From a virus (Duplodnaviria; Caudoviricetes), in the IMG/VR virus record IMGVR_UViG_3300020036_001753, positions 26,847-90,846 of that record: DNA of 64,000 bases, one strand, 5' to 3'. Below the pieces are notes generated by a model that did no database searches, had not been told where the DNA came from, and worked only from the letters and a program-made list of their open reading frames with translations. Positions 1 to 64,000 of the stretch are shown here, piece by piece. Numbering within the stretch: position 1 is the first letter of the stretch; each line of letters opens with the position of its first letter. The translations under genes were made by a program, and so were the position numbers.

Positions 1-2
1 CT

Positions 3-3000
3 CAGGGTTATATTAATAAAGTAGCAGAGTATGCACAAGTTTATTATTATAATGTGATTGAATCTAGCTATTATACTGGCGGAGGAGAGTCGGTTTATTC
101 TTACAATAAACCTAATTTTCTTACTAGATTTTTTAATAAGTTTACTAGATTAAATAAGGTTGACAGTCTAGATGCTACTAAAGATAAGCAAGATATTCTG
201 GATTTTATTAAGGAGTATATGCAAGATACTGGTATGATATTCAGTAATTGGGTATATGAGAATGGTAGTAATAATACCTTTTTGAAAGTTCGTCAAGGTG
301 AAAAGACTTTAGAGGAATTGACAATTGATGATCTTAATATCGAAGCTATTAAAAACTTTGAGTTTAATTTACTTGATACAGTTAAACAAGAGAATAGTAA
401 TGTTGTTGTGGATTATTCTTCTATGAGTGGTGAAGATTGGAAGATGTTTACGTTACTAGAATACTTGAATGGCGCAAAAGGATTTGCCAACATCCCTATA
501 TTGATACAGAGTGATAGTAGCAATATTTATACGCTGCAATTACCTAAGATTAGTATATACGAAGCTGGTTCAGTTTTTACTGATAAAGGCATTAAGCGTA
601 GCTCTAAGCTATTTAAAGCTGTAGAAAATACAGTTATTCAAGAAATAGCTAGAATGCAAGTAGCTAAAAATTTGTTATTCGATGAAATTAAGAATGATGC
701 TGGCGTAGTTATAGGCTTATCACCTAAGCAGTTTGATAATGCTATGCTTGCTTCTTTAGAACAAGGTTATCATTATGATACTTTAGGTAAAGATGGTCAA
801 CCTATTCTATTAGATTCTGCAGGATTTCCTACTGGAAGAGTATTTAAATTTCAGAATACTAATTATAGTTCTGCTACTGGAGAGATTATAAGTCTTAATA
901 ATTCTCCAGAGTTGTTTAGCTTTGGTATCTTTAGAAGAGATATGGTTAGAAATCTAATTATCAATGATCATATTGAAAGCTTTATTAATGATCTTGTTAA
1001 GTCTCATCTTAAGATTTATAAATCTTTTGAAGGCAATATAACTATAGCAGAGAAGGGTAAGAAAACAAAGTTGTTAAGTAGCTATTCTAATTACGCAGAC
1101 TTTATAGCGGAGTTTGCTATCAATACTTATTTATCTAATGTAGAGCAGTCTAATTGGATGTCTGGTCTTTTAGGACAATATAAGTCTTGGGTTGAAAGTA
1201 ATAAGAGAGCTAAGCAATTAACTTCTCCTGCACAAACTGCTGGAACTGCTTATAGAGGAGTTACATATAAAGCTGCTGTTGTAGAAGATGCAAACCTAGC
1301 ATCTTCCTATCTACAGGGAATAAAAGCCAGTTTGATTAGCAGTCTGAAAAATAAATATCCTGGTTTAGTATACAGAGAGAAAACAAAAGCTAAACGTAAT
1401 GCTTTAGAAATTGAAGTAGATAAGATTTTAAAAGCTTATAGCAGGACTACTGTTTCTGATGGACAATCATATATGACTTTGGATAGGCTTGAAAAAGTAC
1501 TTAAGGATTTTGGAAGATGGAATAAGAAGTATGAGATGCTTTTTGCTAAAATTAAAGCTGGTGCAACCTTAACTGAAAATGATATTAGTTTATTACTTGT
1601 ACCTATGAAACCTTATTACTATTACAAAAATGTAAATGGTAATACAAGTTCTGTAAGATCAACTCAAGTAAAGACAGCTATCATTCCTTTGATTCCTCAA
1701 TTGATTAAAGGTACTGGTTTGGAAAGAGTTCTAGCTAACATGGAGAAAAATAGTGTTGATGAGATTTATTTTAAATCTGCGGTTAAAGTAGGCGGAACTT
1801 ATACAAACAAGATACTTGATAATAAAGGAAATGTTCTTAAGAACTTTGATCTTATTGCTGCTGATTATTACAACGAAGGATGGGGATTGCAATTAGATTT
1901 ACCTCAACACTTGAAAGATCAGCAAAATAAGTTAGGGATACAGATAGCTAAGTTAATATTCAGTAACTTACCTGCTACAACACAATTTGCTGTAGGAAGT
2001 ACTACCTATACTGGCGAGCAGTTATTTAAACTGTTTACAGATTTGCAAGAAGCCAATCTTAAGCAGGACTTAAATACTTTGCTAGAGGAACTTGGAGTAT
2101 TCAGATTTGAGGAATTGTATGATGCTTTAGATAGTTTAAATACTGGTAGAGTAAGTGATCCTTCATTTGGATTTACTGATTATAATAAAGTTGCTGAGAT
2201 TCTTAAAGATGAGATAATCAAACGTAATTTACCTTTGCATTATCTTAACTTTATTGAATTAGATCCATTAGATAATACGTTTAAGATACCATTGTCTTTA
2301 GGATTTTTAGGTAACAAGTTTCAACAAATTCTTACAGCATTGTTTACTAATAGAATAACAGATCAAAAGTTTCCTGGGGGTCACGTTGCTCTTATTAGTG
2401 ATATTATGTTTACGCATATTGAAAATCCAACAGACTTAGGTATAGAATTTATTAGTACTGGAGAAAAAGGTAAGGAAGTTCAAGAGAGATTAAAATCCGG
2501 TAACTTTAGATTACAGCCTCCGATTATTGTAAATGAAACTACTTTGAAAGTAGAAGCTATTATGCCTGCTTGGAGTAAGAAGTTTTTTAAGAATGGTAAT
2601 AGAGTATCTATTAACGAAATTCCTGAAGAGCTTAGGACTATGGTTGGTTATAGAATTCCAACTGAAGAAAAGTATTCAATGGTAGTATTAGAAGTTATTG
2701 GATTTGCTCCTGAAGGTCTTGATACGTTTGCAATACTTCCTGGCGAATTAGTTACTAAAACTGGTTGGGATTTTGATATTGATACATTGTATCTAATGCA
2801 AAAAACTTTCGATGTTAATCTGAAAGAATATAAATATACAACAGATAGAGATAAGTTGTTTAGACAATTTGTTATCAATAGAACTAATGTTAATATTTAT
2901 AAAGATTTTGCAGAAGATAAGAAAGCTATTATCAAAGATTTTGCAGAATTTTATGGAGTGCCTGCTGATAACTTAGGTGAAGTATTTGATTATCTTAATC

Positions 3001-5585
3001 AGCTTATCGCAGATGAAAAGGAACGTCAATCTTTACTTGATTGGATTGATAATTCAGATATTACAGCATTACGGTTCGATATTGAATATGTAAAAGCTAT
3101 AGGACAAGAAATAGCAGAAGCAAAAGCACGTATTGCTACGACTGAAGAAATGTATCGTGATGAATTTAATGCCTATACTACTGAGGAACTAAATAGTAAA
3201 GCTGCTCGGAATAATAGAATATTTGATATCTTCAAAGGTATCCTATCTTCTCCTGATATATACGCACAAGCTATGACACCTGGTGCATTTTCTGATATGG
3301 CTGATCTTAAAACTAAAGTTGAAAAGCTAATAGGAGATTCAGGTAGTCGTTATAATCCTCATACTAGGGCTGGTCAAGATAGCTTTAGAGATAAGAATAT
3401 TTCTGGAGTTATTCTTAAAGGTATTTCTGCTTCTATTAATGGAGCGTTGCCTATATTCCAGCAAACAGAGTCTCAATTTAGTGACGATTTAGCTTTCACT
3501 ATAATAGAGAATGGCGAAACAAAAATATATAAAGCTATAGGTAAAAGAGATGACGGCACTGTTTATGGTGAAAACGGTAATCTTATTACTAATGGTACTG
3601 CACAATTACTTGGTAATACTGTTGATATTGTTAAGGAAGGATTTCCCTATAATATAAACGTGGAGACAGTTTATATATTTTCTGCAATGCTTATAACAGG
3701 TATTAGTATTGATTATGCTGGTACGTTTATACGTCAACCTATAGTAAATAAATATGTTTCTACTGTTATCAATGATAAAACTCTGTTTGGTTCAAATAAA
3801 TCTAATGCGTATTCTAAAGTAAAAAGAGAATATCAAACTAAGCTGTATCATTTAATGGTATCGGAAGGACTTATTGATACTAAAGATGCTGTTAAGAGAA
3901 AACAACTAGTGCTAAACAAAGAAAAGAATAAATGGGAATGGTCTGCTAAACCTATTTATTTACGTGAAGATGAATCTGCTATCTTAGAAGTTCCTGGTAC
4001 AACTGCTTGGAGTGTAGAAGAACTAAATGATATGTTAGCAGTAGAGAATCCTTATACAGTTTCTAAGCTATCTAATGCAGATAAAATTAAGTTTCTTAGA
4101 GAACAATTAGCTTTATTGGAAAGATACAGAGTTTATGAAAATACTGGACAAGCGTTACAATCTAATGTTAATCTTCTTGTTACAGATAAGATGGGAATCG
4201 GACCTAATATTAACGTTACTAGAGAATGGTCAGAACGTGTATCTGAAGAGATTAATAATAGTTTAGATAATGATAGTGGAATTTTCACTAAAGATGGAGA
4301 AGCTTTGCTTAGTGCTATTTATAGTAATGAAGAATCTGCTTACGCTCCTTTAGCTAATTATGTAACTTATGGTAATGCTCCTGGTTATAATATACTTAGC
4401 AAGCTTTTCTTTACTACTAGTAATAACTTTAATAACTTTAAAGATATTCTTAATATAAAGAATGGAGATGCTCTAGTAGATAATTACTTATTGCAAGCGT
4501 TAGTAAGTATGATGCCTTATGCACAAGCTCTTAATACTCCGGAAATACTAGGTATAAATAAAGAGTTTACGCCTGTATTTGATTTTACTTCGCAATCTAT
4601 TGAAGAGTTTGATGCATTAAGTACTGCTAACAAATTGTTCTTAATTAAGAATAACTTAACTACAGTGTTAGCTAAAGAAAGAGCGCATTTTCTTAACTTC
4701 TTAGAGCCAAACATCGACGCTAACGTTATTAAACGTAGAGGATTTCACTTTATCAATTTTAATAAGCCCAAGTCTACTGATAACATTGATGATACTATCA
4801 TAATATCTTTTGAAAAGCTTATTAACTCTGATAATAAGTTCTTAGCTAATTTAGGTAAGAGTTTGGTTGACTATAACGTAGCTTTGTATGGATTGAATTT
4901 TGCTTCTAATTCTTGGAGTAATTATATACCTGCTACTTATTTGGTTAATACTATGCAAGTTGATAAAGCTTTTAAGAATTACGAATTTAGATTGAATTCA
5001 GGAGAGACTTTAGTTTCTTATGATACTGATACTTTCTATAGAAATAATTGGGATAATACTAATATTGTTCCTCAAGTTTATTCTAATTATGCTAAAGATG
5101 CAAGTGGAAGATACCTTATGGAAGAGGATGAATATGGGCAACCATTAGGTTATGAAGTTATTGATAATAAACCTGATTGGTCGGCAGCTAGTAATAGTAG
5201 TATATTACCTATTAGCAAGAAGAGATTAGCTAAAGAAGATAGCAAGATTAAAAGAGCAAAGTTCTTGTTAATATCTAAACTAGTTAAAGGTGAAAAAGTT
5301 ACTACACTATTCAAACGGTATTTTACTGGAATACGTGAAATAGATAATATATACGATACTAAAATAAGTAATGCTGTATATTATTATCCTATCGGAAAGC
5401 TTGGAGGTAAGTTAAAAAATACCGAATTTACAGCCAATTCAATGTACGCTGAAAATAACGTTGCTTATCCAGCAGAAGTTTTTGAAAAGATGTTAGAACA
5501 TAAATATTTAGGAAATACATTAACTCCTTCGGAAGCTAAAGCTATAATAGAAGCTGAACGTAACGAAGATAAATCTTGTAAATAG
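3..5585 (+). CDS. Virion-associated single-chain RNA polymerase, crAss-like (5'-truncated)
   Basis: Frame is open from position 3, so the listed start at 54 is not the true start. GYRIPT and KTGWDFDIDTLY (catalytic DxDxD) motifs. SDGQSY, FKSAVKVG and GLQLDLP blocks are as recalled for crAss-like vRNAPs. Ends in TAG. Confidence 0.92.
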   Translation, partial: QGYINKVAEYAQVYYYNVIESSYYTGGGESVYSYNKPNFLTRFFNKFTRLNKVDSLDATKDKQDILDFIKEYMQDTGMIFSNWVYENGSNNTFLKVRQGEKTLEELTIDDLNIEAIKNFEFNLLDTVKQENSNVVVDYSSMSGEDWKMFTLLEYLNGAKGFANIPILIQSDSSNIYTLQLPKISIYEAGSVFTDKGIKRSSKLFKAVENTVIQEIARMQVAKNLLFDEIKNDAGVVIGLSPKQFDNAMLASLEQGYHYDTLGKDGQPILLDSAGFPTGRVFKFQNTNYSSATGEIISLNNSPELFSFGIFRRDMVRNLIINDHIESFINDLVKSHLKIYKSFEGNITIAEKGKKTKLLSSYSNYADFIAEFAINTYLSNVEQSNWMSGLLGQYKSWVESNKRAKQLTSPAQTAGTAYRGVTYKAAVVEDANLASSYLQGIKASLISSLKNKYPGLVYREKTKAKRNALEIEVDKILKAYSRTTVSDGQSYMTLDRLEKVLKDFGRWNKKYEMLFAKIKAGATLTENDISLLLVPMKPYYYYKNVNGNTSSVRSTQVKTAIIPLIPQLIKGTGLERVLANMEKNSVDEIYFKSAVKVGGTYTNKILDNKGNVLKNFDLIAADYYNEGWGLQLDLPQHLKDQQNKLGIQIAKLIFSNLPATTQFAVGSTTYTGEQLFKLFTDLQEANLKQDLNTLLEELGVFRFEELYDALDSLNTGRVSDPSFGFTDYNKVAEILKDEIIKRNLPLHYLNFIELDPLDNTFKIPLSLGFLGNKFQQILTALFTNRITDQKFPGGHVALISDIMFTHIENPTDLGIEFISTGEKGKEVQERLKSGNFRLQPPIIVNETTLKVEAIMPAWSKKFFKNGNRVSINEIPEELRTMVGYRIPTEEKYSMVVLEVIGFAPEGLDTFAILPGELVTKTGWDFDIDTLYLMQKTFDVNLKEYKYTTDRDKLFRQFVINRTNVNIYKDFAEDKKAIIKDFAEFYGVPADNLGEVFDYLNQLIADEKERQSLLDWIDNSDITALRFDIEYVKAIGQEIAEAKARIATTEEMYRDEFNAYTTEELNSKAARNNRIFDIFKGILSSPDIYAQAMTPGAFSDMADLKTKVEKLIGDSGSRYNPHTRAGQDSFRDKNISGVILKGISASINGALPIFQQTESQFSDDLAFTIIENGETKIYKAIGKRDDGTVYGENGNLITNGTAQLLGNTVDIVKEGFPYNINVETVYIFSAMLITGISIDYAGTFIRQPIVNKYVSTVINDKTLFGSNKSNAYSKVKREYQTKLYHLMVSEGLIDTKDAVKRKQLVLNKEKNKWEWSAKPIYLREDESAILEVPGTTAWSVEELNDMLAVENPYTVSKLSNADKIKFLREQLALLERYRVYENTGQALQSNVNLLVTDKMGIGPNINVTREWSERVSEEINNSLDNDSGIFTKDGEALLSAIYSNEESAYAPLANYVTYGNAPGYNILSKLFFTTSNNFNNFKDILNIKNGDALVDNYLLQALVSMMPYAQALNTPEILGINKEFTPVFDFTSQSIEEFDALSTANKLFLIKNNLTTVLAKERAHFLNFLEPNIDANVIKRRGFHFINFNKPKSTDNIDDTIIISFEKLINSDNKFLANLGKSLVDYNVALYGLNFASNSWSNYIPATYLVNTMQVDKAFKNYEFRLNSGETLVSYDTDTFYRNNWDNTNIVPQVYSNYAKDASGRYLMEEDEYGQPLGYEVIDNKPDWSAASNSSILPISKKRLAKEDSKIKRAKFLLISKLVKGEKVTTLFKRYFTGIREIDNIYDTKISNAVYYYPIGKLGGKLKNTEFTANSMYAENNVAYPAEVFEKMLEHKYLGNTLTPSEAKAIIEAERNEDKSCK

Positions 5586-5586
5586 T

Positions 5587-8500
5587 ATGATTTGTACTTT
5601 TAATGCACCAAACGGAGAAGCTTCAAATTTATATTCAGAAGTTAAAGATGCTTATGGTTCTTTAGCAGCAGAAGCTACGTATGCTTTTGTTAGAACTCCT
5701 GAATTTAAAGAACGATATCCAGAAGCTTTATTTTCTTATCAAGGTGAACCTGAATTTGGTTGGCTACTAACTAATAATTTAATTAGAAATTTTGCTGATC
5801 CTACACCTTTGGAAAGTAAAGTTTATCAAGATTTTACTAGATTAGCTGATATATTTGAGGAGTATGTACCTAACCTATATCTTAGAGAAGATACCGAATT
5901 GAATGCAAGTGCGGAAATAGGTTATGACGCAAATAATGTTCCTTACATAGCTTTCAATCCTAATAGAATTGCAGCTGATAGTATTTTTCATGAATTTGGA
6001 CACCTTTACGTAGATTTATTAGGATATACTAATCCTTTAATTCAGGCAGGTATTGATCAATTGAGAGGTACTACTCTTTGGAATAATATTCAAAGACTGT
6101 ATCCTGATTTGAATGACGAACAACTTGGAAAAGAAGTATTAACTACTGCAATAGGAAACCAAAGCTTACTTCTACAGGGAGATAATAAAATTGTATTTAT
6201 AATTAATCAGATACTTAGAAAGATTGCTGAACTATTAGGATTAGAAATAGACATAGCGAAGAAACTAGCTTCTGAATTAATTACTGGTAACGTTGAAAAG
6301 AAACTTAGAGGAAAACTCTCCCTGTATAGACAACAACGACGTTTTGAATTGGTTAATGATGCTTTTATAACTAAGAAAAGTTTTTTGATTAAAGCTAGAA
6401 ATTCACTTATCAAAAAGATAAATGATTTCTATTCGCATTTATCGGCAGCTGAAAAAGCTAAAGATATTAGTTATACTAAACTATCTACATTCAAGCAAAT
6501 GCTGGATAATGCTATTGAGTCTAACGAGGATATTGGTATCTTAAATTTCATTAAGAATACTTATGAACTAGCAACTAGTCTTAATGCAAGATTAGATCAA
6601 ATAGTTGATGGAACTTGGAGAGATGCTCGAACTGGAAGAACTGAAGTTACAGCTGAAGATATTCTTAATATTCAAAATTACAATAGTCTTTTTGGTTTAG
6701 CTACCGAATTGATTGAACTTGTAGAAACTGATCCTAGTTTGAAACTGCGTATTAGTATGTTAAAACTAGATAACGCTTTACAGGATATAGCAGCTAAACA
6801 TATTAAGATAGCAAATCTTAGTAAACAACTTGGTATCAAGATTGGAAGTAAGCTACTAAGAAAAAGCGGTGCAGGAATTAATAAAGAAGAAGCCTTACAA
6901 AGACAGAAGCTGGAAAGAGAATACAATCAAACAAATAAGGAAGAACGTAATGCCGCTAATACTCCTGGAAAGAAACGCAGATTTGCAGAGAAACGGACTA
7001 AGTGGGTGAATGAGCAATTGCCTAAGTCTGAAGATACTAGTTATTATGATTATATTTTACAACAATCTAATAGAGATATATCTTATTTAGACAGATTGTT
7101 TGTAGATGCGGATAAGCTTAATGATGAATTAATAAATACAGTTAGTGAAATTCTTGATAAAGTCGATTACGAAACCATGACTGCTGTAAATAAAGAATAC
7201 GATGCTTTAAATGCAGTATTCCTAGATTACAGTAAAAAACATCCCCAGGGAGATCAATTTGAAAAGTATAAAGATTTGCTTGAAGATGAAGTTATTTATA
7301 AAGATGGCAAAATTGTAAAGACTGGTAAAAAGAATACTAAATTAGCTAGTAAATATTATTCAATATTTATTGCTGAACATAATAAGGCTTGGGAAAAGTA
7401 TCATGAATTAGGTAATACTTTAGGTTACAAAAGTAAAGAAGCTAAAGCGGAGTATAAAAAAGTATTAGTTTGGCGTAACGCTAACATGGTTAATAAAGGT
7501 ACTAAAGCTGACCCAGTTTGGATTGCTAATGACAAATGGCTTAATCCTGCATATGATGCTATTAAAGACGATCCTATGTATAAGTATCTTACTAATTCTC
7601 TTATTGAAGCTGATTTAAATTTGCCTACGGCAGCTAAACTAGTTCGTAGTAGATATGGAGTTAACTCATTTGAATTACCTTCAATTAAGAGAAGAGGTCT
7701 AGAAAAGGTTTATCGCGATGGATTGTTTTCTACTATCAAAGAGAAGTGGGATGCTTTTTGGACTAAGTCTGCTGAAGATGATACTGCTTATGGAACTACA
7801 GTAGTTGTAGATACTTTGAATGACGCTTTGTTAGTAACAACTAATGAAGCTGGAGTTGAGCAAAACTCAATTCCGATTCACTTTAGGCATACTATTTCCA
7901 AAGAAGATCAATCCTACGATCTGCCTAGTATAATCTTATTGAATTATCATATGGCATTGAATTATAAAAACAAAACTAATGTTCGATTTGATATAGAATT
8001 AATCAGAACTTTGGCTGCCGAAAGAGATGTAGTTAAAACTGATGTAGGATTCTTGAGAGGTTTGAAATATAAGCTTGATAGAGTGTTATACAGAAAGACA
8101 GCAGATAAGGAATCTGATAAGCCTGGAGAACAAATTCCATTAACAGAAAAAGGAGAATTTAGTAATGCTTTTGCAGCATTAGATTCTATGATCGAACATA
8201 GATTATATGGAATTAGTACTTTATCTAGTGTTCAAGTTAATAAGATAGTTAATGCTATTGCTGGATATACGGGTCATACGTTGTTAATGCTTAATTATTT
8301 ATCAGCCGGAGCTAACTTAGCTACCGGTATGATGTATAATATGTTTAGAGTTTCTCCTAGATTTTATACTAGAGATAACTTTGCAAAAGCTCATGCTAAA
8401 TACGTAGCTAATATTCATACCATAGTTGGAGATATTGGAAAGCGAGTTCCTACTAGTAAAGTTAATTTGTTAATAAGAAAATTTAATGCTTTTGGAGATT

Positions 8501-9573
8501 GGGAAGCGGTAGCAAAACAATTTGTTAATGATACTAGACTTAAACAGATGGCAGATTTAGGAACAATGCACTTTATGAATCATAGTGCAGAGCATATGAT
8601 ACAGTCTATCTTAATGCTTTCTGTCCTAGATAACATTAAAGTTAAGAATAAAGATGGATTATATATTACTGCATCTGGCGAAACTACTGACGATATAAAT
8701 AAAGCGATGTCTTTAGACGAAGCTTATGATGTTATTGATGGAGATTTAGTATTAAAACCTGGTGTAGATTCATCTTCTTTTCAAGATAGTATTAATGATT
8801 CTGAAAGCTTTTCTAAAGATACAGAATTTTTAGTTAGTCGAATGATTAGGGAATTAAATTCTCAAATACAGGGGCAGTACAGTCCTCAAAAGAAAGCTGA
8901 AATTCAGAGACATTGGTATGGAGTTTTAGTTATGTTATTGAGAAAATGGATGCCTGCTGGATTAAAGTATAGATGGAGAGGTGTTGAAAGTATGTTTAAA
9001 GATAAGGATAATCTATTGGAAGATGAAATTTTCTATGACAAAGCTTTAAACGAAATTCAGGAAGGATACTACGTTACTACTGGTAGAATATTAACTACTT
9101 TGATAAGACACGGAAAGCAGATTAAATGGGAAATAGTAAAGCAAGAATGGAGTGAACTAACTGATGAGGAAAAAGCTAATGTTATTAGAACTGTTAAAGA
9201 ATTTGTTACAGTTGTAACACTTTTAGCTATCGGAAGTATGTTTAAAGAGATGGGCGACGATGACGAAGGAAATGTAGGTTACTATTTGATAGCTTTTTAT
9301 GCGCTAAGATTGCAACGGGAAATGATGACGTTTGTTAATCCTGCAGAATTTAGTTCTACAATTAGGACTCCAACCGTAGCTATTGCAATGTTAGATAGAG
9401 GTATAGCTTTACTTTGGCAAATGCTTCATCCTTTTGAAAGATATGAAACTGGTGCTAGAGATGGAGAGCTAAAGATAATTAAGAAGCTACAAGACTTTGT
9501 GCCGATTGCTAAGCAGATTGATAGAGAATTAGTAGAAGCAGTTAATTGGATGTATAGTAAGCGGATTAGATAG
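5587..9573 (+). CDS. Large virion cargo/ejection protein with zincin-like HExxH motif
   Basis: 1328 aa, starts 1 nt after the RNAP stop. DSIFHEFGHLY motif at 5989-6003. Largely helical with hydrophobic C-terminal segments. Position matches crAss-like cargo genes. Confidence 0.7.
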   Translation: MICTFNAPNGEASNLYSEVKDAYGSLAAEATYAFVRTPEFKERYPEALFSYQGEPEFGWLLTNNLIRNFADPTPLESKVYQDFTRLADIFEEYVPNLYLREDTELNASAEIGYDANNVPYIAFNPNRIAADSIFHEFGHLYVDLLGYTNPLIQAGIDQLRGTTLWNNIQRLYPDLNDEQLGKEVLTTAIGNQSLLLQGDNKIVFIINQILRKIAELLGLEIDIAKKLASELITGNVEKKLRGKLSLYRQQRRFELVNDAFITKKSFLIKARNSLIKKINDFYSHLSAAEKAKDISYTKLSTFKQMLDNAIESNEDIGILNFIKNTYELATSLNARLDQIVDGTWRDARTGRTEVTAEDILNIQNYNSLFGLATELIELVETDPSLKLRISMLKLDNALQDIAAKHIKIANLSKQLGIKIGSKLLRKSGAGINKEEALQRQKLEREYNQTNKEERNAANTPGKKRRFAEKRTKWVNEQLPKSEDTSYYDYILQQSNRDISYLDRLFVDADKLNDELINTVSEILDKVDYETMTAVNKEYDALNAVFLDYSKKHPQGDQFEKYKDLLEDEVIYKDGKIVKTGKKNTKLASKYYSIFIAEHNKAWEKYHELGNTLGYKSKEAKAEYKKVLVWRNANMVNKGTKADPVWIANDKWLNPAYDAIKDDPMYKYLTNSLIEADLNLPTAAKLVRSRYGVNSFELPSIKRRGLEKVYRDGLFSTIKEKWDAFWTKSAEDDTAYGTTVVVDTLNDALLVTTNEAGVEQNSIPIHFRHTISKEDQSYDLPSIILLNYHMALNYKNKTNVRFDIELIRTLAAERDVVKTDVGFLRGLKYKLDRVLYRKTADKESDKPGEQIPLTEKGEFSNAFAALDSMIEHRLYGISTLSSVQVNKIVNAIAGYTGHTLLMLNYLSAGANLATGMMYNMFRVSPRFYTRDNFAKAHAKYVANIHTIVGDIGKRVPTSKVNLLIRKFNAFGDWEAVAKQFVNDTRLKQMADLGTMHFMNHSAEHMIQSILMLSVLDNIKVKNKDGLYITASGETTDDINKAMSLDEAYDVIDGDLVLKPGVDSSSFQDSINDSESFSKDTEFLVSRMIRELNSQIQGQYSPQKKAEIQRHWYGVLVMLLRKWMPAGLKYRWRGVESMFKDKDNLLEDEIFYDKALNEIQEGYYVTTGRILTTLIRHGKQIKWEIVKQEWSELTDEEKANVIRTVKEFVTVVTLLAIGSMFKEMGDDDEGNVGYYLIAFYALRLQREMMTFVNPAEFSSTIRTPTVAIAMLDRGIALLWQMLHPFERYETGARDGELKIIKKLQDFVPIAKQIDRELVEAVNWMYSKRIR

Positions 9574-9695
9574 TAGAAAGCTGTACGAGCCGTATGTAGT
9601 TCCATTGTTGACTAACGTGTACGTACTCATGTCCAGGAACGCTATGTAATACTCATGTTATTTGACCATCTTTTCAGGCTTATAGCATTGTTAAA

Positions 9696-9722
9696 GTAAA
9701 AAGTAACCCCAGCGGGGTTACT
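9696..9722 (-). terminator. Intrinsic terminator at the convergent junction
   Basis: agtaacccc-agc-ggggttact 9-bp stem followed by TTTTTACTTT on the minus strand. Confidence 0.75.
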
Positions 9723-9731
9723 AGATTGTTC

Positions 9732-10028
9732 TTAAACAAAGTCTATAGGATTCCAGTAACAATTAAGATCATCATTTTTTACAGTTTCTTCAGCTTCCGT
9801 ATTCTTTTGATGTTTATTATTACTGTTTAAATCTGTATTCAGTAGCAATAGTATATCTTGTCTATTACGGTATTGATCTTTAGCAATAGTTATTTCTATT
9901 GGAAGAACTTTACGAAGTTCCTCGAAAGGAATATCCGTTAAAAATTGTACTATTGACTTCTTTACGAGGCTTTCTAAAACATCAGCAGAAAGGTCCAAAG
10001 GTATGCCAGCTTGGTATTTATAGATCAT
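9732..10028 (-). CDS. Hypothetical protein
   Basis: 98-aa ORF lying between two terminator-like hairpins. Confidence 0.65.
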   Translation of the reverse strand: MIYKYQAGIPLDLSADVLESLVKKSIVQFLTDIPFEELRKVLPIEITIAKDQYRNRQDILLLLNTDLNSNNKHQKNTEAEETVKNDDLNCYWNPIDFV

Positions 10029-10045
10029 AGTTGTAAGAATTTAAT

Positions 10046-10076
10046 AAGGGATGCAGCAGTATTTGCTACATCCCTT
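10046..10076 (-). terminator. Terminator-like hairpin
   Basis: aagggatgcagca-gtatt-tgctacatccctt inverted repeat directly after the stop of the 10082-10285 gene. Confidence 0.6.
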
Positions 10077-10081
10077 TATTA

Positions 10082-10285
10082 TTAAACTTCAGTAATCATT
10101 ACATAAAAGTAAACTATATCAACGATACTCATTCCTACTAAGTAATCTGTAGCATATTTGATAACTGTTTTAATATTAACAGGCTTATCTAAATTTGCAA
10201 GTCTTTCCTTAGTAGCTTTGAATATCATATAGTTAGCTATTATCAGTAACCCTACTGTTTTAAACAGAATCGAATGAAAAAGCAT
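10082..10285 (-). CDS. Small membrane protein
   Basis: 67 aa with two hydrophobic segments; overlaps the end of the upstream gene. Confidence 0.55.
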   Translation of the reverse strand: MLFHSILFKTVGLLIIANYMIFKATKERLANLDKPVNIKTVIKYATDYLVGMSIVDIVYFYVMITEV

Positions 10286-10811
10286 CTGCTAAATCTACTT
10301 TAGTGTAACCATAAGGCTTTAATACTTTGCCTGATACTCCATGTTTGAACATTGCTTTGTCTTCTACATGATGAATCGTTATAAAAGGTACATTAGGATA
10401 TTGTTCTACAGTTTTATTATAAAACTCCGCATCTTCCAATTTAGACTTATCGAAAGCTTTTGTCATATTATTTTTGTGAACAATACGCCATCCTTTTACA
10501 TAAGTTTCTTCAAATCCAAAAGCTAGCACACTTCCTTTTACAAAATATTCAAGATCAATTAAAGCATCCAGGATTTCAACTATGTCATACGTGGCAGGTT
10601 TATCCTTATACTTAGGCTTTTCAATAGTAATAATTCGATCAACAAGATCATCAATGTTACCTCCTGCGGCTTGATTCAATTCACATAATTCTTCTAAGAT
10701 TGTATTAATCCTAAGATTAATAGTTTCTTTATCAAGAATTGATGGAAATTTCGGAACTTCTTGTCCGAATGTAGTCATAAACTCCTTTACATCTTGCAGT
10801 TCATTCACCAT
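10260..10811 (-). CDS. MazG-like / PRA-PH nucleoside-triphosphate pyrophosphohydrolase
   Basis: EELCEL...EILDALIDLEYFVKG...VHKNNMTK...GKVLKP pattern. Confidence 0.8.
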   Translation of the reverse strand: MVNELQDVKEFMTTFGQEVPKFPSILDKETINLRINTILEELCELNQAAGGNIDDLVDRIITIEKPKYKDKPATYDIVEILDALIDLEYFVKGSVLAFGFEETYVKGWRIVHKNNMTKAFDKSKLEDAEFYNKTVEQYPNVPFITIHHVEDKAMFKHGVSGKVLKPYGYTKVDLADAFSFDSV

Positions 10812-10812
10812 T

Positions 10813-11811
10813 TTAATTCGATTTTAAGTTAAGTAAATAATCAATTGCAGTTTTAAATATAGTATGGTTAGCTCCGAGCATCATTGCCTTAAACTTACCA
10901 GCAAAGCTACGAGTAGGCTTTCTAAGATAAACTCCGGTAATAGCATTGAATACTTTATATGCTGTATAATCGGGAATGTCTCTTTGTCCAGGTCCAGAAT
11001 GGTAATAAAGCTTTAATTCTCTAAGTAAATCCTTCTTGTTGTTTGAAAGCTTTTTCATAACAGCTTCCGGATTTAAAGTAAATGCAGCATAATCTTTCTC
11101 TAAAACTATTCTAAGAAACAGTTCTTCAATTTGAGGAACAGTAACTTGAATCTTTGTCAGTTTGTCAATAGTATCGGCTTCGGATGCAATCAAGCTAAGT
11201 AATCTCTTAAAATAAACTTGATAGGAATCCAATTTATGTACACTATTTTTAGTATGACGTATTTTGATAATAGCATTGCTAAACAGTGTAGGTATTTGAT
11301 TGGAGCAGCTAAGCCTAATTGGAAGCAAAATAATACTACTACTTACAATCTTTTTGTGACTTGAAATAATACACACATTGTACTTAATAGTATCAGTTTC
11401 TCCAGTAAGTGATATTCCAGCAGATTCTTCACGCAGTTGCAGTATAACAAAGTTTAAAGCTCCGTCATCAATAGAACCTCCATTAACTACGATAGCTCCT
11501 TGTTCTATTAAGTAAGTAGCAAACTCAAATACTTCATGATTTTGGTGTATGCCATAATCTTCGCTAACAACTTCTAAAGGTTCACCATAAAAAGGCGCGC
11601 CACATTCTATCGAAAGTTTTTGTATAAAATAAAAACTATCTGAAGCTGAATCTGCGTTTCTATCAGCATAAGTACGATACCAAGCTTTGTTCATTACAAC
11701 TTCAAAATCTAATCCAAAAGTTTTTAATATATCTTCCAGATTAGTAAGATGCTCATGTTCAGGATTGTAAACAAATAGTTTACGAATTTCATTATCAGAA
11801 ATATGATACAT
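10813..11811 (-). CDS. DUF932/DUF945 (TIGR03299-like) phage protein
   Basis: FGLDFEV, YGIHQNHEVFEF, IRLSCSNQI, IKIRHTKNS and TAYKVFNAIT motifs. Confidence 0.75.
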   Translation of the reverse strand: MYHISDNEIRKLFVYNPEHEHLTNLEDILKTFGLDFEVVMNKAWYRTYADRNADSASDSFYFIQKLSIECGAPFYGEPLEVVSEDYGIHQNHEVFEFATYLIEQGAIVVNGGSIDDGALNFVILQLREESAGISLTGETDTIKYNVCIISSHKKIVSSSIILLPIRLSCSNQIPTLFSNAIIKIRHTKNSVHKLDSYQVYFKRLLSLIASEADTIDKLTKIQVTVPQIEELFLRIVLEKDYAAFTLNPEAVMKKLSNNKKDLLRELKLYYHSGPGQRDIPDYTAYKVFNAITGVYLRKPTRSFAGKFKAMMLGANHTIFKTAIDYLLNLKSN

Positions 11812-11813
11812 TG

Positions 11814-12488
11814 TTATAGATTTAATGCATTAATAATAAAAGGAATTTTAACAGCCATAGTATATTCTACAGGGAACTCTATCATAGTTGTTTGCATTTT
11901 TAAGTGATTATCAACTACTTCATAAATAGTAGCATAAATATTTCCAAACTCTTGCCTAAGAATAATAACTCTATCTTCAGGACAATAATGTAAAATTATA
12001 GCTTTTAATTGTTCAGTATAATCAACTCTAAAATAACGGTCTTCTTCAGTAGCATCTTCTTTTTCAATCAGATGATTCTCTGTTTTAATATGAATGATAG
12101 CGTCGTGTTCAAAAGTATCTTCTATACATCCATACAAATGTTTTCCAAAATCTATTAGGAATAACAGACTAGAAAAAACATCTTCCATACTAATTCCAGG
12201 ATTCAAGCTGGATTTAATTATCTTGTAAGCTCTATCTACAACTCCAAAAGTAGTACGATATCTATACTTCGTATGTGCTTTAAAGTGTGTAGAATTTTTG
12301 CTATACTGAGTTAAATTCAGCTTATACTCTCCTGTTAAATTAGGATCAGCCTTCTTTAGTATTGGCGATGTAAAAAAGTTAATCAAAACTGCAACGCTAT
12401 CGTTAATAGAATCTTCAAGTATTATCTTTGTCATAGGTAAAAAATAAACCGGCACTACACTCATGGTAGTACCGGCGGAAATTAACAA
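11814..12488 (-). CDS. Hypothetical protein
   Basis: 224-aa ORF packed in the operon; true start uncertain. Confidence 0.6.
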   Translation of the reverse strand: MLISAGTTMSVVPVYFLPMTKIILEDSINDSVAVLINFFTSPILKKADPNLTGEYKLNLTQYSKNSTHFKAHTKYRYRTTFGVVDRAYKIIKSSLNPGISMEDVFSSLLFLIDFGKHLYGCIEDTFEHDAIIHIKTENHLIEKEDATEEDRYFRVDYTEQLKAIILHYCPEDRVIILRQEFGNIYATIYEVVDNHLKMQTTMIEFPVEYTMAVKIPFIINALNL

Positions 12489-12500
12489 AACAAAACGAAG

Positions 12501-12977
12501 TTAAATAAATACTATAAAAACATCAGCTTCAGCTTCTTTAGCTTTTTTGACTACAGCAAGATTAGAATTAACAGAATAAAAATTACCTTTAATAAGATAA
12601 AAATCGCCAAAATATTTGTATTCTTTTCTTTTTGCAGCTTTTATACTAAGTTCTTCAAAAGCCTTAGTAGCTAAATTTAGTTCTTTCTGTAAAGCAGCTT
12701 GTTGGTCAAGCAGCTCTTGATTATCATTAATAATGTTTTGATTATAAATTTTAAGATTTGTTAATGTAGAAACAACGTCACTGTATTTACGTTTCAAATT
12801 AGCATAATCTTCCTTAAGTTTACCGAACTTCCCATACTCTTGGTCTAATACTGTGCGATACATAGCTACTTTATCTTTAAGAGTAGTATCTCTATTAATA
12901 AGCATAAGCTTAATGAAAATTCCTACCGAAATTAATAGCATGATTGCTATACAAATCCATAATACTGTTGTTGTCAT
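12501..12977 (-). CDS. Membrane-anchored coiled-coil protein
   Basis: N-terminal TM helix followed by a heptad-like region. Confidence 0.65.
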   Translation of the reverse strand: MTTTVLWICIAIMLLISVGIFIKLMLINRDTTLKDKVAMYRTVLDQEYGKFGKLKEDYANLKRKYSDVVSTLTNLKIYNQNIINDNQELLDQQAALQKELNLATKAFEELSIKAAKRKEYKYFGDFYLIKGNFYSVNSNLAVVKKAKEAEADVFIVFI

Positions 12978-12989
12978 CGTTTAAAAATT

Positions 12990-13601
12990 TTAATAAGTGC
13001 GTAAAGAAAATGTTGTGTTTCGTACAATACCTTCTGGAAGATCCTTATCTTTATAAAGATCTTTCAGTAAACTTTTTGAAGGTTCGCTTTCTACTTTAAT
13101 CTTAAAAGCTTTCTTTTCCTCCAATTTCTGCAAAGCTGCTATAAATTCTGTAACCTCTTTCTTATCCTGTGTCCAGTTAAAAGATAGCGTTACTTTAGGT
13201 AACGTTGCCTCTGGAACAGGTCTCGTAGCTGAATAAGACTCGTATCTAACTGCTGTAACTGTTGTCATAGGTAACTTTAAAGAAGCTCCTCCTGCTTTTG
13301 TAGCAGTTCCGTAAGTTCTCGTTACTTCAATTATACGATCTTCCAGGTAATCAATGAGTTTCTCTTTGCTAACTTTTTTAGCTTGTAAAGTTTTAATGCG
13401 TGCGTCGATAGCTTCTTGCTCTGCTTTCAAGTTCCCTTTAAAGTATAAGTAATGCTCTATCTTCGTTGCCATTTCGTCTTTATTAATATTAAGACGTTCT
13501 AGAAACTCTTCCGGTATATCACTTGAACCAGTATCAGTAAGATATTCTTCTAGTTCAAGCAATGTTTTTTCGTATTCGTATTCAATCTGTTTTAGATTCA
13601 T
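12990..13601 (-). CDS. Siphovirus Gp157-like protein
   Basis: LNINKDEMATKIEHY...NLKAEQEAIDARIKTLQAKKVSKEKLIDYL pattern. Probable start is MNLKQ at 13601. Confidence 0.75.
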   Translation of the reverse strand: MNLKQIEYEYEKTLLELEEYLTDTGSSDIPEEFLERLNINKDEMATKIEHYLYFKGNLKAEQEAIDARIKTLQAKKVSKEKLIDYLEDRIIEVTRTYGTATKAGGASLKLPMTTVTAVRYESYSATRPVPEATLPKVTLSFNWTQDKKEVTEFIAALQKLEEKKAFKIKVESEPSKSLLKDLYKDKDLPEGIVRNTTFSLRTY

Positions 13602-13782
13602 TAGCTTGATTATTTGTTTGATTAGAAGAATCTTCAACAACATCTACAAGTCCACTACCTTTACAAGTAGGACAATTAGTCATTGTTTGTTCAAATTCAT
13701 TTTCATTAACTTTTTTTTCTTCACCAAAAACTACACCAGTACCACTACAAAATAAACAAGTAACAGTTATTGTATTTCTCAT
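13582..13782 (-). CDS. Small DnaJ-type zinc-finger protein
   Basis: CLFCSGTG and CPTCKGSG (two CxxCxGxG motifs). Confidence 0.7.
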   Translation of the reverse strand: MRNTITVTCLFCSGTGVVFGEEKKVNENEFEQTMTNCPTCKGSGLVDVVEDSSNQTNNQANESKTD

Positions 13783-13807
13783 TATTTAAAGTTTTATTAA
13801 TAATAAT

Positions 13808-13838
13808 AAAAAGTAGCAGGAACCTAAGCCCCTGCTAC
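13808..13838 (-). terminator. Intrinsic terminator
   Basis: gtagcagg...cctgctac 8-bp stem plus T-run on the minus strand, after the acidic ORF. Confidence 0.7.
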
Positions 13839-13850
13839 AGCGTTAAAAAT

Positions 13851-14030
13851 TTAGTCTTCGTACTCTACTTCGTCGTCATCATCGTATTCCTCATCGTCGT
13901 CATCATAATCTCCATCTTCGTCATCAAATACAACTTCGTCAGGATCAACTTCTGCCAATACAACTTCGGCATCAATAATTTCCTCATCGAGTTCTACTGC
14001 AAATTGATTAGAATTCAAATCATTAGTCAT
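13851..14030 (-). CDS. 59-aa hyper-acidic protein (missing from the ORF track)
   Basis: Manual translation MTNDLNSNQFAVELDEEIIDAEVVLAEVDPDEVVFDDEDGDYDDDDEEYDDDDEVEYED; 30 D/E and no K/R/H; AT-rich leader and its own terminator. Confidence 0.85.
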   Translation of the reverse strand: MTNDLNSNQFAVELDEEIIDAEVVLAEVDPDEVVFDDEDGDYDDDDEEYDDDDEVEYED

Positions 14031-14062
14031 TGTAATAATAGTTTAAAAATTAATTAATAAAA

Positions 14063-14320
14063 TTATCCTCTTTTAAGTAGTTCCAATCGTAAACGTTCCT
14101 CTTGAATTTTAATTTGCATATTTAGTAAAAATTCATCATAGCGAATCATTAAACTAACAATATCGAAATCTAAAGGAACTATCATACCGTTTTGGCAATT
14201 TTCAGCCAATGTGTCTAAAGCATTCTGCAAGCTATTGAATATTATAACTTTTCCACTTCCATCATCTTCAGTAACAATAGAAAGTTCTCCATTAAAATTG
14301 TCAATCTGTATAAATTGCAT
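14063..14320 (-). CDS. Hypothetical protein, paralog A
   Basis: MQFIQIDNFNGELSIVTEDDGSG...ENCQNGMIVPL, shared with 14612-14887. Confidence 0.75.
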   Translation of the reverse strand: MQFIQIDNFNGELSIVTEDDGSGKVIIFNSLQNALDTLAENCQNGMIVPLDFDIVSLMIRYDEFLLNMQIKIQEERLRLELLKRG

Positions 14321-14332
14321 TTCTTTTTAAGT

Positions 14333-14605
14333 TTATTTACGTTTATAAATGTGATAAAATATATCATCTTTTGGTAATAGAATGTAGTTACCATCCTGAG
14401 CAAGCCACCAAACGTCAACGATTTCCTTAACACGCTTAGGAAAAGTTACATCTAACAAAACATCTACCTTAATAATTAAGAAAACGTTTCTTTTTGATAT
14501 TCTTCTCCATCTTCGGTTATAGGTAATCTTTTCCTTTTTACGGACATGTGGCTTATTAGCACTCATAGTAATATAATACCCTGCTTTTTTATTAGAGCGA
14601 CTCAT
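14333..14605 (-). CDS. Small basic hypothetical protein
   Basis: 90 aa, K/R-rich, between the two paralogs. Confidence 0.65.
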   Translation of the reverse strand: MSRSNKKAGYYITMSANKPHVRKKEKITYNRRWRRISKRNVFLIIKVDVLLDVTFPKRVKEIVDVWWLAQDGNYILLPKDDIFYHIYKRK

Positions 14606-14611
14606 ATTTAA

Positions 14612-14887
14612 TTATATAAAAATAACATCATCATCTAAATTTAAAACATTAGCTATCAAATCACCTATATGAGCTAAAGTTCCACTGGTTTCATAAGCAT
14701 CATACATCTCTCCTATTAAATATGTACAATCTACTCCTAAAGGAACCACTATACCATTTTGGCAATTTTCCTCTAAAGTATCTTGTGCCTCCTGTAAATT
14801 GTCAAAGATAAGAGGTTCACCACTTCCATCATCTTTTGTAATGATAAAAATATTACCATTAAAATTATCAATTTGAATGTACTCCAT
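14612..14887 (-). CDS. Hypothetical protein, paralog B
   Basis: MEYIQIDNFNGNIFIITKDDGSG...ENCQNGIVVPL; start reassigned to 14887 by alignment with paralog A. Confidence 0.75.
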   Translation of the reverse strand: MEYIQIDNFNGNIFIITKDDGSGEPLIFDNLQEAQDTLEENCQNGIVVPLGVDCTYLIGEMYDAYETSGTLAHIGDLIANVLNLDDDVIFI

Positions 14888-14985
14888 TTTCTTTTTAAGT
14901 TTTAGGTTTAATAATAATATCAATTAAATGACAAACACAATGCGCAGGTGGTAATCCGCACCCAGAGCATAATACTAATTCAGGT

Positions 14986-15189
14986 TCAATCGCTACTTTC
15001 ATCTTTTTGTTCTTTTTGTTTTTGTTTAATATGAAAAAGCATCATTGCACTAGAAGCTGCTAATACTTTTCTAAGTACAACTTCTTCATGTATTATAGAA
15101 TTTTCTTTTAATTTAAACGCTTCTGCAGCCTCTTCAACTACATCAACGTTTCCCCATGCGGAGAACAGCTTAACTAACTTTAGTGCCAT
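14986..15189 (-). CDS. Hypothetical protein
   Basis: 67-aa ORF coupled to the end of the UDG gene; start codon uncertain. Confidence 0.45.
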   Translation of the reverse strand: MALKLVKLFSAWGNVDVVEEAAEAFKLKENSIIHEEVVLRKVLAASSAMMLFHIKQKQKEQKDESSD

Positions 15190-15893
15190 TGTATAGGTTT
15201 TATTTTAAAACTTGTTAAATAATGATTAACACTATCAAATCCAATGAAATTCCAATCTATTTCTCTATAAACAGCTGAAATTGGATGTGTATATTCGATA
15301 ACAAAGTGTCTAGGATTTATAAAAGGTCTTAACGATCTAGCATCATTACCTAATAATATCCAAGCCAATTTATCTTTTTGATTCAATCTTTCAAGTACAA
15401 ACTGAACTAAAGCAGACCAACCAATTCTAGCATGAGAATTAGGTTGATTTTTTCTAACTGTTAAAGTTCTATTCATAAGTAAAACTCCTTGTTTTGCAAG
15501 GTATTCAAGACTAGCTTCGTATCTATTAATTCCAGTTACTTTATTAGTACTGAATAACGCTTTTCTTAGCACTTGTAACGAAGGATTAATTTCACAACCT
15601 TCCTTTACTCCAAAGGCTAGTCCTGTAGCAGAGCCATTATGATAAGGATCTTGTCCTATAATAACGACTTTACAATCATTATAATCACAAAGCTTAAATG
15701 CTTTAAAAATATCCTTATTATCAGGATATATAGTGAACGATCTTCTTTCTTTCTCAACCAGTGCCATAGTACCTTGAATAGCTCTAAACACTATTTCAGG
15801 AACTTCCCAGCCTGGCATAAAGTTCTTATTAAATTTCTCTATAGCAGCCGTATATTCTCTTAATAACGCTATCTGCTCTTGTACTGGCAACAT
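15180..15893 (-). CDS. ung: Uracil-DNA glycosylase, family 1
   Basis: VVIIGQDPYHNGSATGLAF, GVLLMNRTLTV and HPIS motifs. Confidence 0.93.
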   Translation of the reverse strand: MLPVQEQIALLREYTAAIEKFNKNFMPGWEVPEIVFRAIQGTMALVEKERRSFTIYPDNKDIFKAFKLCDYNDCKVVIIGQDPYHNGSATGLAFGVKEGCEINPSLQVLRKALFSTNKVTGINRYEASLEYLAKQGVLLMNRTLTVRKNQPNSHARIGWSALVQFVLERLNQKDKLAWILLGNDARSLRPFINPRHFVIEYTHPISAVYREIDWNFIGFDSVNHYLTSFKIKPIQWH

Positions 15894-15917
15894 GGTATTA
15901 TAAATTTTGAATAGATG

Positions 15918-15949
15918 AAAAGATACAAAAAATTGTGGTAATAATCAAA
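15918..15949 (-). promoter_or_regulatory. Candidate Bacteroidota housekeeping-type promoter
   Basis: Minus strand TTTG-N20-TATCTTTT resembles the -33 TTTG / -7 TAnnTTTG consensus with one mismatch. A perfect 14-bp palindrome ctatttgcaaatag lies at 15980-15993. Confidence 0.4.
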
Positions 15950-16006
15950 TACCTGATAAGGTAAAAAAGTTTTTTGAGGCTATTTGCAAATAGGTAAAAT
16001 CGAATT

Positions 16007-16354
16007 TTATGAAACTTTATTGACAGGATATGCAACTGAATAAGCCGTTTTAGGTTCATCTATTTTTAACATCATAAACAGCATTGAATACATTCCCAAA
16101 TCCATTGCGCTTTCAGCAATAGATTCATTATTAGGTATAGTACCTCTATTAAGTAAATTACCTAATCTGACAACCTCAGTTGCCATATGAACCATAGCTA
16201 TCATTCCCGGTGTAGTTCCGCAAATTTCTGCCACTAATTTAAAGTTAGATAATACATCATCATCTTGAGCATAATCCATACCTTTAGAAAGCATTATTTC
16301 GGAAAACTGATTTGAAAAGTCTTGAAAGACTTTAAGTTGTTCTTCTTTTGTCAT
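16007..16354 (-). CDS. DUF1599 / nucleotide-modification-associated domain 1-like helical protein
   Basis: KGMDYA..LSNFK..VRLGNL..NESIAESAMDLGMY resembles the K..DY / RL / ES..DL.NY pattern; probable start MTKEE. Confidence 0.6.
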   Translation of the reverse strand: MTKEEQLKVFQDFSNQFSEIMLSKGMDYAQDDDVLSNFKLVAEICGTTPGMIAMVHMATEVVRLGNLLNRGTIPNNESIAESAMDLGMYSMLFMMLKIDEPKTAYSVAYPVNKVS

Positions 16355-16377
16355 AACAATTTTAATTAAAAGATAAA

Positions 16378-16412
16378 TAAAAACGGGCATAAGAATAAAT
16401 CCTTATACCCGC
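16378..16412 (-). terminator. Intrinsic terminator
   Basis: Minus strand gcgggtataagg...ttatgcccg followed by TTTTT. Confidence 0.55.
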
Positions 16413-16439
16413 TACCATAAACAAAAACCTATCTATTAC

Positions 16440-17144
16440 TCACTTGTTTTCAAAAAATTCTATAACTCGGTTAGCCATCGAGTCTTTCTGCATCTTTAAG
16501 TACTTGTCAAAATATGTCCAAACATCGTGACCTGCATGAATAACTGAATGCAACTCTATATTAGGACTAGTAGAATAAGAAGATGCTCTAATCTCATAAA
16601 TTGAGTTAGCCTCTGTCTTATAAAGTTTGCCAGTACTAGATAAAGCCATAGCAGAATCTTCAACTCCAGCTAAATCCATCTTATGAGCAAATCCGCCTTT
16701 ATAGGGAGTAGAATTATCTTCTATTCCATTAAGCATCATAACTCTAGGAGGCTTAATCGAAGATCCTGCTATTTTGACTAAAGGTTTTACAAGCGTTCCA
16801 GCTACAGCAAAAACATTGAGATCGCCTAAGTTCTTCTTTGCAGCAATCGTAAGAGCAAATACTGCGCCGCTAGATACTCCAACAATGTTAACTTCAGCAA
16901 GAGTAGTAAGTTCTGCAATTTCTCGCTGAATTATCTCAATAACTTTAGTAACATCTCGATCATAATTCCAACCTCCAGTTGGAGTATCAAAGTAAATGCC
17001 AATAAACTTATCTTGTTGCTTGGCAAACATTTTTGTAAATTTAGTAGCTTTGCCAGTTATTCCTGGAAAGCCTACTATAACCTTCTTTACATTATAATGG
17101 GAAGGCACTACTACTTCATAATGATATTCTACCATTTTAATCAA
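16440..17144 (-). CDS. Alpha/beta-hydrolase (esterase-like)
   Basis: Nucleophile elbow IVGVSSGA (GxSxG), acid in MLNGIED, His in HAGHDVW. Confidence 0.75.
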   Translation of the reverse strand: MIKMVEYHYEVVVPSHYNVKKVIVGFPGITGKATKFTKMFAKQQDKFIGIYFDTPTGGWNYDRDVTKVIEIIQREIAELTTLAEVNIVGVSSGAVFALTIAAKKNLGDLNVFAVAGTLVKPLVKIAGSSIKPPRVMMLNGIEDNSTPYKGGFAHKMDLAGVEDSAMALSSTGKLYKTEANSIYEIRASSYSTSPNIELHSVIHAGHDVWTYFDKYLKMQKDSMANRVIEFFENK

Positions 17145-17340
17145 TAGGTTGTTCTACGTAAGTAGGTCGTGAATAAGGAACGCCATTAGCGTCGTGAGTA
17201 ACTTTTACTAACTTAACAGCTTTGGTAGGCTTACCAGTAGTGCTGCTAGCTTGATCGGCTTTTACAGAATCTTCTAAATCTTTTCCATTAATAATAGGAA
17301 AATTTCTGTTAAAATTACCAAAACGAATTTGATCTGCCAT
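17137..17340 (-). CDS. Hypothetical protein
   Basis: 67 aa with an AT-rich leader; overlaps the next start. Confidence 0.6.
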   Translation of the reverse strand: MADQIRFGNFNRNFPIINGKDLEDSVKADQASSTTGKPTKAVKLVKVTHDANGVPYSRPTYVEQPID

Positions 17341-17367
17341 GATGTTTAAAATTTAATAATTAAATAA

Positions 17368-18447
17368 TTATTCATAATCTCTAATCGCTATACCAACAGC
17401 ATGAGAAGGAACACCTTTATTGGTTCTATCGCGGTATTCTACCGTGAGTCTCTTACCAATTAGTTTATACCTGTCTCTGTAAAGTTCTCTTCGATAACCT
17501 TCTGTACCTTTAATTACACATTCAAAAGTCTCTGTATTCAGATCATTTTTCAGTGTAAATAACGGTATTCCTGGATTATCTCTAGTATCGTTAATATCTA
17601 CTATTACAAATTCACCGTCAAAAAGTTTCTTAAGTTTAAGAAGATCCTTTGTACGTTTCATTTGATAAGTAGCATGAACATTGCGTATCATAATTCCTTC
17701 AAATCCTGTTTCAATTCTTTTCTCAAAATACATTTGAATACTATCTCTAGAATAGAGTAAAATACTAGGTACTCTAGCTAAAGAAGATTCATGAAAAAAG
17801 CTACTAGTCATTTTTAAAGTTTTAGCTCTTTCTAGCTGGTTAATATTATCTTTATGATAATCATAAACAAAATATTGTAGCTGAGTACTAAAGATACTTG
17901 GTGTTTTGATATAAGAAATAATATCTTGTAAAGGTGTACCGTGAATATAAAGTTCTCCATCAAGAAAGTTACAATCCAGTTCATCAATTAATCTGCCAGC
18001 AGCATCAGCAATCAAAGGCAAATTAATAGCGTTACCTAATCTTGATTCTAATATAGTAACGCCATTATCTTTGTAAGCAATACATCGCATACCATTGAGT
18101 TTAGGTTGTCCAATAACAGGATATACGATTTTATTTTCATAATCGAAGAATTGCTTAGCTAGCATAGGAGTTCTAAGCATTTTAGCAGCGTTTCTAGCAG
18201 ATTCTACAGAGACTCTATAGCCTTCATTTTCTTTCTTTTCTGCCATAGCTTTAGCTTCTAATATTGCTTGTGCTCCTGCACTAGTTTCATTAGCTTTACC
18301 AATGTTTTTACCTTTAACTACTTTAGTATGAGTAACTTCTTGTCCTCCTAATTTAGAAGACGTTGTTGTTATCTTACCATCTTGTGTTTCAACTTTCCAG
18401 CGTCTAATATCACCGGAACTATCTTGCTTATAAAGTGTAAGAATCAT
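17368..18447 (-). CDS. ATP-dependent DNA ligase
   Basis: Motif I QPKLNGMRC, FLDGELY, GFEGIMIR, LLKLK, and an OB-fold end GKRLTVEY. Confidence 0.92.
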   Translation of the reverse strand: MILTLYKQDSSGDIRRWKVETQDGKITTTSSKLGGQEVTHTKVVKGKNIGKANETSAGAQAILEAKAMAEKKENEGYRVSVESARNAAKMLRTPMLAKQFFDYENKIVYPVIGQPKLNGMRCIAYKDNGVTILESRLGNAINLPLIADAAGRLIDELDCNFLDGELYIHGTPLQDIISYIKTPSIFSTQLQYFVYDYHKDNINQLERAKTLKMTSSFFHESSLARVPSILLYSRDSIQMYFEKRIETGFEGIMIRNVHATYQMKRTKDLLKLKKLFDGEFVIVDINDTRDNPGIPLFTLKNDLNTETFECVIKGTEGYRRELYRDRYKLIGKRLTVEYRDRTNKGVPSHAVGIAIRDYE

Positions 18448-19283
18448 CTGTTGTGAAATTTTTTATAAAATGAATTGTTAATGACAACATCTCTGTCATC
18501 GTGAAAAATATCAAATACAAGCTTTCTTTCTTCTACTGTTTCGGTAGGTACATATAATCCTCCTTGCGGATCATGTGTTACGTAAAAAATATTATCGTCA
18601 GGAAGTTTAGGTTCGAAATACTTAATCTTAGTTTTAGTCTTTCTATCTAAAGTTCCAGTAGTACCTGAGCAAAGTAAATCCAAAAAGCATTTGCCATAAA
18701 GATAGCTATGATTTCCTAAATCCCACTTAGTTTTAGTAGAATCTGTAGCTTTACTATTATCGCTAGCTTTTCTAGGACAATTGAAAACTGTAAGTCTAAT
18801 TAAAACTGGATAATCAGTTAGAATAGGAATATCTTTCAGATATGGAACAAAACTTTCTTTTATAGCTGTAACTATCTTACTTCGATTAACCGGATGTAGT
18901 ACGCCTGAATAAATGTCTTGAGCATTGATACGTTGAACTTTTTGCTTACCTTGTTTAGTTTCATTAAGAATAATTACTTGATTATCAGATGTAGCTAAAA
19001 TAAGTTCACATCGTGTTAATATCGTATCTATTTTAGCTAAATACTTTTCTTCAGGTACAAAAGCTAAAACAACCTTATTCTTAACTCTTCCGTAGATAAT
19101 ACAATTAAGCTCTGCTAAATCGTGAATATCTTTAGTAGCGCCCAAAGATTTCCTAATCATTACAGGGAGCTTAGAAACGTCTATCTTCCTCCCTGTAATA
19201 TGTAAGAACTTTGGGCGTACTTTATTACTTAGTACTACTTGCTCTATGTAATTTGGTATAATAATCCTCTGTAAATGCTTCAT
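18444..19283 (-). CDS. Hypothetical protein with possible RusA-like resolvase domain
   Basis: C-terminal WDLGN..YGKCFLDLL...LPDDN echoes the RusA DxDN..K..D..DD pattern. Confidence 0.45.
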   Translation of the reverse strand: MKHLQRIIIPNYIEQVVLSNKVRPKFLHITGRKIDVSKLPVMIRKSLGATKDIHDLAELNCIIYGRVKNKVVLAFVPEEKYLAKIDTILTRCELILATSDNQVIILNETKQGKQKVQRINAQDIYSGVLHPVNRSKIVTAIKESFVPYLKDIPILTDYPVLIRLTVFNCPRKASDNSKATDSTKTKWDLGNHSYLYGKCFLDLLCSGTTGTLDRKTKTKIKYFEPKLPDDNIFYVTHDPQGGLYVPTETVEERKLVFDIFHDDRDVVINNSFYKKFHNR

Positions 19284-19690
19284 ATTATATTATAAAATAA
19301 ACAGTAACAGGGTGCAGTATCTTTTACTCTATTTCCTGTCATCGAAATAAGATTATTGACTTGAAATTGAATATTATCGCTATTTAAAGTTCTATTACCA
19401 TAAGAACCTATACCTGGAATTATACCTTCATGATCTCTTCCAAGTTCTACTCTAGAATGAATAAATACTCTACCATTTTTACGTGGCGGAAACCATTGAG
19501 AAATTACTTTTAATGGCATCTTTCTTAAGTCTCCTACACCTATAGCTCTTTCAGGAGCTACGAATTCAAAATGTTGAGCATCTTCTGCCATAATAGGTAT
19601 TCCACTATTTAGAAGCTCTACTATCGTTAAAGCTTCTTCTTTTGACATTAGCACAAACATTGCTATTTTTTCTGATAACTTGATAATCAT
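19280..19690 (-). CDS. Hypothetical protein
   Basis: 136 aa with 4-nt overlaps at both ends. Confidence 0.65.
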   Translation of the reverse strand: MIIKLSEKIAMFVLMSKEEALTIVELLNSGIPIMAEDAQHFEFVAPERAIGVGDLRKMPLKVISQWFPPRKNGRVFIHSRVELGRDHEGIIPGIGSYGNRTLNSDNIQFQVNNLISMTGNRVKDTAPCYCLFYNII

Positions 19691-20790
19691 TGTGAATGGT
19701 TTACTGTTATAAAATCAATTAAATCGTTCTTGCTTTCTGGATATTCATCCATAAGTTCTAATAGTTCGTGTGTTTGTTCTAATCCAAATTTAGCTAAATA
19801 ATCAGAAATATCTTTAGCTTCGTAGTTAATAGTATTGAGAATGCCATTGGTAAGAAAGTTTGGTTGAATACCATAACGCTTTCTCATAAAATTGCTAGTT
19901 TTTATACCAATATACTCAAAATCTAATAAAGACTTAATCTCTTTCCAATTTGTAGCTAAAGAAAAATGTTGTGTACTTGTAAGTGGGATACCTTCTGCGC
20001 AAAGCCCAATAGATTGCCTATTAAAATGTTTATGTAAAACAACAACATCTTTATAAGCTTTTGTTACTCTTCCTAGTTTAGCAGGTTTAATTAAATGTGT
20101 TCCTTGTAGAGCATTTGTGTTTGTTAAAAATCTAAATCGAGATTTCCTTAATGGAAAGTAGATTTTCCATAAGCTGACATTATCTTGCATACCAAGCCAA
20201 TAGGCATAAGCAGGATCTTTATCGTTATAATCATAAACTAATTGCTTATTTATATAAAGATAGTAAACAGGGTAAACTAGATAAGCATTTTGAAGTTCTT
20301 CTAAATCAGTAATATAATACTGTTTCCAATAATCAGTATCTTTAATAACCCAATTTCTAGGAGTTATATCAAATACAGATACAGACTTTTCTTTAATGTT
20401 TTTAGGTTTATTAGTATAATTTTCAGAGGTTTCGTTAATGTAATTTAGTAGCTTAAATTCTTTGGCTATTATTTCTAGTATTATATTAAAATCTACAGGA
20501 TTAGAAGCACTTAATAAATTTTGGTATCCTACAACATCAAAACAATCTCCATGAAAATAGCCAGCAAAATCATTCATTTTTAGTCTACCATTTCTCCAAT
20601 AAAATCCACAAGTAGGATTATTATCTGTTCGTAAAGGAGAACACATTAACAAATTACTTTCAGTACAATTACTAATTTCTATTTCCGTAACAACACGATT
20701 TCCTTTAGAGAGAAACTTAGAAAAGATTTCTTCTTGATTGATATATTCTAATATCAACGTTCTTGTTAATTTTTCTGTTATTCCGAACAT
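19687..20790 (-). CDS. DNA primase, crAss-like DnaG type
   Basis: CSPLRTDNNPTCGF...DFAGYFHGDCFD zinc-binding region; TKAYKDV Toprim-like region. Confidence 0.8.
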   Translation of the reverse strand: MFGITEKLTRTLILEYINQEEIFSKFLSKGNRVVTEIEISNCTESNLLMCSPLRTDNNPTCGFYWRNGRLKMNDFAGYFHGDCFDVVGYQNLLSASNPVDFNIILEIIAKEFKLLNYINETSENYTNKPKNIKEKSVSVFDITPRNWVIKDTDYWKQYYITDLEELQNAYLVYPVYYLYINKQLVYDYNDKDPAYAYWLGMQDNVSLWKIYFPLRKSRFRFLTNTNALQGTHLIKPAKLGRVTKAYKDVVVLHKHFNRQSIGLCAEGIPLTSTQHFSLATNWKEIKSLLDFEYIGIKTSNFMRKRYGIQPNFLTNGILNTINYEAKDISDYLAKFGLEQTHELLELMDEYPESKNDLIDFITVNHSQ

Positions 20791-20806
20791 AAGATTATAT
20801 ATAATT

Positions 20807-20843
20807 AAAAAAGCCCTGCCACTAATAAAAAGGGCAAGGCTTT
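20807..20843 (-). terminator. Intrinsic terminator
   Basis: aaagccctgcc...gggcaaggcttt imperfect stem with T-run on the minus strand. Confidence 0.55.
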
Positions 20844-20863
20844 GTACAAAAGAGAAATGTAAA

Positions 20864-21643
20864 CTATGAGTTCTTCAACCAGGGAAACGCGCCAGTAGTT
20901 CCTCCACTAGGCGTTACAGGATTATTAGGCAATCCGGTTGCAACAGGAGCAGCAGCAGGTGGCGGGATAAACTTGTCACGAGCCGTAACAGATAGGATAC
21001 TGTTAATGTTAGGTCTAATTTGCTCAATAAAGTTAGGACTAGAAGGAAACTCTAATCTATCTTTATCGTAAACAAGTTTGAATCTAACAGGAACATTCTC
21101 ATAAATCTTAGCTCCATTTTTAGAAGTATTGAAAGCCATCGCAATTGCTTTCCAATAATCTTCAAAATTGAGAAGCGGACTTCCATACAGTTTAGTAAGA
21201 TTGGCTCCAGATAGCGCCATAGTAGCGGTTCCAGGCGCAAAAGCTTCCCAAATATGTCCTATTGCAGTATTCGTTATCCGCAACATAGTATCATACTTGT
21301 TATTCTTATTCTTATCTACTTCTGTTTTAGTCTTTTCTGCTATCGAGTAGTAATCCGCTATATGCGTATATGTACCTTCAGGATCAGTAAATTCAAATTT
21401 CAGTACCAAATTGATACTGTCATCTGTAACCTGTTCCGTTGTAGGTTCTTCACCGGTATTCAAAACTACTCCGTCAAGCAGTCTGTATTTTCTTTTGATT
21501 GACTTTACAGCCGAAACATTAGTAAGAAACCCAACACAAAATGGATCACTACGCTGTCCAGTTCTGTAAAGTTCATAATAGTCTGTAACGGGAAAAGGTA
21601 CTGCCGCTACTAACCTATCAGTACTATTTAATCCAAAATCCAT
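20864..21643 (-). CDS. Hypothetical replication-module protein
   Basis: 259 aa with a Pro/Ala-rich C-tail; flanked by terminators. Confidence 0.75.
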   Translation of the reverse strand: MDFGLNSTDRLVAAVPFPVTDYYELYRTGQRSDPFCVGFLTNVSAVKSIKRKYRLLDGVVLNTGEEPTTEQVTDDSINLVLKFEFTDPEGTYTHIADYYSIAEKTKTEVDKNKNNKYDTMLRITNTAIGHIWEAFAPGTATMALSGANLTKLYGSPLLNFEDYWKAIAMAFNTSKNGAKIYENVPVRFKLVYDKDRLEFPSSPNFIEQIRPNINSILSVTARDKFIPPPAAAPVATGLPNNPVTPSGGTTGAFPWLKNS

Positions 21644-21669
21644 ATTATTGTTATTATTGATGATAAATG

Positions 21670-21707
21670 AAAAAGTAATGGCTACCCCAAATTAATGGGG
21701 TAGCCAT
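21670..21707 (-). terminator. Intrinsic terminator
   Basis: Perfect 11-bp stem atggctacccc/ggggtagccat (21678-21707) plus T-run. Confidence 0.8.
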
Positions 21708-21721
21708 CAGAGACCGGCAAA

Positions 21722-22531
21722 TTAAATATTAAACGCACCATCCTCGTCATCAAGACCGGGAAGGGTAAAACCTTTTGCAGCAGGAACTTCAGAGTTTGTA
21801 GCGGTTGCAGTGCTATTATCGTCATCATCATCATCATTAGTCGATGTGACAGGATCAGTTACATACAAGAAATCTGTGCTGGAATCAGACAGTTCATCAA
21901 ACGTAGCCAATCTTACATCACTACCGCCAATGGTAGGCTGAATAACAAGGAATTGAGCACCTACTGGGAAAACTACAGCCAAACTAGTAACAACACTAGG
22001 AACGCCATCTACAAGCACAAAGCCGTGAGCTTTTGTAGCTTTATAAGTAACGCGACCTTCTTTGTTACCGCCGAGGTGATACCATGCAGCAGAGCTACTG
22101 AAAGCAGGACTCTTAGCATCTGACAAAATATTACCAACAACTGCATGATCTTTTTCATCACCAAGTTGCTCTTGAACCCAAGCAGTACGCTGAGCCTCAT
22201 AAGCTGCACGTCTGTCACGACGAGTTGCAAGGTCACCGGAAGGCATAGGATTCTCATTCTGATAACGAGCTTCCAGAGCATCAGTTTTGTTAGTAATACC
22301 TTTGTAAATGGCGAATCCATTCATTCCCAAAGTAGAAAGATCTTTCACAACTACCCTGTTACCAGGAACGAGGTTGATAAGTTGCATCGCAGCGGGAGTA
22401 ATACCGATACTGCCAGGATTAATAGAACAATACACTTGAGCGTGTACGGTAGCAGAAGCACCTTTTTTTCCGGTTACTGTTGCAGCACCTGCTGCTGATA
22501 AAAATTCGTCTAAACTGAATACTTTTGACAT
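21722..22531 (-). CDS. Hypothetical protein with acidic tail (SSB candidate)
   Basis: 269 aa, beta-rich, DDDDDD tract and C-terminal LDDEDGAFNI; adjacent to the RecT-like gene. Confidence 0.55.
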   Translation of the reverse strand: MSKVFSLDEFLSAAGAATVTGKKGASATVHAQVYCSINPGSIGITPAAMQLINLVPGNRVVVKDLSTLGMNGFAIYKGITNKTDALEARYQNENPMPSGDLATRRDRRAAYEAQRTAWVQEQLGDEKDHAVVGNILSDAKSPAFSSSAAWYHLGGNKEGRVTYKATKAHGFVLVDGVPSVVTSLAVVFPVGAQFLVIQPTIGGSDVRLATFDELSDSSTDFLYVTDPVTSTNDDDDDDNSTATATNSEVPAAKGFTLPGLDDEDGAFNI

Positions 22532-22570
22532 CTTTAAAACGTTTTAAAAAAATTAATAAAATAAAGTTAA

Positions 22571-23320
22571 CTATTCCAAAATTGTGAAGTCTCCGTCTTC
22601 TGTAACGGTTACATTAGCGTTATTGATTTCTGCTTCTTCAAGCAGATGTCTCATGCCGCCTGTAATATCTGCGCCAATTTTTCTAGCACCGAATGTATAA
22701 GCCTTTGCATGAAAACAATTTTTAGGGTACTTTTTATAAGTATCTTTATTATCTAATCCTGCTTGTTTAGCATCAGCCCAACAGAACTGTCCTCTTTCAA
22801 TCATAAGCTTACCGCCAATCCAACGTTCAAAACGTATAGTAGTACGATAATCATAAGGTTTAGGCGCTCTGATAACTGTAATCTTACTAGTATCTAACAA
22901 ATTTTGCTTATGTAGATGCTCTGCTATAGCAGCATTGTCAAATGCTTGGTAAAGATCAGGATTTGCAGCAACATCGTCTTGTGTCACATACTGATTCTCA
23001 TTGATATAGTACAGGTAAAGTGGCTTGTAATCCTCTTCGGTTTCGCTATATATACCGCAAGACTGAATCAAGGCTCTAAACATATGACTATCAATAGAAA
23101 CAACGCCATTAACAACAAAACAATGTGAAAGAGCGGGTATGAAAGATACTTTGGGATCAATAGCCCAAAGAGCTATCGACATTACTTCCTCGACGGAATT
23201 GAATCTGGTAATTGCTTTGTAAAAAGGTTCACAAAATCTTCTCAATTGTTCTACATCATCGTAGGCAATAAATTTTGCTACTTCTGTATTATCAATCTTT
23301 GCTAATTTGTTTTCTTCCAT
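22571..23320 (-). CDS. RecT-like single-strand annealing protein
   Basis: ALSHCFVVNG..SIDSHMFRALI and FCWADAKQAGL..KDTYKKYPKNCFHAKA patterns. Confidence 0.65.
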   Translation of the reverse strand: MEENKLAKIDNTEVAKFIAYDDVEQLRRFCEPFYKAITRFNSVEEVMSIALWAIDPKVSFIPALSHCFVVNGVVSIDSHMFRALIQSCGIYSETEEDYKPLYLYYINENQYVTQDDVAANPDLYQAFDNAAIAEHLHKQNLLDTSKITVIRAPKPYDYRTTIRFERWIGGKLMIERGQFCWADAKQAGLDNKDTYKKYPKNCFHAKAYTFGARKIGADITGGMRHLLEEAEINNANVTVTEDGDFTILE

Positions 23321-23342
23321 GACATAAAGATACGTTAATTTT

Positions 23343-24473
23343 TTAATTTATTAATGAGAATCCGTTATTATTATTTACTTCGAGTTCTCTAATCTTGCCT
23401 ATACTTAGATCACTTGCCAGCCAGCTTTGTCCGGTTGTTCCAAACCTGGTCTTAATCCAAGATAAATGCAGTACCGGCAAATATCGTTCCTCATGGGCTA
23501 TTATGGTGGGTAACTCTAAAAGACCGTATTTTCCTATTCCCAAATAGGATGGACAGTATAATAGAGCCACATAATCCGCACCCTGATAGATCATACCGCC
23601 CATGTAAATATCAGATTTAACAGGAAACTGTAGTTCTTTTACAGTCCTTCTCTTAATATCTTCTATTTCATTATTGAATTGCCCAAGATTGATGGTCATT
23701 AACTTATCATCGAGTTCTTCTTTCAAAGCTATTTGCTCTTTAATAAGCTCATTTTGTAACTCTAGATCATTCTTTTCATCATAGCGACTTACTAATAAAG
23801 TATGATCTAAAGTTGCTATTATTTTGTAAGGTTTTGGACCTCCTATTTTCTCAATTTGATTAGCTACGTCAATTAGTGTGTTTCGTATCTGCATCCGGTT
23901 CATTCTTCCTTTTGTTGTTATAACTCTGTCATTTCGTGTTTTAATATAAGCTTCTCCTATTTTGGAGAAAATCTTAATTTCTTCGTCTGTTAGTCTGTTG
24001 TATATATTTGGTTTACTAATTACATTAGCACTCATAAGATAATCAAAGGAGTATCCTCCGATCGTACAGATAGTTCTAATGTATTCATGAGTTCCAGCCA
24101 TTTCTAAGCTAAAACTTACAATAATCGGTATAAAATTTAGATTAGCATTTAAAGCAGGTCTGTAAAGAGTATTACCAACTTCTTTAAATTCTCCTTTTGT
24201 TGTTAAATGAAGTATTAATTCATCACTAATTCCATCCATACTTATAACCATATCTTCAGTATCAGTAAAGTCGGTTTTAAGCATATTAAGAATAAACGAT
24301 TTACCAGCACCAGAAGCTCCAGCTAAGAAATAAATATTCTTAAATCTAAAAGCTTTAAGAACTGCTCTATTAACAGTATCCCAACGACAAATTAAGCCGC
24401 CAGTACTATTTCTAGCTTCCTCTAGTTCCCTAATTGCAGCATTATGGTCGTTTTCTAAAGTTGTAAAGATCAT
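23343..24473 (-). CDS. dnaB: DnaB-like replicative helicase
   Basis: Walker A GASGAGKS, FSLEM, LDHTLL, LGQFN, GADYVALL, IKTRFG. Confidence 0.88.
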   Translation of the reverse strand: MIFTTLENDHNAAIRELEEARNSTGGLICRWDTVNRAVLKAFRFKNIYFLAGASGAGKSFILNMLKTDFTDTEDMVISMDGISDELILHLTTKGEFKEVGNTLYRPALNANLNFIPIIVSFSLEMAGTHEYIRTICTIGGYSFDYLMSANVISKPNIYNRLTDEEIKIFSKIGEAYIKTRNDRVITTKGRMNRMQIRNTLIDVANQIEKIGGPKPYKIIATLDHTLLVSRYDEKNDLELQNELIKEQIALKEELDDKLMTINLGQFNNEIEDIKRRTVKELQFPVKSDIYMGGMIYQGADYVALLYCPSYLGIGKYGLLELPTIIAHEERYLPVLHLSWIKTRFGTTGQSWLASDLSIGKIRELEVNNNNGFSLIN

Positions 24474-25054
24474 TTGTTAATCATTTGATTAAAGTTAATA
24501 GTAGAAGGATCACTAGTATCTTTAAGTCTCATCTCTCTTATAGATTTATAAAAGTGACTAGACAAATAGTTAGTAATCTTCATATTAATTAAGTTATGTG
24601 CGATACCATACTTTAGATCAGCAAGCATTTCATTATGCTCACTAACGCTATTAGCTATCATAGTCACATAATCTTTTTTAATCTCCTGCCTATTACCAGA
24701 TATTAACGGAATGTTAATATTGTTAATTCTAGTAAATGCAGGATAATTACAAATGAACTCTTCACCTAAATCCATATTAGAGAAATGATTAGCAAACTTA
24801 GGCGTAACAGTATAACCTGCTGCTCCGCCTTTTTGTAACCAACCTCTCTGCACAAGCGAAGCTTTTTCAGCCTCGGTAATCATAATTCGTTTGCCATCTA
24901 TATCTTTACCAAAATGCTTAATATAAGCACCTAGTAAATCAAAATGGCTTGTGTCAATGTACTCGGCTAGGTATAACAAATACAAGAGAAGAAATTCCTC
25001 TTGTGTTATACCTAGCTTGATTAGAAACGGAATGTACTGTTTTACGTCTATCAT
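24470..25054 (-). CDS. Hypothetical protein, possible replication initiator/wHTH
   Basis: LGITQEEFLLLYLL...LVQRGWL pattern; coupled to the helicases. Confidence 0.5.
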   Translation of the reverse strand: MIDVKQYIPFLIKLGITQEEFLLLYLLYLAEYIDTSHFDLLGAYIKHFGKDIDGKRIMITEAEKASLVQRGWLQKGGAAGYTVTPKFANHFSNMDLGEEFICNYPAFTRINNINIPLISGNRQEIKKDYVTMIANSVSEHNEMLADLKYGIAHNLINMKITNYLSSHFYKSIREMRLKDTSDPSTINFNQMINK

Positions 25055-26565
25055 AGTCCAAACTCAAATATTGGTTTATATTCATGAGCAACTTGCTCGA
25101 TTTTACAAAAATAAACGTTAGCTCTATTGGTATCCTTTAAAGATCTTTGAAGAGCAAACTCTTCTAAAGTATTTCTACAATAAAGATATACAATTAGCGC
25201 CTTTTCTTTAGCACCTTTCCGTGTAGTTCTTCCTTTCCGTTGAATTAACTTATTAGGCGAAGAAGCCGCACCATTAATAATAGCTATTTCAATTTCAGGA
25301 TCGTCGTGACCTTTGTTAAGAGCTTCCGAAGTGTTTAACCAACTAACTTCATTGTTAAAGTGATGTACTAACGTTAAAGCTCTTAGTGTAGCAGAACCAT
25401 GCTTCTTAATAACACCTTTCTTAGTAGTATCGAATTTCTCTCCCTTTAATAATGATAGATTGTTATTAGCATCTCGATACAACGGTCTTGAAGGTAGATT
25501 AGAATGATAAGATAACGCTATAAGCTTATTAGCTCTTTCATTGACAGTTTGCGTTATCCTGTCGCTGTAATCCGTGTTGTTACTGAATGTAATAAACTTC
25601 TTATCCTTATATTTATCATACAAGTATAAGATTTTATCCATCTTGTCCTCTGCATTGTTTAGTAACTTTTTTCTACTTTGAATAGCTTTGTTTAGCTCTT
25701 TAGCATAACCAAGAACCTTATTAGGATTCCAGTTATCATCAGCAACTCTAGCCATTTCAAGGTACTCATTACTAAACTCTTGAGGATTTCGTAAAGCGTA
25801 TGGATATTTTGCATTCCATCCGTTATGACAAGCCCACTGAAAACAACATTCATAAGCTGAAATAACTTCGCCATCTTCAGTTTTAGCACCTCCTAGGCAA
25901 TCGTAAGCATTCTTAAGATTACCATTAAACTTCTGTAAATAATTATCTACAGTTGTCGATAGTTCATCGTAAACTGCTCGTTCTTCTAACGTAAGATCAA
26001 TCGAAACACAAAATATATTGTAAGGCGTTATCCAATTATTTTCCAAAGCCTCACTCTCAAGTATCTCGTCTATTACAGGGAACTTTGCTAGAAATTCCTT
26101 ATCTCTCTTTTGAGTATCTGTTGGATAAGCAGATAACCAAACTAGAAATCTAAACTTTATTGCATTGCCATTCCAAAGTTCCTGTCTACGTAAAGAATAA
26201 AATTCATCAACTTCGTCTAGTACAAGTAGATCACAAGAATCGTATATGTTATTTACGACAAAGTTTTGCGCTGTATCAATTCTAAAATTAGCTGTAGATT
26301 CAGGTAAAAAGTCATTAACTCCCTTGATCCAAGCTTCTTTTAGATTTGTTGTAGTAATTAACACTATAATCCTGATATTAGGATTTTTAACAAGCATAGG
26401 CTTACAGATGTAATTGAGTACAGTAAAAGTTTTGCCAAATCCTGTAGGATAGACAAGACCTCCACGACCTCCAGCTTTATTCCAAGACATTGCACCTTCT
26501 TGCTGTCTTTTAGCTTTTGTTTCGTCTAGTATCATATCGAAGTTTATTTTGAATGATAGTATCAC
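25051..26565 (-). CDS. Superfamily 2 helicase
   Basis: YPTGFGKT, LVLDEVD, LSAYP and QRKGRTTR motifs. Confidence 0.88.
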   Translation of the reverse strand: MILSFKINFDMILDETKAKRQQEGAMSWNKAGGRGGLVYPTGFGKTFTVLNYICKPMLVKNPNIRIIVLITTTNLKEAWIKGVNDFLPESTANFRIDTAQNFVVNNIYDSCDLLVLDEVDEFYSLRRQELWNGNAIKFRFLVWLSAYPTDTQKRDKEFLAKFPVIDEILESEALENNWITPYNIFCVSIDLTLEERAVYDELSTTVDNYLQKFNGNLKNAYDCLGGAKTEDGEVISAYECCFQWACHNGWNAKYPYALRNPQEFSNEYLEMARVADDNWNPNKVLGYAKELNKAIQSRKKLLNNAEDKMDKILYLYDKYKDKKFITFSNNTDYSDRITQTVNERANKLIALSYHSNLPSRPLYRDANNNLSLLKGEKFDTTKKGVIKKHGSATLRALTLVHHFNNEVSWLNTSEALNKGHDDPEIEIAIINGAASSPNKLIQRKGRTTRKGAKEKALIVYLYCRNTLEEFALQRSLKDTNRANVYFCKIEQVAHEYKPIFEFGL

Positions 26566-26773
26566 CTTGATCTTCTGCTATAATAATTATATTAGGTTCT
26601 TCTCTAACTAAATCTTGATTCCATCCTTGATCCATACAAATAGATATAATTTCTTCGCCAGTAAGAGAAGCTACCGCAGTTAAACCTTCTTTTGCATTTT
26701 CAGCTGAAATAACAAAAGAACTCGATCTTTCGATTAGTACCTTTTGTCTAATTGTTATTTTTACTTTTTCCAT
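26510..26773 (-). CDS. Hypothetical protein
   Basis: 87 aa, overlapping both neighbours. Confidence 0.55.
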   Translation of the reverse strand: MEKVKITIRQKVLIERSSSFVISAENAKEGLTAVASLTGEEIISICMDQGWNQDLVREEPNIIIIAEDQGDTIIQNKLRYDTRRNKS

Positions 26774-28983
26774 TTTTTATCAAGAACCGCTTCGGCTCCC
26801 ATTTTATAATGTTTTAAATAAAGGTTCGCTGTTTCACACATGATATAAGTAACTAATTCCGCAAAGTTAAATCTACCAAATTGCTTAGTTAGTTCTTTAT
26901 CGTTAACTTGCACTACTAGCTCGTCGTGCACTTGAAGTATCAACTTAGCGTCTATGTTATTTAGCTTGAATGTCTTATATAAACGTACCATAGCTTCTTT
27001 AATCATTGAAGCTTGTGTACCTTGAATAAGACAGTTTCTGGCTGTTCCTTCAACGTCAGTTTTATCACCATCTTTCAACTTGTATTCTCCTCTCTTATGC
27101 ATAATGATAGGTGGAAACAGAATTATTTCTTTAGTCCTATCATTAAGAGTAAGATAACCTTGCTCTAAAGCTAATTCGGCTTGAGATTCAACAAACCTAA
27201 AACTATCAGGAATAGTTTTCTTCATAGTATTTATTACTATGTAGCCTTCATCCTTATTAATCTTTAACGTCTTAGCGCATTTATTAGGAAACATACCATA
27301 CAATGCACCAAACGTTATTGGTTTGAAGTCTGTTCGCATATCTTTATTAGTCTTTTTATCTATTATAAAAGACTCATAATGATTGTAATAATGCGCACCA
27401 TAAGTATTTGCTTTAATAAGCAAATGCGCTCTAGGATTATCAAGTTGATCTTCAAATTCGTAATGATTTCTCCATACTCCTGCTACTAATCCTGCTCTAT
27501 AAAGATAAATATTACGCCAACAAGTTTGAGCAATAGGGCTATGAGCATCATCATTAATAACTGCCCATTGATACAGTTGTTCATCGTGTGCTTTATCGCA
27601 GATAATAGTAACTTCCGCTCCTGATAAATCTACAGTTAATAAGCTGTAACCTTCCGGAGCGATAACCATATCTCTATAGCGGCTTTCTCTTGGAATATTT
27701 TGACTGTTGATTTTATCTTTCTGATTCTTACCTCCTCCAGATTGAAATCTTCCAGTCTTAGCATTTTCAGTTCGATATAAAGTATGCAGTTTACCTGTAT
27801 GCTTGTTAAGTTTTTCAAGTAAAGCTAGACCATAAGTAGATTCAAACTTTTCAAAACGACGATAAGCTATTAATTTCTTATAAATGTCAATACCTTCAAT
27901 GTTAGGATTTTCTACAACCATCAGTTCAAGTTCTTTCTTATTGGTTGTAAATTTGCCATTCTTAGAAATTAACTTATTGTCTTTATCGTACTTAGGAACA
28001 CTATATTGAGTACCTCTTTCAGTAACCATTGGTAAAGGCAAACCTATATGCGCAAACAGCTTAGTTATAGCTGTCGAACTATTAAGGTTAACCATTCCAC
28101 TATTTACTTTCTTAGGTCTTTTCAAATCTTTGTTAGATATAGCTTCGCCAAATAAACCTAGTTGAGTAGGCATAGATGTAAAAGTTCTATTAACTTTCAA
28201 TATAGGATTAATAGCATTTAGTTCAGATTTACTTAAATGTACTCTAGCATATTCTCTAACAGCCACGTCAAAAGCATTTGCTACCTCATGTTTTTGTTGT
28301 TTAAGATACTGATCATTAGCTTCAACTTGTTTTAAGTTAATAGTCAAACCTTCATTCTCCATATCTCCGACAACTCTAATCAATTCAAATCCTATCTTTT
28401 CTAAATAGAACTTAAAGTTGTTTAGAATTGGTTCTTGGGCTTTCATTAACGGTAATAAATACCGTATATCATTGAAAAGATAATCAATATGTCTTTTTTG
28501 AGGTATAAAGTTATTAGGATCGACTCCTATAAACTCTTTTCTATCATCTTTAGATAACGTTACTTTAGGGTAATATCTATGTACAATAGCAGCTAAGTTC
28601 ATAGGTAAACCAAATTCGCTAGAATCTCCTATTTGCATACCTTGATAAGCTTTTTGTTCAGCTATCATGATATCATAGAAAGTTCCAAAAGAAAACCCAA
28701 GCAAAGCTAATATACTGTAGTCATATTTGAGATTATGCCCGACTATTTTGTTATTAGCAAAATCAAAATTATTGGGATTAATAAACTCTCTGTCTATTAC
28801 TATGTAATCAGTATTACTAGAAAGTCCTAATAACAATATATCAGATCTAGAATCTAAACCGTTAGCTTCAATATCTAATCCGACTGTTTTATTAGCCGCT
28901 AGAAACTTTTGCACAATAGTAATATCTTCTGTACAGGTAGTTCCTTCCCAATTATGTTTACGTCTAGTGATATAATGTTGCAT
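26761..28983 (-). CDS. polA: DNA polymerase family A with 3'-5' exonuclease
   Basis: Exo motifs GLDIEAN, GHNLKYD, YLFND; polymerase motifs TGRFQS, DLSGAEV, KPITFGALYG, IQGTQA, QVHDEL. Confidence 0.95.
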   Translation of the reverse strand: MQHYITRRKHNWEGTTCTEDITIVQKFLAANKTVGLDIEANGLDSRSDILLLGLSSNTDYIVIDREFINPNNFDFANNKIVGHNLKYDYSILALLGFSFGTFYDIMIAEQKAYQGMQIGDSSEFGLPMNLAAIVHRYYPKVTLSKDDRKEFIGVDPNNFIPQKRHIDYLFNDIRYLLPLMKAQEPILNNFKFYLEKIGFELIRVVGDMENEGLTINLKQVEANDQYLKQQKHEVANAFDVAVREYARVHLSKSELNAINPILKVNRTFTSMPTQLGLFGEAISNKDLKRPKKVNSGMVNLNSSTAITKLFAHIGLPLPMVTERGTQYSVPKYDKDNKLISKNGKFTTNKKELELMVVENPNIEGIDIYKKLIAYRRFEKFESTYGLALLEKLNKHTGKLHTLYRTENAKTGRFQSGGGKNQKDKINSQNIPRESRYRDMVIAPEGYSLLTVDLSGAEVTIICDKAHDEQLYQWAVINDDAHSPIAQTCWRNIYLYRAGLVAGVWRNHYEFEDQLDNPRAHLLIKANTYGAHYYNHYESFIIDKKTNKDMRTDFKPITFGALYGMFPNKCAKTLKINKDEGYIVINTMKKTIPDSFRFVESQAELALEQGYLTLNDRTKEIILFPPIIMHKRGEYKLKDGDKTDVEGTARNCLIQGTQASMIKEAMVRLYKTFKLNNIDAKLILQVHDELVVQVNDKELTKQFGRFNFAELVTYIMCETANLYLKHYKMGAEAVLDKKWKK

Positions 28984-28994
28984 AGTAAGATATT

Positions 28995-29025
28995 AAAAAG
29001 GGATGCCACTTTATAGTGGCATCCC
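28995..29025 (-). terminator. Intrinsic terminator
   Basis: Perfect 11-bp stem gggatgccact-ttat-agtggcatccc plus T-run. Confidence 0.8.
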
Positions 29026-29054
29026 CTATATTAAACAAACATGAAATGGAAACA

Positions 29055-29576
29055 TTAGGCGAATATCAACGGATTGTCAATAGTTTCTTGAACGATTTTA
29101 GCTTTTGTTTCAAGTCCTTTCAACTCTCCGCGTTTAGCTGCAAGTTTGTCAAGAATTTCTTGACGAGTAAAGCCAGGGTCATTACTATTTTCAGCATCAT
29201 TTTTAAGATTAACTAAGTTAGTAATTGCAGCTTGCAGTACTTTGCGTCTTTCATCTAAAGAGGTACGAGTAGCCAAAGCTTCTTTGTAGATATTAGCTTT
29301 TTTAGCTTGATACTCTACATAGGCAGATTTACGCATCGCCATAACTTTAACGTTACCGTATTCAAGAGACTTCTTTGCAAGCTCAACGGATCTTCTGTTC
29401 TTATATTCAACAGGCTGTACTGTACAAGTACGACCATTACGAATAATAAGAATGAAGTTATCCTGGTCAGTATCAGTTGCAACATCAATTTTGGTATTAG
29501 CAACAGAACGTTGTTTAGCTACCTTAGCTTTAGCAACCTTTTCAACTTTTTTAGCATTTTGTTTTGCTTGGCTCAT
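29055..29576 (-). CDS. Basic hypothetical protein
   Basis: 173 aa, K/A-rich N-terminus. Confidence 0.7.
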   Translation of the reverse strand: MSQAKQNAKKVEKVAKAKVAKQRSVANTKIDVATDTDQDNFILIIRNGRTCTVQPVEYKNRRSVELAKKSLEYGNVKVMAMRKSAYVEYQAKKANIYKEALATRTSLDERRKVLQAAITNLVNLKNDAENSNDPGFTRQEILDKLAAKRGELKGLETKAKIVQETIDNPLIFA

Positions 29577-29578
29577 TT

Positions 29579-29944
29579 CTAATTTAATTTTAGCAGTGAA
29601 TAATAGACAAATTTAGGTTTTTCTTCTATCGGAAGATCTTTAGTTTCCGGTGTATCAGGTAAAAGCTTTTGCCTAGCATTAATGCCAGCGTAATCTCTGC
29701 CTTTACTTGAATGGAATATTGGAGCATTTGTACCTTTGGCAGTCATAAGACCTTTCTGAATCAGTAGCATACGGTTGTTCATAAGCTGTCTAACATTTTT
29801 AATAGCTCGCTTAACCTTAGCTTTAGGTACATAATTCCAGGTTACTAACCCCATAGCTTCTTGTGCTAATGGAATAGTATCGTTGGTAGCTTTGAAAAAC
29901 TGGATGTTACCAGATTCCAGATGTTTAACTCTGATGTAACTCAT
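29579..29944 (-). CDS. Basic hypothetical protein
   Basis: 121 aa in the operon. Confidence 0.65.
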   Translation of the reverse strand: MSYIRVKHLESGNIQFFKATNDTIPLAQEAMGLVTWNYVPKAKVKRAIKNVRQLMNNRMLLIQKGLMTAKGTNAPIFHSSKGRDYAGINARQKLLPDTPETKDLPIEEKPKFVYYSLLKLN

Positions 29945-29976
29945 GTCTACAATTTATTTAAAAGATGAATAGATAG

Positions 29977-30168
29977 TTATTGATAACTGCACTTGCAGTT
30001 TGGTCCGTAATTCCAATACAAGTCTTTTTCAACTTGATTAGGTGTTTGATCTGTGTATCTATTAATATAAATGATTTCATCATTGTAATTAATAACACAA
30101 TGAACAATGCGGTATTCTTTTTGGCATCCGCAAATCAGTAATAAAAGAAACAGTAATAAAGTTTTCAT
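29977..30168 (-). CDS. Small lipoprotein
   Basis: MKTLLLFLLLLICGC signal with a lipobox-like Cys. Confidence 0.6.
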   Translation of the reverse strand: MKTLLLFLLLLICGCQKEYRIVHCVINYNDEIIYINRYTDQTPNQVEKDLYWNYGPNCKCSYQ

Positions 30169-30193
30169 AATAAATAATAAATTTAATGATAAA

Positions 30194-30270
30194 TGGTACT
30201 TCTGACAGGACTCGAACCTGTAACCTACGCTTTAGAGGAACGTCGCTCTATCCAATTGAGCTACAGAAGT
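30194..30270 (-). tRNA. tRNA-Arg(UCU) with atypical C33 and encoded CCA
   Basis: Manual cloverleaf: acceptor ACTTCTG/CAGAAGT, D arm GCTC-AATTGGATA-GAGC (A20, the Arg identity element), anticodon arm ACGTT-CCTCTAA-AGCGT, T arm ACAGG-TTCGAGT-CCTGT, 3' ACCA. Confidence 0.9.
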
Positions 30271-30339
30271 TTAAAAGTGCCTCCTATTGGAGGGAAGTCG
30301 GAGACACTCAAAAATAAATAAAATAAACATGAAAAATAT

Positions 30340-30480
30340 CTACTCTTGTACTTCTTTATCTTCTCCTAGTAGCCATCCAATACTTAGTACAATTGCTAGC
30401 ATAAATATATCGGATAGTTGTTGGTGAAACTGATGAAAAAACAGTATCAGTATGCCCACGATACACGTTACAGCTTTCAT
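30340..30480 (-). CDS. 46-aa membrane protein (missing from the ORF track)
   Basis: MKAVTCIVGILILFFHQFHQQLSDIFMLAIVLSIGWLLGEDKEVQE; its ATG abuts the upstream TGA. Confidence 0.55.
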   Translation of the reverse strand: MKAVTCIVGILILFFHQFHQQLSDIFMLAIVLSIGWLLGEDKEVQE

Positions 30481-31013
30481 CATAGTAAAGAGCGTCTTAG
30501 TTTTAAACCATTAGGATCAGTCCAGTAACCTCCTTCTTGGAAAGCTCTTAACCAATCCTTGTGTTTGATATACCGTTTAATATAACGGTTAGCAGTCATA
30601 ACTTTACCCCAATCATCAGCAGCTTCCAACAAGTTCGCATACTGTTTATACTTAGCATTTTTCCTTATCCCTCCTGTATTGTTATAACGATGAAAGACTT
30701 TAGAAGTACCATGAGCAGTTTCTGCAATAAAACATACTCTGGAAATACTTGTAGGAATACCATACTTAAGATAAATGTATTCAAAGATGATACTTGCATT
30801 AGCTACAGCTAAGGCTTTGCGATTACGATCTTTAGTTAGATCAATATCGGCACGCCCATAATTTCTGTATAGATCAGCAGCAGTCATAGATTTCAATTGT
30901 TGAGCAATCGAAGGCGCTTCCCAATCTTTACTATAAGTTACAACTGCTGTTGACTTACTATTTGAAAGAAAGATCGGAAACATTAACAGTAAAATAAAGA
31001 TTAACCTCTTCAT
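30480..31013 (-). CDS. GH73 glucosaminidase/muramidase with signal peptide
   Basis: FIAETAHG (catalytic Glu), YNNTGGIRK, GGYWTDP; hydrophobic N-terminal signal. Confidence 0.72.
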   Translation of the reverse strand: MKRLIFILLLMFPIFLSNSKSTAVVTYSKDWEAPSIAQQLKSMTAADLYRNYGRADIDLTKDRNRKALAVANASIIFEYIYLKYGIPTSISRVCFIAETAHGTSKVFHRYNNTGGIRKNAKYKQYANLLEAADDWGKVMTANRYIKRYIKHKDWLRAFQEGGYWTDPNGLKLRRSLL

Positions 31014-31070
31014 TATAATTTGTTTTAGTGAAAAAATGAAACAAATGTACGGAAACTCTATATACTATTC

Positions 31071-32570
31071 CTACATGAGCAGGTATATTTTGTCTTTCGC
31101 TCTACTTGTTGCTACGTATAGCAGCTTCCAGTATAGTAGATTAGCTAAGAAAGAACGAGGATCGTAAGATAGAACTTTTCTAATATCAGTAACGTCAACA
31201 AATACATCATTGAAAGTACTACCTTGACTCTTATGTGTAGTTATTGAGAAAGCATAATCCAAGTCCTTCTTAGGAAGGTTACGTGCTTCCACAAAATCTC
31301 CATTAGATAACGTTACTCCATTAGGATATTTCTTTTTAAAATCTACAAGAGTAAGATACCGATTTCTCCATTCCATAAAAGGTTTCCATTTCTGCCCGTT
31401 AAATCGAGCTTCTCTATGAAACTTTTCATGTACCATAAGGAACGTATCATAATTATCTTCATGAACAATTAAAAGGTGTGGAGTATATTGCATTGTAGTA
31501 ATATCCTGCATCTGGACTTTATAGCAATGAATACTGTCGTGAATAACTTCTCCTTTTGTAACTACCATATAGTCTGCACTATTAATAATTAATGGCAGCC
31601 TACCTTCAGATAATGTAGTGTAACTCATAAGTACGTCACCAATTTCAATAGCTTCATTGCTATTAGGAAATTTGTATTTGCGAAGGTATTCGTTATAATG
31701 ACCTACACGATCATTCGTATAAGCTAAAATACGACTATTTTCGTCTGTAAGAAATTGAGCTTCCAGCAACTTTGCGACAGTTTCACGATCTTCTTTGTCA
31801 ACAATTTCGTAACCTTTATTGCCTACAGATATAGAACCTATAGCTAAGAGTTGCTCGAAATAGGTATCGCCAGTATAATCAAAATCAGTAAGATACTTGG
31901 GAGCAATTTCTCCAAAATCTGTCCTAATTTGTTGAACAGCTGCATAATCTCTGAATAGCATAGCAATTTTTAATCGGATTGCTAACAACAATAACATAGA
32001 TGGATTATCCACACCTTGCCTTACTACCTCAATCAGACGACTAGTATTTTCAAGATCAAAGACAGGAGAGTATGCTACTTCTTCTTTAGGATTCTTACTA
32101 ATAGGTGGAAGTTGATAATCATCCCCAACAAATAGTATCTTAGTTTTAGCACCAGTAGCTTCTCTGATAATAAGATCTAAAAGATCTTTATTAATCATAG
32201 AAGTTTCATCAATGATAACCAGTCGATATTCATCAATCTTAGGCGAAGCTATTTGTCTAAATTGAGGATTACGAGGATCGAAATCTTCAACATTAACGTC
32301 TTTACGTAATCCTAATAAAGCTTGTATCGTTAATGCTTGTAAACCTGTAGCGTGTCCTAAAACAGCTTTGGCTTTATGTGTTGGCGCTGATATGCAAAGA
32401 TTATTCAACTGCTTAACAGATTTGATAATCTGTTTTACAGTTGTAGTTTTACCTGTACCTGCTGCACCTCTAAGTACATAGAATAACTCTTCACTATTCG
32501 ACCAAGCAGCTATGTTAATAATAGCGTCTGCTTGTTCCGCATTCGGAACAATATCCTGATAAGGATTCAT
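31071..32570 (-). CDS. RecD/Dda-like SF1B helicase
   Basis: GAAGTGKTT, APTHKA, IDETSM, GDDYQLPP, THKSQGST, YVATSRAK. Confidence 0.92.
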   Translation of the reverse strand: MNPYQDIVPNAEQADAIINIAAWSNSEELFYVLRGAAGTGKTTTVKQIIKSVKQLNNLCISAPTHKAKAVLGHATGLQALTIQALLGLRKDVNVEDFDPRNPQFRQIASPKIDEYRLVIIDETSMINKDLLDLIIREATGAKTKILFVGDDYQLPPISKNPKEEVAYSPVFDLENTSRLIEVVRQGVDNPSMLLLLAIRLKIAMLFRDYAAVQQIRTDFGEIAPKYLTDFDYTGDTYFEQLLAIGSISVGNKGYEIVDKEDRETVAKLLEAQFLTDENSRILAYTNDRVGHYNEYLRKYKFPNSNEAIEIGDVLMSYTTLSEGRLPLIINSADYMVVTKGEVIHDSIHCYKVQMQDITTMQYTPHLLIVHEDNYDTFLMVHEKFHREARFNGQKWKPFMEWRNRYLTLVDFKKKYPNGVTLSNGDFVEARNLPKKDLDYAFSITTHKSQGSTFNDVFVDVTDIRKVLSYDPRSFLANLLYWKLLYVATSRAKDKIYLLM

Positions 32571-32953
32571 ATATTATCGTAATTTAGTGCTGCTATAATT
32601 GCAGCTATGTGATTGTTAATGATTGTATCTTTTCGTTCTTCAATGCAAATATATGGTATTTCGTCTACATTGAGAAAAAGCCAACCCTTAGCGGGCTGGT
32701 CTTCTTGGTTAATTATAGTAGGCCAAACAGTATAACCATTTGGTGTAGCTGCGATAGCTAGATTCCTGAACTGAAGATAGTGTATAAATACACCTATCAT
32801 CATTTCATCTCTTATGAAAGTAAATGAGGCTAAAGGAATATCGCTATACATAGTAGTAAGAAAACTTGCAAAAGCTTCTCTACTTTTTGGTAGTTTTCCT
32901 AGATGGCTTAGTAGTAACATCGAAAATAGCTGGTATTGGTAAACTCCAATCAA
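32567..32953 (-). CDS. Hypothetical protein
   Basis: 128 aa with overlaps at both ends. Confidence 0.6.
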   Translation of the reverse strand: MIGVYQYQLFSMLLLSHLGKLPKSREAFASFLTTMYSDIPLASFTFIRDEMMIGVFIHYLQFRNLAIAATPNGYTVWPTIINQEDQPAKGWLFLNVDEIPYICIEERKDTIINNHIAAIIAALNYDNI

Positions 32954-33449
32954 GTTTTACTGTTATAAATATTTCATACAACAGTTCTAATGGAGTAGAA
33001 TTTTGATTATATTTTTGCTCAATAAACCATTCTTCTAAAAGCTTTAGTTTTCTTTTAGCTTTAACTAAATCATATTTAGTAGCTTTGTCTTCAACTGCTG
33101 CAAGTCTATTGTCTATTATTCCTTTTTCAACAAGAGCTTCGGTAACTTGTTTAGCTAATTCAAACATTTGCGAATGATTTTGTTTTATAATATCAACTTG
33201 TTGTGAAACTCTATCTTCGGCAAGATCTAGTCTAACTCGCATTGCTTGAATAGCTTGTTCAGCATTCTCTTCATAATTGGCAATATAAATGTTACGTTTT
33301 TGCAGAACTTCTTCGACACTCTCTTTTTCTAGCTTAAGTAGCTCATTAGTGAAATTGGCTATACGCAGTTTGCTGGATAACCTTACCATTAGTAATATTG
33401 TAAGTATAAAAGCTAATGATAAGATTACTATTAATGTAGATTCAATCAT
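32880..33449 (-). CDS. Membrane-anchored coiled-coil protein
   Basis: N-terminal TM helix followed by a long heptad region. Confidence 0.65.
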   Translation of the reverse strand: MIESTLIVILSLAFILTILLMVRLSSKLRIANFTNELLKLEKESVEEVLQKRNIYIANYEENAEQAIQAMRVRLDLAEDRVSQQVDIIKQNHSQMFELAKQVTEALVEKGIIDNRLAAVEDKATKYDLVKAKRKLKLLEEWFIEQKYNQNSTPLELLYEIFITVKLDWSLPIPAIFDVTTKPSRKTTKK

Positions 33450-33468
33450 TTTTATTAGTATTATTAGC

Positions 33469-33539
33469 TCCCTATAGAGATAAGGTGACTATAAGTAAAT
33501 TAATAGATTAGTAACGGCCCGTCCTTATCTCTACAGGGA
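33469..33539 (-). promoter_or_regulatory. 17-bp inverted repeat in a 5' leader
   Basis: tccctatagagataagg (33469-33485) versus ccttatctctacaggga (33523-33539); the single mismatch is a G-U pair on the minus strand. Confidence 0.55.
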
Positions 33540-33680
33540 ACTAAACATAATTACATATAGTAGAATTAATCATAGAATTAGTAGTAAAAGAATTACTAAG
33601 ACTATATAATTTCTATATATAATTACGTTTAGTACCGCAGGAGTGTGCGCACGTGTAATACGATAAAATTATCAAATTTC

Positions 33681-34004
33681 CTAACGATCGAATTTTTTAA
33701 ACATTGTTATATCTAACTTCTGCTTATAAATTAGCTTATTCAATTCAATAACTTTAATCTCTGTTTCGATATGTCTGGCAGTTTTAACTAAGAATGTATA
33801 ACCTTCAATAGGCTTGGTTTTAAGAACTATATACTTATCTCCAAAAGAAGTAAGTAATTGCAATTCTTGATACCTTATCTTATCAGGTTTAATACTTATC
33901 TTAGTTCGTTTCTCAATTACTAAGGATAGAATAGTACTGATAGTAACATGAAGACTATCAGCACCTATTCCTCCTAAGTGGTTGGCAGCTAAATCCCAAG
34001 TCAT
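33681..34004 (-). CDS. Hypothetical protein
   Basis: 107 aa, 4-nt overlap with the upstream gene. Confidence 0.55.
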   Translation of the reverse strand: MTWDLAANHLGGIGADSLHVTISTILSLVIEKRTKISIKPDKIRYQELQLLTSFGDKYIVLKTKPIEGYTFLVKTARHIETEIKVIELNKLIYKQKLDITMFKKFDR

Positions 34005-34315
34005 AGTTTCTTCTTTTTAGAAAAGAAATCAGATATGGGTTTTCTTTCTTTAAAAGGTGGATCAACAATAATGCCTCCTTTAGCTAGTATAGCTTCCTCT
34101 TCTTTTGTAAGTTGCACTGTTGTAGGAACGCTAGAATCAAGAGCAGGAAACATAATATCAATTTGCCGTAGTTCACTTACAATCTTAAAGGTTTCAACAG
34201 GATTTTGTCCTATTGTTTGTTCAAGATTATCTATGAGCTTTGTTTTAGCTTTATTAGCTGTCGGATAGTCAATATTTTTGACTTTTTTATCTCCAAATAA
34301 ATCAAAAAGACTCAT
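34001..34315 (-). CDS. Hypothetical protein
   Basis: 104 aa. Confidence 0.65.
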   Translation of the reverse strand: MSLFDLFGDKKVKNIDYPTANKAKTKLIDNLEQTIGQNPVETFKIVSELRQIDIMFPALDSSVPTTVQLTKEEEAILAKGGIIVDPPFKERKPISDFFSKKKKL

Positions 34316-34323
34316 GGCTTTAG

Positions 34324-34878
34324 TTATTTTAATTGATTATACAATTGTTTCCACTCTGCGATTTTATTCGATCTTGCATCAGGTTCGTCAGATGTAAATA
34401 AAGCTAAATGCGGAAGATGCGCAGCTCCTATTGGAATATCTATTACCTTTTTTACATTAAACCGTTCTTCAATTAATCCATGCATCATGTATAGCTGCCT
34501 TTCTGCATCATAGATTTCTCCTGACCTTAAACTATTAATAGCGTATTCAAAACGAGAAATAACATCTAATTCTTTATCTACGCTTGTTAATATATGCAAT
34601 CCATGAGTACCTATATTACGAAAAAATGAAGTAGGATTGTCTTGTAATAAGCTAGTTTCAAAATCTTCCTTATCTATATCCAAAAGATTTAATAAAGCGT
34701 TAGTTGCAGCACATCCAATACATTGTCGAGTTTCGTCTATAGCTAGGTAATATTTAAGATTTTCCTTAATCTTAGGCTTTTGCAAGCCTATAAGCATCCA
34801 GTAAATCAGTTGCTTAAGAGTTCTTATACTCCGTAGCTTTTTGATCAATTTAGTTTGTGGTAACTTCTGCATTGTCAA
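34324..34878 (-). CDS. CxGCAATN-family paralog (copy 4 of 4 in transcription order)
   Basis: CIGCAATNAL, FEYAINSLR, MMH, EWKQLY. Confidence 0.8.
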   Translation of the reverse strand: MTMQKLPQTKLIKKLRSIRTLKQLIYWMLIGLQKPKIKENLKYYLAIDETRQCIGCAATNALLNLLDIDKEDFETSLLQDNPTSFFRNIGTHGLHILTSVDKELDVISRFEYAINSLRSGEIYDAERQLYMMHGLIEERFNVKKVIDIPIGAAHLPHLALFTSDEPDARSNKIAEWKQLYNQLK

Positions 34879-35458
34879 ATTTGATTAAATCGTTATATAA
34901 TTTTTTCCAATTCTCAATCGCTTGCTGTTTGTAATAGTAGTCAGTAGTATCAGCATCTACACCATAGAAACTAAGAGGTTCGTATCCGAGAAAATGTACG
35001 TGATCTGGCATATAGCTTTCTTCTGAAAATGTAGACTTTATAGCAAAGTGTTTATCAATTATTTCGTGCATTTCTTTTAAATAAATAAAAGCTATTTGCC
35101 ATTGTGTAGAACGTAAAGAATCTATACAAAGCTCAAACTTACTTATAGCCTTACTAGTAGCTAAATCGTATCCAAGAACATGAGTAAATTGATATATAGT
35201 ATTTCCTATAGTATCTAAATCTGCTCTACATTTCATAACTCGGTTAGTAAACTTCTTTTTACTTGTCTCTGTAATTGCTAGCATAGCATTAGTAGCGGCA
35301 CAACCATAGCATTCATCTCTTTGAATACTAAAGAATGTTGCAAATTCTAAGTTAATCGTAGGGTTATTAATTCCCTGAAGCATCCAATAAATCAGATGCT
35401 GCAACTTAGTTATAGCTGCAAGCTTTTTGATAAGCTTATTTGGTCTTTTCTTTTTCAT
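34850..35458 (-). CDS. CxGCAATN-family paralog (copy 3)
   Basis: CYGCAATNAM, FELCIDSLR, EMH, NWKKLY. Confidence 0.8.
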   Translation of the reverse strand: MKKKRPNKLIKKLAAITKLQHLIYWMLQGINNPTINLEFATFFSIQRDECYGCAATNAMLAITETSKKKFTNRVMKCRADLDTIGNTIYQFTHVLGYDLATSKAISKFELCIDSLRSTQWQIAFIYLKEMHEIIDKHFAIKSTFSEESYMPDHVHFLGYEPLSFYGVDADTTDYYYKQQAIENWKKLYNDLIKFDNAEVTTN

Positions 35459-35990
35459 CTGTTTGATTATTGTAAAGTGAATTGTAAATATTTTGCCATT
35501 TCTCTATTATAGCTGAATCAGCTGAGCCTAACCAAAGGTCTTGTTCAGCAAACTTATCAATTTCAGCTTGGCTATCTGCGATTAGCTTTAATGGTAAACC
35601 ATATATATTTGCTATGCTATTGTGCATACATTGTAAATACATTAAGGCGCTCTCATATCTAGTAGCTATTAAAGAATCAATTGCAACTTCAAATCTATCT
35701 ACTATTGTAAAACTAGATTCGATGGCTGTAGCAATCATTAAGGTTTCTTCATAACTAGGAACTCTTCTTGACGCATTTACTAAATTAGTAAATTGCTCTT
35801 TGTTACATAAATGTAATAGAGCGTTAGTCGCAGCGCAGCCAACACATTCGCCATTTATATTAGCTAGAAAAGTGCGCATCTTAACTTTAATCTTAGGCTT
35901 TGTTAAACCAAGAAGCATAATGGCAACCATAGCCTGAAAGCTATCTATTTTGTATAGCTTCCTAATTAACATTGGAACTTTCTTTTTCAT
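35436..35990 (-). CDS. CxGCAATN-family paralog (copy 2)
   Basis: CVGCAATNAL, FEVAIDSL, CMH, KWQNIY. Confidence 0.8.
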   Translation of the reverse strand: MKKKVPMLIRKLYKIDSFQAMVAIMLLGLTKPKIKVKMRTFLANINGECVGCAATNALLHLCNKEQFTNLVNASRRVPSYEETLMIATAIESSFTIVDRFEVAIDSLIATRYESALMYLQCMHNSIANIYGLPLKLIADSQAEIDKFAEQDLWLGSADSAIIEKWQNIYNSLYNNQTDEKEKTK

Positions 35991-35993
35991 TGC

Positions 35994-36536
35994 TTATTTA
36001 TTTAATTGTTTTAATTGTTTACTTAAAGCTTTCCAAGCGTGAATACGACTCTCGTAATTAGCTGTACTTAAATGGTAGTAATCATTCGATAACTTATCTA
36101 AAATATCATCGGAAACAGTTATTCTTTTCAATTTGACTTTCCTAGTTTCATAAACATTGATAATCTCTTGATGCATATGAAATAGATAAGCCGAACTTTG
36201 AGAAAAATCCCCTATCCTAAGCGCATTGACGGCGTATTCAAAATACGTTATGACTTTAGTATTTGCATCTACAACTGAAGCTAGATGATGGAAGTCATCA
36301 GTTCCACTTATATTACGCATATATGAATTAACTTCTTCTTTGGTATAATCAGTTAATTCAAAAAGAGTATTAGTTGCAGCACATCCAACACACATATTGT
36401 CATAAAAGGCGCAGTAAACTCCCATATCTACAGCTAGCTTTGGGTTTTCTAAACCTTTTATCATTATGTCAATAAGCTGTGGTATAGTTCTTATCTTTCG
36501 CAACTTTACTATTATCGGCGGTAATGCAGATTTCAT
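35994..36536 (-). CDS. CxGCAATN-family paralog (copy 1)
   Basis: CVGCAATNTL, FEYAVNALR, HMH, AWKALS. Confidence 0.8.
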   Translation of the reverse strand: MKSALPPIIVKLRKIRTIPQLIDIMIKGLENPKLAVDMGVYCAFYDNMCVGCAATNTLFELTDYTKEEVNSYMRNISGTDDFHHLASVVDANTKVITYFEYAVNALRIGDFSQSSAYLFHMHQEIINVYETRKVKLKRITVSDDILDKLSNDYYHLSTANYESRIHAWKALSKQLKQLNK

Positions 36537-36946
36537 TGCTTAACGTTTTTTACTTTAATAAAAGATAGATTATTGTCTTCAATAAGCGGTTTTAATGCTT
36601 CCGGTATATCTTGTGTACCATAAGCATAGTAAAGATTATCAGTGACTGGAACTCGTTTCTTCAATTCAGAAACTAATGCTTTAAGATCAGTTATTTCAGC
36701 TTTTAAAAGCATTACTTCTTTATCGTGATCTGCAATTGCTATGTCAAGTAGCTTGTGGGCATCAGTTACTATACTTTGCAGTAGGCGTATCTTAGCTTTA
36801 AGACTGGTCATTATTTGCTTCTGTATCTCTTGCTTACGAGCAAATAAGATTCTAAGATAATCCAGTTTTTTCTCCGCTTCTAATAGCTTGGTGTAAGCTA
36901 TGTTGAAGTTGTGGATGTACTGGATTAGTAATTTACTTTTTTTCAT
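36533..36946 (-). CDS. Coiled-coil hypothetical protein
   Basis: 137 aa, 4-nt overlap with paralog copy 1. Confidence 0.7.
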   Translation of the reverse strand: MKKSKLLIQYIHNFNIAYTKLLEAEKKLDYLRILFARKQEIQKQIMTSLKAKIRLLQSIVTDAHKLLDIAIADHDKEVMLLKAEITDLKALVSELKKRVPVTDNLYYAYGTQDIPEALKPLIEDNNLSFIKVKNVKQ

Positions 36947-37101
36947 GATAGAAGATTATAGTATTATTAATAATAAAGAAGGTTGGGTTTTGAGAGGGGA
37001 TAGGGATTGATAAGGATGAGAATAAAATTTGAGGGAAGGGAATTAGAAGATATATTAATAATGAGATTGATAGAGTGGAGATTAATTGGAAAATAAGGTG
37101 T
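36945..37101. other. 157-nt tract with no C on the + strand (no G on the transcribed - strand)
   Basis: Read directly: last C at 36944, next C at 37102; about 46 G in between. Confidence 0.9.
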
Positions 37102-37174
37102 CGTAGAACCTGGCGCGCAAGCGCCAATCGCTCCACGAACACCTTTCACCAACTATAATCAACTCCTTTTCTCT

Positions 37175-37423
37175 TTAATAACTCTTCATTAAGCTAAATA
37201 TCCCCCAAGCGGGCAATATCATCGCAATCACTAGCCATATCCAACCAATAGTTATACCTATATCACAAAGCTTAATCAATTTTGTACTCTGTAATTCAAT
37301 TCGGTTTGGATACTTGTTCTTGTCCATTATCAACTTTAATTTGAAGTTCGCTAATAGACAAATCAATAACACCGGTAATCCTATATTCAGGACTAATGGC
37401 ATTATGCTAATTTCGAGCATCAT
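37175..37423 (-). CDS. Small two-TM membrane protein
   Basis: 82 aa with two hydrophobic helices. Confidence 0.65.
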   Translation of the reverse strand: MMLEISIMPLVLNIGLPVLLICLLANFKLKLIMDKNKYPNRIELQSTKLIKLCDIGITIGWIWLVIAMILPAWGIFSLMKSY

Positions 37424-37608
37424 TTTTTCTTCTTGGGTTTAAAATATTCAACAGCATACCTGGCAGCAAGGCGAAGTCTTTCTCGCTTCGCTCCCTTGTT
37501 TACACCGAATTTAGCATCTAAATATGCTATTTTTTCAATAGTCGTCATGGCATCGTATGCCTCTTGACGCTCTTGTGCTTCTCTGAACCTTTGCTCTCTG
37601 CTTTTCAT
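37420..37608 (-). CDS. Small charged phage protein
   Basis: REAQERQEAY...KIAYLDAKFG..KGAKRERLRL, a pattern recalled from other phage hypotheticals (not verified). Confidence 0.65.
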   Translation of the reverse strand: MKSREQRFREAQERQEAYDAMTTIEKIAYLDAKFGVNKGAKRERLRLAARYAVEYFKPKKKK

Positions 37609-37690
37609 AACCTGAGTTTTAATTAATTAATAATATAAGTGTAATGACGAACTCTAGTCTCGCCGGCTTCGCCGCCTCGAACTAAAGCGC

Positions 37691-37722
37691 AAAAGAAAGC
37701 CCAAGTGCGCGAGCACTTGAGC
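37691..37722 (-). terminator. Intrinsic terminator
   Basis: caagtgc-gcga-gcacttg stem followed by TTTCTTTT on the minus strand, after the 37746-38471 gene. Confidence 0.7.
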
Positions 37723-37745
37723 CTTCTCTCTTCATCCTAAATCCG

Positions 37746-38471
37746 CTATTTCTTGCCTTTCTTCGCCAATGCAAGCTGGGCTTCCAACGCCGCTACAGCG
37801 TCGATAACTTCAGCAGGCTCTTCGGGCGCAACTTCGATGTTCTCTTCGATATGTTCATCGGCACCGAAGATGTCCGGTACTTTCGTATCCACTGTCGGTG
37901 GCACAACGACTGTTGCTGCTTTTACCGGCTGACGACGAGCTTCCCGACGCTCTTTCGCAATGGCAAGGCGATCTTCTTTGATAACCTCCATCGTGATCTC
38001 ATGCAACTCTTCTTTGACTTCCGGAGAAAGTTCAAAAGATTCGTTACCAGACCGATAGTGAGGTATCGTGTATTCGCCAACTACTCCGTCACGGGTAGTG
38101 TAAGTGTCACCTGGCGTAATAGGCCAAATATCCATGCTAAGATAAATGGCACCAACACTGGAACTCAAAAGTGACTTGAGATCGTAGATACTAAGATCCA
38201 CGTTATCGCAAAGAGTATCCAGATAACCAGGCGCAAAAGTAAACGTCGTTGCAGTCGTTGGGTGACCCTTGCCGGTAGTCACGACAGCAAGCCTGCCTGT
38301 AGTCCTGTTAGGTATCGTATTAATCCGGCTAATAGCCATTTTAATACGCTTAACTCCCGTAGGATTAGCAGCTTGAAATGCGGCTACTTCTTTAGCCCAA
38401 TTAGCAAGATACAGCTCTTTTTGAGCGGCTGATAATTGCTCATACTGGTCTTTAGACAAAATCTGAAACAT
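37746..38471 (-). CDS. Early-region hypothetical protein
   Basis: 241 aa, raised GC, acidic Pro/Glu-rich C-terminal region; preceded by a 14-bp motif copy and followed by a terminator. Confidence 0.8.
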   Translation of the reverse strand: MFQILSKDQYEQLSAAQKELYLANWAKEVAAFQAANPTGVKRIKMAISRINTIPNRTTGRLAVVTTGKGHPTTATTFTFAPGYLDTLCDNVDLSIYDLKSLLSSSVGAIYLSMDIWPITPGDTYTTRDGVVGEYTIPHYRSGNESFELSPEVKEELHEITMEVIKEDRLAIAKERREARRQPVKAATVVVPPTVDTKVPDIFGADEHIEENIEVAPEEPAEVIDAVAALEAQLALAKKGKK

Positions 38472-38514
38472 AATAATAGAATTGAAATATGAAAGAATAT
38501 GAAAATGTCAACTA

Positions 38515-38528
38515 TCAGTAGGTTGTTT
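38515..38528 (-). promoter_or_regulatory. AAACAACCTACTGA motif, copy D
   Basis: Exact 14-mer; 43 nt before the ATG at 38471; hairpin 38550-38588 upstream. Confidence 0.7.
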
Positions 38529-38529
38529 T

Positions 38530-38759
38530 CTATCGTGGTCGGTGTAATAAAAGCAATCCCCAACCGCTGCAGCAGTTGAGGATGCTTTCGCTACTACTGT
38601 TAGGTGGCCAATCCTAACTATTTCGCATCTAATAGCCGGCAACATAAGCCGGCAGGCATTGCCCTCGCTATCGCCGGCAAATCGGAACACTAGTCCGGAC
38701 GGCACCATGATCGCTGCGAGGGCTTAATTGGATGCTAATTCTTTATAGCCATCCAAATA
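38530..38759 (-). ncRNA. Candidate structured non-coding RNA
   Basis: About 50% GC; at least six inverted repeats; bounded by motif copy C and a terminator-like hairpin with a T-run. Confidence 0.5.
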
Positions 38760-38773
38760 TCAGTAGGTTGTTT
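38760..38773 (-). promoter_or_regulatory. AAACAACCTACTGA motif, copy C
   Basis: Exact 14-mer; hairpin 38793-38826 upstream. Confidence 0.7.
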
Positions 38774-38831
38774 CTTATTATGGTAAAGGATGGAGTAATG
38801 CAATCCTCTTTCGGACTGCATTACTCTAGGA

Positions 38832-39146
38832 CTATACGTCTGGATGCCCAAAGTCCTCAATAGTGGAACGGCTTATCTGCGTATTAGGTTTAGGGAACAG
38901 CTTTCTGCGGAGCTCTTGCAGCCCCTTAAGCTGCTGCTTATATTCCCGTATTTTGGCAGCATGCCCGCCAATAGTCAGAAGATCAAGTTCTTTGGTAGCT
39001 ACGATGGCTTCCAGTTCCTTCATCTCCATTAAAGCGATATTTGCTTTGCAGGTTGCAATATTGGCATTAATACGGGCAATAGCCAATTTAGCAGCGGCTT
39101 TGGCAACCATGTCACCGCTGTTTTTCAATAAGAATTCGTAATCCAT
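38832..39146 (-). CDS. Helical hypothetical protein (104 aa)
   Basis: Start reassigned to MDYEF at 39146; the longer ORF would run through a motif and a hairpin. Confidence 0.7.
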   Translation of the reverse strand: MDYEFLLKNSGDMVAKAAAKLAIARINANIATCKANIALMEMKELEAIVATKELDLLTIGGHAAKIREYKQQLKGLQELRRKLFPKPNTQISRSTIEDFGHPDV

Positions 39147-39187
39147 TGTAATAGATTTAGAAGATGAGTTAATATAATGAACTGTAT

Positions 39188-39201
39188 TCAGTAGGTTGTT
39201 T
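39188..39201 (-). promoter_or_regulatory. AAACAACCTACTGA motif, copy B
   Basis: Exact 14-mer; 41 nt before the ATG at 39146; hairpin 39219-39248 upstream. Confidence 0.7.
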
Positions 39202-39259
39202 CTGCTCTTCAAGCAGTATTGCAAGCAACCTAGTAAGGCTACTTGCAACTTGCGGAGTA

Positions 39260-39604
39260 TCATTGTTCGTTGCCGCAAGGGCAACTGTAAATCCATGCAC
39301 CATCATAATCATTTCTATGATTAAGATTAGTGCATTCGTGTCTCATTGCTGTAATCACCTCAATACCATATTGGTAATCAGGATGGTTACAACCATGTCC
39401 ATCGCATTCGCATATCTCTTCGCAAACGCCATTTAATGCTGGATGGCATTCGTGATCAGTAGCTTCTGCTGCATAAGCAGCTTCTGCACGAAGATGCTGC
39501 CAATCCTCATACAGTGTAGTATTGACAATAATAACCCAAAGCAGCATGGTAATACCAGTTGCAATACACATCGCTCCAAAAATCATGCCTACAATACGTT
39601 CCAT
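39260..39604 (-). CDS. Membrane-anchored Cys/His-rich protein
   Basis: N-terminal TM, then HECH...CEEICECDGHGCNH...HEC...CPCG. Confidence 0.65.
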   Translation of the reverse strand: MERIVGMIFGAMCIATGITMLLWVIIVNTTLYEDWQHLRAEAAYAAEATDHECHPALNGVCEEICECDGHGCNHPDYQYGIEVITAMRHECTNLNHRNDYDGAWIYSCPCGNEQ

Positions 39605-39691
39605 AATAATAGCTATATTAGTTTGTTATTGCATTATTGCAAAAATCAGCCCTTGCCGTAGCAAAGACTGATTCATGAAACAAACTATATC

Positions 39692-39895
39692 TTAAATGTG
39701 ACCTTGATCTGCAAGTTCATTTACAATTATTCCCCAAAAGGCTCCTGCTACAACAAACATTATAAACCATACCAATGCTATTGCGTCATTTACTCCACGC
39801 TCCATTCCGAACATAAAGATAACGAGGTTTGATAATGCTGCCCATAATCCAAAAAACAGAAAAGGTAATAATAGAATAATGATGATCTTTTTCAT
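39692..39895 (-). CDS. Small two-TM membrane protein
   Basis: Probable start MKKIII at 39895; two hydrophobic helices. Confidence 0.65.
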   Translation of the reverse strand: MKKIIIILLLPFLFFGLWAALSNLVIFMFGMERGVNDAIALVWFIMFVVAGAFWGIIVNELADQGHI

Positions 39896-39936
39896 AAGAA
39901 TGAAGTTTACGATGATGAACGATAACATAGCAGCAA

Positions 39937-39950
39937 TCAGTAGGTTGTTT
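39937..39950 (-). promoter_or_regulatory. AAACAACCTACTGA motif, copy A
   Basis: Exact 14-mer; 41 nt before the ATG at 39895; perfect 11-bp GNRA hairpin 39963-39988 upstream. Confidence 0.7.
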
Positions 39951-40396
39951 AATATACTAAATGAGTAACGGTATTGCTACCGTTACTCTACAATGCAGGA
40001 ATACTGCAAGGTGATATTAATATACATACATAACCAAGATCTTTAGATAACGAACACACGATTCGTTACCATTCTTGGTTTACAAAACCATACAAGATAC
40101 TATGATAAAAGGAAGAGCAACCTTAGCAGCATTGCACTGTTCAAGCTGCTCTCCTTTGTTCATCATAGTATGTTTAGCAATCTAATACAATCGCCTGTGG
40201 GCAATTCTGCGGCTTTAAGGCGGGGGTACTTCGATCGCTCAATAATCAGTGGGGGGCTTTGATTACGGTGGGTCACACCTATCTGTCAATAGCATATTTC
40301 AAAAATTTTTACTATAATTTTCTCTACACCTATATATAAAGGCGTACTTCGCCCATCCGCTTATTTTACTACTCCAAAATAAATTAGCTTTACTTA

Positions 40397-40427
40397 TTGC
40401 GTAGTAAATAATATTGCTGTATCTTTG
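40397..40427 (+). promoter_or_regulatory. Bacteroidota housekeeping-type promoter of the late operon
   Basis: TTG (40397-40399)-N20-TATCTTTG (40420-40427) matches -33/-7 TAnnTTTG; ATG at 40449. Confidence 0.65.
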
Positions 40428-40448
40428 TATCAAATTTAAAGAAAGCGC

Positions 40449-40844
40449 ATGATCTTAGATAAAGTTAAAGAAGATGCTATCAATGAAGTGTATCACGAAC
40501 TGCAAGATACAGGAGTTGACATTGATATTGACATTATAAAAACAGTTTTAGGAGTAACTAATGTTTACTATAAGCAAGCAATGGAGAGTAAACAACCTAA
40601 AGTAGTTATTCCTTATATTGGTAGTTTTAACTACAATCATGTTAAGGTAAAGAGGTTAGAGAGTAAAGGGGTTAATGCTGACAATGATTTTCCTGCTATT
40701 GAAAATGCTGTATCTCACTTTATGCAAATGAGTGCAGAAGAAAAAATAGAACTTAAAAAGAAACAAAGAGCTTTAACGAATAAATGGAATAAAGTTAAAG
40801 CTGCTTATAAAACCGGTGGAACTAATAGACAAGATAGTGATTAA
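40449..40844 (+). CDS. IHF/HU-like DNA-binding protein
   Basis: IIKTVLGVTNVYYKQAMESKQPKVVIPYIGSFNY resembles the HU/IHF helix-strand pattern; crAss-like late modules carry IHF-like genes. Confidence 0.55.
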   Translation: MILDKVKEDAINEVYHELQDTGVDIDIDIIKTVLGVTNVYYKQAMESKQPKVVIPYIGSFNYNHVKVKRLESKGVNADNDFPAIENAVSHFMQMSAEEKIELKKKQRALTNKWNKVKAAYKTGGTNRQDSD

Positions 40845-40865
40845 TAACCAATAACTTTTACAGCT

Positions 40866-41075
40866 ATGAATAGGAATATGATTAATTTAGATTATTTGAT
40901 TACAATGTATTATCAAGCACAATTTAAAATCTTGACAAAGGGTACGGTAGTTAATGCCGAAGATGCGGTTAATTATGTAAATAATTGCCGTAAAAATGGT
41001 ATCCAAGATTTTAACATTGCTAATAACATTGCAGTTAATGCAAATGGTAATTTTACTAAATTAGTTGCTCTATGA
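40866..41075 (+). CDS. Hypothetical protein
   Basis: 69 aa, 4-nt overlap with the next gene. Confidence 0.55.
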   Translation: MNRNMINLDYLITMYYQAQFKILTKGTVVNAEDAVNYVNNCRKNGIQDFNIANNIAVNANGNFTKLVAL

Positions 41076-41749
41076 TTAGCAGTAGGTTATTTTATTTAGA
41101 TAGAGAAACAGGAGACGTTATTATTGATGATAATTATGTAAAGACCGTTCCAGAGTTCAATGCACTTTACAAAAGGAAAAAGGAACAAGGAATGAAAGAG
41201 TTGAAATTTGTTTTTTTCATGGCAGATTGGACTGCTGCAAATTATCTAAGAGATTATGATGATAAGCAGCGGTCTAATTTAGCTTTGAAAGATAGCAAAT
41301 TGTCTAATGATTGGACTCCTGATGCAGCTGTTGGTAAGGCTATTACTAAGTATATAAATATTCAAATTGAGTATTCAGGTACTATTAAGATGCTAATTAC
41401 TTTACGCAGAGCAATTATGTCTAAAGCAGAAGCTGTTGATTTATTAGATAGGCAGAATAAAAGACTACTTAGCAGGATTGAACAGTTGATGACGGAAGAC
41501 ACGATGGGATATAACGTTGCAGAATTAGCTACTATTGATGAAGCTATTGCAGCAGCTAATGAAAAGTTTGTTAATAATAGTAAAACAATAACAACGCTTA
41601 CTACTGATTATGAAAGAGGTATTAAGCTTGTCAATGATCTTGAGACTAAGGTTAAAGAAGAAACAGAAGCCATGCTCGAGATTACAGGGAAGAGAAAACT
41701 AGGTAATAGAGAATTGCCTACCGAACGAGCTTGGGCTAAAATGATATAG
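41072..41749 (+). CDS. Conserved late-module hypothetical protein
   Basis: 225 aa; WTPDAAVGKAITKY followed by a coiled coil. Confidence 0.7.
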   Translation: MISSRLFYLDRETGDVIIDDNYVKTVPEFNALYKRKKEQGMKELKFVFFMADWTAANYLRDYDDKQRSNLALKDSKLSNDWTPDAAVGKAITKYINIQIEYSGTIKMLITLRRAIMSKAEAVDLLDRQNKRLLSRIEQLMTEDTMGYNVAELATIDEAIAAANEKFVNNSKTITTLTTDYERGIKLVNDLETKVKEETEAMLEITGKRKLGNRELPTERAWAKMI

Positions 41750-41789
41750 CAAATATAAACAATTTCAATTCACTTTTAAATTTAATCTT

Positions 41790-42332
41790 ATGGTAGTTTT
41801 TAATAGCCTACAAGTAGATGAAATTAAGTCTTTTCAAGATTCATTTCCTACTGATACTGTTTTCATTAAAGAAACAGTCACGAAGTCTTATCACATTCCG
41901 CTTATTTTAGCTAGAATGATTGGCTTTGAAAAACAACTAATCGAAACTGTAACCGTTGAAGAATTTTATAATTATCGTATTGAAGAAGTAGGTAATCGTG
42001 ATAGAGAACTTGCTTTTGTTGTACGACAAGTTAATAGCATTGATATACTCAATTGTTGCTATGTAGTACATTCAGTGTTCCATTACTTTCTCCCTATAGA
42101 AGATTGGCAAGAAGATATTAGTATTACTGGCAATGATGCTACAACTGATATTATTACTGCTGATTCTGGTTTTAATTTTCTTAAAGATCATCTTAATTTA
42201 AAACTAGCTAAAGATAAGAAAGACAATCTCTTACTTCTACAGGGAACGAACAAAATTAAAATCCAATTTGACGATGTTGTTCATCTTCAGAATTATCTTG
42301 CTTTAGCTAAATCCAATTTAACCAATGCTTGA
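41790..42332 (+). CDS. Hypothetical protein
   Basis: 180 aa. Confidence 0.65.
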   Translation: MVVFNSLQVDEIKSFQDSFPTDTVFIKETVTKSYHIPLILARMIGFEKQLIETVTVEEFYNYRIEEVGNRDRELAFVVRQVNSIDILNCCYVVHSVFHYFLPIEDWQEDISITGNDATTDIITADSGFNFLKDHLNLKLAKDKKDNLLLLQGTNKIKIQFDDVVHLQNYLALAKSNLTNA

Positions 42333-43338
42333 AACTAGAGAAATAGCATTTGAACGTATAGGACATACTTATACCGATGAAACTAATCGACAATATATTT
42401 CTACTACTCAGCTTATTGGATTAGTTTCAGAAGATTATGATGACGATTATTGGGCTACTTATAGGGTACTTGATATGCTTGGGCATAGATTGAGACCTGT
42501 CAAAGGTACTGATCGTATAGCTATTCACGATAAGACTAAGAGAGAGTTTGTTGAATATAGCTACAGACAGCTTGCTATTATGTATAATATTAAGCAGCAC
42601 GTTAGTATGATTCAGCAAGATTGGAAAGATACTACAATTGATTCTTGTGAATGGGGTTCTGCTAAGCACTCTTATCTTGAGGAATGTATTCTAAGGTTTA
42701 CTAAGACGAAAGGAGTTACGTTTAATACTTTAGTTACAAATAATCAAGATTATCGTTATAAGATTGTTAGTATGGAGGAACTTGCAAATTCTCCTCTAAA
42801 GTTTTCTTATCCTGGTATTTATGAAATGCTTGGGCGTTCTATTGCTGCTGGTTGGACAATATTTGTAGAGAAACGTGTTTATCATCCTGATTATCTAGTA
42901 GCTGGTACAATTGACTTACTTCTTATTAAAGATAAAGACTTCGTTATTATAGATTGGAAAACTAATAAGAAACCTATTTATAATAAGACTGGCTATTACA
43001 AGAAAGCTTGGAATGCTAATAGAACTAAGAAAATAGAAACTGGAGAATGGGTTGATACTGATGATAGATTTAAACATCCTATTAATCATTTATTGTATAA
43101 TAAGTTTAATATTTATTCGTTACAGCTTTCTATTTATAGTTATATTCTCGAAGCTTGGGGCTTTAATTATGCAGGTAATAAACTCGTACACTTACCGCCT
43201 TTAATGAAAGATGGTGAATTTATTAGAGATCAGAATGGTGCTAGACTTGAAGCTGCTCCTGTGTATCATACTATGAGTTACCTAAAGACAGAAGTTCAAA
43301 CTTTATTTGATTGGCGTTTAAATTCAATTAGAGCGTGA
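42325..43338 (+). CDS. PD-(D/E)XK nuclease (RecB/Cas4-like)
   Basis: YISTTQLI, VEKRV, VAGTIDLL, IIDWKT, YSLQLSIY. Confidence 0.85.
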   Translation: MLETREIAFERIGHTYTDETNRQYISTTQLIGLVSEDYDDDYWATYRVLDMLGHRLRPVKGTDRIAIHDKTKREFVEYSYRQLAIMYNIKQHVSMIQQDWKDTTIDSCEWGSAKHSYLEECILRFTKTKGVTFNTLVTNNQDYRYKIVSMEELANSPLKFSYPGIYEMLGRSIAAGWTIFVEKRVYHPDYLVAGTIDLLLIKDKDFVIIDWKTNKKPIYNKTGYYKKAWNANRTKKIETGEWVDTDDRFKHPINHLLYNKFNIYSLQLSIYSYILEAWGFNYAGNKLVHLPPLMKDGEFIRDQNGARLEAAPVYHTMSYLKTEVQTLFDWRLNSIRA

Positions 43339-43547
43339 GTACCGATAACAAAGATAATAAAGAAGTATCTCCTTCTGAATTGCTTATACAGTATATAGAA
43401 GCAGAGCATCATATAGCTTTTTATAAAAAGAAAGAAGCAGAACTATTTGAAGAACGAGGACTCGGTTGGATAGCACAATTTTGTCACGATGTTTCTACTA
43501 GTAACTTTCTAAAAGAAAATAATGATGACATTTCTACAGATATTTAA
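43335..43547 (+). CDS. Hypothetical protein
   Basis: 70 aa with coupled overlaps. Confidence 0.5.
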   Translation: MSTDNKDNKEVSPSELLIQYIEAEHHIAFYKKKEAELFEERGLGWIAQFCHDVSTSNFLKENNDDISTDI

Positions 43548-43875
43548 CGAATACTTTAAGGATACAAGCAGTAATGATACGCATCCTGCTTGGGCAAGTG
43601 CTTGGAATAAGTATGTACTATGCGTTAAGATGAAACATCCTGCTTATGTTCAACCAATGCATATAGAGTTTCTTGAAGAGCCGATACCAGTTAAATATTT
43701 GACTAGAATGTATGAAGTAATAGCTATTAAAGATGCAGAAATAATATTACAACCTTTAGATGAAACAGGTTCTAAAATTGATGATACGTTTATAGCTGTA
43801 CCTACTAATACTAATTTTGAAGGCTGGGTTATTAAAAATCGAATACCTAATTATTATAAAAATGAACATAACTGA
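43522..43875 (+). CDS. Hypothetical protein
   Basis: 117 aa. Confidence 0.6.
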   Translation: MMTFLQIFNEYFKDTSSNDTHPAWASAWNKYVLCVKMKHPAYVQPMHIEFLEEPIPVKYLTRMYEVIAIKDAEIILQPLDETGSKIDDTFIAVPTNTNFEGWVIKNRIPNYYKNEHN

Positions 43876-44071
43876 TATAGTTAAATGTAATCAAATTGAA
43901 AATTCTAAGTTAGTTATGCTAGGCATGAGCGATCCTATTGATTTAGAACAAGCTAAAGGCTATGGCGGTTTTCTTACTTTTGATGAAGGGAAATTTACTA
44001 TGGAAATTGTTTTCATTGATTTTGGGAATAAAAGAGTTCCTAGAGAAAGAATCTTATCTATCATTAAATAA
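43862..44071 (+). CDS. Hypothetical protein
   Basis: Probable start MNITD at 43862. Confidence 0.55.
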   Translation: MNITDIVKCNQIENSKLVMLGMSDPIDLEQAKGYGGFLTFDEGKFTMEIVFIDFGNKRVPRERILSIIK

Positions 44072-44082
44072 ATGCATATACT

Positions 44083-44325
44083 ATGAGTAGCTTTTGCAGT
44101 AAATATCCAAATTGTGGTTGTGCTTCTGATACGGAAGCAGATTGTCAAATATATAAAAGTCTTTCTGGGGATAGTTATAAAGAAGAGCCTAGAACGCATA
44201 TAATTTGGGTAGGTAAAGTAATGTACGATGAATGGGAAAGAACTTGGGATACATATATGAATGAAGCTGGTATTCATTTAGTTTCTCTTAAAGCTAAAGT
44301 ACAGCATCATAAGAAACCTGAATAA
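44083..44325 (+). CDS. Small protein with Cys-rich N-terminus
   Basis: CSKYPNCGC...C. Confidence 0.55.
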   Translation: MSSFCSKYPNCGCASDTEADCQIYKSLSGDSYKEEPRTHIIWVGKVMYDEWERTWDTYMNEAGIHLVSLKAKVQHHKKPE

Positions 44326-44358
44326 GTAATTAATTAATTAATCTAAATACGTAACGTT

Positions 44359-44670
44359 ATGTCAAATCTTATTGGTAAAAGAGTCAAAGTACTTTCTATT
44401 AAGGAAAAGACCTTGAAAATTACGGGAGTTACTCCTGTTGGATTTAGCGGAGTTGCTTCTGCTTCTACCGAAATGAATAAGGTAGCTTTGCCTACAATTG
44501 GCTTTGTGTCTAAGGTAGGGCCAGGTGGTATCATTATGGAAATCATTCAGTTTCTCGAAGATGGTACCAAAATCTATTTGGAAGTAAAAGACTTTGTCGT
44601 AGTCTTTTATCCAAAGGTTAAAGAGTTTATTGATAAAATCATTAACTTTTTCGCTGGTATAGGCAAGTAA
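44359..44670 (+). CDS. Hypothetical protein
   Basis: 103 aa directly before TerL. Confidence 0.65.
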   Translation: MSNLIGKRVKVLSIKEKTLKITGVTPVGFSGVASASTEMNKVALPTIGFVSKVGPGGIIMEIIQFLEDGTKIYLEVKDFVVVFYPKVKEFIDKIINFFAGIGK

Positions 44671-44682
44671 GAACTTTTAGAA

Positions 44683-47106
44683 GTGAATTTTGTGCAGCCG
44701 TTAGGAGTAACATCCTATACGGCTGTTTTGTTATATATAGTTATGAATACACTAGCATATGACTTAACGTTTGAACAGGAGATTAACTATCTGAAAGAGA
44801 ATAGGGCTGAATCCTTACGTACTGTTTTGGATACTTATCGTAATACTGTTGATGAAACTGGTATAAACTTATACCAATGGGAAGAGATTCAATTTGCTAA
44901 TACTAAAATAGTTAGTAGAACCGCTGACTATTTTACTAAGTATGGCATTTATTGTCCGTATGATCCTGGGAGAGAGACTCGCCAATTTAAAGAATGGTGG
45001 GATAGGGAAGAGTTTAGAAGAACTCATGGGGTTGTACTGCCTATTAAGTCTCCGCCTGGAGGTGGTTTATCTGATAAAGATTTACTTCCGCTATGGGTTC
45101 CAGGTAAGATGTACGGACAGCTTAACTTTGGACCTATCGTTAGAAAGAAGAGAGAAGAAGATCTTTCTGTAGAGACTACGCTTGAAAGACAGAAAGATCA
45201 ATTGGCTGCTGCTGGTTCTGAGAAAGAGAAGCAATTAGACTTGATTTTTACTGAACTAGCTACTAAAAAGACTGGGCAAATTGCTTATTCGTTTCCTGAC
45301 TTTTGGGATGGTCACTATCATACATGGGTAGCTTTTTACGTTTCGATTAGATTAGGTTTAAATATTATTGTATTTAAAGCTCGTCGAAAAGGATTTAGTT
45401 ATATCAATGGATGGGATACTGCGGATGATTATGATCTTATTCCTAATAGTACTACGCTTCTTATAGCTTACGAATTAAAGTATCTTAATGTTGGTGATGG
45501 TCTTTTTAATATGGCTGTTAGGTATTTAGACTTTATAAATAAGCATACTGATTGGTATAAGAATCGTCTTATTGATAACAAGGATATTATTAAATCGGGT
45601 TTTAATTATAAAGGTCTTGAAGGTGATTATGGATATTTGTCTAGTATATTAGCTTTGTCTGCAATGGATAATCCAGATTGTGCTCGTGGTAAACTTGCGA
45701 CTAAGGTTAAATATGAGGAGTGCGGTAGGTTTCCTAATCTAGATGAAACTAGAAATACAACAGAAAGTGCGGCTGAGAGTGGCGATTATAGTATCGGTCA
45801 ATCTAGTTTTTGGGGTACGGCTTCTAGTAAGAATGAGGACATTGCTGCATTTACTAGGATGTGTTATAATCCTTCAGCTAGTGATTGCATGGCTTTTAAT
45901 AATATATGGAGTCATAATAAAAGAAATACTCAATTCGCTATGTTCTTTGGGCATCATCAGAATTATGATGGTGCTATTGATATTCATGGTAATTCTGATA
46001 TTGAAAAAGCTAAGCAACTTCATGCACTTCGTAGTGAGAAAAAGAAAGAGAAATCTACTATGGCGGACTTTGCAGCATGGAAGGCAGAGCGTTGTACTAT
46101 TCCAGAAGAAGGTTTATCTACAATTAATGATAATATCTTTTCTATGTATAGCGCAGAGATTTCAGATAGAATCGAGATGCTAGAGAAGAATCCGTACTTA
46201 GGCAATTTTGGAAGGAATGGAAAATACAAACAAGTAGGAGATCAGGTAATACTTATAACTAATGAAGAGTTACAAGCTAAAGGAGAAGAATGGCATCCTC
46301 CTTTGTTTGATGCAAATCCTTTCTTACCGAAAGGTTATGATATGCATGGTTGTATTACTGAATGGCATAGTCCATTTACTATAAGACAACGTGATCCGCA
46401 TACAGGGATATATTATGAAAGTGTGCCTCCAGGTCTGTATATGATATGGCATGATCCATATGCTACAGATAAAGATGCTGCTGAGATTGAAATGAAGAGT
46501 AGTGTTGGTTCTGCTTATGTTTTTGAAAGACCTAATATTCATACTCCCTATAAAGGATTTAGGCTGGTGGCTTCTTGGAATGGTAGACCACCTACTGTTG
46601 ACGCTTATAATAGACAACTATTTTTACTAGCGAGACGCTATAATACAATTTCTGCAGAAGGTGTTGGTAGGTTGATGTTTGAAAATGATAGAGGTAATGT
46701 TTATGCAGATGCTAAAGCCTGGAAAGAGATTAGATGGTTAATGCCTGAACCGGAATCATTAGCTCTTAGAGAGTTATCAGGAACTACTGGTAGGAGATAT
46801 GGCGTTTCTATAGGTAAGAATGCTAGAAGAAAGTCTGCTGGATTACTTGCTTTTAGAGATTTATTAGGAACTCCGGTTTCTAAAAATAATGAAACAGGCG
46901 AACAGACTTTGTTTGTTGAGACTATAAACTGTAGAAGATTGCTTAGGGAAACTAAAATTTTCAAAAGTAAGGGTAACTTTGATACCGTGTCTGCGGGTGT
47001 TGTAGGAACTTTTGGACTGGATGATCTTCACTTTCAGGAAACTGGTGAACTATACGATGCTGTTACTTATGACGATAATTCAGATTTTTGGAACAGGTTT
47101 AAATAA
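44683..47106 (+). CDS. terL: Terminase large subunit
   Basis: Walker A-like KARRKGFSY, Walker B-like KYEECG, nuclease IWHDPY...FEND...NFDTVSA; start may be the ATG at 44743. Confidence 0.92.
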   Translation: MNFVQPLGVTSYTAVLLYIVMNTLAYDLTFEQEINYLKENRAESLRTVLDTYRNTVDETGINLYQWEEIQFANTKIVSRTADYFTKYGIYCPYDPGRETRQFKEWWDREEFRRTHGVVLPIKSPPGGGLSDKDLLPLWVPGKMYGQLNFGPIVRKKREEDLSVETTLERQKDQLAAAGSEKEKQLDLIFTELATKKTGQIAYSFPDFWDGHYHTWVAFYVSIRLGLNIIVFKARRKGFSYINGWDTADDYDLIPNSTTLLIAYELKYLNVGDGLFNMAVRYLDFINKHTDWYKNRLIDNKDIIKSGFNYKGLEGDYGYLSSILALSAMDNPDCARGKLATKVKYEECGRFPNLDETRNTTESAAESGDYSIGQSSFWGTASSKNEDIAAFTRMCYNPSASDCMAFNNIWSHNKRNTQFAMFFGHHQNYDGAIDIHGNSDIEKAKQLHALRSEKKKEKSTMADFAAWKAERCTIPEEGLSTINDNIFSMYSAEISDRIEMLEKNPYLGNFGRNGKYKQVGDQVILITNEELQAKGEEWHPPLFDANPFLPKGYDMHGCITEWHSPFTIRQRDPHTGIYYESVPPGLYMIWHDPYATDKDAAEIEMKSSVGSAYVFERPNIHTPYKGFRLVASWNGRPPTVDAYNRQLFLLARRYNTISAEGVGRLMFENDRGNVYADAKAWKEIRWLMPEPESLALRELSGTTGRRYGVSIGKNARRKSAGLLAFRDLLGTPVSKNNETGEQTLFVETINCRRLLRETKIFKSKGNFDTVSAGVVGTFGLDDLHFQETGELYDAVTYDDNSDFWNRFK

Positions 47107-47123
47107 CGTTTACGATAATTATT

Positions 47124-49478
47124 ATGATTACAATAAACTTGCCGATACAAAGAAAATCATTAGCAGAAAAGCTTAAGATAGAGGGAGATGGCAAATATCC
47201 TACTTGGATAGTAGATACGTTTAGATATTACGCTGAAAATACAGATATGTTCGATTCTAGGAAACTAGAAATGAAAAAGTATTTAGATTTGATGGAAGGT
47301 AAAGTTGCTACAGGAGCTTATGAATCTGTAGAGAACCCAATACTAACAGAAGAAAGTACTTACAAAAAATATCCTGCTAAGATTCGTAATTATAACATCA
47401 TTAAACCTATTGTTGAGAGAAAGTTAGGAGAGCGTAGAGAGAGACCTGATACCACGCAAGTTGTTGCTTTGAATCCCGATTTTAATGAATTGAAAGATCA
47501 GAAAGATATGCTCTTTAAACAAGAGTTATCAAAGAGATTTACAAACGTGCTGAAGCAGCGTTCAATCCTACAGGGAACGGAAGAACAAGAACAAGACTTT
47601 AAAGAGATAGAAGATTCTTTACTTTCTTCTTACAATAAGCGTAAGGCTCGCAATGGTCAAACAACTATTGAAATTCTTAATCAAGATTTAAAGTTATTCG
47701 ATAAACTTCAAAAAGCTTATTACTATTATACTGTTGCAGGAGAAGCTTGTACTTACAAGGATGTTAGAAACGATGATATTTATTATGAAGTTCTAGATCC
47801 TACTACTGTGACGTTTTTTGGTTGGGATGATACAGTAACTGTCGGAGAAGATTGCCAAGCTGCTTTCAGAAGAGTTCGTATGAACCTTTCTAATATAGTT
47901 AGTAATTTTGATCTTACTGACGAACAAGTAGCTAGACTCGAAGAAATAATTGCAGATCAAAGAAATTCTGGAGCAAGACCTATAACCGTTGATAGTTATT
48001 ATGTAGATAATACAGGAAACACTACTACTCAATCTTATGAATATCCTTCTGATACATTTTTCGTTGAGGATTTAGCTTGGGTTTCTCAAGTTCAAAGAGG
48101 ATTGCTTTCTTATATGGATGAGCTTGGTCAAATAGCTTTGTTAGAAGTTGATGAACATTATAAGCTTAACAAAGAGGCTGGTGATATATCTATCAAATGG
48201 TATTGGGAAAATGAAGTATGGCAGTGTAGATGTATTAATTTGAATCTGTATGGTAAGAATCATGATGATTGTATTTTCTTCGATTATAGACCTACGACTG
48301 TACAACGAACTGAAATAAATAATAATAATAGCGTAAAGCTTCCCTTTAATTGTATTCGTAGGGGTTACGGACATGGAATTGATAGTGACGTTAAAACTGG
48401 CGAACCTTATAATAACTTATATAATATTCTACATTACCGCTTTGAACTCACATTAGCTAAAAGTAAAGATAAGCTTTTAGCTTTTCCTTTAGGTCTGATT
48501 CCTAATCAGAAAGGTTGGGATCTTGATCGCTGGATGTATAGTATCAATGCTTTCTCTATTCTATTTTTTAATGAACAATCTGAAAGAGCTTCATCTGCTA
48601 TCCAGGCTATTAAGGAAATTGATCTAAGTCTTAGTCAATTTATGATGGAAATGTGGAAGTTCATGCAAGAGATTAAGTTAGAAATGTGGGATGCAGTAGG
48701 TATGAACAGGCAGAGATATGGACAAATAGCCGCAAGTGATGGTAAAGCTACTACTGAACAAGCTTTGTTACAAGCTGCTGTTGCCGATTTGGAAAGCATT
48801 TCTCTTTTCGAATCTTTTAAGGATGTTGAATACAATGGTCTTATTGATTTCTCTAAGTTTGCTTGGATTTCTGGTAAACAGGGATTATATCGTAATAGTT
48901 TAGATCAAATAGTTGATTATCAGATTGAGGGTATTGAACATTTAGGAACAGAGTATGGAGTTTATACTACTTCTACCGTTGAAGAATACAAGCAACTTCA
49001 AGCTTTAAAATCATTATTGCAACCAATGCTGCAAAACGGTTTACCTTCGTCTATTGCTGCTGCTACGATTAAGGCTAAAAATATGGCTAAGGTTGAAGAA
49101 CTTTTAGATAAAGGAGAACGTCTTATACAAGAGCATGAGCAGCAAATGCAAGCGAGTCAAAAAGAACTTACTCAAATGCAGATTGATGCTGAGAATGCAA
49201 GAATAAAAGCAGAACAAGAATTGAAATTACTTATAGCTAGAGAAAAGAATTCTACAGAAATTGAAAAAGCTCTGATACTTAGTGATTCATTTAATGCTAA
49301 AGAAGGAGATTCTAGTGGAAACAGTGTTCCTGATTCTGTAGATATAGTAAATAGACACAATGAACGTATGCTTGCAGAACGAAAACAAAATGAAGTAGAG
49401 CGTTCTAATCAAGCTAAGGAAGCTCTAGCACAACAGAAATTAAAACAAGATGCAGCTAAGGCAGCATCATCTAAATAA
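47124..49478 (+). CDS. Portal protein
   Basis: 784 aa right after TerL; RNYNIIKPIV motif and C-terminal coiled coil as in crAss-like portals. Confidence 0.88.
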   Translation: MITINLPIQRKSLAEKLKIEGDGKYPTWIVDTFRYYAENTDMFDSRKLEMKKYLDLMEGKVATGAYESVENPILTEESTYKKYPAKIRNYNIIKPIVERKLGERRERPDTTQVVALNPDFNELKDQKDMLFKQELSKRFTNVLKQRSILQGTEEQEQDFKEIEDSLLSSYNKRKARNGQTTIEILNQDLKLFDKLQKAYYYYTVAGEACTYKDVRNDDIYYEVLDPTTVTFFGWDDTVTVGEDCQAAFRRVRMNLSNIVSNFDLTDEQVARLEEIIADQRNSGARPITVDSYYVDNTGNTTTQSYEYPSDTFFVEDLAWVSQVQRGLLSYMDELGQIALLEVDEHYKLNKEAGDISIKWYWENEVWQCRCINLNLYGKNHDDCIFFDYRPTTVQRTEINNNNSVKLPFNCIRRGYGHGIDSDVKTGEPYNNLYNILHYRFELTLAKSKDKLLAFPLGLIPNQKGWDLDRWMYSINAFSILFFNEQSERASSAIQAIKEIDLSLSQFMMEMWKFMQEIKLEMWDAVGMNRQRYGQIAASDGKATTEQALLQAAVADLESISLFESFKDVEYNGLIDFSKFAWISGKQGLYRNSLDQIVDYQIEGIEHLGTEYGVYTTSTVEEYKQLQALKSLLQPMLQNGLPSSIAAATIKAKNMAKVEELLDKGERLIQEHEQQMQASQKELTQMQIDAENARIKAEQELKLLIAREKNSTEIEKALILSDSFNAKEGDSSGNSVPDSVDIVNRHNERMLAERKQNEVERSNQAKEALAQQKLKQDAAKAASSK

Positions 49479-49504
49479 TTATTAATTTTCTTAACACAAT
49501 TTTT

Positions 49505-50680
49505 ATGCCAACAGATAATAATGGAATAACGTCACTAGGTGATGTTAGTTTTAATCCAACTGCTACATCTGGCACTGTTACACCTCCTGCTCCGGATGCA
49601 GAACAAATCGCTGTACTGCCTGTAGTACCTCCAGTTGCTGAGCCTGTAGTAACTACAGATACTCCTAATCCAGCCGCTCCTAATGCTACCGACGATCCTG
49701 ATGGATATGAAGTACGGGATGGAGATTTGTATCAAGGAGATACTTTGATTAGAGTAGCTGGAGAATTCACAATTGACGAAGAGACTTCTGAAGTAGAACT
49801 TATTGATATTAATCCTGTATCAAAAGCTATATCTGCTTTAAAGGATAGCTATGATTTTCCTGAAGAGTTTACTGAACAGATTACGAAAGGTAGTTTAAAA
49901 GACGATGATGCTATTATTGCACTTGTTGAAGAAGTTGGTAGACAAGAATCAATAAACGCTATTGTAGAATTGTATAATACCTATGGGGAGTTGAAAGACT
50001 TGGCTTTGGCTATTGAGGCAGGTAAGGATATAAAAGAGTATTATATTCAAAAGGCGCAAGCAACTTCGTATAAAGAAGTTAACTTTGATGAACTACCGAT
50101 TGAGAAACAGCAAGAGATTGCCATTACGAGTTTGATGACTGTTAATAACATGGATAGGGCAACGGCTACTGAAATGATTAATTTAATGGTTGATAACAAA
50201 TCCTTTGAAACTAGAGGTAAAGGCTTCTTTGATAAATTGCAACAGTGGGAAGCTGTAAAAGTTCAGGAAGAAAGAGAGACTTTGCGTAAGCAAGCCGAAG
50301 CCAAAAGGGATGATACAGTAAAGTACTGGAATCAAGTTAAAGAAATTGTTACTGATGGTAAGCTTGGTACTTTTACAATTCCTGAAAAAGACAGAGACGC
50401 TTTCTTTAATTGGCAAAGTAAAGCTGTTGATAAGCAAGGCAATAGCCAATCCACACTAGATTACAATGCTTTAAGTCTAGCTGAACGAATTCAGTTAGAT
50501 TTTTTAAGATATAAAAAGTTTAACCTTACAGAACTTGTAGACAAAGCTGCTACCACTAAGCATGCTGCTGCGATTGAAAGACGGAAGGTTCAGTTAAAAA
50601 TGAAGGGAACTGGAGGTAGTAATCCTAAAACCATTGTTAATAATGGAGCAGGAATAAAATCTCTTAGTGATCTGGCTTAG
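49505..50680 (+). CDS. Acidic scaffold-like protein
   Basis: 391 aa, Pro/acidic N-terminus, between portal and MCP. Confidence 0.6.
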   Translation: MPTDNNGITSLGDVSFNPTATSGTVTPPAPDAEQIAVLPVVPPVAEPVVTTDTPNPAAPNATDDPDGYEVRDGDLYQGDTLIRVAGEFTIDEETSEVELIDINPVSKAISALKDSYDFPEEFTEQITKGSLKDDDAIIALVEEVGRQESINAIVELYNTYGELKDLALAIEAGKDIKEYYIQKAQATSYKEVNFDELPIEKQQEIAITSLMTVNNMDRATATEMINLMVDNKSFETRGKGFFDKLQQWEAVKVQEERETLRKQAEAKRDDTVKYWNQVKEIVTDGKLGTFTIPEKDRDAFFNWQSKAVDKQGNSQSTLDYNALSLAERIQLDFLRYKKFNLTELVDKAATTKHAAAIERRKVQLKMKGTGGSNPKTIVNNGAGIKSLSDLA

Positions 50681-50721
50681 TATTAATCACATTTTATTAA
50701 CACATTTATTAATTACAAAGT

Positions 50722-52218
50722 ATGTCGACTTTTCAAGAAAATTCTATCGTCATTCATGAAAGCTTTGATGGTACGGGTTTCACAGATCAGAGCGCATTAG
50801 TTAGAGCATCTATGGATAGCCCTACTAATCTAACTGATATTATTACATACCTTTTTGGTAATTGGAAAGCTACAGCAGATAGATTTCCACTTCTGTTTAA
50901 TACAGAAGGACAAGCTGGAGGTATGTATGGTATTCCGATTCAAGATATTCAGTATGAATATCCTATTATCGGTAAGCAAAAGACTAGTGAACTGGTAGCA
51001 ATTTCAGCTTACACTTCTACTGAAAAACCTGGTTATGGTAGGAGTTTAATCTACGTTGTCTTTCAAAATCGTTGGTTCCCACCTCAAGCGACTATTAGAT
51101 CAACTAATGGTTATTCTGCTCAAGTAGTTGGAGAACCTGTTCAAGTTCCGCAAGGTTGGAAATATTGCTTGCAGCATTACACACCCGATTACGATTTCTA
51201 TATTCCTTACACAGAGTTTCTCGCTGGTACTGTTTGGGGTAGAGTCGGTGGTAGCCCGGTTACTCAATCCAGATCTACTGGTAATTGGCAGCCTCATCAG
51301 AATCCTGGTAAGCGTAAAAATCAGATTAGCGTTCTTCGTGAATCTTTCCGTTTGGGAGGTAATATCAAGAATAAGAAGGTTGCTGAATTTATGCTTAATA
51401 ACAAAAATGGTGGCGCTACTAAACTCTTTTTGAGTTGGGTTGAAATGCAGCATTATATTACGATGCGGGAAAAGAAAGAAGAACATCTTTGGTTTAGCGA
51501 ATACACAAGGGATGCTCAAGGGCAAAACTTGCACGTTGACCCAAATCTTAATCAAATCATTCCCGTTGGCGCAGGTCTGAAGCAACAAATTCCTAATCAC
51601 GATACTTATACTTCTTTGACAGAAGGTAGGATTAAAACCATTCTTGGCGACGTGTTTAGAGGTACTACTGATACTAACATGATGGATATTGTTATCTATT
51701 GTGGTCAGGGTTTCCGTGAAGAATTTGATAATGCTATCAAAGATAGCCGGTTGTTTACTTTGGCTATTCAGTCCACTGGTGATAAGTTTATTCGTTCTAT
51801 TGGAGATAACCTTCAACTTGGCGGATACTTCACTTCTTACCGTCACGTTGATGGTCACGTTGTAACTTTGAAAGCCTTGCCTTTGCTTGACGTTGGTGGT
51901 TACGCTGACATTTCTCCTAGACACCCAGTTTCTGGTCGTCCTATGAGTTCTTATGAAGCGTTCTTTATTGACCACTCTCGTTATGATGGAATACCGAACG
52001 TACAGCTTATCCATGAAGAAGGCAGAGCGGAAATTCGTGGTATCCATCAAGGTATGACTCTTGTAGGTGACTTTATGTCTTATAAAGGTAATAACGAAGA
52101 TTCTTTGCTTAACCTTGCTACAGAGAAAGATGAATCCAGCCTGCATATGCTTTGTACTTGCGGTGTTCAAATGAGGAGAGATACTCACTCCTTTGCACTG
52201 TCAATGACTGTTTCTTAA
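50722..52218 (+). CDS. Major capsid protein, crAss-like
   Basis: 498 aa, high-expression codon style, position after portal/scaffold; RKNQISVLRES, GAGLKQQI and YRHVDGHVVT blocks. Confidence 0.88.
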   Translation: MSTFQENSIVIHESFDGTGFTDQSALVRASMDSPTNLTDIITYLFGNWKATADRFPLLFNTEGQAGGMYGIPIQDIQYEYPIIGKQKTSELVAISAYTSTEKPGYGRSLIYVVFQNRWFPPQATIRSTNGYSAQVVGEPVQVPQGWKYCLQHYTPDYDFYIPYTEFLAGTVWGRVGGSPVTQSRSTGNWQPHQNPGKRKNQISVLRESFRLGGNIKNKKVAEFMLNNKNGGATKLFLSWVEMQHYITMREKKEEHLWFSEYTRDAQGQNLHVDPNLNQIIPVGAGLKQQIPNHDTYTSLTEGRIKTILGDVFRGTTDTNMMDIVIYCGQGFREEFDNAIKDSRLFTLAIQSTGDKFIRSIGDNLQLGGYFTSYRHVDGHVVTLKALPLLDVGGYADISPRHPVSGRPMSSYEAFFIDHSRYDGIPNVQLIHEEGRAEIRGIHQGMTLVGDFMSYKGNNEDSLLNLATEKDESSLHMLCTCGVQMRRDTHSFALSMTVS

Positions 52219-52236
52219 TATTTAAAAAATACAACA

Positions 52237-53175
52237 ATGGATACTAAACCACTAACAGAAGGTGCTGTCCAAGTCACAGTGACTCGCAGTGCTACTTTGA
52301 AAAGAGCTAAAACTACTTCCATACTTCCTGAAGTTGGAGTAGAAAATTCTGCGGAACACTACGTACAAAGATTAGGTGCTTCTTTTTTAAAGGGCACTAC
52401 AAGGCAACTTGGAAGAGATTTATTCTCTTACGAAGTAGAAAAAGAACTAATGCCGCAACTGGTGGGAGTTGAACCTACGCATCCTGAATGGAATAAACTC
52501 GTGGATGCTTATTGGATTAATTACTCGTTATTGGTGCCGCTTGAAGGCAAGCCTTTGAATATTACTACGGATTATACTAATCCCGATTTAGCTAATACAG
52601 CTGACTTTACAAATCCTATGTGGTTTCGTACAGCGTCTTTGGCAGCAATCGGTAATCCGCATAATATTTCAGATTTGGTTTGCTATGTTTATGCTCTTCG
52701 TCATTCCCATGTTGCAAACAGTCGTTCTGACATTTCCAAGTCAAATAAGATTCAGTTTTATCTATGGTCTAAAGAAGAGGAAATCAAAGCTTCTTCTGCA
52801 CGACGTAAGCTTTTAGATCAAGCTACAATTGTGCGTTTAGAGATGGTATCAGATCGCTCGAAAGTTAGAGCGGTATTAGCTATGGGTAACTACAGCTATA
52901 CTGGTGCAATTGATGAACAAGATAACTTGTTAGCTAAGTATTGCGAAACTAATCCGCAAGAGTTTATTCTTTATGCGACAGATAGTAAGCTACTTATGAA
53001 AGCGTTTGTTATGCAGTGTATTAATAAGGGGATATTGATTAGACCTGAAAATACTTCTTTAGTTTTCTATAAGGATATTAAATTGGGAGATAACTTGGAT
53101 CAAACAGTAGCTTTCCTTGAGGATGCTGCTAATGTTCAGATCAAACAAGCTTTACAGCAATTAAACAAAGGTTAA
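52237..53175 (+). CDS. Conserved crAss-like structural/assembly protein
   Basis: 312 aa immediately after MCP. Confidence 0.65.
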   Translation: MDTKPLTEGAVQVTVTRSATLKRAKTTSILPEVGVENSAEHYVQRLGASFLKGTTRQLGRDLFSYEVEKELMPQLVGVEPTHPEWNKLVDAYWINYSLLVPLEGKPLNITTDYTNPDLANTADFTNPMWFRTASLAAIGNPHNISDLVCYVYALRHSHVANSRSDISKSNKIQFYLWSKEEEIKASSARRKLLDQATIVRLEMVSDRSKVRAVLAMGNYSYTGAIDEQDNLLAKYCETNPQEFILYATDSKLLMKAFVMQCINKGILIRPENTSLVFYKDIKLGDNLDQTVAFLEDAANVQIKQALQQLNKG

Positions 53176-53187
53176 AATAACTAAGCC

Positions 53188-54309
53188 ATGACGATTGGGG
53201 AAATGCATATAGACTTAGCTTTGAAGCTGAGAAAAATAGGACTTGAGGTTTACGATCAATACGAGCCTGAAGAGGTCGATTGGATTCTCAATGAACATCA
53301 ATATCGCTTTGTACGTTATTGTGCAAATCCTAAATCTAATGAAAGACAAGAAGGATTTCAATTTACCCAATACCGTTTAGATAGTTTAGAGGAACTGTTA
53401 ACTAAAACAAATCTTCCAGTCTTTTATAGGGATGCTAGAAGCGTTTATGCTGACCTTCCTTTAGACTATCTTGAACTGGTAAATGATAGAACTTGGGTTT
53501 GTCCTTGTGATACACCTTCTGTTACTGGTACCTCCGCTATTGTTTATAACTATGCTCTTGGACTTTTCCTAAGTAGATTTGTTCCTGAAGAAGAAGGGGA
53601 TGAACCTACTTTAATAGGATTTAATCTGATAGCTAATGTAACTATTGATGGAAGTCCTACTATTATTACGCTTTTTACAGCAGATGACTATTTTATTAAT
53701 CCTATTACAGAAGCAGATGTAAGTATGTTTGTTACAACTGCTTTGCAAGTTGCTAACTCTGTTGGCGCTCCCTATAATATTCAGGTGTATTATGAGAACT
53801 ACGGTACTCTTCAATATCCTGGACAATTTATTATAGTGGATACTAGTACAGAAGATCCTACGTTAACAGGAGCAACTACGCAATCTGATGGATTTAGAGA
53901 CGACATAACGTTAGCAGTACCCATTAATCGTACTGGGTATGCTTACACTAATTGTTCTCAAATGGTAGAAAGAGACAATCGTCTTACTAAGACTGAAGAT
54001 ATTTATAGAATACTTCAAGATAGTTTTGGTAGAACTGATGTCGATTCTCCTGTATCTGCGATGGAAAGAGGAACTCTTATTGTTTATCATGATGATCGTT
54101 TTGGTGTTAGTTCTATAAGTATTGAATATATCCGCAATCCTAGATTAATGAGTTACGCTAATAGTATTAGTTGTGAGTTAGGTTCTAGGGCTGGGACTAA
54201 ATATGATATTTGTAGACAAATTGTGGATTCTGCTGTAAGCTCGATAGCGGCACGAATTGCTGCTGACAATGTTCAATTACAATTTATTAATAATTTAAAA
54301 TCCGAATAA
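53188..54309 (+). CDS. Tail ring / head-tail connector protein
   Basis: MTIGEMH..YEPEEVDWILN..SIEYIRNPR..CEL pattern as recalled for crAss ring proteins. Confidence 0.65.
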   Translation: MTIGEMHIDLALKLRKIGLEVYDQYEPEEVDWILNEHQYRFVRYCANPKSNERQEGFQFTQYRLDSLEELLTKTNLPVFYRDARSVYADLPLDYLELVNDRTWVCPCDTPSVTGTSAIVYNYALGLFLSRFVPEEEGDEPTLIGFNLIANVTIDGSPTIITLFTADDYFINPITEADVSMFVTTALQVANSVGAPYNIQVYYENYGTLQYPGQFIIVDTSTEDPTLTGATTQSDGFRDDITLAVPINRTGYAYTNCSQMVERDNRLTKTEDIYRILQDSFGRTDVDSPVSAMERGTLIVYHDDRFGVSSISIEYIRNPRLMSYANSISCELGSRAGTKYDICRQIVDSAVSSIAARIAADNVQLQFINNLKSE

Positions 54310-54310
54310 G

Positions 54311-55276
54311 ATGACACAGAGTGTTATTGTTGCAAATCACGCTACTTATGGAAGTGGTGTCAATTTTGCAAATCCGATTGCTGCTGCGTTTGACAACCTT
54401 GCTGTTGGTGCTTTGCTCATCATTACTGATACCAATAAAATGGTGAAGATTGATGGCACTTTGACTAGTGGTAGTTTGGCAGATGTTAAACGTTTTGGAT
54501 TTGTCATAGGTAATGCAGCCGGTCGTAATAATAGAATTGCGGCTTGGGTTGACAAAAACCTTATTCATTATGAATACAAAGCAGGTGCCGCAGGAGTTAA
54601 GCAATTGAGTTTTGTTGGAGACAATGGAACTACTGGCGATTTTAACGAACCTGTATCTCTTGTTGTAGGCGACGAAGCTGAATTGGTAATTCATAATATT
54701 ACTAGTGGCGTATATGCTACGAATCAAATTGAGCGTTATACTTATGTAGTACAGACTGGTGATGCTATCACTGATGTTGCTACTGCATTGGTTGCTCTCG
54801 TAAATGCTAATACGAATTCAATCGTTACAGCAACCGATAACACTACCGGTATTGAATTGGAAGCTAAGGCTGTTGGTACTGTATTTCAAGTAGGTGCTGG
54901 TGGAATTCTTTCTGCTGCTACTATTACGCAAGATGGTACTAATAACTCCCTCCGCCCTACACTTGGAGTAGGTACTTTGGATATTGTTACCAAAGAACTT
55001 AAAGAAGGTGAAATTGCTTTTGGAGACGCTTTCAGAACCAAGAATCATTCAGGCTACTATGTGGCTGATATGGCCGGAACTGCAGGAAATGCTCCTTACG
55101 CTTGCGCTACGTTTACTTGGAAAACTGAAGTACGTCCTGTTGGCACTGTAATTGACGTAGCTACGCCACGTCTTGTTCTTTACGGACCGTCAGGACTTAT
55201 TAGTACCGTTATTAACGATGTTATCGTTCCTGATACTTTTGAATATCAAGCATCAACTGAAGCTGGAGTAGTATAA
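54311..55276 (+). CDS. Structural protein, probable auxiliary capsid protein
   Basis: 321 aa, G/A/T/V-rich, MCP-like codon style; assignment by synteny only. Confidence 0.5.
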   Translation: MTQSVIVANHATYGSGVNFANPIAAAFDNLAVGALLIITDTNKMVKIDGTLTSGSLADVKRFGFVIGNAAGRNNRIAAWVDKNLIHYEYKAGAAGVKQLSFVGDNGTTGDFNEPVSLVVGDEAELVIHNITSGVYATNQIERYTYVVQTGDAITDVATALVALVNANTNSIVTATDNTTGIELEAKAVGTVFQVGAGGILSAATITQDGTNNSLRPTLGVGTLDIVTKELKEGEIAFGDAFRTKNHSGYYVADMAGTAGNAPYACATFTWKTEVRPVGTVIDVATPRLVLYGPSGLISTVINDVIVPDTFEYQASTEAGVV

Positions 55277-56880
55277 TGATTTACAGATTCAAACCCTTAC
55301 AAAGTAGCGTTCCGGCTGATCCTTGTGATCAGTCGGCAACGCTATTTGACTATGAAGGTGTGTCTTTAGACCTCCTTATAGAAGTGGATGGTACAGAAAT
55401 CTATAGTGGAGAGTATAACGACGCTATGCTCGCATCTGTTCTTACAGGGACGGGTTTGGCTGTTGAACTTTCTGTAGAAGACGGTGTTGAAACTGGAGTT
55501 GTAGTTAAACTAGAAATTCCTTTGGTCAACATTAACGATACTGCATCTGTCCGTATTAAGCTTTCAAATGAGGATTACAAAACCTTCGATACTACTTTTA
55601 CAGTATTTGGTTATGATCTTGGTAATAATGAGGATGTTGCTGTAAACATTACAACTAATCCAGATATGGATATAATGCTGCTTCCTCTTACTACTACAGA
55701 TTATACTTATGCTAAGATGGTAGCTTATCGTAAGCCTGATACTAGTCGTATATATTATTATAATCTTACTAATAGTAGAGGAACTTCACTGTTCCAAGAT
55801 TATAGTAATAACTTTCTGTCTTATGGTAATAGTATGGTAGATAATTGTGAGACACTTAGGATTGTGCAATTAGCTAATCTTTATGAAACAGCTAATGGTG
55901 CTTATAGTCCTTCTTGTCCTACAGAGCCTATTTATTATTGTAGTGCAAATCAAGTAGTAGATGCGCTAGTAGTAAAACCGACTCTAGTTCCTGTAGTATC
56001 TACAGTTAATCCTAATTGTGAGGATTGTGCTTGTAGTGCTGTAGATGATAGTAATGTAACTTTACCGTTTGATGTAGATCAACTTGCACTCTTTTATAAA
56101 GATGATGTACAAGTTCCTCCTTATTCAATTATAGAAGTAACTTATACGTTAAAGACGCTAGATGGAACTGAAATTGGTACTGCATTAAGAAATCTTGATC
56201 TTGACGATATTATTACTAATGGTTTTAATATCAATGATACTCTTTGGAATCTTCCTACAATGGATTACGATAAGATTTACATACTAGAAATGGTAGCTAT
56301 CGTTAGTCCTACAGCTAATACTATATGGTTTACTTGTACTACTGAAACTACGATTGTTCCTTGTTCTTATACAGAACTTAAAGAGACAGCTTGTGGCGAA
56401 TATACCATAGAGAATTACGAGGAAGAAACTATGAGTGTTGTAGTTAATAAACTAATTAAGATTGTAGCAGAAGTTCCTGAAGTAACTGAAATTGAGACTT
56501 TTACTGTACTTGCTTCGGCAACACATGATTTTACTTTAACTGATCCTGGAGTATATTTGATTGAAATTACTAAGGGTGAAGTTAGTTATACAAGAGTTGT
56601 TTTTAATCTTTGTGAAATTAAACAATGTTTTCTTACAAATATGCAGAATATTCTATGTAATAGCTTAGATGACTGCGGTTGTAACAAAACTAAAATTGGT
56701 AATGCTCAATATAATCAACAGGCATTTATAACACAGTATTTTCTATTGCTTGCTTATATGAATAACGTTTATATAACGAATTGGATATTTGAGACTATAG
56801 ATACTACTATGTTTACTAACTTGTTTAATATTTCAAAGATTATAGATAACTTGACTAAATATTGTGAAACTTGCGAATAG
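55276..56880 (+). CDS. Structural protein, acidic with Cys clusters
   Basis: 534 aa, TAATG overlap, CEDCAC and CNSLDDCGC motifs. Confidence 0.6.
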   Translation: MIYRFKPLQSSVPADPCDQSATLFDYEGVSLDLLIEVDGTEIYSGEYNDAMLASVLTGTGLAVELSVEDGVETGVVVKLEIPLVNINDTASVRIKLSNEDYKTFDTTFTVFGYDLGNNEDVAVNITTNPDMDIMLLPLTTTDYTYAKMVAYRKPDTSRIYYYNLTNSRGTSLFQDYSNNFLSYGNSMVDNCETLRIVQLANLYETANGAYSPSCPTEPIYYCSANQVVDALVVKPTLVPVVSTVNPNCEDCACSAVDDSNVTLPFDVDQLALFYKDDVQVPPYSIIEVTYTLKTLDGTEIGTALRNLDLDDIITNGFNINDTLWNLPTMDYDKIYILEMVAIVSPTANTIWFTCTTETTIVPCSYTELKETACGEYTIENYEEETMSVVVNKLIKIVAEVPEVTEIETFTVLASATHDFTLTDPGVYLIEITKGEVSYTRVVFNLCEIKQCFLTNMQNILCNSLDDCGCNKTKIGNAQYNQQAFITQYFLLLAYMNNVYITNWIFETIDTTMFTNLFNISKIIDNLTKYCETCE

Positions 56881-56883
56881 CTT

Positions 56884-57276
56884 ATGAATACTCTATTTAG
56901 TCCGTTCTATATTCCTAATGAGGTTAATGTTTTAATTAGTGATGTGTTTTCCGCTATGAAAACATCTATTACTACGACTCTATTCAAACAAATAAAAGTC
57001 GAAAAGATACGAGGAATTGCGGAAGAAGATGCTATAAAAGCTGCTGACCTTTTGTTCATCGTTGTGTTTTTCGTTTACTGTTACAATGAGATAACGTCTC
57101 CCTTTAAAACAAAGGGGGACGTTTCTTATTACTATGAACTGTTTAAGATCGAAGAAATTGCTGAATGCTTAGCTTGTAAAGATATTGATTTAATAGCTAT
57201 ATGGAAAGCAAGTGGTATTGAAGATATTATAACTAGTACCCCTACTGTAAGACAGACTAATTACTGCAACTGTTAA
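56884..57276 (+). CDS. Hypothetical late protein
   Basis: 130 aa, ECLACKD. Confidence 0.6.
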   Translation: MNTLFSPFYIPNEVNVLISDVFSAMKTSITTTLFKQIKVEKIRGIAEEDAIKAADLLFIVVFFVYCYNEITSPFKTKGDVSYYYELFKIEEIAECLACKDIDLIAIWKASGIEDIITSTPTVRQTNYCNC

Positions 57277-57301
57277 GAAATCAAATTATAATCTAACTTA
57301 C

Positions 57302-57970
57302 ATGACAGAAGATATTAATCTTGGACTTGTTGCTCTTGTAGTAACATTACTTGGGCTTTTGATAGCGGTTGTGAAAGATAATCGCTTATTGGAATCTATT
57401 ATTGCTAGATTGACTAGTTTTATTAATCCATCTGCGCCAAAACTTAGTTTAAAGAATTTGAGTAATCATAATCTATTTATTAAGCTACAGTATTATATAG
57501 ATACTAACAATAGGCTTTATGATTATCTATTAGAAAGCCCTGAAAAAAGAAAGTTATTTTATGCCTATACTTCTGTAATATCTAAGCATTTTTATAACTT
57601 TGCACTTAAACTAGTTACTAAAGATGTTATTAAGAAGGACGATCAGGAACTAAGAGCGTTTATTTTAAAAGAATTTACGCTAACGTTTAATAACATTGAT
57701 GAAGAATTCAAAGTAAAATTGGTAGCTATACATAATGATGCTGCTAAAATTGATATAGTTATCAAAAAATTAGCAGAATGGCGTAACGCTAACTTAGCTA
57801 TAATCATTCAAAACGTCGATTTGATTACAACTACACCAAGTTATGCAAGTAACTTATATAAAATTGATACTTTGTTTTCTATCTATCTGCTTGGTGTAGA
57901 TTTGTTGTTTATAAATAGTATTGATTCATTTAATAAGCTTAACGGTCAGCTTGATGATTTTATTATTTAA
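57302..57970 (+). CDS. Membrane protein, possible holin-like
   Basis: Single N-terminal TM plus soluble helical domain, in the late operon. Confidence 0.4.
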   Translation: MTEDINLGLVALVVTLLGLLIAVVKDNRLLESIIARLTSFINPSAPKLSLKNLSNHNLFIKLQYYIDTNNRLYDYLLESPEKRKLFYAYTSVISKHFYNFALKLVTKDVIKKDDQELRAFILKEFTLTFNNIDEEFKVKLVAIHNDAAKIDIVIKKLAEWRNANLAIIIQNVDLITTTPSYASNLYKIDTLFSIYLLGVDLLFINSIDSFNKLNGQLDDFII

Positions 57971-57994
57971 TATCAAGTTATAATAATATAAGTA

Positions 57995-60442
57995 ATGCAA
58001 GAATTAATAAGAGAGCCAATAAATACTAATCTGCTTCAACGTTATATTGATGAATGGCTTAGCCATGTTAATACCACACACAATTGGAAAAGACTTCATC
58101 AAATTTTAAGCAATTTGCTTATGGGTGTGGTATCTGCAACAGATACTCATATAGGGAGTACCGATTTAACTTTAACTTCAAATAGAACTTTAGCTGGTGC
58201 TGGTTATAATTTTACTATTAATAATGTAGCTAATTTATTGCTTAGTGCAACTACTGATATTAATTTAACTAGTGCAAATCAATTACATATTACATTACCT
58301 AGTACTGCAACTGCTCCAGTTGGCGCTCCTTTATTAAATACTTTATATGGTATGGGAGTAATGGAATTAGCTGGTTATGGTTTTCCTACGTCTTTAACTG
58401 TAGTAGATGATAATAAAATGCTTGTTTATAATCATATAAGTAAAGCATTTGTAACTCAAACACAGCCTTCTGCTGTTGGAGGTTTTACTCCTGGTTCTGT
58501 TTTATTTGCTGATACTGATGGTTCTATTACAGAAGATAATTCTCAACTCTTTTGGGATAAGACTAACAATTACTTTGGTATAGGAACTGCCGTACCAAGC
58601 TATCGTTTAGATGTAACAGGAAACACTAGATTAGGTCAAACTAATGCTGCTTTAGGACTTGAAAGTGCTGTTGTTGTAACTCATTTATGGAATGATGCAG
58701 GAGTTACTCCAACTACTTTATTGATGTCTGCTACAGATACTCTCTCTCCTTCAAATTCATTAATAATTCAAGCTTTAGTAAATTTAACATCTATATTTAA
58801 AGTTCGTAAAGATGGTAGAATTACTACTGCCGAAACAGTTGAATTTACAAATACTTTAACTCAACAAACTACTCCTACAGGATTTCTAACTCTTTCCGGC
58901 TCTAATAATGGTACTATTCAATATTCTACAGTAGGTAATTTACAAACAGCTTTAGGAATAGATGCTGCTGCCCTAACTGCTGGCTACATTGCCTACGGCA
59001 CAGGTTCAGGTATTACAGGTGAATCAGGTTTCTTTTATAATACTACTGATAATAGAATGGGATTAGGTACAGATACACCTATGACAAAACTTAATGTAGT
59101 AGATACCATTAATACTTCCCCAAGAGGTATTTTATCTTCTCAATATTCTACAGATACATCAGGAGCAAGAGTAGGTTTCAGCAAAGCAAGAGGTACTGTA
59201 ACAGTACCTACGGTTATTGTAACAGGAGATGTTATAGGAAGTTTAGTATTTAGGGGGTATGACGGTACTTTTGCAAACTATGTAGAAAGTGCTTCAATTG
59301 AAGTAGTGTCCACAGGAACTATTGCAAGTGCTACAGGTAGAGTCCCCTCATATATGACATTTAGTACTTCTACAGATACCTCTCCATCTGTTTTAACAGA
59401 GAGAATGAGAATAACCAGTGCTGGATTTGTAGGAATTGCAACAACTCCCTCTTACGCACTAGATATTTTAAGTAGTTCTATAGGAGCAACTTCTGGTACA
59501 CTAGGTGCTCAATTACAAAATAATACTGTTGCAAGTGCCGGAAGTCAACAATATTCACCATCTTTTATATGGAAAGGAAATGGATGGAAAACTGCTGACG
59601 TGGCCGCATCTCAATCAGTTGAGTTTTATGCTTTTGTAGAAACAGTTCAGGGATCTGCTTCACCATCAGGAAAATGGGTATTAAGAAAAAGGATAAATGG
59701 TGTAAGTCCATCTGAAGTATTTAGTGTAACGTCATCCGGTGCAGGCTCTTTTCCTTCATCTGTCTCAGCTGTCTTATTCACCGGACGATTTGAAACATCT
59801 ACTGGAGGCATAGGAACAAATTTTACAGCTTTCTCAAATTTTATAAATGCCGATGCTGCAGGACTTTTAGGATCTGCCTCAACTCATTATAGATGTCATT
59901 TTGGAGGCTTTACAACTTCAACAATGACCGCGAATTTGAGTGCAGCATCTGTTATTTTTGGTGCTTCAGCTGCAACTATTGCAGCGTCAGGAACACACCC
60001 GCTTTTTGCTAATGTTGCGATTCGAGCGATGGGAATAACAGCAGGTGCTGGCACTTTAACCAATTCAGCAACACTCTACATAGAAGGTGCAGCTACAGCA
60101 GCAACAAATAATTATACATTATGGGTAGATTCGGGTACGTCTCGATTTGGTGGAAGGGTACAGTTTGGGCATGGAGCTGCTGTAGCCTCTGCTGCTACCA
60201 CCACATTAGGTAATGATGGTAATTTGTTCCATATTACCGGAACAACTAATATAGATAACATAAGTACTACTAATTGGCAAGCGGGTTCTAAAATAACTTT
60301 AATATTCGATGGAGTATTAACGGTTGGTGATGGAACTGGTAATATGATATTAGCAGGTAATTTTACTACTGCTGCAAATAGTACATTATGTTTAATATAT
60401 GATGGAACCTCTTGGTTTGAACTTTCAAGATCAACTAACTAA
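57995..60442 (+). CDS. Tail fibre / receptor-binding protein 1
   Basis: 815 aa, T/G/S/A-rich; N-terminal 38 aa and C-terminal ~95 aa shared with 61082-63472. Confidence 0.75.
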   Translation: MQELIREPINTNLLQRYIDEWLSHVNTTHNWKRLHQILSNLLMGVVSATDTHIGSTDLTLTSNRTLAGAGYNFTINNVANLLLSATTDINLTSANQLHITLPSTATAPVGAPLLNTLYGMGVMELAGYGFPTSLTVVDDNKMLVYNHISKAFVTQTQPSAVGGFTPGSVLFADTDGSITEDNSQLFWDKTNNYFGIGTAVPSYRLDVTGNTRLGQTNAALGLESAVVVTHLWNDAGVTPTTLLMSATDTLSPSNSLIIQALVNLTSIFKVRKDGRITTAETVEFTNTLTQQTTPTGFLTLSGSNNGTIQYSTVGNLQTALGIDAAALTAGYIAYGTGSGITGESGFFYNTTDNRMGLGTDTPMTKLNVVDTINTSPRGILSSQYSTDTSGARVGFSKARGTVTVPTVIVTGDVIGSLVFRGYDGTFANYVESASIEVVSTGTIASATGRVPSYMTFSTSTDTSPSVLTERMRITSAGFVGIATTPSYALDILSSSIGATSGTLGAQLQNNTVASAGSQQYSPSFIWKGNGWKTADVAASQSVEFYAFVETVQGSASPSGKWVLRKRINGVSPSEVFSVTSSGAGSFPSSVSAVLFTGRFETSTGGIGTNFTAFSNFINADAAGLLGSASTHYRCHFGGFTTSTMTANLSAASVIFGASAATIAASGTHPLFANVAIRAMGITAGAGTLTNSATLYIEGAATAATNNYTLWVDSGTSRFGGRVQFGHGAAVASAATTTLGNDGNLFHITGTTNIDNISTTNWQAGSKITLIFDGVLTVGDGTGNMILAGNFTTAANSTLCLIYDGTSWFELSRSTN

Positions 60443-61077
60443 TGAAATACTTATTAATTTTACTATTAGTCTTCTCCTGTACTAAGGAAAGTTTTGTACC
60501 TCTTGAAGAGGTATATAAAACAGAAGAAGAGTACAATGAAGTTACAGGTAGAAGTTATAACAGTATAGTTTATCAAGCCAACCAACATGTAAGTAATCAT
60601 GGGTATGCTACATACCCAATGAATGAATGGAGTAAGACAGTAATATTTACAGAAAGTTGTAAATACACGACTGATGATCCTCTTAATCAAGATGATTGGA
60701 ATAAGTTATTTGGAGTAAGAAAGAGTGCTTTAAGTAATAGTAGAAATGGTGCTTATTTGGTATGGTGTTATCCTAATTATCCTATTGGTCATATTAATTA
60801 TGATAAAATTAGAATTGGTTGGTATCTTCATGATGATGATGGAGATTTTATACCAATGCCTCTATCGCAAACTGTTTATGTAAATATTAATGAGCCTGTT
60901 TACTTGTATCTTAAGAATTATAATAGTAACTTTGTGTACAGTTTGAACTGGAACACTTACTATATTAACAAAGCACAATATAATATAGACAATTTTAGTA
61001 ATGGTTGGAGATTGAGTCCTCATTTTGGAGGACAAGAAACTCCTGATCATAATGTAGTAATAACTATTAATAACTAA
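60442..61077 (+). CDS. Lipoprotein 1 paired with fibre 1
   Basis: MKYLLILLLVFSC-TKES lipobox; TAATG overlap with the fibre stop. Confidence 0.75.
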   Translation: MKYLLILLLVFSCTKESFVPLEEVYKTEEEYNEVTGRSYNSIVYQANQHVSNHGYATYPMNEWSKTVIFTESCKYTTDDPLNQDDWNKLFGVRKSALSNSRNGAYLVWCYPNYPIGHINYDKIRIGWYLHDDDGDFIPMPLSQTVYVNINEPVYLYLKNYNSNFVYSLNWNTYYINKAQYNIDNFSNGWRLSPHFGGQETPDHNVVITINN

Positions 61078-61081
61078 TATC

Positions 61082-63472
61082 ATGCAAGAGTTAATAAGAG
61101 AGACAATTTCTCATGATCTTTTAGAAAGATACATTAATGAATGGCTTAGTGTATCAAATACTAGTCACAATTGGAAGAGATTACATCAAATCCTTATTAA
61201 TATGAATGACAGTATTAGCGAAGCTATGGGAATTGATACTAGTATTTATGCTAATAATGGTACTTTAGCAGGAAATCGTGTTGTAACTGGTAATGGTAAA
61301 AGTTTACAATTTGCAGGTGTAGCAGGATTTAGCGTAGTTTCTTCTACTTTGATTAGTTTAACAGCTACACAAACTCTTACATTTAATAGTAGCGCTACTA
61401 CTACATTTAATGTAAATTCTTTACATTTAAATATAAATAGTAATTCTGGAAACGCAGGCGATGTTATAATGGCAGATGGAGCTGGAACTTGTAGTTGGCA
61501 GCCTGTTGTTGGAGGAGGACCTTCTGTTAACATCTATAATGCGAATGGAGCATTAACTAGTAATAGAACTCTAAGTGGCGATGATAATGAGTTACTATTT
61601 ACAAATTTGACGAAGTTTAGCATTGATAATACAGATGAAATTAACTTAATTGGAACTACTAGTAGTATAAATTCAACAGATTTTACAATAGAGGCTACTA
61701 ATCCTTATTTAATTACAGGTTCTACAGCAGCATCTTTGGCAGGAAGCCCTCTTGTAGCATTAACTTCTGCATCAGGTAATTTTGGTTTTGCTGCTTATGC
61801 TTTACCAACTAGTTTAGGTGTTGGAGACGATGGTAAAATACTACAGTATGATCATGGAACTACTAGTTTTGTTATGGCTACAGCTGCCGTTGATACTAAT
61901 ATCTATAATACTAACGGTAGTTTAACTGGAAATAGAACTGTTACAGGTGCTGGATTTACTTTCGCTATGACAGGTCTAAGTGGCTACACTCTTACAAGCG
62001 CTACAGGAAATGCTCAATTAACTGCTACTGCTGGTAATATTGGAGTAACTGCAGGTAGTGATATAAATATAACAACAGGCGCAGATTTAAATCTGAATGT
62101 TACAGGAGAAATAGCAATTTCTAACGCAGTTGCGCACGATGCTACTCCTGGAGCTTTTGCAGTATTTACGGATGTAGGATTTGGGCAACTGGCTTATATT
62201 ACTGCTGCTGAATTAATTACTGCAACAGGTGCTGTTACTAATAATATATATGCTGGTAACGGTACATTAGCTTCTAATAGAACTGTAAGCGGCGGCGGAT
62301 TATATAGTATAGCATTTAATAATACAACTGCTTCGACTTTTACAAGTAATGGATTGACTACAATTGGTAGTAATGTTGAAATAGATTTATTATCCTCTAC
62401 TGTTGATATTTTAACGGGAACACTTGGATTTAAGTCTACTGCAAGTGTTGTATCTATTTCTGCTTTAAAATCTCAAGGAGCTTGGTTTACAGGTGGTACT
62501 ACCACTACAAATAAACCTCATTTTCTTTTAGAGACTACTGGAGTTAATGTTTCTAATAATTGGAATATCGAAGGAACAGGATTAGGAATAAATTCTGAGA
62601 GTTTATTTACAGGAGATCTTATTAATTGTCAAGTAAACAGCAATAAAAAATTTATAGTGTCTGCTACTGGAACCTCTTATCTTGGGGGTGCCATTCAAAT
62701 AGCAGGTTCTGTTAATATAAGTACAGGAAATTTAACTGCAGGAACTGCTAACTTATCAGGAATCACAACTAATAATGGTGCTGACACACACTTTGTAAGT
62801 ACAGGAGTATTTACTGTTACTACTCCGCGATATTCTTATCTTGCTACAAAAACATTTCAACCAGCTGCCGTAGCTGGTACTTATAGTGGATTTGAATTTC
62901 AATCTATTATTAATCAGACAGGAACTGCATCAGGAGCAGTAAGAGCATTTTTCAGTAATCCTACTCTGACTTCTACTGTTAATTATAGAGGTTTTGAAGC
63001 AGGTAGTACTTTTGCTCCTACTTCTGGAACTGGAACTTTTTGGGGATTTGTCTTTGAAGCTACAATAAATCAAACTGGAGGCGCTTCGGGAATTACAAGA
63101 GGAGTTTACATTAATCCTACTTTAACTGCTGCTGCTGATTTTAGAGCAATTGATGTGGTAGCAGGTAGATCAACTTTTGCAGCAAGAGTACAATTTGGTA
63201 AAGGTGCAAACGTGGCAAGTGCTGCAACAGTAACACTAGGTAATGACGGTAATTTATTTCATATTACTGGTACTACTAATATTGACAATATTACAACTAC
63301 TAACTGGCAAGCAGGTTCTGAAATAGTACTTATTTTTGACGATGTTCTTACAGTTAATGATGGAACAGGTAACTTGCAACTTGCTGGAAATTTTACTACA
63401 AGTGCTAACGATACGATGAAGCTTATTTATAATGGAACCAGTTGGTTTGAACTTTCAAGATCAGTTAACTAA
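61082..63472 (+). CDS. Tail fibre / receptor-binding protein 2
   Basis: 796 aa; four IYxxNGxLxxNRxxxG repeats; termini paralogous to fibre 1. Confidence 0.75.
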   Translation: MQELIRETISHDLLERYINEWLSVSNTSHNWKRLHQILINMNDSISEAMGIDTSIYANNGTLAGNRVVTGNGKSLQFAGVAGFSVVSSTLISLTATQTLTFNSSATTTFNVNSLHLNINSNSGNAGDVIMADGAGTCSWQPVVGGGPSVNIYNANGALTSNRTLSGDDNELLFTNLTKFSIDNTDEINLIGTTSSINSTDFTIEATNPYLITGSTAASLAGSPLVALTSASGNFGFAAYALPTSLGVGDDGKILQYDHGTTSFVMATAAVDTNIYNTNGSLTGNRTVTGAGFTFAMTGLSGYTLTSATGNAQLTATAGNIGVTAGSDINITTGADLNLNVTGEIAISNAVAHDATPGAFAVFTDVGFGQLAYITAAELITATGAVTNNIYAGNGTLASNRTVSGGGLYSIAFNNTTASTFTSNGLTTIGSNVEIDLLSSTVDILTGTLGFKSTASVVSISALKSQGAWFTGGTTTTNKPHFLLETTGVNVSNNWNIEGTGLGINSESLFTGDLINCQVNSNKKFIVSATGTSYLGGAIQIAGSVNISTGNLTAGTANLSGITTNNGADTHFVSTGVFTVTTPRYSYLATKTFQPAAVAGTYSGFEFQSIINQTGTASGAVRAFFSNPTLTSTVNYRGFEAGSTFAPTSGTGTFWGFVFEATINQTGGASGITRGVYINPTLTAAADFRAIDVVAGRSTFAARVQFGKGANVASAATVTLGNDGNLFHITGTTNIDNITTTNWQAGSEIVLIFDDVLTVNDGTGNLQLAGNFTTSANDTMKLIYNGTSWFELSRSVN

Positions 63473-64000
63473 TGAGATATATAATTGTAATACTACTTTT
63501 CTTTTTCTCTTGTACTAAGGAATCTTTAGTACCTACTTATGATACAAAAGAAACTATATTAAAAGAAGAACCTTCTCTTAATAGAACTCTTAGTACTATT
63601 ACCTATTATGCCGGACAGCATATAACTAATCACGGTTATGTGACTTACCCTATGAATCAGTGGAGTTCTACTGTTGTATTTACTTCAAGCTGTAGATATG
63701 AAACTACTGATCCTCTTAATCAGGACGATTGGAATAAGTTATTTGGAGTAAGAAAGAGTGCTTTAAATCAGTATAAGAATGGCGCTTATCTAGTATGGTG
63801 CTATGTTCCATATTCAATTATAGGTAACGATACCATAATTGATAAAATTCGATTAGGTTGGTATCTTCATGACGATGATGGAGATTTTATACCAATGCCT
63901 TTAACTCAGACTGTTTACGCTAATCTTAATACACCTGTTTATTTGTATCTTAGAAATTATGAAACTAATTTCGTTTATAATTTAAACGGAGTTCCAGTAT
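63472..64000 (+). CDS. Lipoprotein 2 paired with fibre 2 (3'-truncated; missing from the ORF track)
   Basis: MRYIIVILLFFFSC-TKES...DPLNQDDWNKLFGVRKSAL...GWYLHDDDGDFIPMPL; TAATG overlap; open to the window end. Confidence 0.85.
   Translation, partial: MRYIIVILLFFFSCTKESLVPTYDTKETILKEEPSLNRTLSTITYYAGQHITNHGYVTYPMNQWSSTVVFTSSCRYETTDPLNQDDWNKLFGVRKSALNQYKNGAYLVWCYVPYSIIGNDTIIDKIRLGWYLHDDDGDFIPMPLTQTVYANLNTPVYLYLRNYETNFVYNLNGVPV

Follow-up and report, generated by a model that had tools for sequence, protein, structure and literature searches.

The region examined here lies in the 90,846-bp genome of an uncultured, deep-branching crAss-like phage, from which a window of 64,000 nucleotides (positions 26,847 to 90,846 of IMG/VR record IMGVR_UViG_3300020036_001753) was analyzed; all positions given are those of the window. 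CrAss-like phages rank with the most abundant viruses known from the human gut. To our knowledge, every one of them injects a giant RNA polymerase, and we know of no defined promoter read by such an injected enzyme. An earlier, sequence-only reading of this DNA had postulated a packaged RNA polymerase, and the genome does encode a protein of this kind: the 3,592-aa giant virion protein has the DFDID signature, aligns with the phi14:2 virion RNA polymerase of solved structure (6VR4; E 1.4e-32) and is a crAss-type (gp66-type), two-barrel virion RNA polymerase. A divergent switch, marked by the cumulative GC-skew minimum and dense inverted repeats, separates the rightward late operon from a leftward arm, and the hairpin-and-motif cassettes described below form the start of that arm, adjoining the switch. 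The features are as follows.

3..5585, plus strand: C-terminal 1,860 aa of the 3,592-aa giant virion protein, with DFDID and the 6VR4 match
40420..40427, plus strand: host-type -7 box of the rightward late operon (contrast class)
40242..40257, minus strand: degenerate "copy 0" of the motif, 12 of 16 positions, within a ~55-nt element homologous to an element of L125
39989..40241, minus strand: candidate non-coding RNA A, or an origin-type DNA structure; structured stretch from copy 0 to hairpin 1
39963..39988, minus strand: hairpin 1, a perfect stem of 11 bp, the same on both strands; last element of the structured switch region
39937..39950, minus strand: motif copy 1, 41 nt upstream of the gene 1 ATG (39895); unchanged in all relatives
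39692..39895, minus strand: gene 1, hydrophobic protein of 67 aa without known domains; nt identity to L134 is 53%
39643..39674, minus strand: U-tract terminator after gene 1; no motif behind it
39260..39604, minus strand: gene 2, 114 aa, Cys-rich; no upstream motif
39219..39248, minus strand: hairpin 2, 3'-terminal to gene 2; contains G-U pairs when folded as the sense strand
39188..39201, minus strand: motif copy 2, 41 nt upstream of the gene 3 ATG (39146); conserved
38832..39146, minus strand: gene 3, 104 aa; L134 has a diverged or different gene here (167 aa, 52.5% nt identity)
38793..38826, minus strand: hairpin 3, 3'-terminal to gene 3; L134 substitutions pair on the sense strand only
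38760..38773, minus strand: motif copy 3, heading structured non-coding RNA B; one T-to-C change in L134
38589..38759, minus strand: body of non-coding RNA B; sense fold -84.0 vs antisense -71.4 kcal/mol
38550..38588, minus strand: hairpin 4, terminating non-coding RNA B; has a T-run
38515..38528, minus strand: motif copy 4, 43 nt upstream of the gene 4 ATG (38471); conserved
37746..38471, minus strand: gene 4, 241 aa, no known domain
37691-37730: U-tract terminator after gene 4

The 14-mer AAACAACCTACTGA is present in four exact copies, on the minus strand only, spanning 1.45 kb beside the divergent switch; both the count and the coordinates agree with those of the sequence-only reading. At up to two mismatches there were six matches against 0.72 expected, a number reached in none of 100 shuffles. 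A scan of the whole 90,846-bp genome, as proposed earlier, allowing at most one mismatch, returned four reverse and zero forward matches, namely the four early-arm copies alone, with no scatter elsewhere. Exact scanning across viral contigs recovered scattered single chance matches only and was uninformative. The distance from motif to ATG is nearly fixed (41, 41 and 43 nt) despite leaders that are unrelated in sequence; these distances, also proposed earlier, hold if gene 1 starts at 39895. An alternative ATG for gene 1 lies at 39928, 8 nt past the motif, and gene callers run on the relatives used either start. Gene 2 is the sole unit here that lacks an upstream motif. The pattern expected of a contiguous-motif promoter for a phage polymerase, as in the T7 group and P23-45 gp96, is near-identity over at least 14 nt directly upstream of units and absence elsewhere, and this is the one found.

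Non-coding RNA B is supported by covariation (four pairs with double compensatory changes among five sequences), and an ORF overlapping it is frameshifted in L134. Because copy 3 heads this RNA, the motif is not a translation signal and acts before translation. The stretch at 39989..40241 folds to -103.1 kcal/mol on the minus strand (z -8.1) vs -92.6 on the plus strand. Neither structured RNA had a match in Rfam, nor did the early proteins in PHROGs or Pfam. Since one U-tract terminator lies immediately ahead of copy 4 and another follows gene 1, fresh initiation is required beyond them.

All four exact copies follow a hairpin, and each of the four hairpins, called strong in the sequence-only reading, is real by both RNA minimum free energy (-17.4, -24.8, -23.2 and -28.5 kcal/mol for hairpins 1-4) and folding z-score (-6.7, -5.3, -7.1 and -5.4); the spacers reported between hairpin and motif (12, 17, 19 and 21 nt) are correct by coordinates. 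Only 29 hairpins with stems of at least 10 bp occur on the minus strand of the whole genome; the chance of one lying within 25 nt upstream is ~0.008 per copy, and four of four far exceeds chance. Stems (11-17 bp) and loops (4-6 nt) differ among copies, while hairpins 1 and 3 have the previously noted GAGTAA...TTACTC base in common. Consistent with the suggestion that stem mismatches resolve as G-U on the minus strand, hairpins 2-4 fold better on that strand than on the plus strand. The statement that three hairpins lack a U-tract was roughly right: judged as intrinsic terminators (a GC-rich stem, then a U-tract where a unit ends), hairpin 4, with its T-run, is clear and hairpin 1 is weakly flagged by a simple scan, and hairpins 2 and 3 have no U-tract. 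Hairpins 2-4 lie at the 3' ends of the preceding units, hairpin 1 being the exception.

The hairpin had also been taken as part of the recognition element, and here the data point the other way. Hairpins 2-4 end the preceding units and are more stable as sense than as template strand, the substitutions in L134 retain pairing on the sense strand only, the motif follows at anything from 12 to 21 nt, and both copy 0 and its L125 counterpart have no adjacent hairpin. On these grounds the hairpins look like RNA-level terminators or 3'-end structures, not N4-style promoter hairpins.

The facing rightward late operon has a perfect TAnnTTTG box, of the same class as the host-dependent middle promoters of phi14:2, and a leftward host-type -7 box lies at 40431-40438. 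No TAnnTTTG box was present in or after any cassette (there are six intergenic -7 boxes genome-wide), and the cassettes lack the Bacteroidota sigma-A arrangement, in which TAnnTTTG lies ~7 nt ahead of the start site and TTTG 19-21 nt upstream. A strict version of the host promoter pattern matched four times, always within genes. The motif is unlike the host -33/-7 elements, as had been proposed, in a genome that carries a host promoter at the facing operon. Membership of the motif in the published "middle promoter" class was considered and rejected after the regions upstream of phi14:2 g070, g075, g108 and g110 were extracted.

The DNA of this region matched no deposited phage in near or distant search modes, and scanning metagenomes with an exonuclease profile turned up nothing intermediate, the matches being either 98% or at most 34% identical. 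Terminase relatives in IMG/VR reach only 45-48% identity; simple k-mer searches among them gave coding-sequence noise only, and the motif comparison with IMG/VR relatives was made with ungapped windows in intergenic DNA only. Against L134, 55 of 56 motif positions are kept and the cassettes are 82-100% identical, while genes 1 and 3 fall to ~53% nt identity. This fits the earlier suggestion of gene shuffling at PeSL-like elements, as near relatives have genes replaced between conserved cassettes. The cassettes are conserved as whole blocks, spacers and leaders included, so that the 14-mer is not singled out by conservation. The family-level relative L125 has a related core twice, with the order hairpin, spacer, motif retained, as well as the homologue of copy 0. 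In L124 a related core sits at the apex of long, co-varying hairpins, a placement that would suit an RNA-level element equally well, and for this reason we give the L124 elements little weight. Nothing comparable was found in L139, L140 or L145. A ~35-nt element of L207, which shares a CTACTG core, resembles a -35/-10-type promoter of another lineage and was not treated as related.

Prototype crAssphage (BK010471) has a 20-mer of its own, repeated exactly and present just three times in its 97 kb. All three copies sit on the sense strand where the early arm begins, directly past the switch, and one lies 9 nt beyond a strong hairpin. The likeness to the phage studied here is in the few exact sense-strand repeats past the switch; the sequence is unrelated and the start codons are farther away (~68-92 nt). 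Across lineages, then, the motif varies (a related core in L125, an unrelated 20-mer in crAssphage) while host-type promoters stay constant. Our own searches for motifs at the head of the arm in phi14:2 and crAss001 found none. In phi14:2, the sole crAss-like phage with mapped early 5' ends, the rifampicin-resistant early genes sit beside the divergent switch, and no common motif was detected ahead of the early transcripts (10.1101/2020.03.07.982082).

Given this anatomy, the conservation of the cassettes, the absence of host boxes and the RNA-level hairpins, we favor, by a modest measure, a reading in which the 14-mer forms a phage-specific promoter core, the hairpins terminate the preceding units, and the injected DFDID polymerase is the most likely reader. 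The motif would start each of gene 1, gene 3, non-coding RNA B and gene 4 as a short early unit of its own, four in all, with initiation, we infer, at or just past it, and copy 0, the diverged fifth copy, may launch a structured RNA from the switch region. Each hairpin would be the terminator or 3'-end structure of the preceding unit's RNA and lie outside the promoter, making the region a chain of terminator-promoter-leader modules, conserved blocks that also delimit the segments in which strains swap early genes. Support for the signal itself comes from its conservation in near relatives, the related version in a family-level relative and the parallel in prototype crAssphage. The virion polymerase is suggested as reader by position and synteny: the early placement is like that of phi14:2, host sigma-A boxes are missing and the signal is lineage specific. 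The 14-mer is hence a good candidate for the promoter of the injected RNA polymerase, with the proviso that sequence cannot identify the enzyme. What survives of the original promoter reading is a signal for unit starts that keeps to the first part of the early arm; the hairpin drops out of the recognition element.

Two other explanations, each unlikely in our judgment, keep the motif as a functional signal and take it away from the virion polymerase. The 14-mer could be an RNA processing or stability signal in one long early transcript that begins within the switch region and continues past the hairpins; left single-stranded, it would serve as a cleavage site for a sequence-specific ribonuclease or as a site for an RNA-binding protein, yielding hairpin-protected 3' ends and uniform 5' leaders. 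The RNA-level, sense-strand bias of the hairpins, the lack of U-tracts in hairpins 2 and 3 and the apex position of the related core in L124 agree with this, and the leftward -7 box at 40431-40438 could start such a transcript. However, such a transcript would be stopped at the U-tract terminators behind gene 1 and ahead of copy 4, copy 0 and its L125 homologue have no adjacent hairpin, an exact 14-mer is long for a cleavage site, and the crAssphage 20-mer occupies the same position. We think it slightly more doubtful still that the motif is a promoter or operator for host RNA polymerase (helped by an alternative sigma or by a factor that the phage makes) or a DNA site to which an early regulator binds. 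The reader, after all, is not identifiable from sequence, and the phi14:2 early transcripts without a common motif imply that the crAss virion enzyme may need none; against this, nothing like host -33/-7 elements lies beside the motif, the units come first beside the switch, when a phage-made factor would not yet be present, and the signal varies by lineage while host-type promoters do not.

The remaining explanations assign a different role to the hairpins or to the locus. Some viral polymerases have sequence-specific stop signals, and every exact copy trails a unit-end hairpin, so hairpin and 14-mer might form a two-part terminator that ends the preceding unit for a phage polymerase. This is improbable: it is the spacing to the next start codon that is fixed and not that to the hairpin (12-21 nt), genes 1 and 4 end in U-tract terminators that have no motif, and copy 0 and the L125 homologue again lack a hairpin. 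An N4-style promoter, in which a hairpin extruded from the supercoiled template strand is recognized and the 14-mer is the initiation region, is very improbable. Long perfect inverted repeats could extrude, hairpins 1 and 3 have a common base, and the cluster of few copies at one genome end recalls N4 P1-P3; yet stems, loops and spacing vary by copy, the template strand of hairpins 2-4 folds worse than the sense strand, the L134 changes would give A-C mismatches on the template strand, and the enzyme is of the two-barrel, not the T7-like, kind. Least credible, and only barely so, are repeated sites at which packaging or replication proteins bind close to an origin or genome end. Copy 0 is where three relative contigs stop, and the switch has the GC-skew minimum and dense inverted repeats, but the copies are spread across 1.45 kb, all on one strand, and every one precisely precedes a gene or RNA.

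Among known systems, a precedent for the favored promoter reading is the Thermus phage P23-45, whose two-barrel virion polymerase gp96 uses a strongly conserved contiguous motif at pre-early start sites (10.1101/2022.12.01.518664). Both phages have a single-polypeptide two-barrel virion polymerase and a motif directly upstream of the first-expressed units, and related phages retain a similar one. The P23-45 motif is AT-rich, with 14 mapped start sites and ChIP-seq (10.1101/2022.12.01.518664), whereas ours has a C-rich core in four to five copies and belongs with a crAss gp66-type polymerase. Phi14:2 is alike in its switch-then-early-arm layout, its small genes and abundant early non-coding RNAs, and its homologous virion polymerase (10.1101/2020.03.07.982082); it differs in the missing common motif.

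The early promoters P1-P3 of N4 are short template-strand DNA hairpins read by a T7-like single-subunit virion polymerase, each with a 5-7 bp stem and a 3-nt loop at a fixed distance to the start site. The few copies, their place at the first-expressed genome end, the associated hairpins and the injected polymerase are similar here (for context, see PMC13434306), but our hairpins are long, differ from copy to copy, favor the sense strand and can be separated from the motif, and the N4-type hairpin geometry, strand, spacing and T7-like reader are all absent. The PeSL modules of T4-like phages consist of a stem-loop followed by a host sigma-70 early promoter and flank small variable ORFs. Conserved modules delimit gene replacement in both cases, as seen here against L134; our motif differs in having neither host-type elements nor a sigma-70 promoter.

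A short, exact signal in few copies offers a concrete template for in vitro transcription with the recombinant polymerase domain, and it provides a rule for finding early promoters in other lineages: a repeat peculiar to the lineage, placed where the early arm leaves the divergent switch. A bolder version, which we regard as a long shot, is that the 14-mer family is the first sequence-defined promoter class of a Crassvirales virion RNA polymerase and that copy 0, at which the three relative contigs terminate exactly, marks the physical end of the packaged genome. If so, the injected polymerase would start on the first-entering DNA, tying transcription to genome entry in the manner of N4 and T7. 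Finally, the module structure would explain how early genes are exchanged while their expression signals stay fixed, and the genes so exchanged are probably host-takeover or anti-defence genes.

The gene map is of the crAss-like phage type: a rightward block holds the terminase, portal and major head protein and, passing over the ends of the record, extends into three giant ORFs, and a leftward block holds helicases and the DNA polymerase. Because the terminase is at most 30% identical to that of any deposited phage, the genome represents a deep branch of Crassvirales. DFDID is present in a 3,592-aa ORF, and the C-terminal half of this ORF matches the virion RNA polymerase of phi14:2, whose structure is solved (6VR4, E 1.4e-32). 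The phi14:2 genome has the same layout, with an early arm beginning at the switch, the divergent region between the blocks; its early arm is rifampicin resistant and contains small genes interspersed with abundant early non-coding RNAs (10.1101/2020.03.07.982082). Here, cassettes, each consisting of a hairpin, a spacer and a 14-mer, fill the first 1.45 kb of the leftward block, adjoining the switch at ~39,990-40,450. Read leftward, the early arm comprises:

40242-40257, minus strand: copy 0, a degenerate motif copy
After copy 0: very strongly structured sequence, ~250 nt (z -8.1)
39963-39988 and 39937-39950, minus strand: hairpin 1 and motif copy 1, then gene 1 (67 aa)
After gene 1: U-tract terminator
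Next: gene 2 (114 aa), without the motif
39219-39248 and 39188-39201, minus strand: hairpin 2 and copy 2, then gene 3 (104 aa)
38793-38826 and 38760-38773, minus strand: hairpin 3 and copy 3, then a structured RNA of ~210 nt, ending in hairpin 4 (38550-38588) with a T-run
38515-38528, minus strand: copy 4, then gene 4 (241 aa)
37691-37730: U-tract terminator after gene 4

None of the early-arm proteins had a PHROG or Pfam match. The predicted fold of the ~250-nt structured stretch is 10 kcal/mol more stable for the minus strand than for the plus strand. The switch region 39989-40241 is nearly invariant among relatives, coincides with the cumulative GC-skew minimum, and may encode a second early non-coding RNA or serve as the replication origin. 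At 40255-40265, three independent metagenome contigs from near-identical relatives (L128, L131 and L132; three samples) truly end within 10 nt of one another, exactly at copy 0; the genome may physically end here, a terminal repeat may have its boundary here, or assembly may have broken off at the C-run.

The four exact copies of AAACAACCTACTGA in the window lie where the sequence-only reading had placed them, on the minus strand only. Allowing two mismatches, the window holds six matches against 0.72 expected, a count that no shuffle reached. Across the whole 90,846-bp record, of which the window is the final 64 kb, the four copies are the sole matches with up to one mismatch, every one in reverse orientation. 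The hairpin-to-motif spacers (12, 17, 19 and 21 nt) and motif-to-start-codon distances (41, 41 and 43 nt) also hold by coordinates, with the caveat for gene 1 that a second ATG lies 8 nt past copy 1. When the four cassettes are aligned, the common part is the 14-mer, one purine before it and two A/T positions after it; outside this, the flanks are unrelated to one another. Units further left in the leftward block lack the motif. A two-mismatch version at 17141-17154 (minus strand) has no hairpin upstream and stands 5 nt ahead of a gene's ATG (gene 16440-17135); it is probably due to chance.

A role of the motif in translation does not fit, because copy 3 heads a non-coding unit. The fold of that unit is 12.6 kcal/mol more stable for the sense strand and, among only five sequences, has four predicted pairs with double compensatory changes; a 66-codon frame overlapping it has a frameshifted stretch in L134, the most distant near relative. 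Nor does the motif resemble a host promoter, in agreement with the sequence-only reading. All four published phi14:2 middle promoters read TTG...TAnnTTTGTA, the host sigma-A class. A perfect host sigma-A box (40420-40427) serves the facing rightward operon at 40449 and a further box stands before the tRNA, but a scan for TAnnTTTG found none within the cassettes or following them. Two host-type -7 boxes in facing orientation form a near-palindrome at the switch's far edge (40420-40438), one serving the rightward operon and the other pointing leftward into the structured switch region.

The four hairpins are real (-17 to -28 kcal/mol; z-scores -5.3 to -7.1), and since the whole genome has only 29 strong minus-strand hairpins, chance does not account for every copy having one no more than 25 nt upstream. 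The sequence-only reading had made them part of the polymerase's recognition element. Such an N4-style role appears unlikely: hairpins 2-4 lie at the 3' ends of preceding units and, as single strands, fold better as sense than as template (-9.1/-7.5, -11.6/-10.4 and -12.4/-8.2 kcal/mol); hairpin 1 folds symmetrically. In L134, two stem substitutions in hairpin 3 (G-U to A-U and G-C to G-U) both preserve pairing on the sense strand only, and neither copy 0 nor its counterpart in L125, a family-level relative, has an adjacent hairpin. On these grounds, the hairpins are read as acting in RNA, separably from the motif, each one terminating the unit before it or forming a structure at that unit's 3' end. 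Other strong hairpins of the leftward block are ordinary U-tract terminators at gene ends.

Close homologues of the gene 4 protein form a single cluster, on contigs (L126-L138) 87-99% identical over the early region, and every contig covering a motif copy keeps that copy. Relative to L134, genes 1 and 3 are only ~53% identical and the gene 3 product is 167 rather than 104 aa, whereas 55 of 56 motif positions, hairpins 1, 2 and 4, and leaders 2 and 4 are unchanged, a conservation of modules that does not single out the 14-mer within them. The early region thus reads as a mosaic of conserved modules bounding replaced genes, which supports the suggested likeness to the promoter-early stem-loops (PeSL) of T4-like phages.

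The collections searched held no intermediate relatives. In L125, whose terminase is 45% identical, a comparison restricted to intergenic DNA and independent of the 14-mer found three elements. Two are identical, on the sense strand, each ~20 nt after a strong hairpin, with a core related to the 14-mer: an A-rich part, a C-rich part and ACTAAG, versus ACTGA here. The third is homologous to copy 0 over ~55 nt, with a common C-run further downstream. These patterns had almost no other matches in 1 Mb of other crAss-like DNA. Another contig (L124:4062-4990) has three long hairpins in early-arm intergenic gaps with a similar core at a conserved apex; their stems differ (one pair near-duplicates, one unrelated), and we give them little weight. 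Prototype crAssphage has a 20-mer, CTCATTATCAACATTAAATA, unrelated to the 14-mer and present exactly three times in 97 kb, always on the sense strand and within 1.3 kb of the early-arm start; one copy lies 9 nt after a strong hairpin. No comparable repeat was found in phi14:2 or crAss001, and a published search of phi14:2 for a common early motif was likewise negative (10.1101/2020.03.07.982082).

Several other repeats were observed. The 12-mer CTTCTACAGGGA occurs five times, inside five different genes and on the plus strand with none opposite (window 6169 and 42234; before the window, genome 6986, 11872 and 25898). Among the genes concerned are those for the giant protein that bears the polymerase and for the giant protein after it, and four of the five copies share a reading frame (Leu-Leu-Gln-Gly). 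The 12-mer could act as a signal at the nucleotide level or encode a common peptide, such as a cleavage site. Another crAss-like contig (L207:1089-1745 and L207:5253) has five copies of a ~35-nt element whose blocks resemble -35/-10 boxes; four follow one another at ~140-nt intervals in a non-coding stretch, suggesting successive small transcription units. An AT-rich word of 19-20 nt recurs four to five times within 400 nt at L150:5991-6420 (and in L149), among other short tandem words in an extended non-coding gap ahead of the late block; these copies may be iterons of an origin or an array of promoters. In crAss001 (L221; record 96180-96760), the 900 nt separating gp96 (TROVE) from gp95 contain a 13-nt word four times and a T-arm-like word twice, suggesting repeated tRNA-like or Y-RNA-like genes beside the TROVE gene.

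From sequence, the 14-mer is best read as a phage-specific promoter, because it is (i) a few-copy, exact, one-strand signal heading the first units beside the switch, (ii) at a fixed distance from start codons while serving an RNA gene as well as protein genes, (iii) without host promoter elements, and (iv) variable by phage lineage, while host-type promoters are constant. The main rival places the 14-mer within a longer transcript, as a signal for RNA processing or stability; the U-tract terminators and the hairpin-less copies make this less likely. The closest biochemical precedent for the 14-mer as a virion-polymerase promoter is P23-45, whose virion two-barrel polymerase has a strongly conserved contiguous motif at pre-early start sites (10.1101/2022.12.01.518664). 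Of the proposed virion-polymerase promoter, a phage-specific promoter remains the best reading, the polymerase is encoded, and the hairpin does not appear to take part; that the injected DFDID polymerase reads the motif we infer from synteny with phi14:2 and from timing.

In the literature that could be searched, we found no published definition of a Crassvirales early promoter. The additions here are a related core shared over a family-level clade, an element homologous to copy 0, and hairpins that appear to act at the RNA level.

Follow-up and report, generated by a model that had tools for sequence, protein, structure and literature searches.

A small, probably non-coding RNA gene in a mini-cassette array of an uncultured crAss-like phage

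The phage genome and its mini-cassettes

The window analyzed in this work, i.e., the whole stretch of 64,000 nucleotides, comprises positions 26847-90846 of a 90.8-kb IMG/VR virus record, which is rated complete by CheckV. The source is an uncultured crAss-like phage with a genome of 90.8 kb. Its large terminase, portal and major head protein match PHROGs of the crAss type, a Dda-like helicase and a DNA polymerase are located on the minus-strand arm, and at 3-9573 there are two giant ORFs, as would fit a virion RNA polymerase block. The minus-strand arm begins at about 39950, adjoining the point at which the two arms of the genome diverge. Between the divergent arms lies an ORF-poor gap of about 500 nt (39950-40448) with GC-rich tracts and strong hairpins, within which the minus-strand segment 39997-40229 has a fold z-score of -4.1. 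This gap could contain control elements or another RNA.

The first part of the minus-strand arm is structured by the 14-mer AAACAACCTACTGA, of which four exact copies were found, all on the minus strand and with no further copy elsewhere in the genome. Each copy is preceded by a hairpin, and the resulting cassettes have the form AAACAACCTACTGA, payload, hairpin. The features that delimit these cassettes are:

39937-39950, minus strand: exact copy of AAACAACCTACTGA
39188-39201, minus strand: exact copy of AAACAACCTACTGA
38793-38826, minus strand: hairpin at the end of the preceding cassette, which carries the 104-aa gene; it is separated from motif copy C by 19 nt, was read from the sequence and is kept in relatives
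38760-38773, minus strand: motif copy C, an exact AAACAACCTACTGA, presumed to be a phage-specific promoter or start signal of the RNA unit
38515-38528, minus strand: motif copy D, likewise exact; it forms the downstream limit of the RNA unit and opens the cassette of the 241-aa gene, whose ATG is at 38471

Three of the four copies are followed by an AT-rich and pyrimidine-rich leader of 41-43 nt and then by an ATG, and the payloads of these three cassettes are small orphan proteins. The third copy in the order of the arm, copy C, leads instead into the element which is the subject of this work.

The search with the 14-mer alone against IMG/VR returned single chance matches only, and no instance of a two-motif pattern with the spacing of the cassettes was found. 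A copy with one mismatch at 17141-17153 was discarded, as it lies inside the end of a coding sequence and looks like chance. Another near-copy, AAATAACCTACTGC, is located at 41078-41091 on the minus strand, antisense to plus-strand genes at the junction of a 69-aa and a 225-aa ORF. All relatives covering this site have it at the same position, and it may be an antisense start signal or a product of chance.

Relatives of the locus were collected from JGI, NCBI and Logan assemblies, to which the protein clusters of both neighboring genes had led. A total of 29 loci of close relatives was obtained, which reduce to ten distinct rows and to five distinct versions of the element. Relatives of the exonuclease gene were only 24-36% identical and too distant for use, and for the 241-aa neighbor zero relatives were found in IMG/VR. 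The element is present in every relative covering the site with an identity of 92-99%, and motif copy C is found in all of them, with single substitutions in L143, the most diverged relative, and in L153. The known distribution is narrow and so far comprises strain-level relatives only.

The early region of these genomes is a mosaic of recombination patches, and for this reason the variation is clustered. In cassette B of L143 the payload protein is only 34% identical, and the motif is kept; one base is inserted in the leader, giving a spacing of 42 nt. The respective segment of L143 (2077-2636, corresponding to 38832-39201 of the window) carries a 167-aa allele in place of the 104-aa protein, and the adjoining RNA is near-identical. 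Payloads seem to be swapped within fixed cassette borders. In the relative L146 about 700 nt of the region 39400-40100 are missing or replaced, which affects the first cassette and most of a 114-aa gene, and just three motif copies are retained.

The 241-aa gene downstream of the element (37746-38471) has a GC content of about 50% in a genome of 34% GC. It encodes an orphan protein known from this phage lineage only (one cluster at 90% identity with 12 members), with a C-terminal part that varies in length to give proteins of 241, 244 or 248 aa. No Pfam or PHROG match and no usable Atlas match were obtained for this protein, and its AlphaFold model was too poor for use (pLDDT 43).

Anatomy and fold of the element

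The element is located on the minus strand between two exact copies of AAACAACCTACTGA, extends from 38759 to about 38546 and has the same sense as the flanking genes. The transcript would have a length of about 215 nt (211-225 nt). As the preliminary description had stated, its first base adjoins motif copy C. Folding sets in at the sixth base, there is no AT-rich leader, and for this reason the extent and strand sense proposed there (38759 down to 38530) were retained. In its format the RNA unit matches the protein cassettes, and the distance from its terminal hairpin to motif copy D is 21 nt, compared with 12-19 nt between hairpin and motif at the other cassette borders.

The GC content of 0.49-0.50, given before as about 50% in a genome of roughly one-third GC, stands against 0.336 for the complete 90.8-kb genome; yet the neighboring genes at 37600-39500 also reach 0.40-0.53. 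The high GC content is therefore not peculiar to the element but common to the genes around it. The same applies to its stability. The minimum free energy (MFE) is -86.4 kcal/mol for the minus strand versus -77.9 kcal/mol for the plus strand, and the z-score of the MFE is -3.8 to -4.1; however, seven other 233-nt windows of the arm have a z-score of -3.9 or below (8 of 28, counting the window of the element itself). The fold stability is thus not unusual for this arm. What raises the element above chance is the pattern of substitutions in its relatives, as the z-score alone does not set it apart. The lowest values in the arm, with fold z-scores of -5.4 and -5.7, were obtained for two windows at 36962-37427 on the minus strand, which overlap a C-free tract and a mini-hairpin listed separately in the preliminary description.

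The proposed structure consists of the following parts:

38725-38759, minus strand: P1, 5' hairpin of 6 + 4 bp with a bulged G and two weaker outer pairs, loop variable
38661-38723, minus strand: P2, long hairpin with a GC-rich base of 8 bp and an uncertain middle
38682-38698, minus strand: apical stem-loop of P2 (cgga/tccg)
38635-38653, minus strand: P3, hairpin GCCGGC / 7-nt loop / GCCGGC
38630-38634 with 38592-38596, minus strand: P4, tentative long-range helix uauua/uagua, deduced from the substitution pattern
38599-38618, minus strand: P5, hairpin with the invariant loop AUUGGCCA
38546-38589, minus strand: intrinsic-terminator-like structure, composed of a hairpin of 18 pairs with one bulge (38549-38589) followed by UUUUAUU

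Most of these helices had been recognized in the preliminary description. The stem ttggatg/catccaa (38728-38756) corresponds to P1, in the refined form with the bulged G; gccctcgc/gcgagggc (38661-38723) is the base of P2 and the enclosed sub-stem cgga/tccg its apex; gccggc-N7-gccggc (38635-38653) and gttagg/cctaac (38599-38618) were found again as P3 and P5. The final stem with a T-run corresponds to the terminator-like hairpin, which a terminator scan also predicts on the minus strand. Only the stem ctatt/aatag had to be given up: in L143 three of its five pairs are left, and the helix uauua/uagua fits the observed changes better. This helix, P4, encloses the invariant segment AUGCGAAA and P5 (38592-38634). 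It is thermodynamically weak and absent from the MFE fold, and both P4 and the middle of P2 have alternative pairings, the latter in the fold of L140. The modeled pairing of these two parts is uncertain.

The orientation of the RNA is indicated by the wobble pairs. The terminator hairpin contains U-G wobbles, which would be C-A mismatches if read on the other strand, and at six positions of the structure a G-U or U-G wobble is present in most versions, with zero A-C on the minus-sense strand. This pattern fits a minus-sense RNA and not a symmetric DNA element.

Comparison of the five versions revealed which parts of the structure vary. All 12 pairs of P1 are invariant, and changes are confined to its loop and to the bulged G; one relative has a different base at this bulge, and in another the base is missing. 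At the tip of P2, pair 69-77 changes from A-U to U-A in the L140-type versions, where a U-A pair is gained and the loop altered. In the middle of P2, pair 58-89 is C-G in the L140-type versions versus G-C, and the window's own version has G-G at this position. P3 of L143 has an altered loop, one base shorter, and its terminal pair is broken. Within P5 the same relative shows two compensatory double changes (G-C to A-U and U-A to C-G) and keeps the loop AUUGGCCA. P4 displays two compensatory changes, one change from G-U to C-G and one break. The terminator, motif copy D and the following leader are invariant in all relatives. When each version was folded separately, P1, the base of P2, P3 and the terminator were kept, the tip of P2 appeared with small shifts and P5 was obtained in four of five versions.

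When all versions are scored on the proposed structure, pairing is found in 98% of 345 cells; in L143 there are two cells with a broken pair. The number of pairs that are altered on both sides and nevertheless still paired is six, versus 1.4 +/- 1.0 in shuffles (0/500), and controls with a slid structure gave zero to two such pairs. All three indels are unpaired, being located in one bulge, one junction and one loop. The six compensatory pairs represent few independent events, because the five versions stem from two or three recombination patches, and R-scape-type statistics, which had been recommended for the collection of homologs, would be powerless with this number of versions and events. 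Within these limits of five versions, the alignment shows that the predicted fold is conserved through compensatory changes.

The mosaic nature of the region also has to be considered for a second reason. If the covariation arose from recombination patches, the stretch may be a decayed cassette or a spacer without a function of its own, in which only the terminator and the two motifs matter. This reading would agree with the few independent events and with the comparable fold stability which is common in the arm, and also with the mean pairwise divergence of the element. At 0.063 the latter equals that of the neighboring genes overall and is not lower, so that the element is not unusually conserved as a whole. 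A neutral sequence, however, would be expected to diverge at least as strongly as the third codon positions of the neighbors (0.10-0.24), and the observed value is about half of this. Moreover, pairing is kept at the six doubly changed pairs, the indels avoid paired positions, and no relative that covers the site lacks the element. The spacer reading is therefore regarded as quite unlikely. From the comparison with third positions it follows instead that the element is constrained about like a gene, with a pattern that tracks the pairing of an RNA and not codons.

Coding potential of the overlapping ORF

The only ORF at the element is the following:

38508-38708, minus strand: ORF of 66 aa that overlaps the element and is not regarded as a gene

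This ORF had been described as running through the terminator and the next motif, and these two features do make up its last third (38708 to 38508, including motif copy D). Its frame is open in every one of the ten distinct rows. L143 owes this to two indels separated by 27 nt, an insertion (+1) and a compensating deletion (-1), through which nine codons are rewritten and no stop codon arises. The ATG is located 51 nt after the motif, which is near the 41-43 nt of the other cassettes, and the codon score is better in frame 0 than in the other two frames. These observations would agree with a true small early protein that evolves fast, in which case the hairpins would be incidental.

The pattern of substitution points in the opposite direction. 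Codon-level conservation, which the preliminary description had named as a check on the non-coding reading, gave no support for the ORF: 8.5 non-synonymous changes versus 1.5 synonymous ones were counted (pN/pS of about 1.8), whereas the flanking genes have a pN/pS of 0.1-0.5 in the same genome pairs. The amino acid changes are radical and located exactly at the compensated RNA pairs. The AUG (38706-38708) is held within the P2 helix and the leader before it is GC-rich, in contrast to the AT-rich ones of the neighbors, and termination at the hairpin would leave the ORF without a stop codon, because its last third consists of terminator and next motif. The three codon positions hardly differ in GC content (0.55/0.51/0.45), and in codon score the ORF ranks last among the nine genes compared. 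No Pfam or PHROG match was found for the 66-aa sequence, no homologs were detected, and its exact sequence is missing from a collection of 15 billion proteins. Gene callers skip the ORF wherever the element of a relative is whole and call it only where a contig end cuts the element. Within the limits of five versions, the sequence comparison shows neither purifying selection nor coding constraint on the 66-aa ORF, and a small protein as the product of this cassette is very unlikely.

Compensatory pairs, indels in unpaired positions and an ORF free of purifying selection agree with the initial proposal of a structured non-coding RNA of about 230 nt between motif and terminator. We consider it likely that the stretch is a gene for a stand-alone structured non-coding RNA within an array of presumably early mini-cassettes, i.e., a small and probably non-coding RNA gene in a style that is known from crAss-like phages.

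One further reading accepts the RNA but places it in cis. Here the element would serve the 241-aa gene as its leader and act as an antitermination RNA or as an attenuator of the riboswitch kind, with a regulated terminator and with read-through from motif copy C that adds to the expression of the gene or controls it. In all relatives the element does directly precede the 241-aa gene, even in L143 with its very different upstream allele. Riboswitches classically consist of a structured domain with a terminator behind it, which is also the order seen here (domain of about 170 nt), and the invariance of terminator, motif copy D and leader is in line with a regulatory unit. Between the terminator and the ATG of the 241-aa gene, however, there is a full motif with a standard leader of 43 nt. 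The gene thus has its own copy of the presumed start signal, just like the other cassettes, and therefore needs no read-through. The 21 nt between hairpin and motif resemble the other cassette borders, no known aptamer class matches in Rfam and no alternative antiterminator pairing stands out. A cis-acting leader is accordingly judged unlikely.

Comparison with known phage RNAs and possible modes of action

The assumption that the element is neither a tRNA nor a tmRNA nor a known ribozyme was supported by database searches. With the 4227 models of Rfam 15, applied to the whole window at gathering thresholds, no match was obtained at the element, and ARAGORN found no tRNA or tmRNA there. The sole other RNA gene detected in the window is a tRNA-Arg gene at 30197-30270 (Rfam gathering thresholds), and ARAGORN also reported one tRNA-Arg. 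A sensitive Rfam scan of 38300-39000 gave only chance-level matches to SprX (17 bits versus a threshold of 80) and sar (15 versus 43), the latter covering the terminator hairpin only. The covariance model R1, built for the element, detected only the element itself in its own genome, with no paralog, and no match in distant relatives. BLASTN of 37600-39400 against GenBank phages yielded no match. Exact 22- and 24-mers of the RNA are absent from IMG/VR and GTDB genomes, and among metagenome contigs they occur in one contig, which had already been collected. The RNA therefore probably represents a new sequence family with no catalogued relative.

In its layout the element can be compared with several phage RNAs. 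The OOP RNA of lambda, the sar RNA of P22 and the CI RNA of P4 have a length of 70-80 nt and are antisense to a neighboring phage gene. Like the element, for which the start signal is presumed, they are short units with their own start signal, a stem-loop body and a terminator composed of hairpin and U-run, and they are located in an early or regulatory region. In contrast to them the element is about three times longer and multi-domain, and it has no antisense partner and no complementarity of more than 12 nt in the genome. The pRNA of phi29 is a structured phage RNA of about 170 nt, which is transcribed from an early promoter and has conserved helices and variable loops. It works via complementary loops which pair between copies, as part of the phi29-type packaging motor. 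The element shares the conserved helices and variable loops; however, no complementary co-varying loop pair was seen on inspection of the alignment, and the phage has a standard large terminase and portal.

The closest precedent is found in the crAss-like Cellulophaga phage phi14:2, for which two abundant early long non-coding RNAs were described in the intergenic regions g004-g005 and g005-g006 (Drobysheva et al., bioRxiv 10.1101/2020.03.07.982082). These RNAs exceed most mRNAs from the earliest time point on and persist through infection, and they are uncharacterised (bioRxiv 10.1101/2020.03.07.982082). Like the element they are non-coding units near the start of the early arm and have the sense of the early genes. 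There is no homology in sequence or structure, and model R1 had no match in positions 1-9000 of phi14:2. The g004-g005 gap comprises 364 nt, is AT-rich and has no marked fold stability (z-score of -1.4), whereas the element has about 215 nt and 50% GC. The early transcripts of phi14:2 are without a common upstream motif (bioRxiv 10.1101/2020.03.07.982082), which differs from the exact 14-mer described here. Within the g004-g005 gap (L162:1620-1983) we also observed a T-arm-like GGUUCGAAUCC followed by an ACCA end; ARAGORN found no tRNA in this gap.

Among the few characterized non-coding RNAs of phages and prophages are the Racr RNA anti-CRISPRs and the CBASS-activating cabRNA, both of which act by binding host defence proteins (PMC10884466). 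This is the mode considered most likely for the element. Racrs mimic the CRISPR repeats of the host (PMC10884466), but no repeat-like module is present in the element.

Based on the cassette format and the fold, the following course of events can be proposed. The array of mini-cassettes would open the replication or early arm, with one of the cassettes carrying an RNA as payload. AAACAACCTACTGA would serve as promoter, recognized by an RNA polymerase which is either the phage's own or a redirected one, and the RNA unit would be transcribed early and released at the terminator. The transcript would fold at once into the 5' hairpin P1, the branched P2, the GC hairpin P3, the P4/P5 domain and the terminator, giving a stable RNA which is capped by hairpins at both ends and which may act in trans.

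As to the mode of action, the RNA could possibly bind or sequester a host or phage protein and serve as a riboregulator or decoy; this is proposed tentatively. The roles suggested in the preliminary description, a decoy for defence proteins, an antitoxin mimic or a regulator of RNA polymerase, are likewise hypothetical. Binding of a protein is favored because the RNA is multi-helical and GC-rich, because its stems are kept while most apical loops drift, and because no antisense target was found in the phage genome, where the search for antisense partners and targets gave only chance complementarity of up to 12 nt. Second to this, a role in base pairing via the invariant unpaired segments AAUGCCU and AUGCGAAA and the loop AUUGGCCA is conceivable but rather doubtful. 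A TROVE/Ro protein, the partner of Y RNA that is seen in crAss001, is not encoded in this genome.

Several more specific ideas were discarded. P3 is not a plausible mimic of an anticodon loop, as its loop is not conserved. A GAAA-tetraloop receptor in P5 turned out to be a regular helix and is lost in L143, and a pairing with the motif via CAGUAG is lost in the same relative. The cluster of 6-bp palindromes, regarded as a restriction decoy, comprises seven where about 3.6 are expected and is not conserved. Apparent diversifying selection on the loops was set aside, as the whole region is a patch mosaic.

The role of non-coding RNA in lytic phages was described as essentially unexplored in a 2024 review (PMC10884466). 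The element offers a compact and well-delimited example of such an RNA, the fold of which is partly supported by its relatives, as well as a target of defined extent (about 215 nt), the helices of which can be tested. In view of the narrow distribution, the finding is a solid lead and not a surprise. CrAss-like phages are among the most abundant viruses of the gut and of the environment. To our knowledge, almost nothing is known about the roles of their early genes, for which the RNAs of phi14:2 are the sole experimental hint. It is a speculative thought that the cassettes are transcribed by the virion RNA polymerase and that one of them delivers, in the first minutes of infection, a stable structured RNA which disarms or redirects a host protein, be it a defence sensor, a nuclease or the host RNA polymerase. 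If the host-disarming reading were true, crAss-like phages would have an early effector made of RNA only; in lytic phages this role has, as far as we know, so far been filled by proteins only. Because the RNA sits in a cassette format which is common to protein genes, the array suggests that in crAss-like phages RNAs and small proteins are interchangeable as payloads when infection begins.
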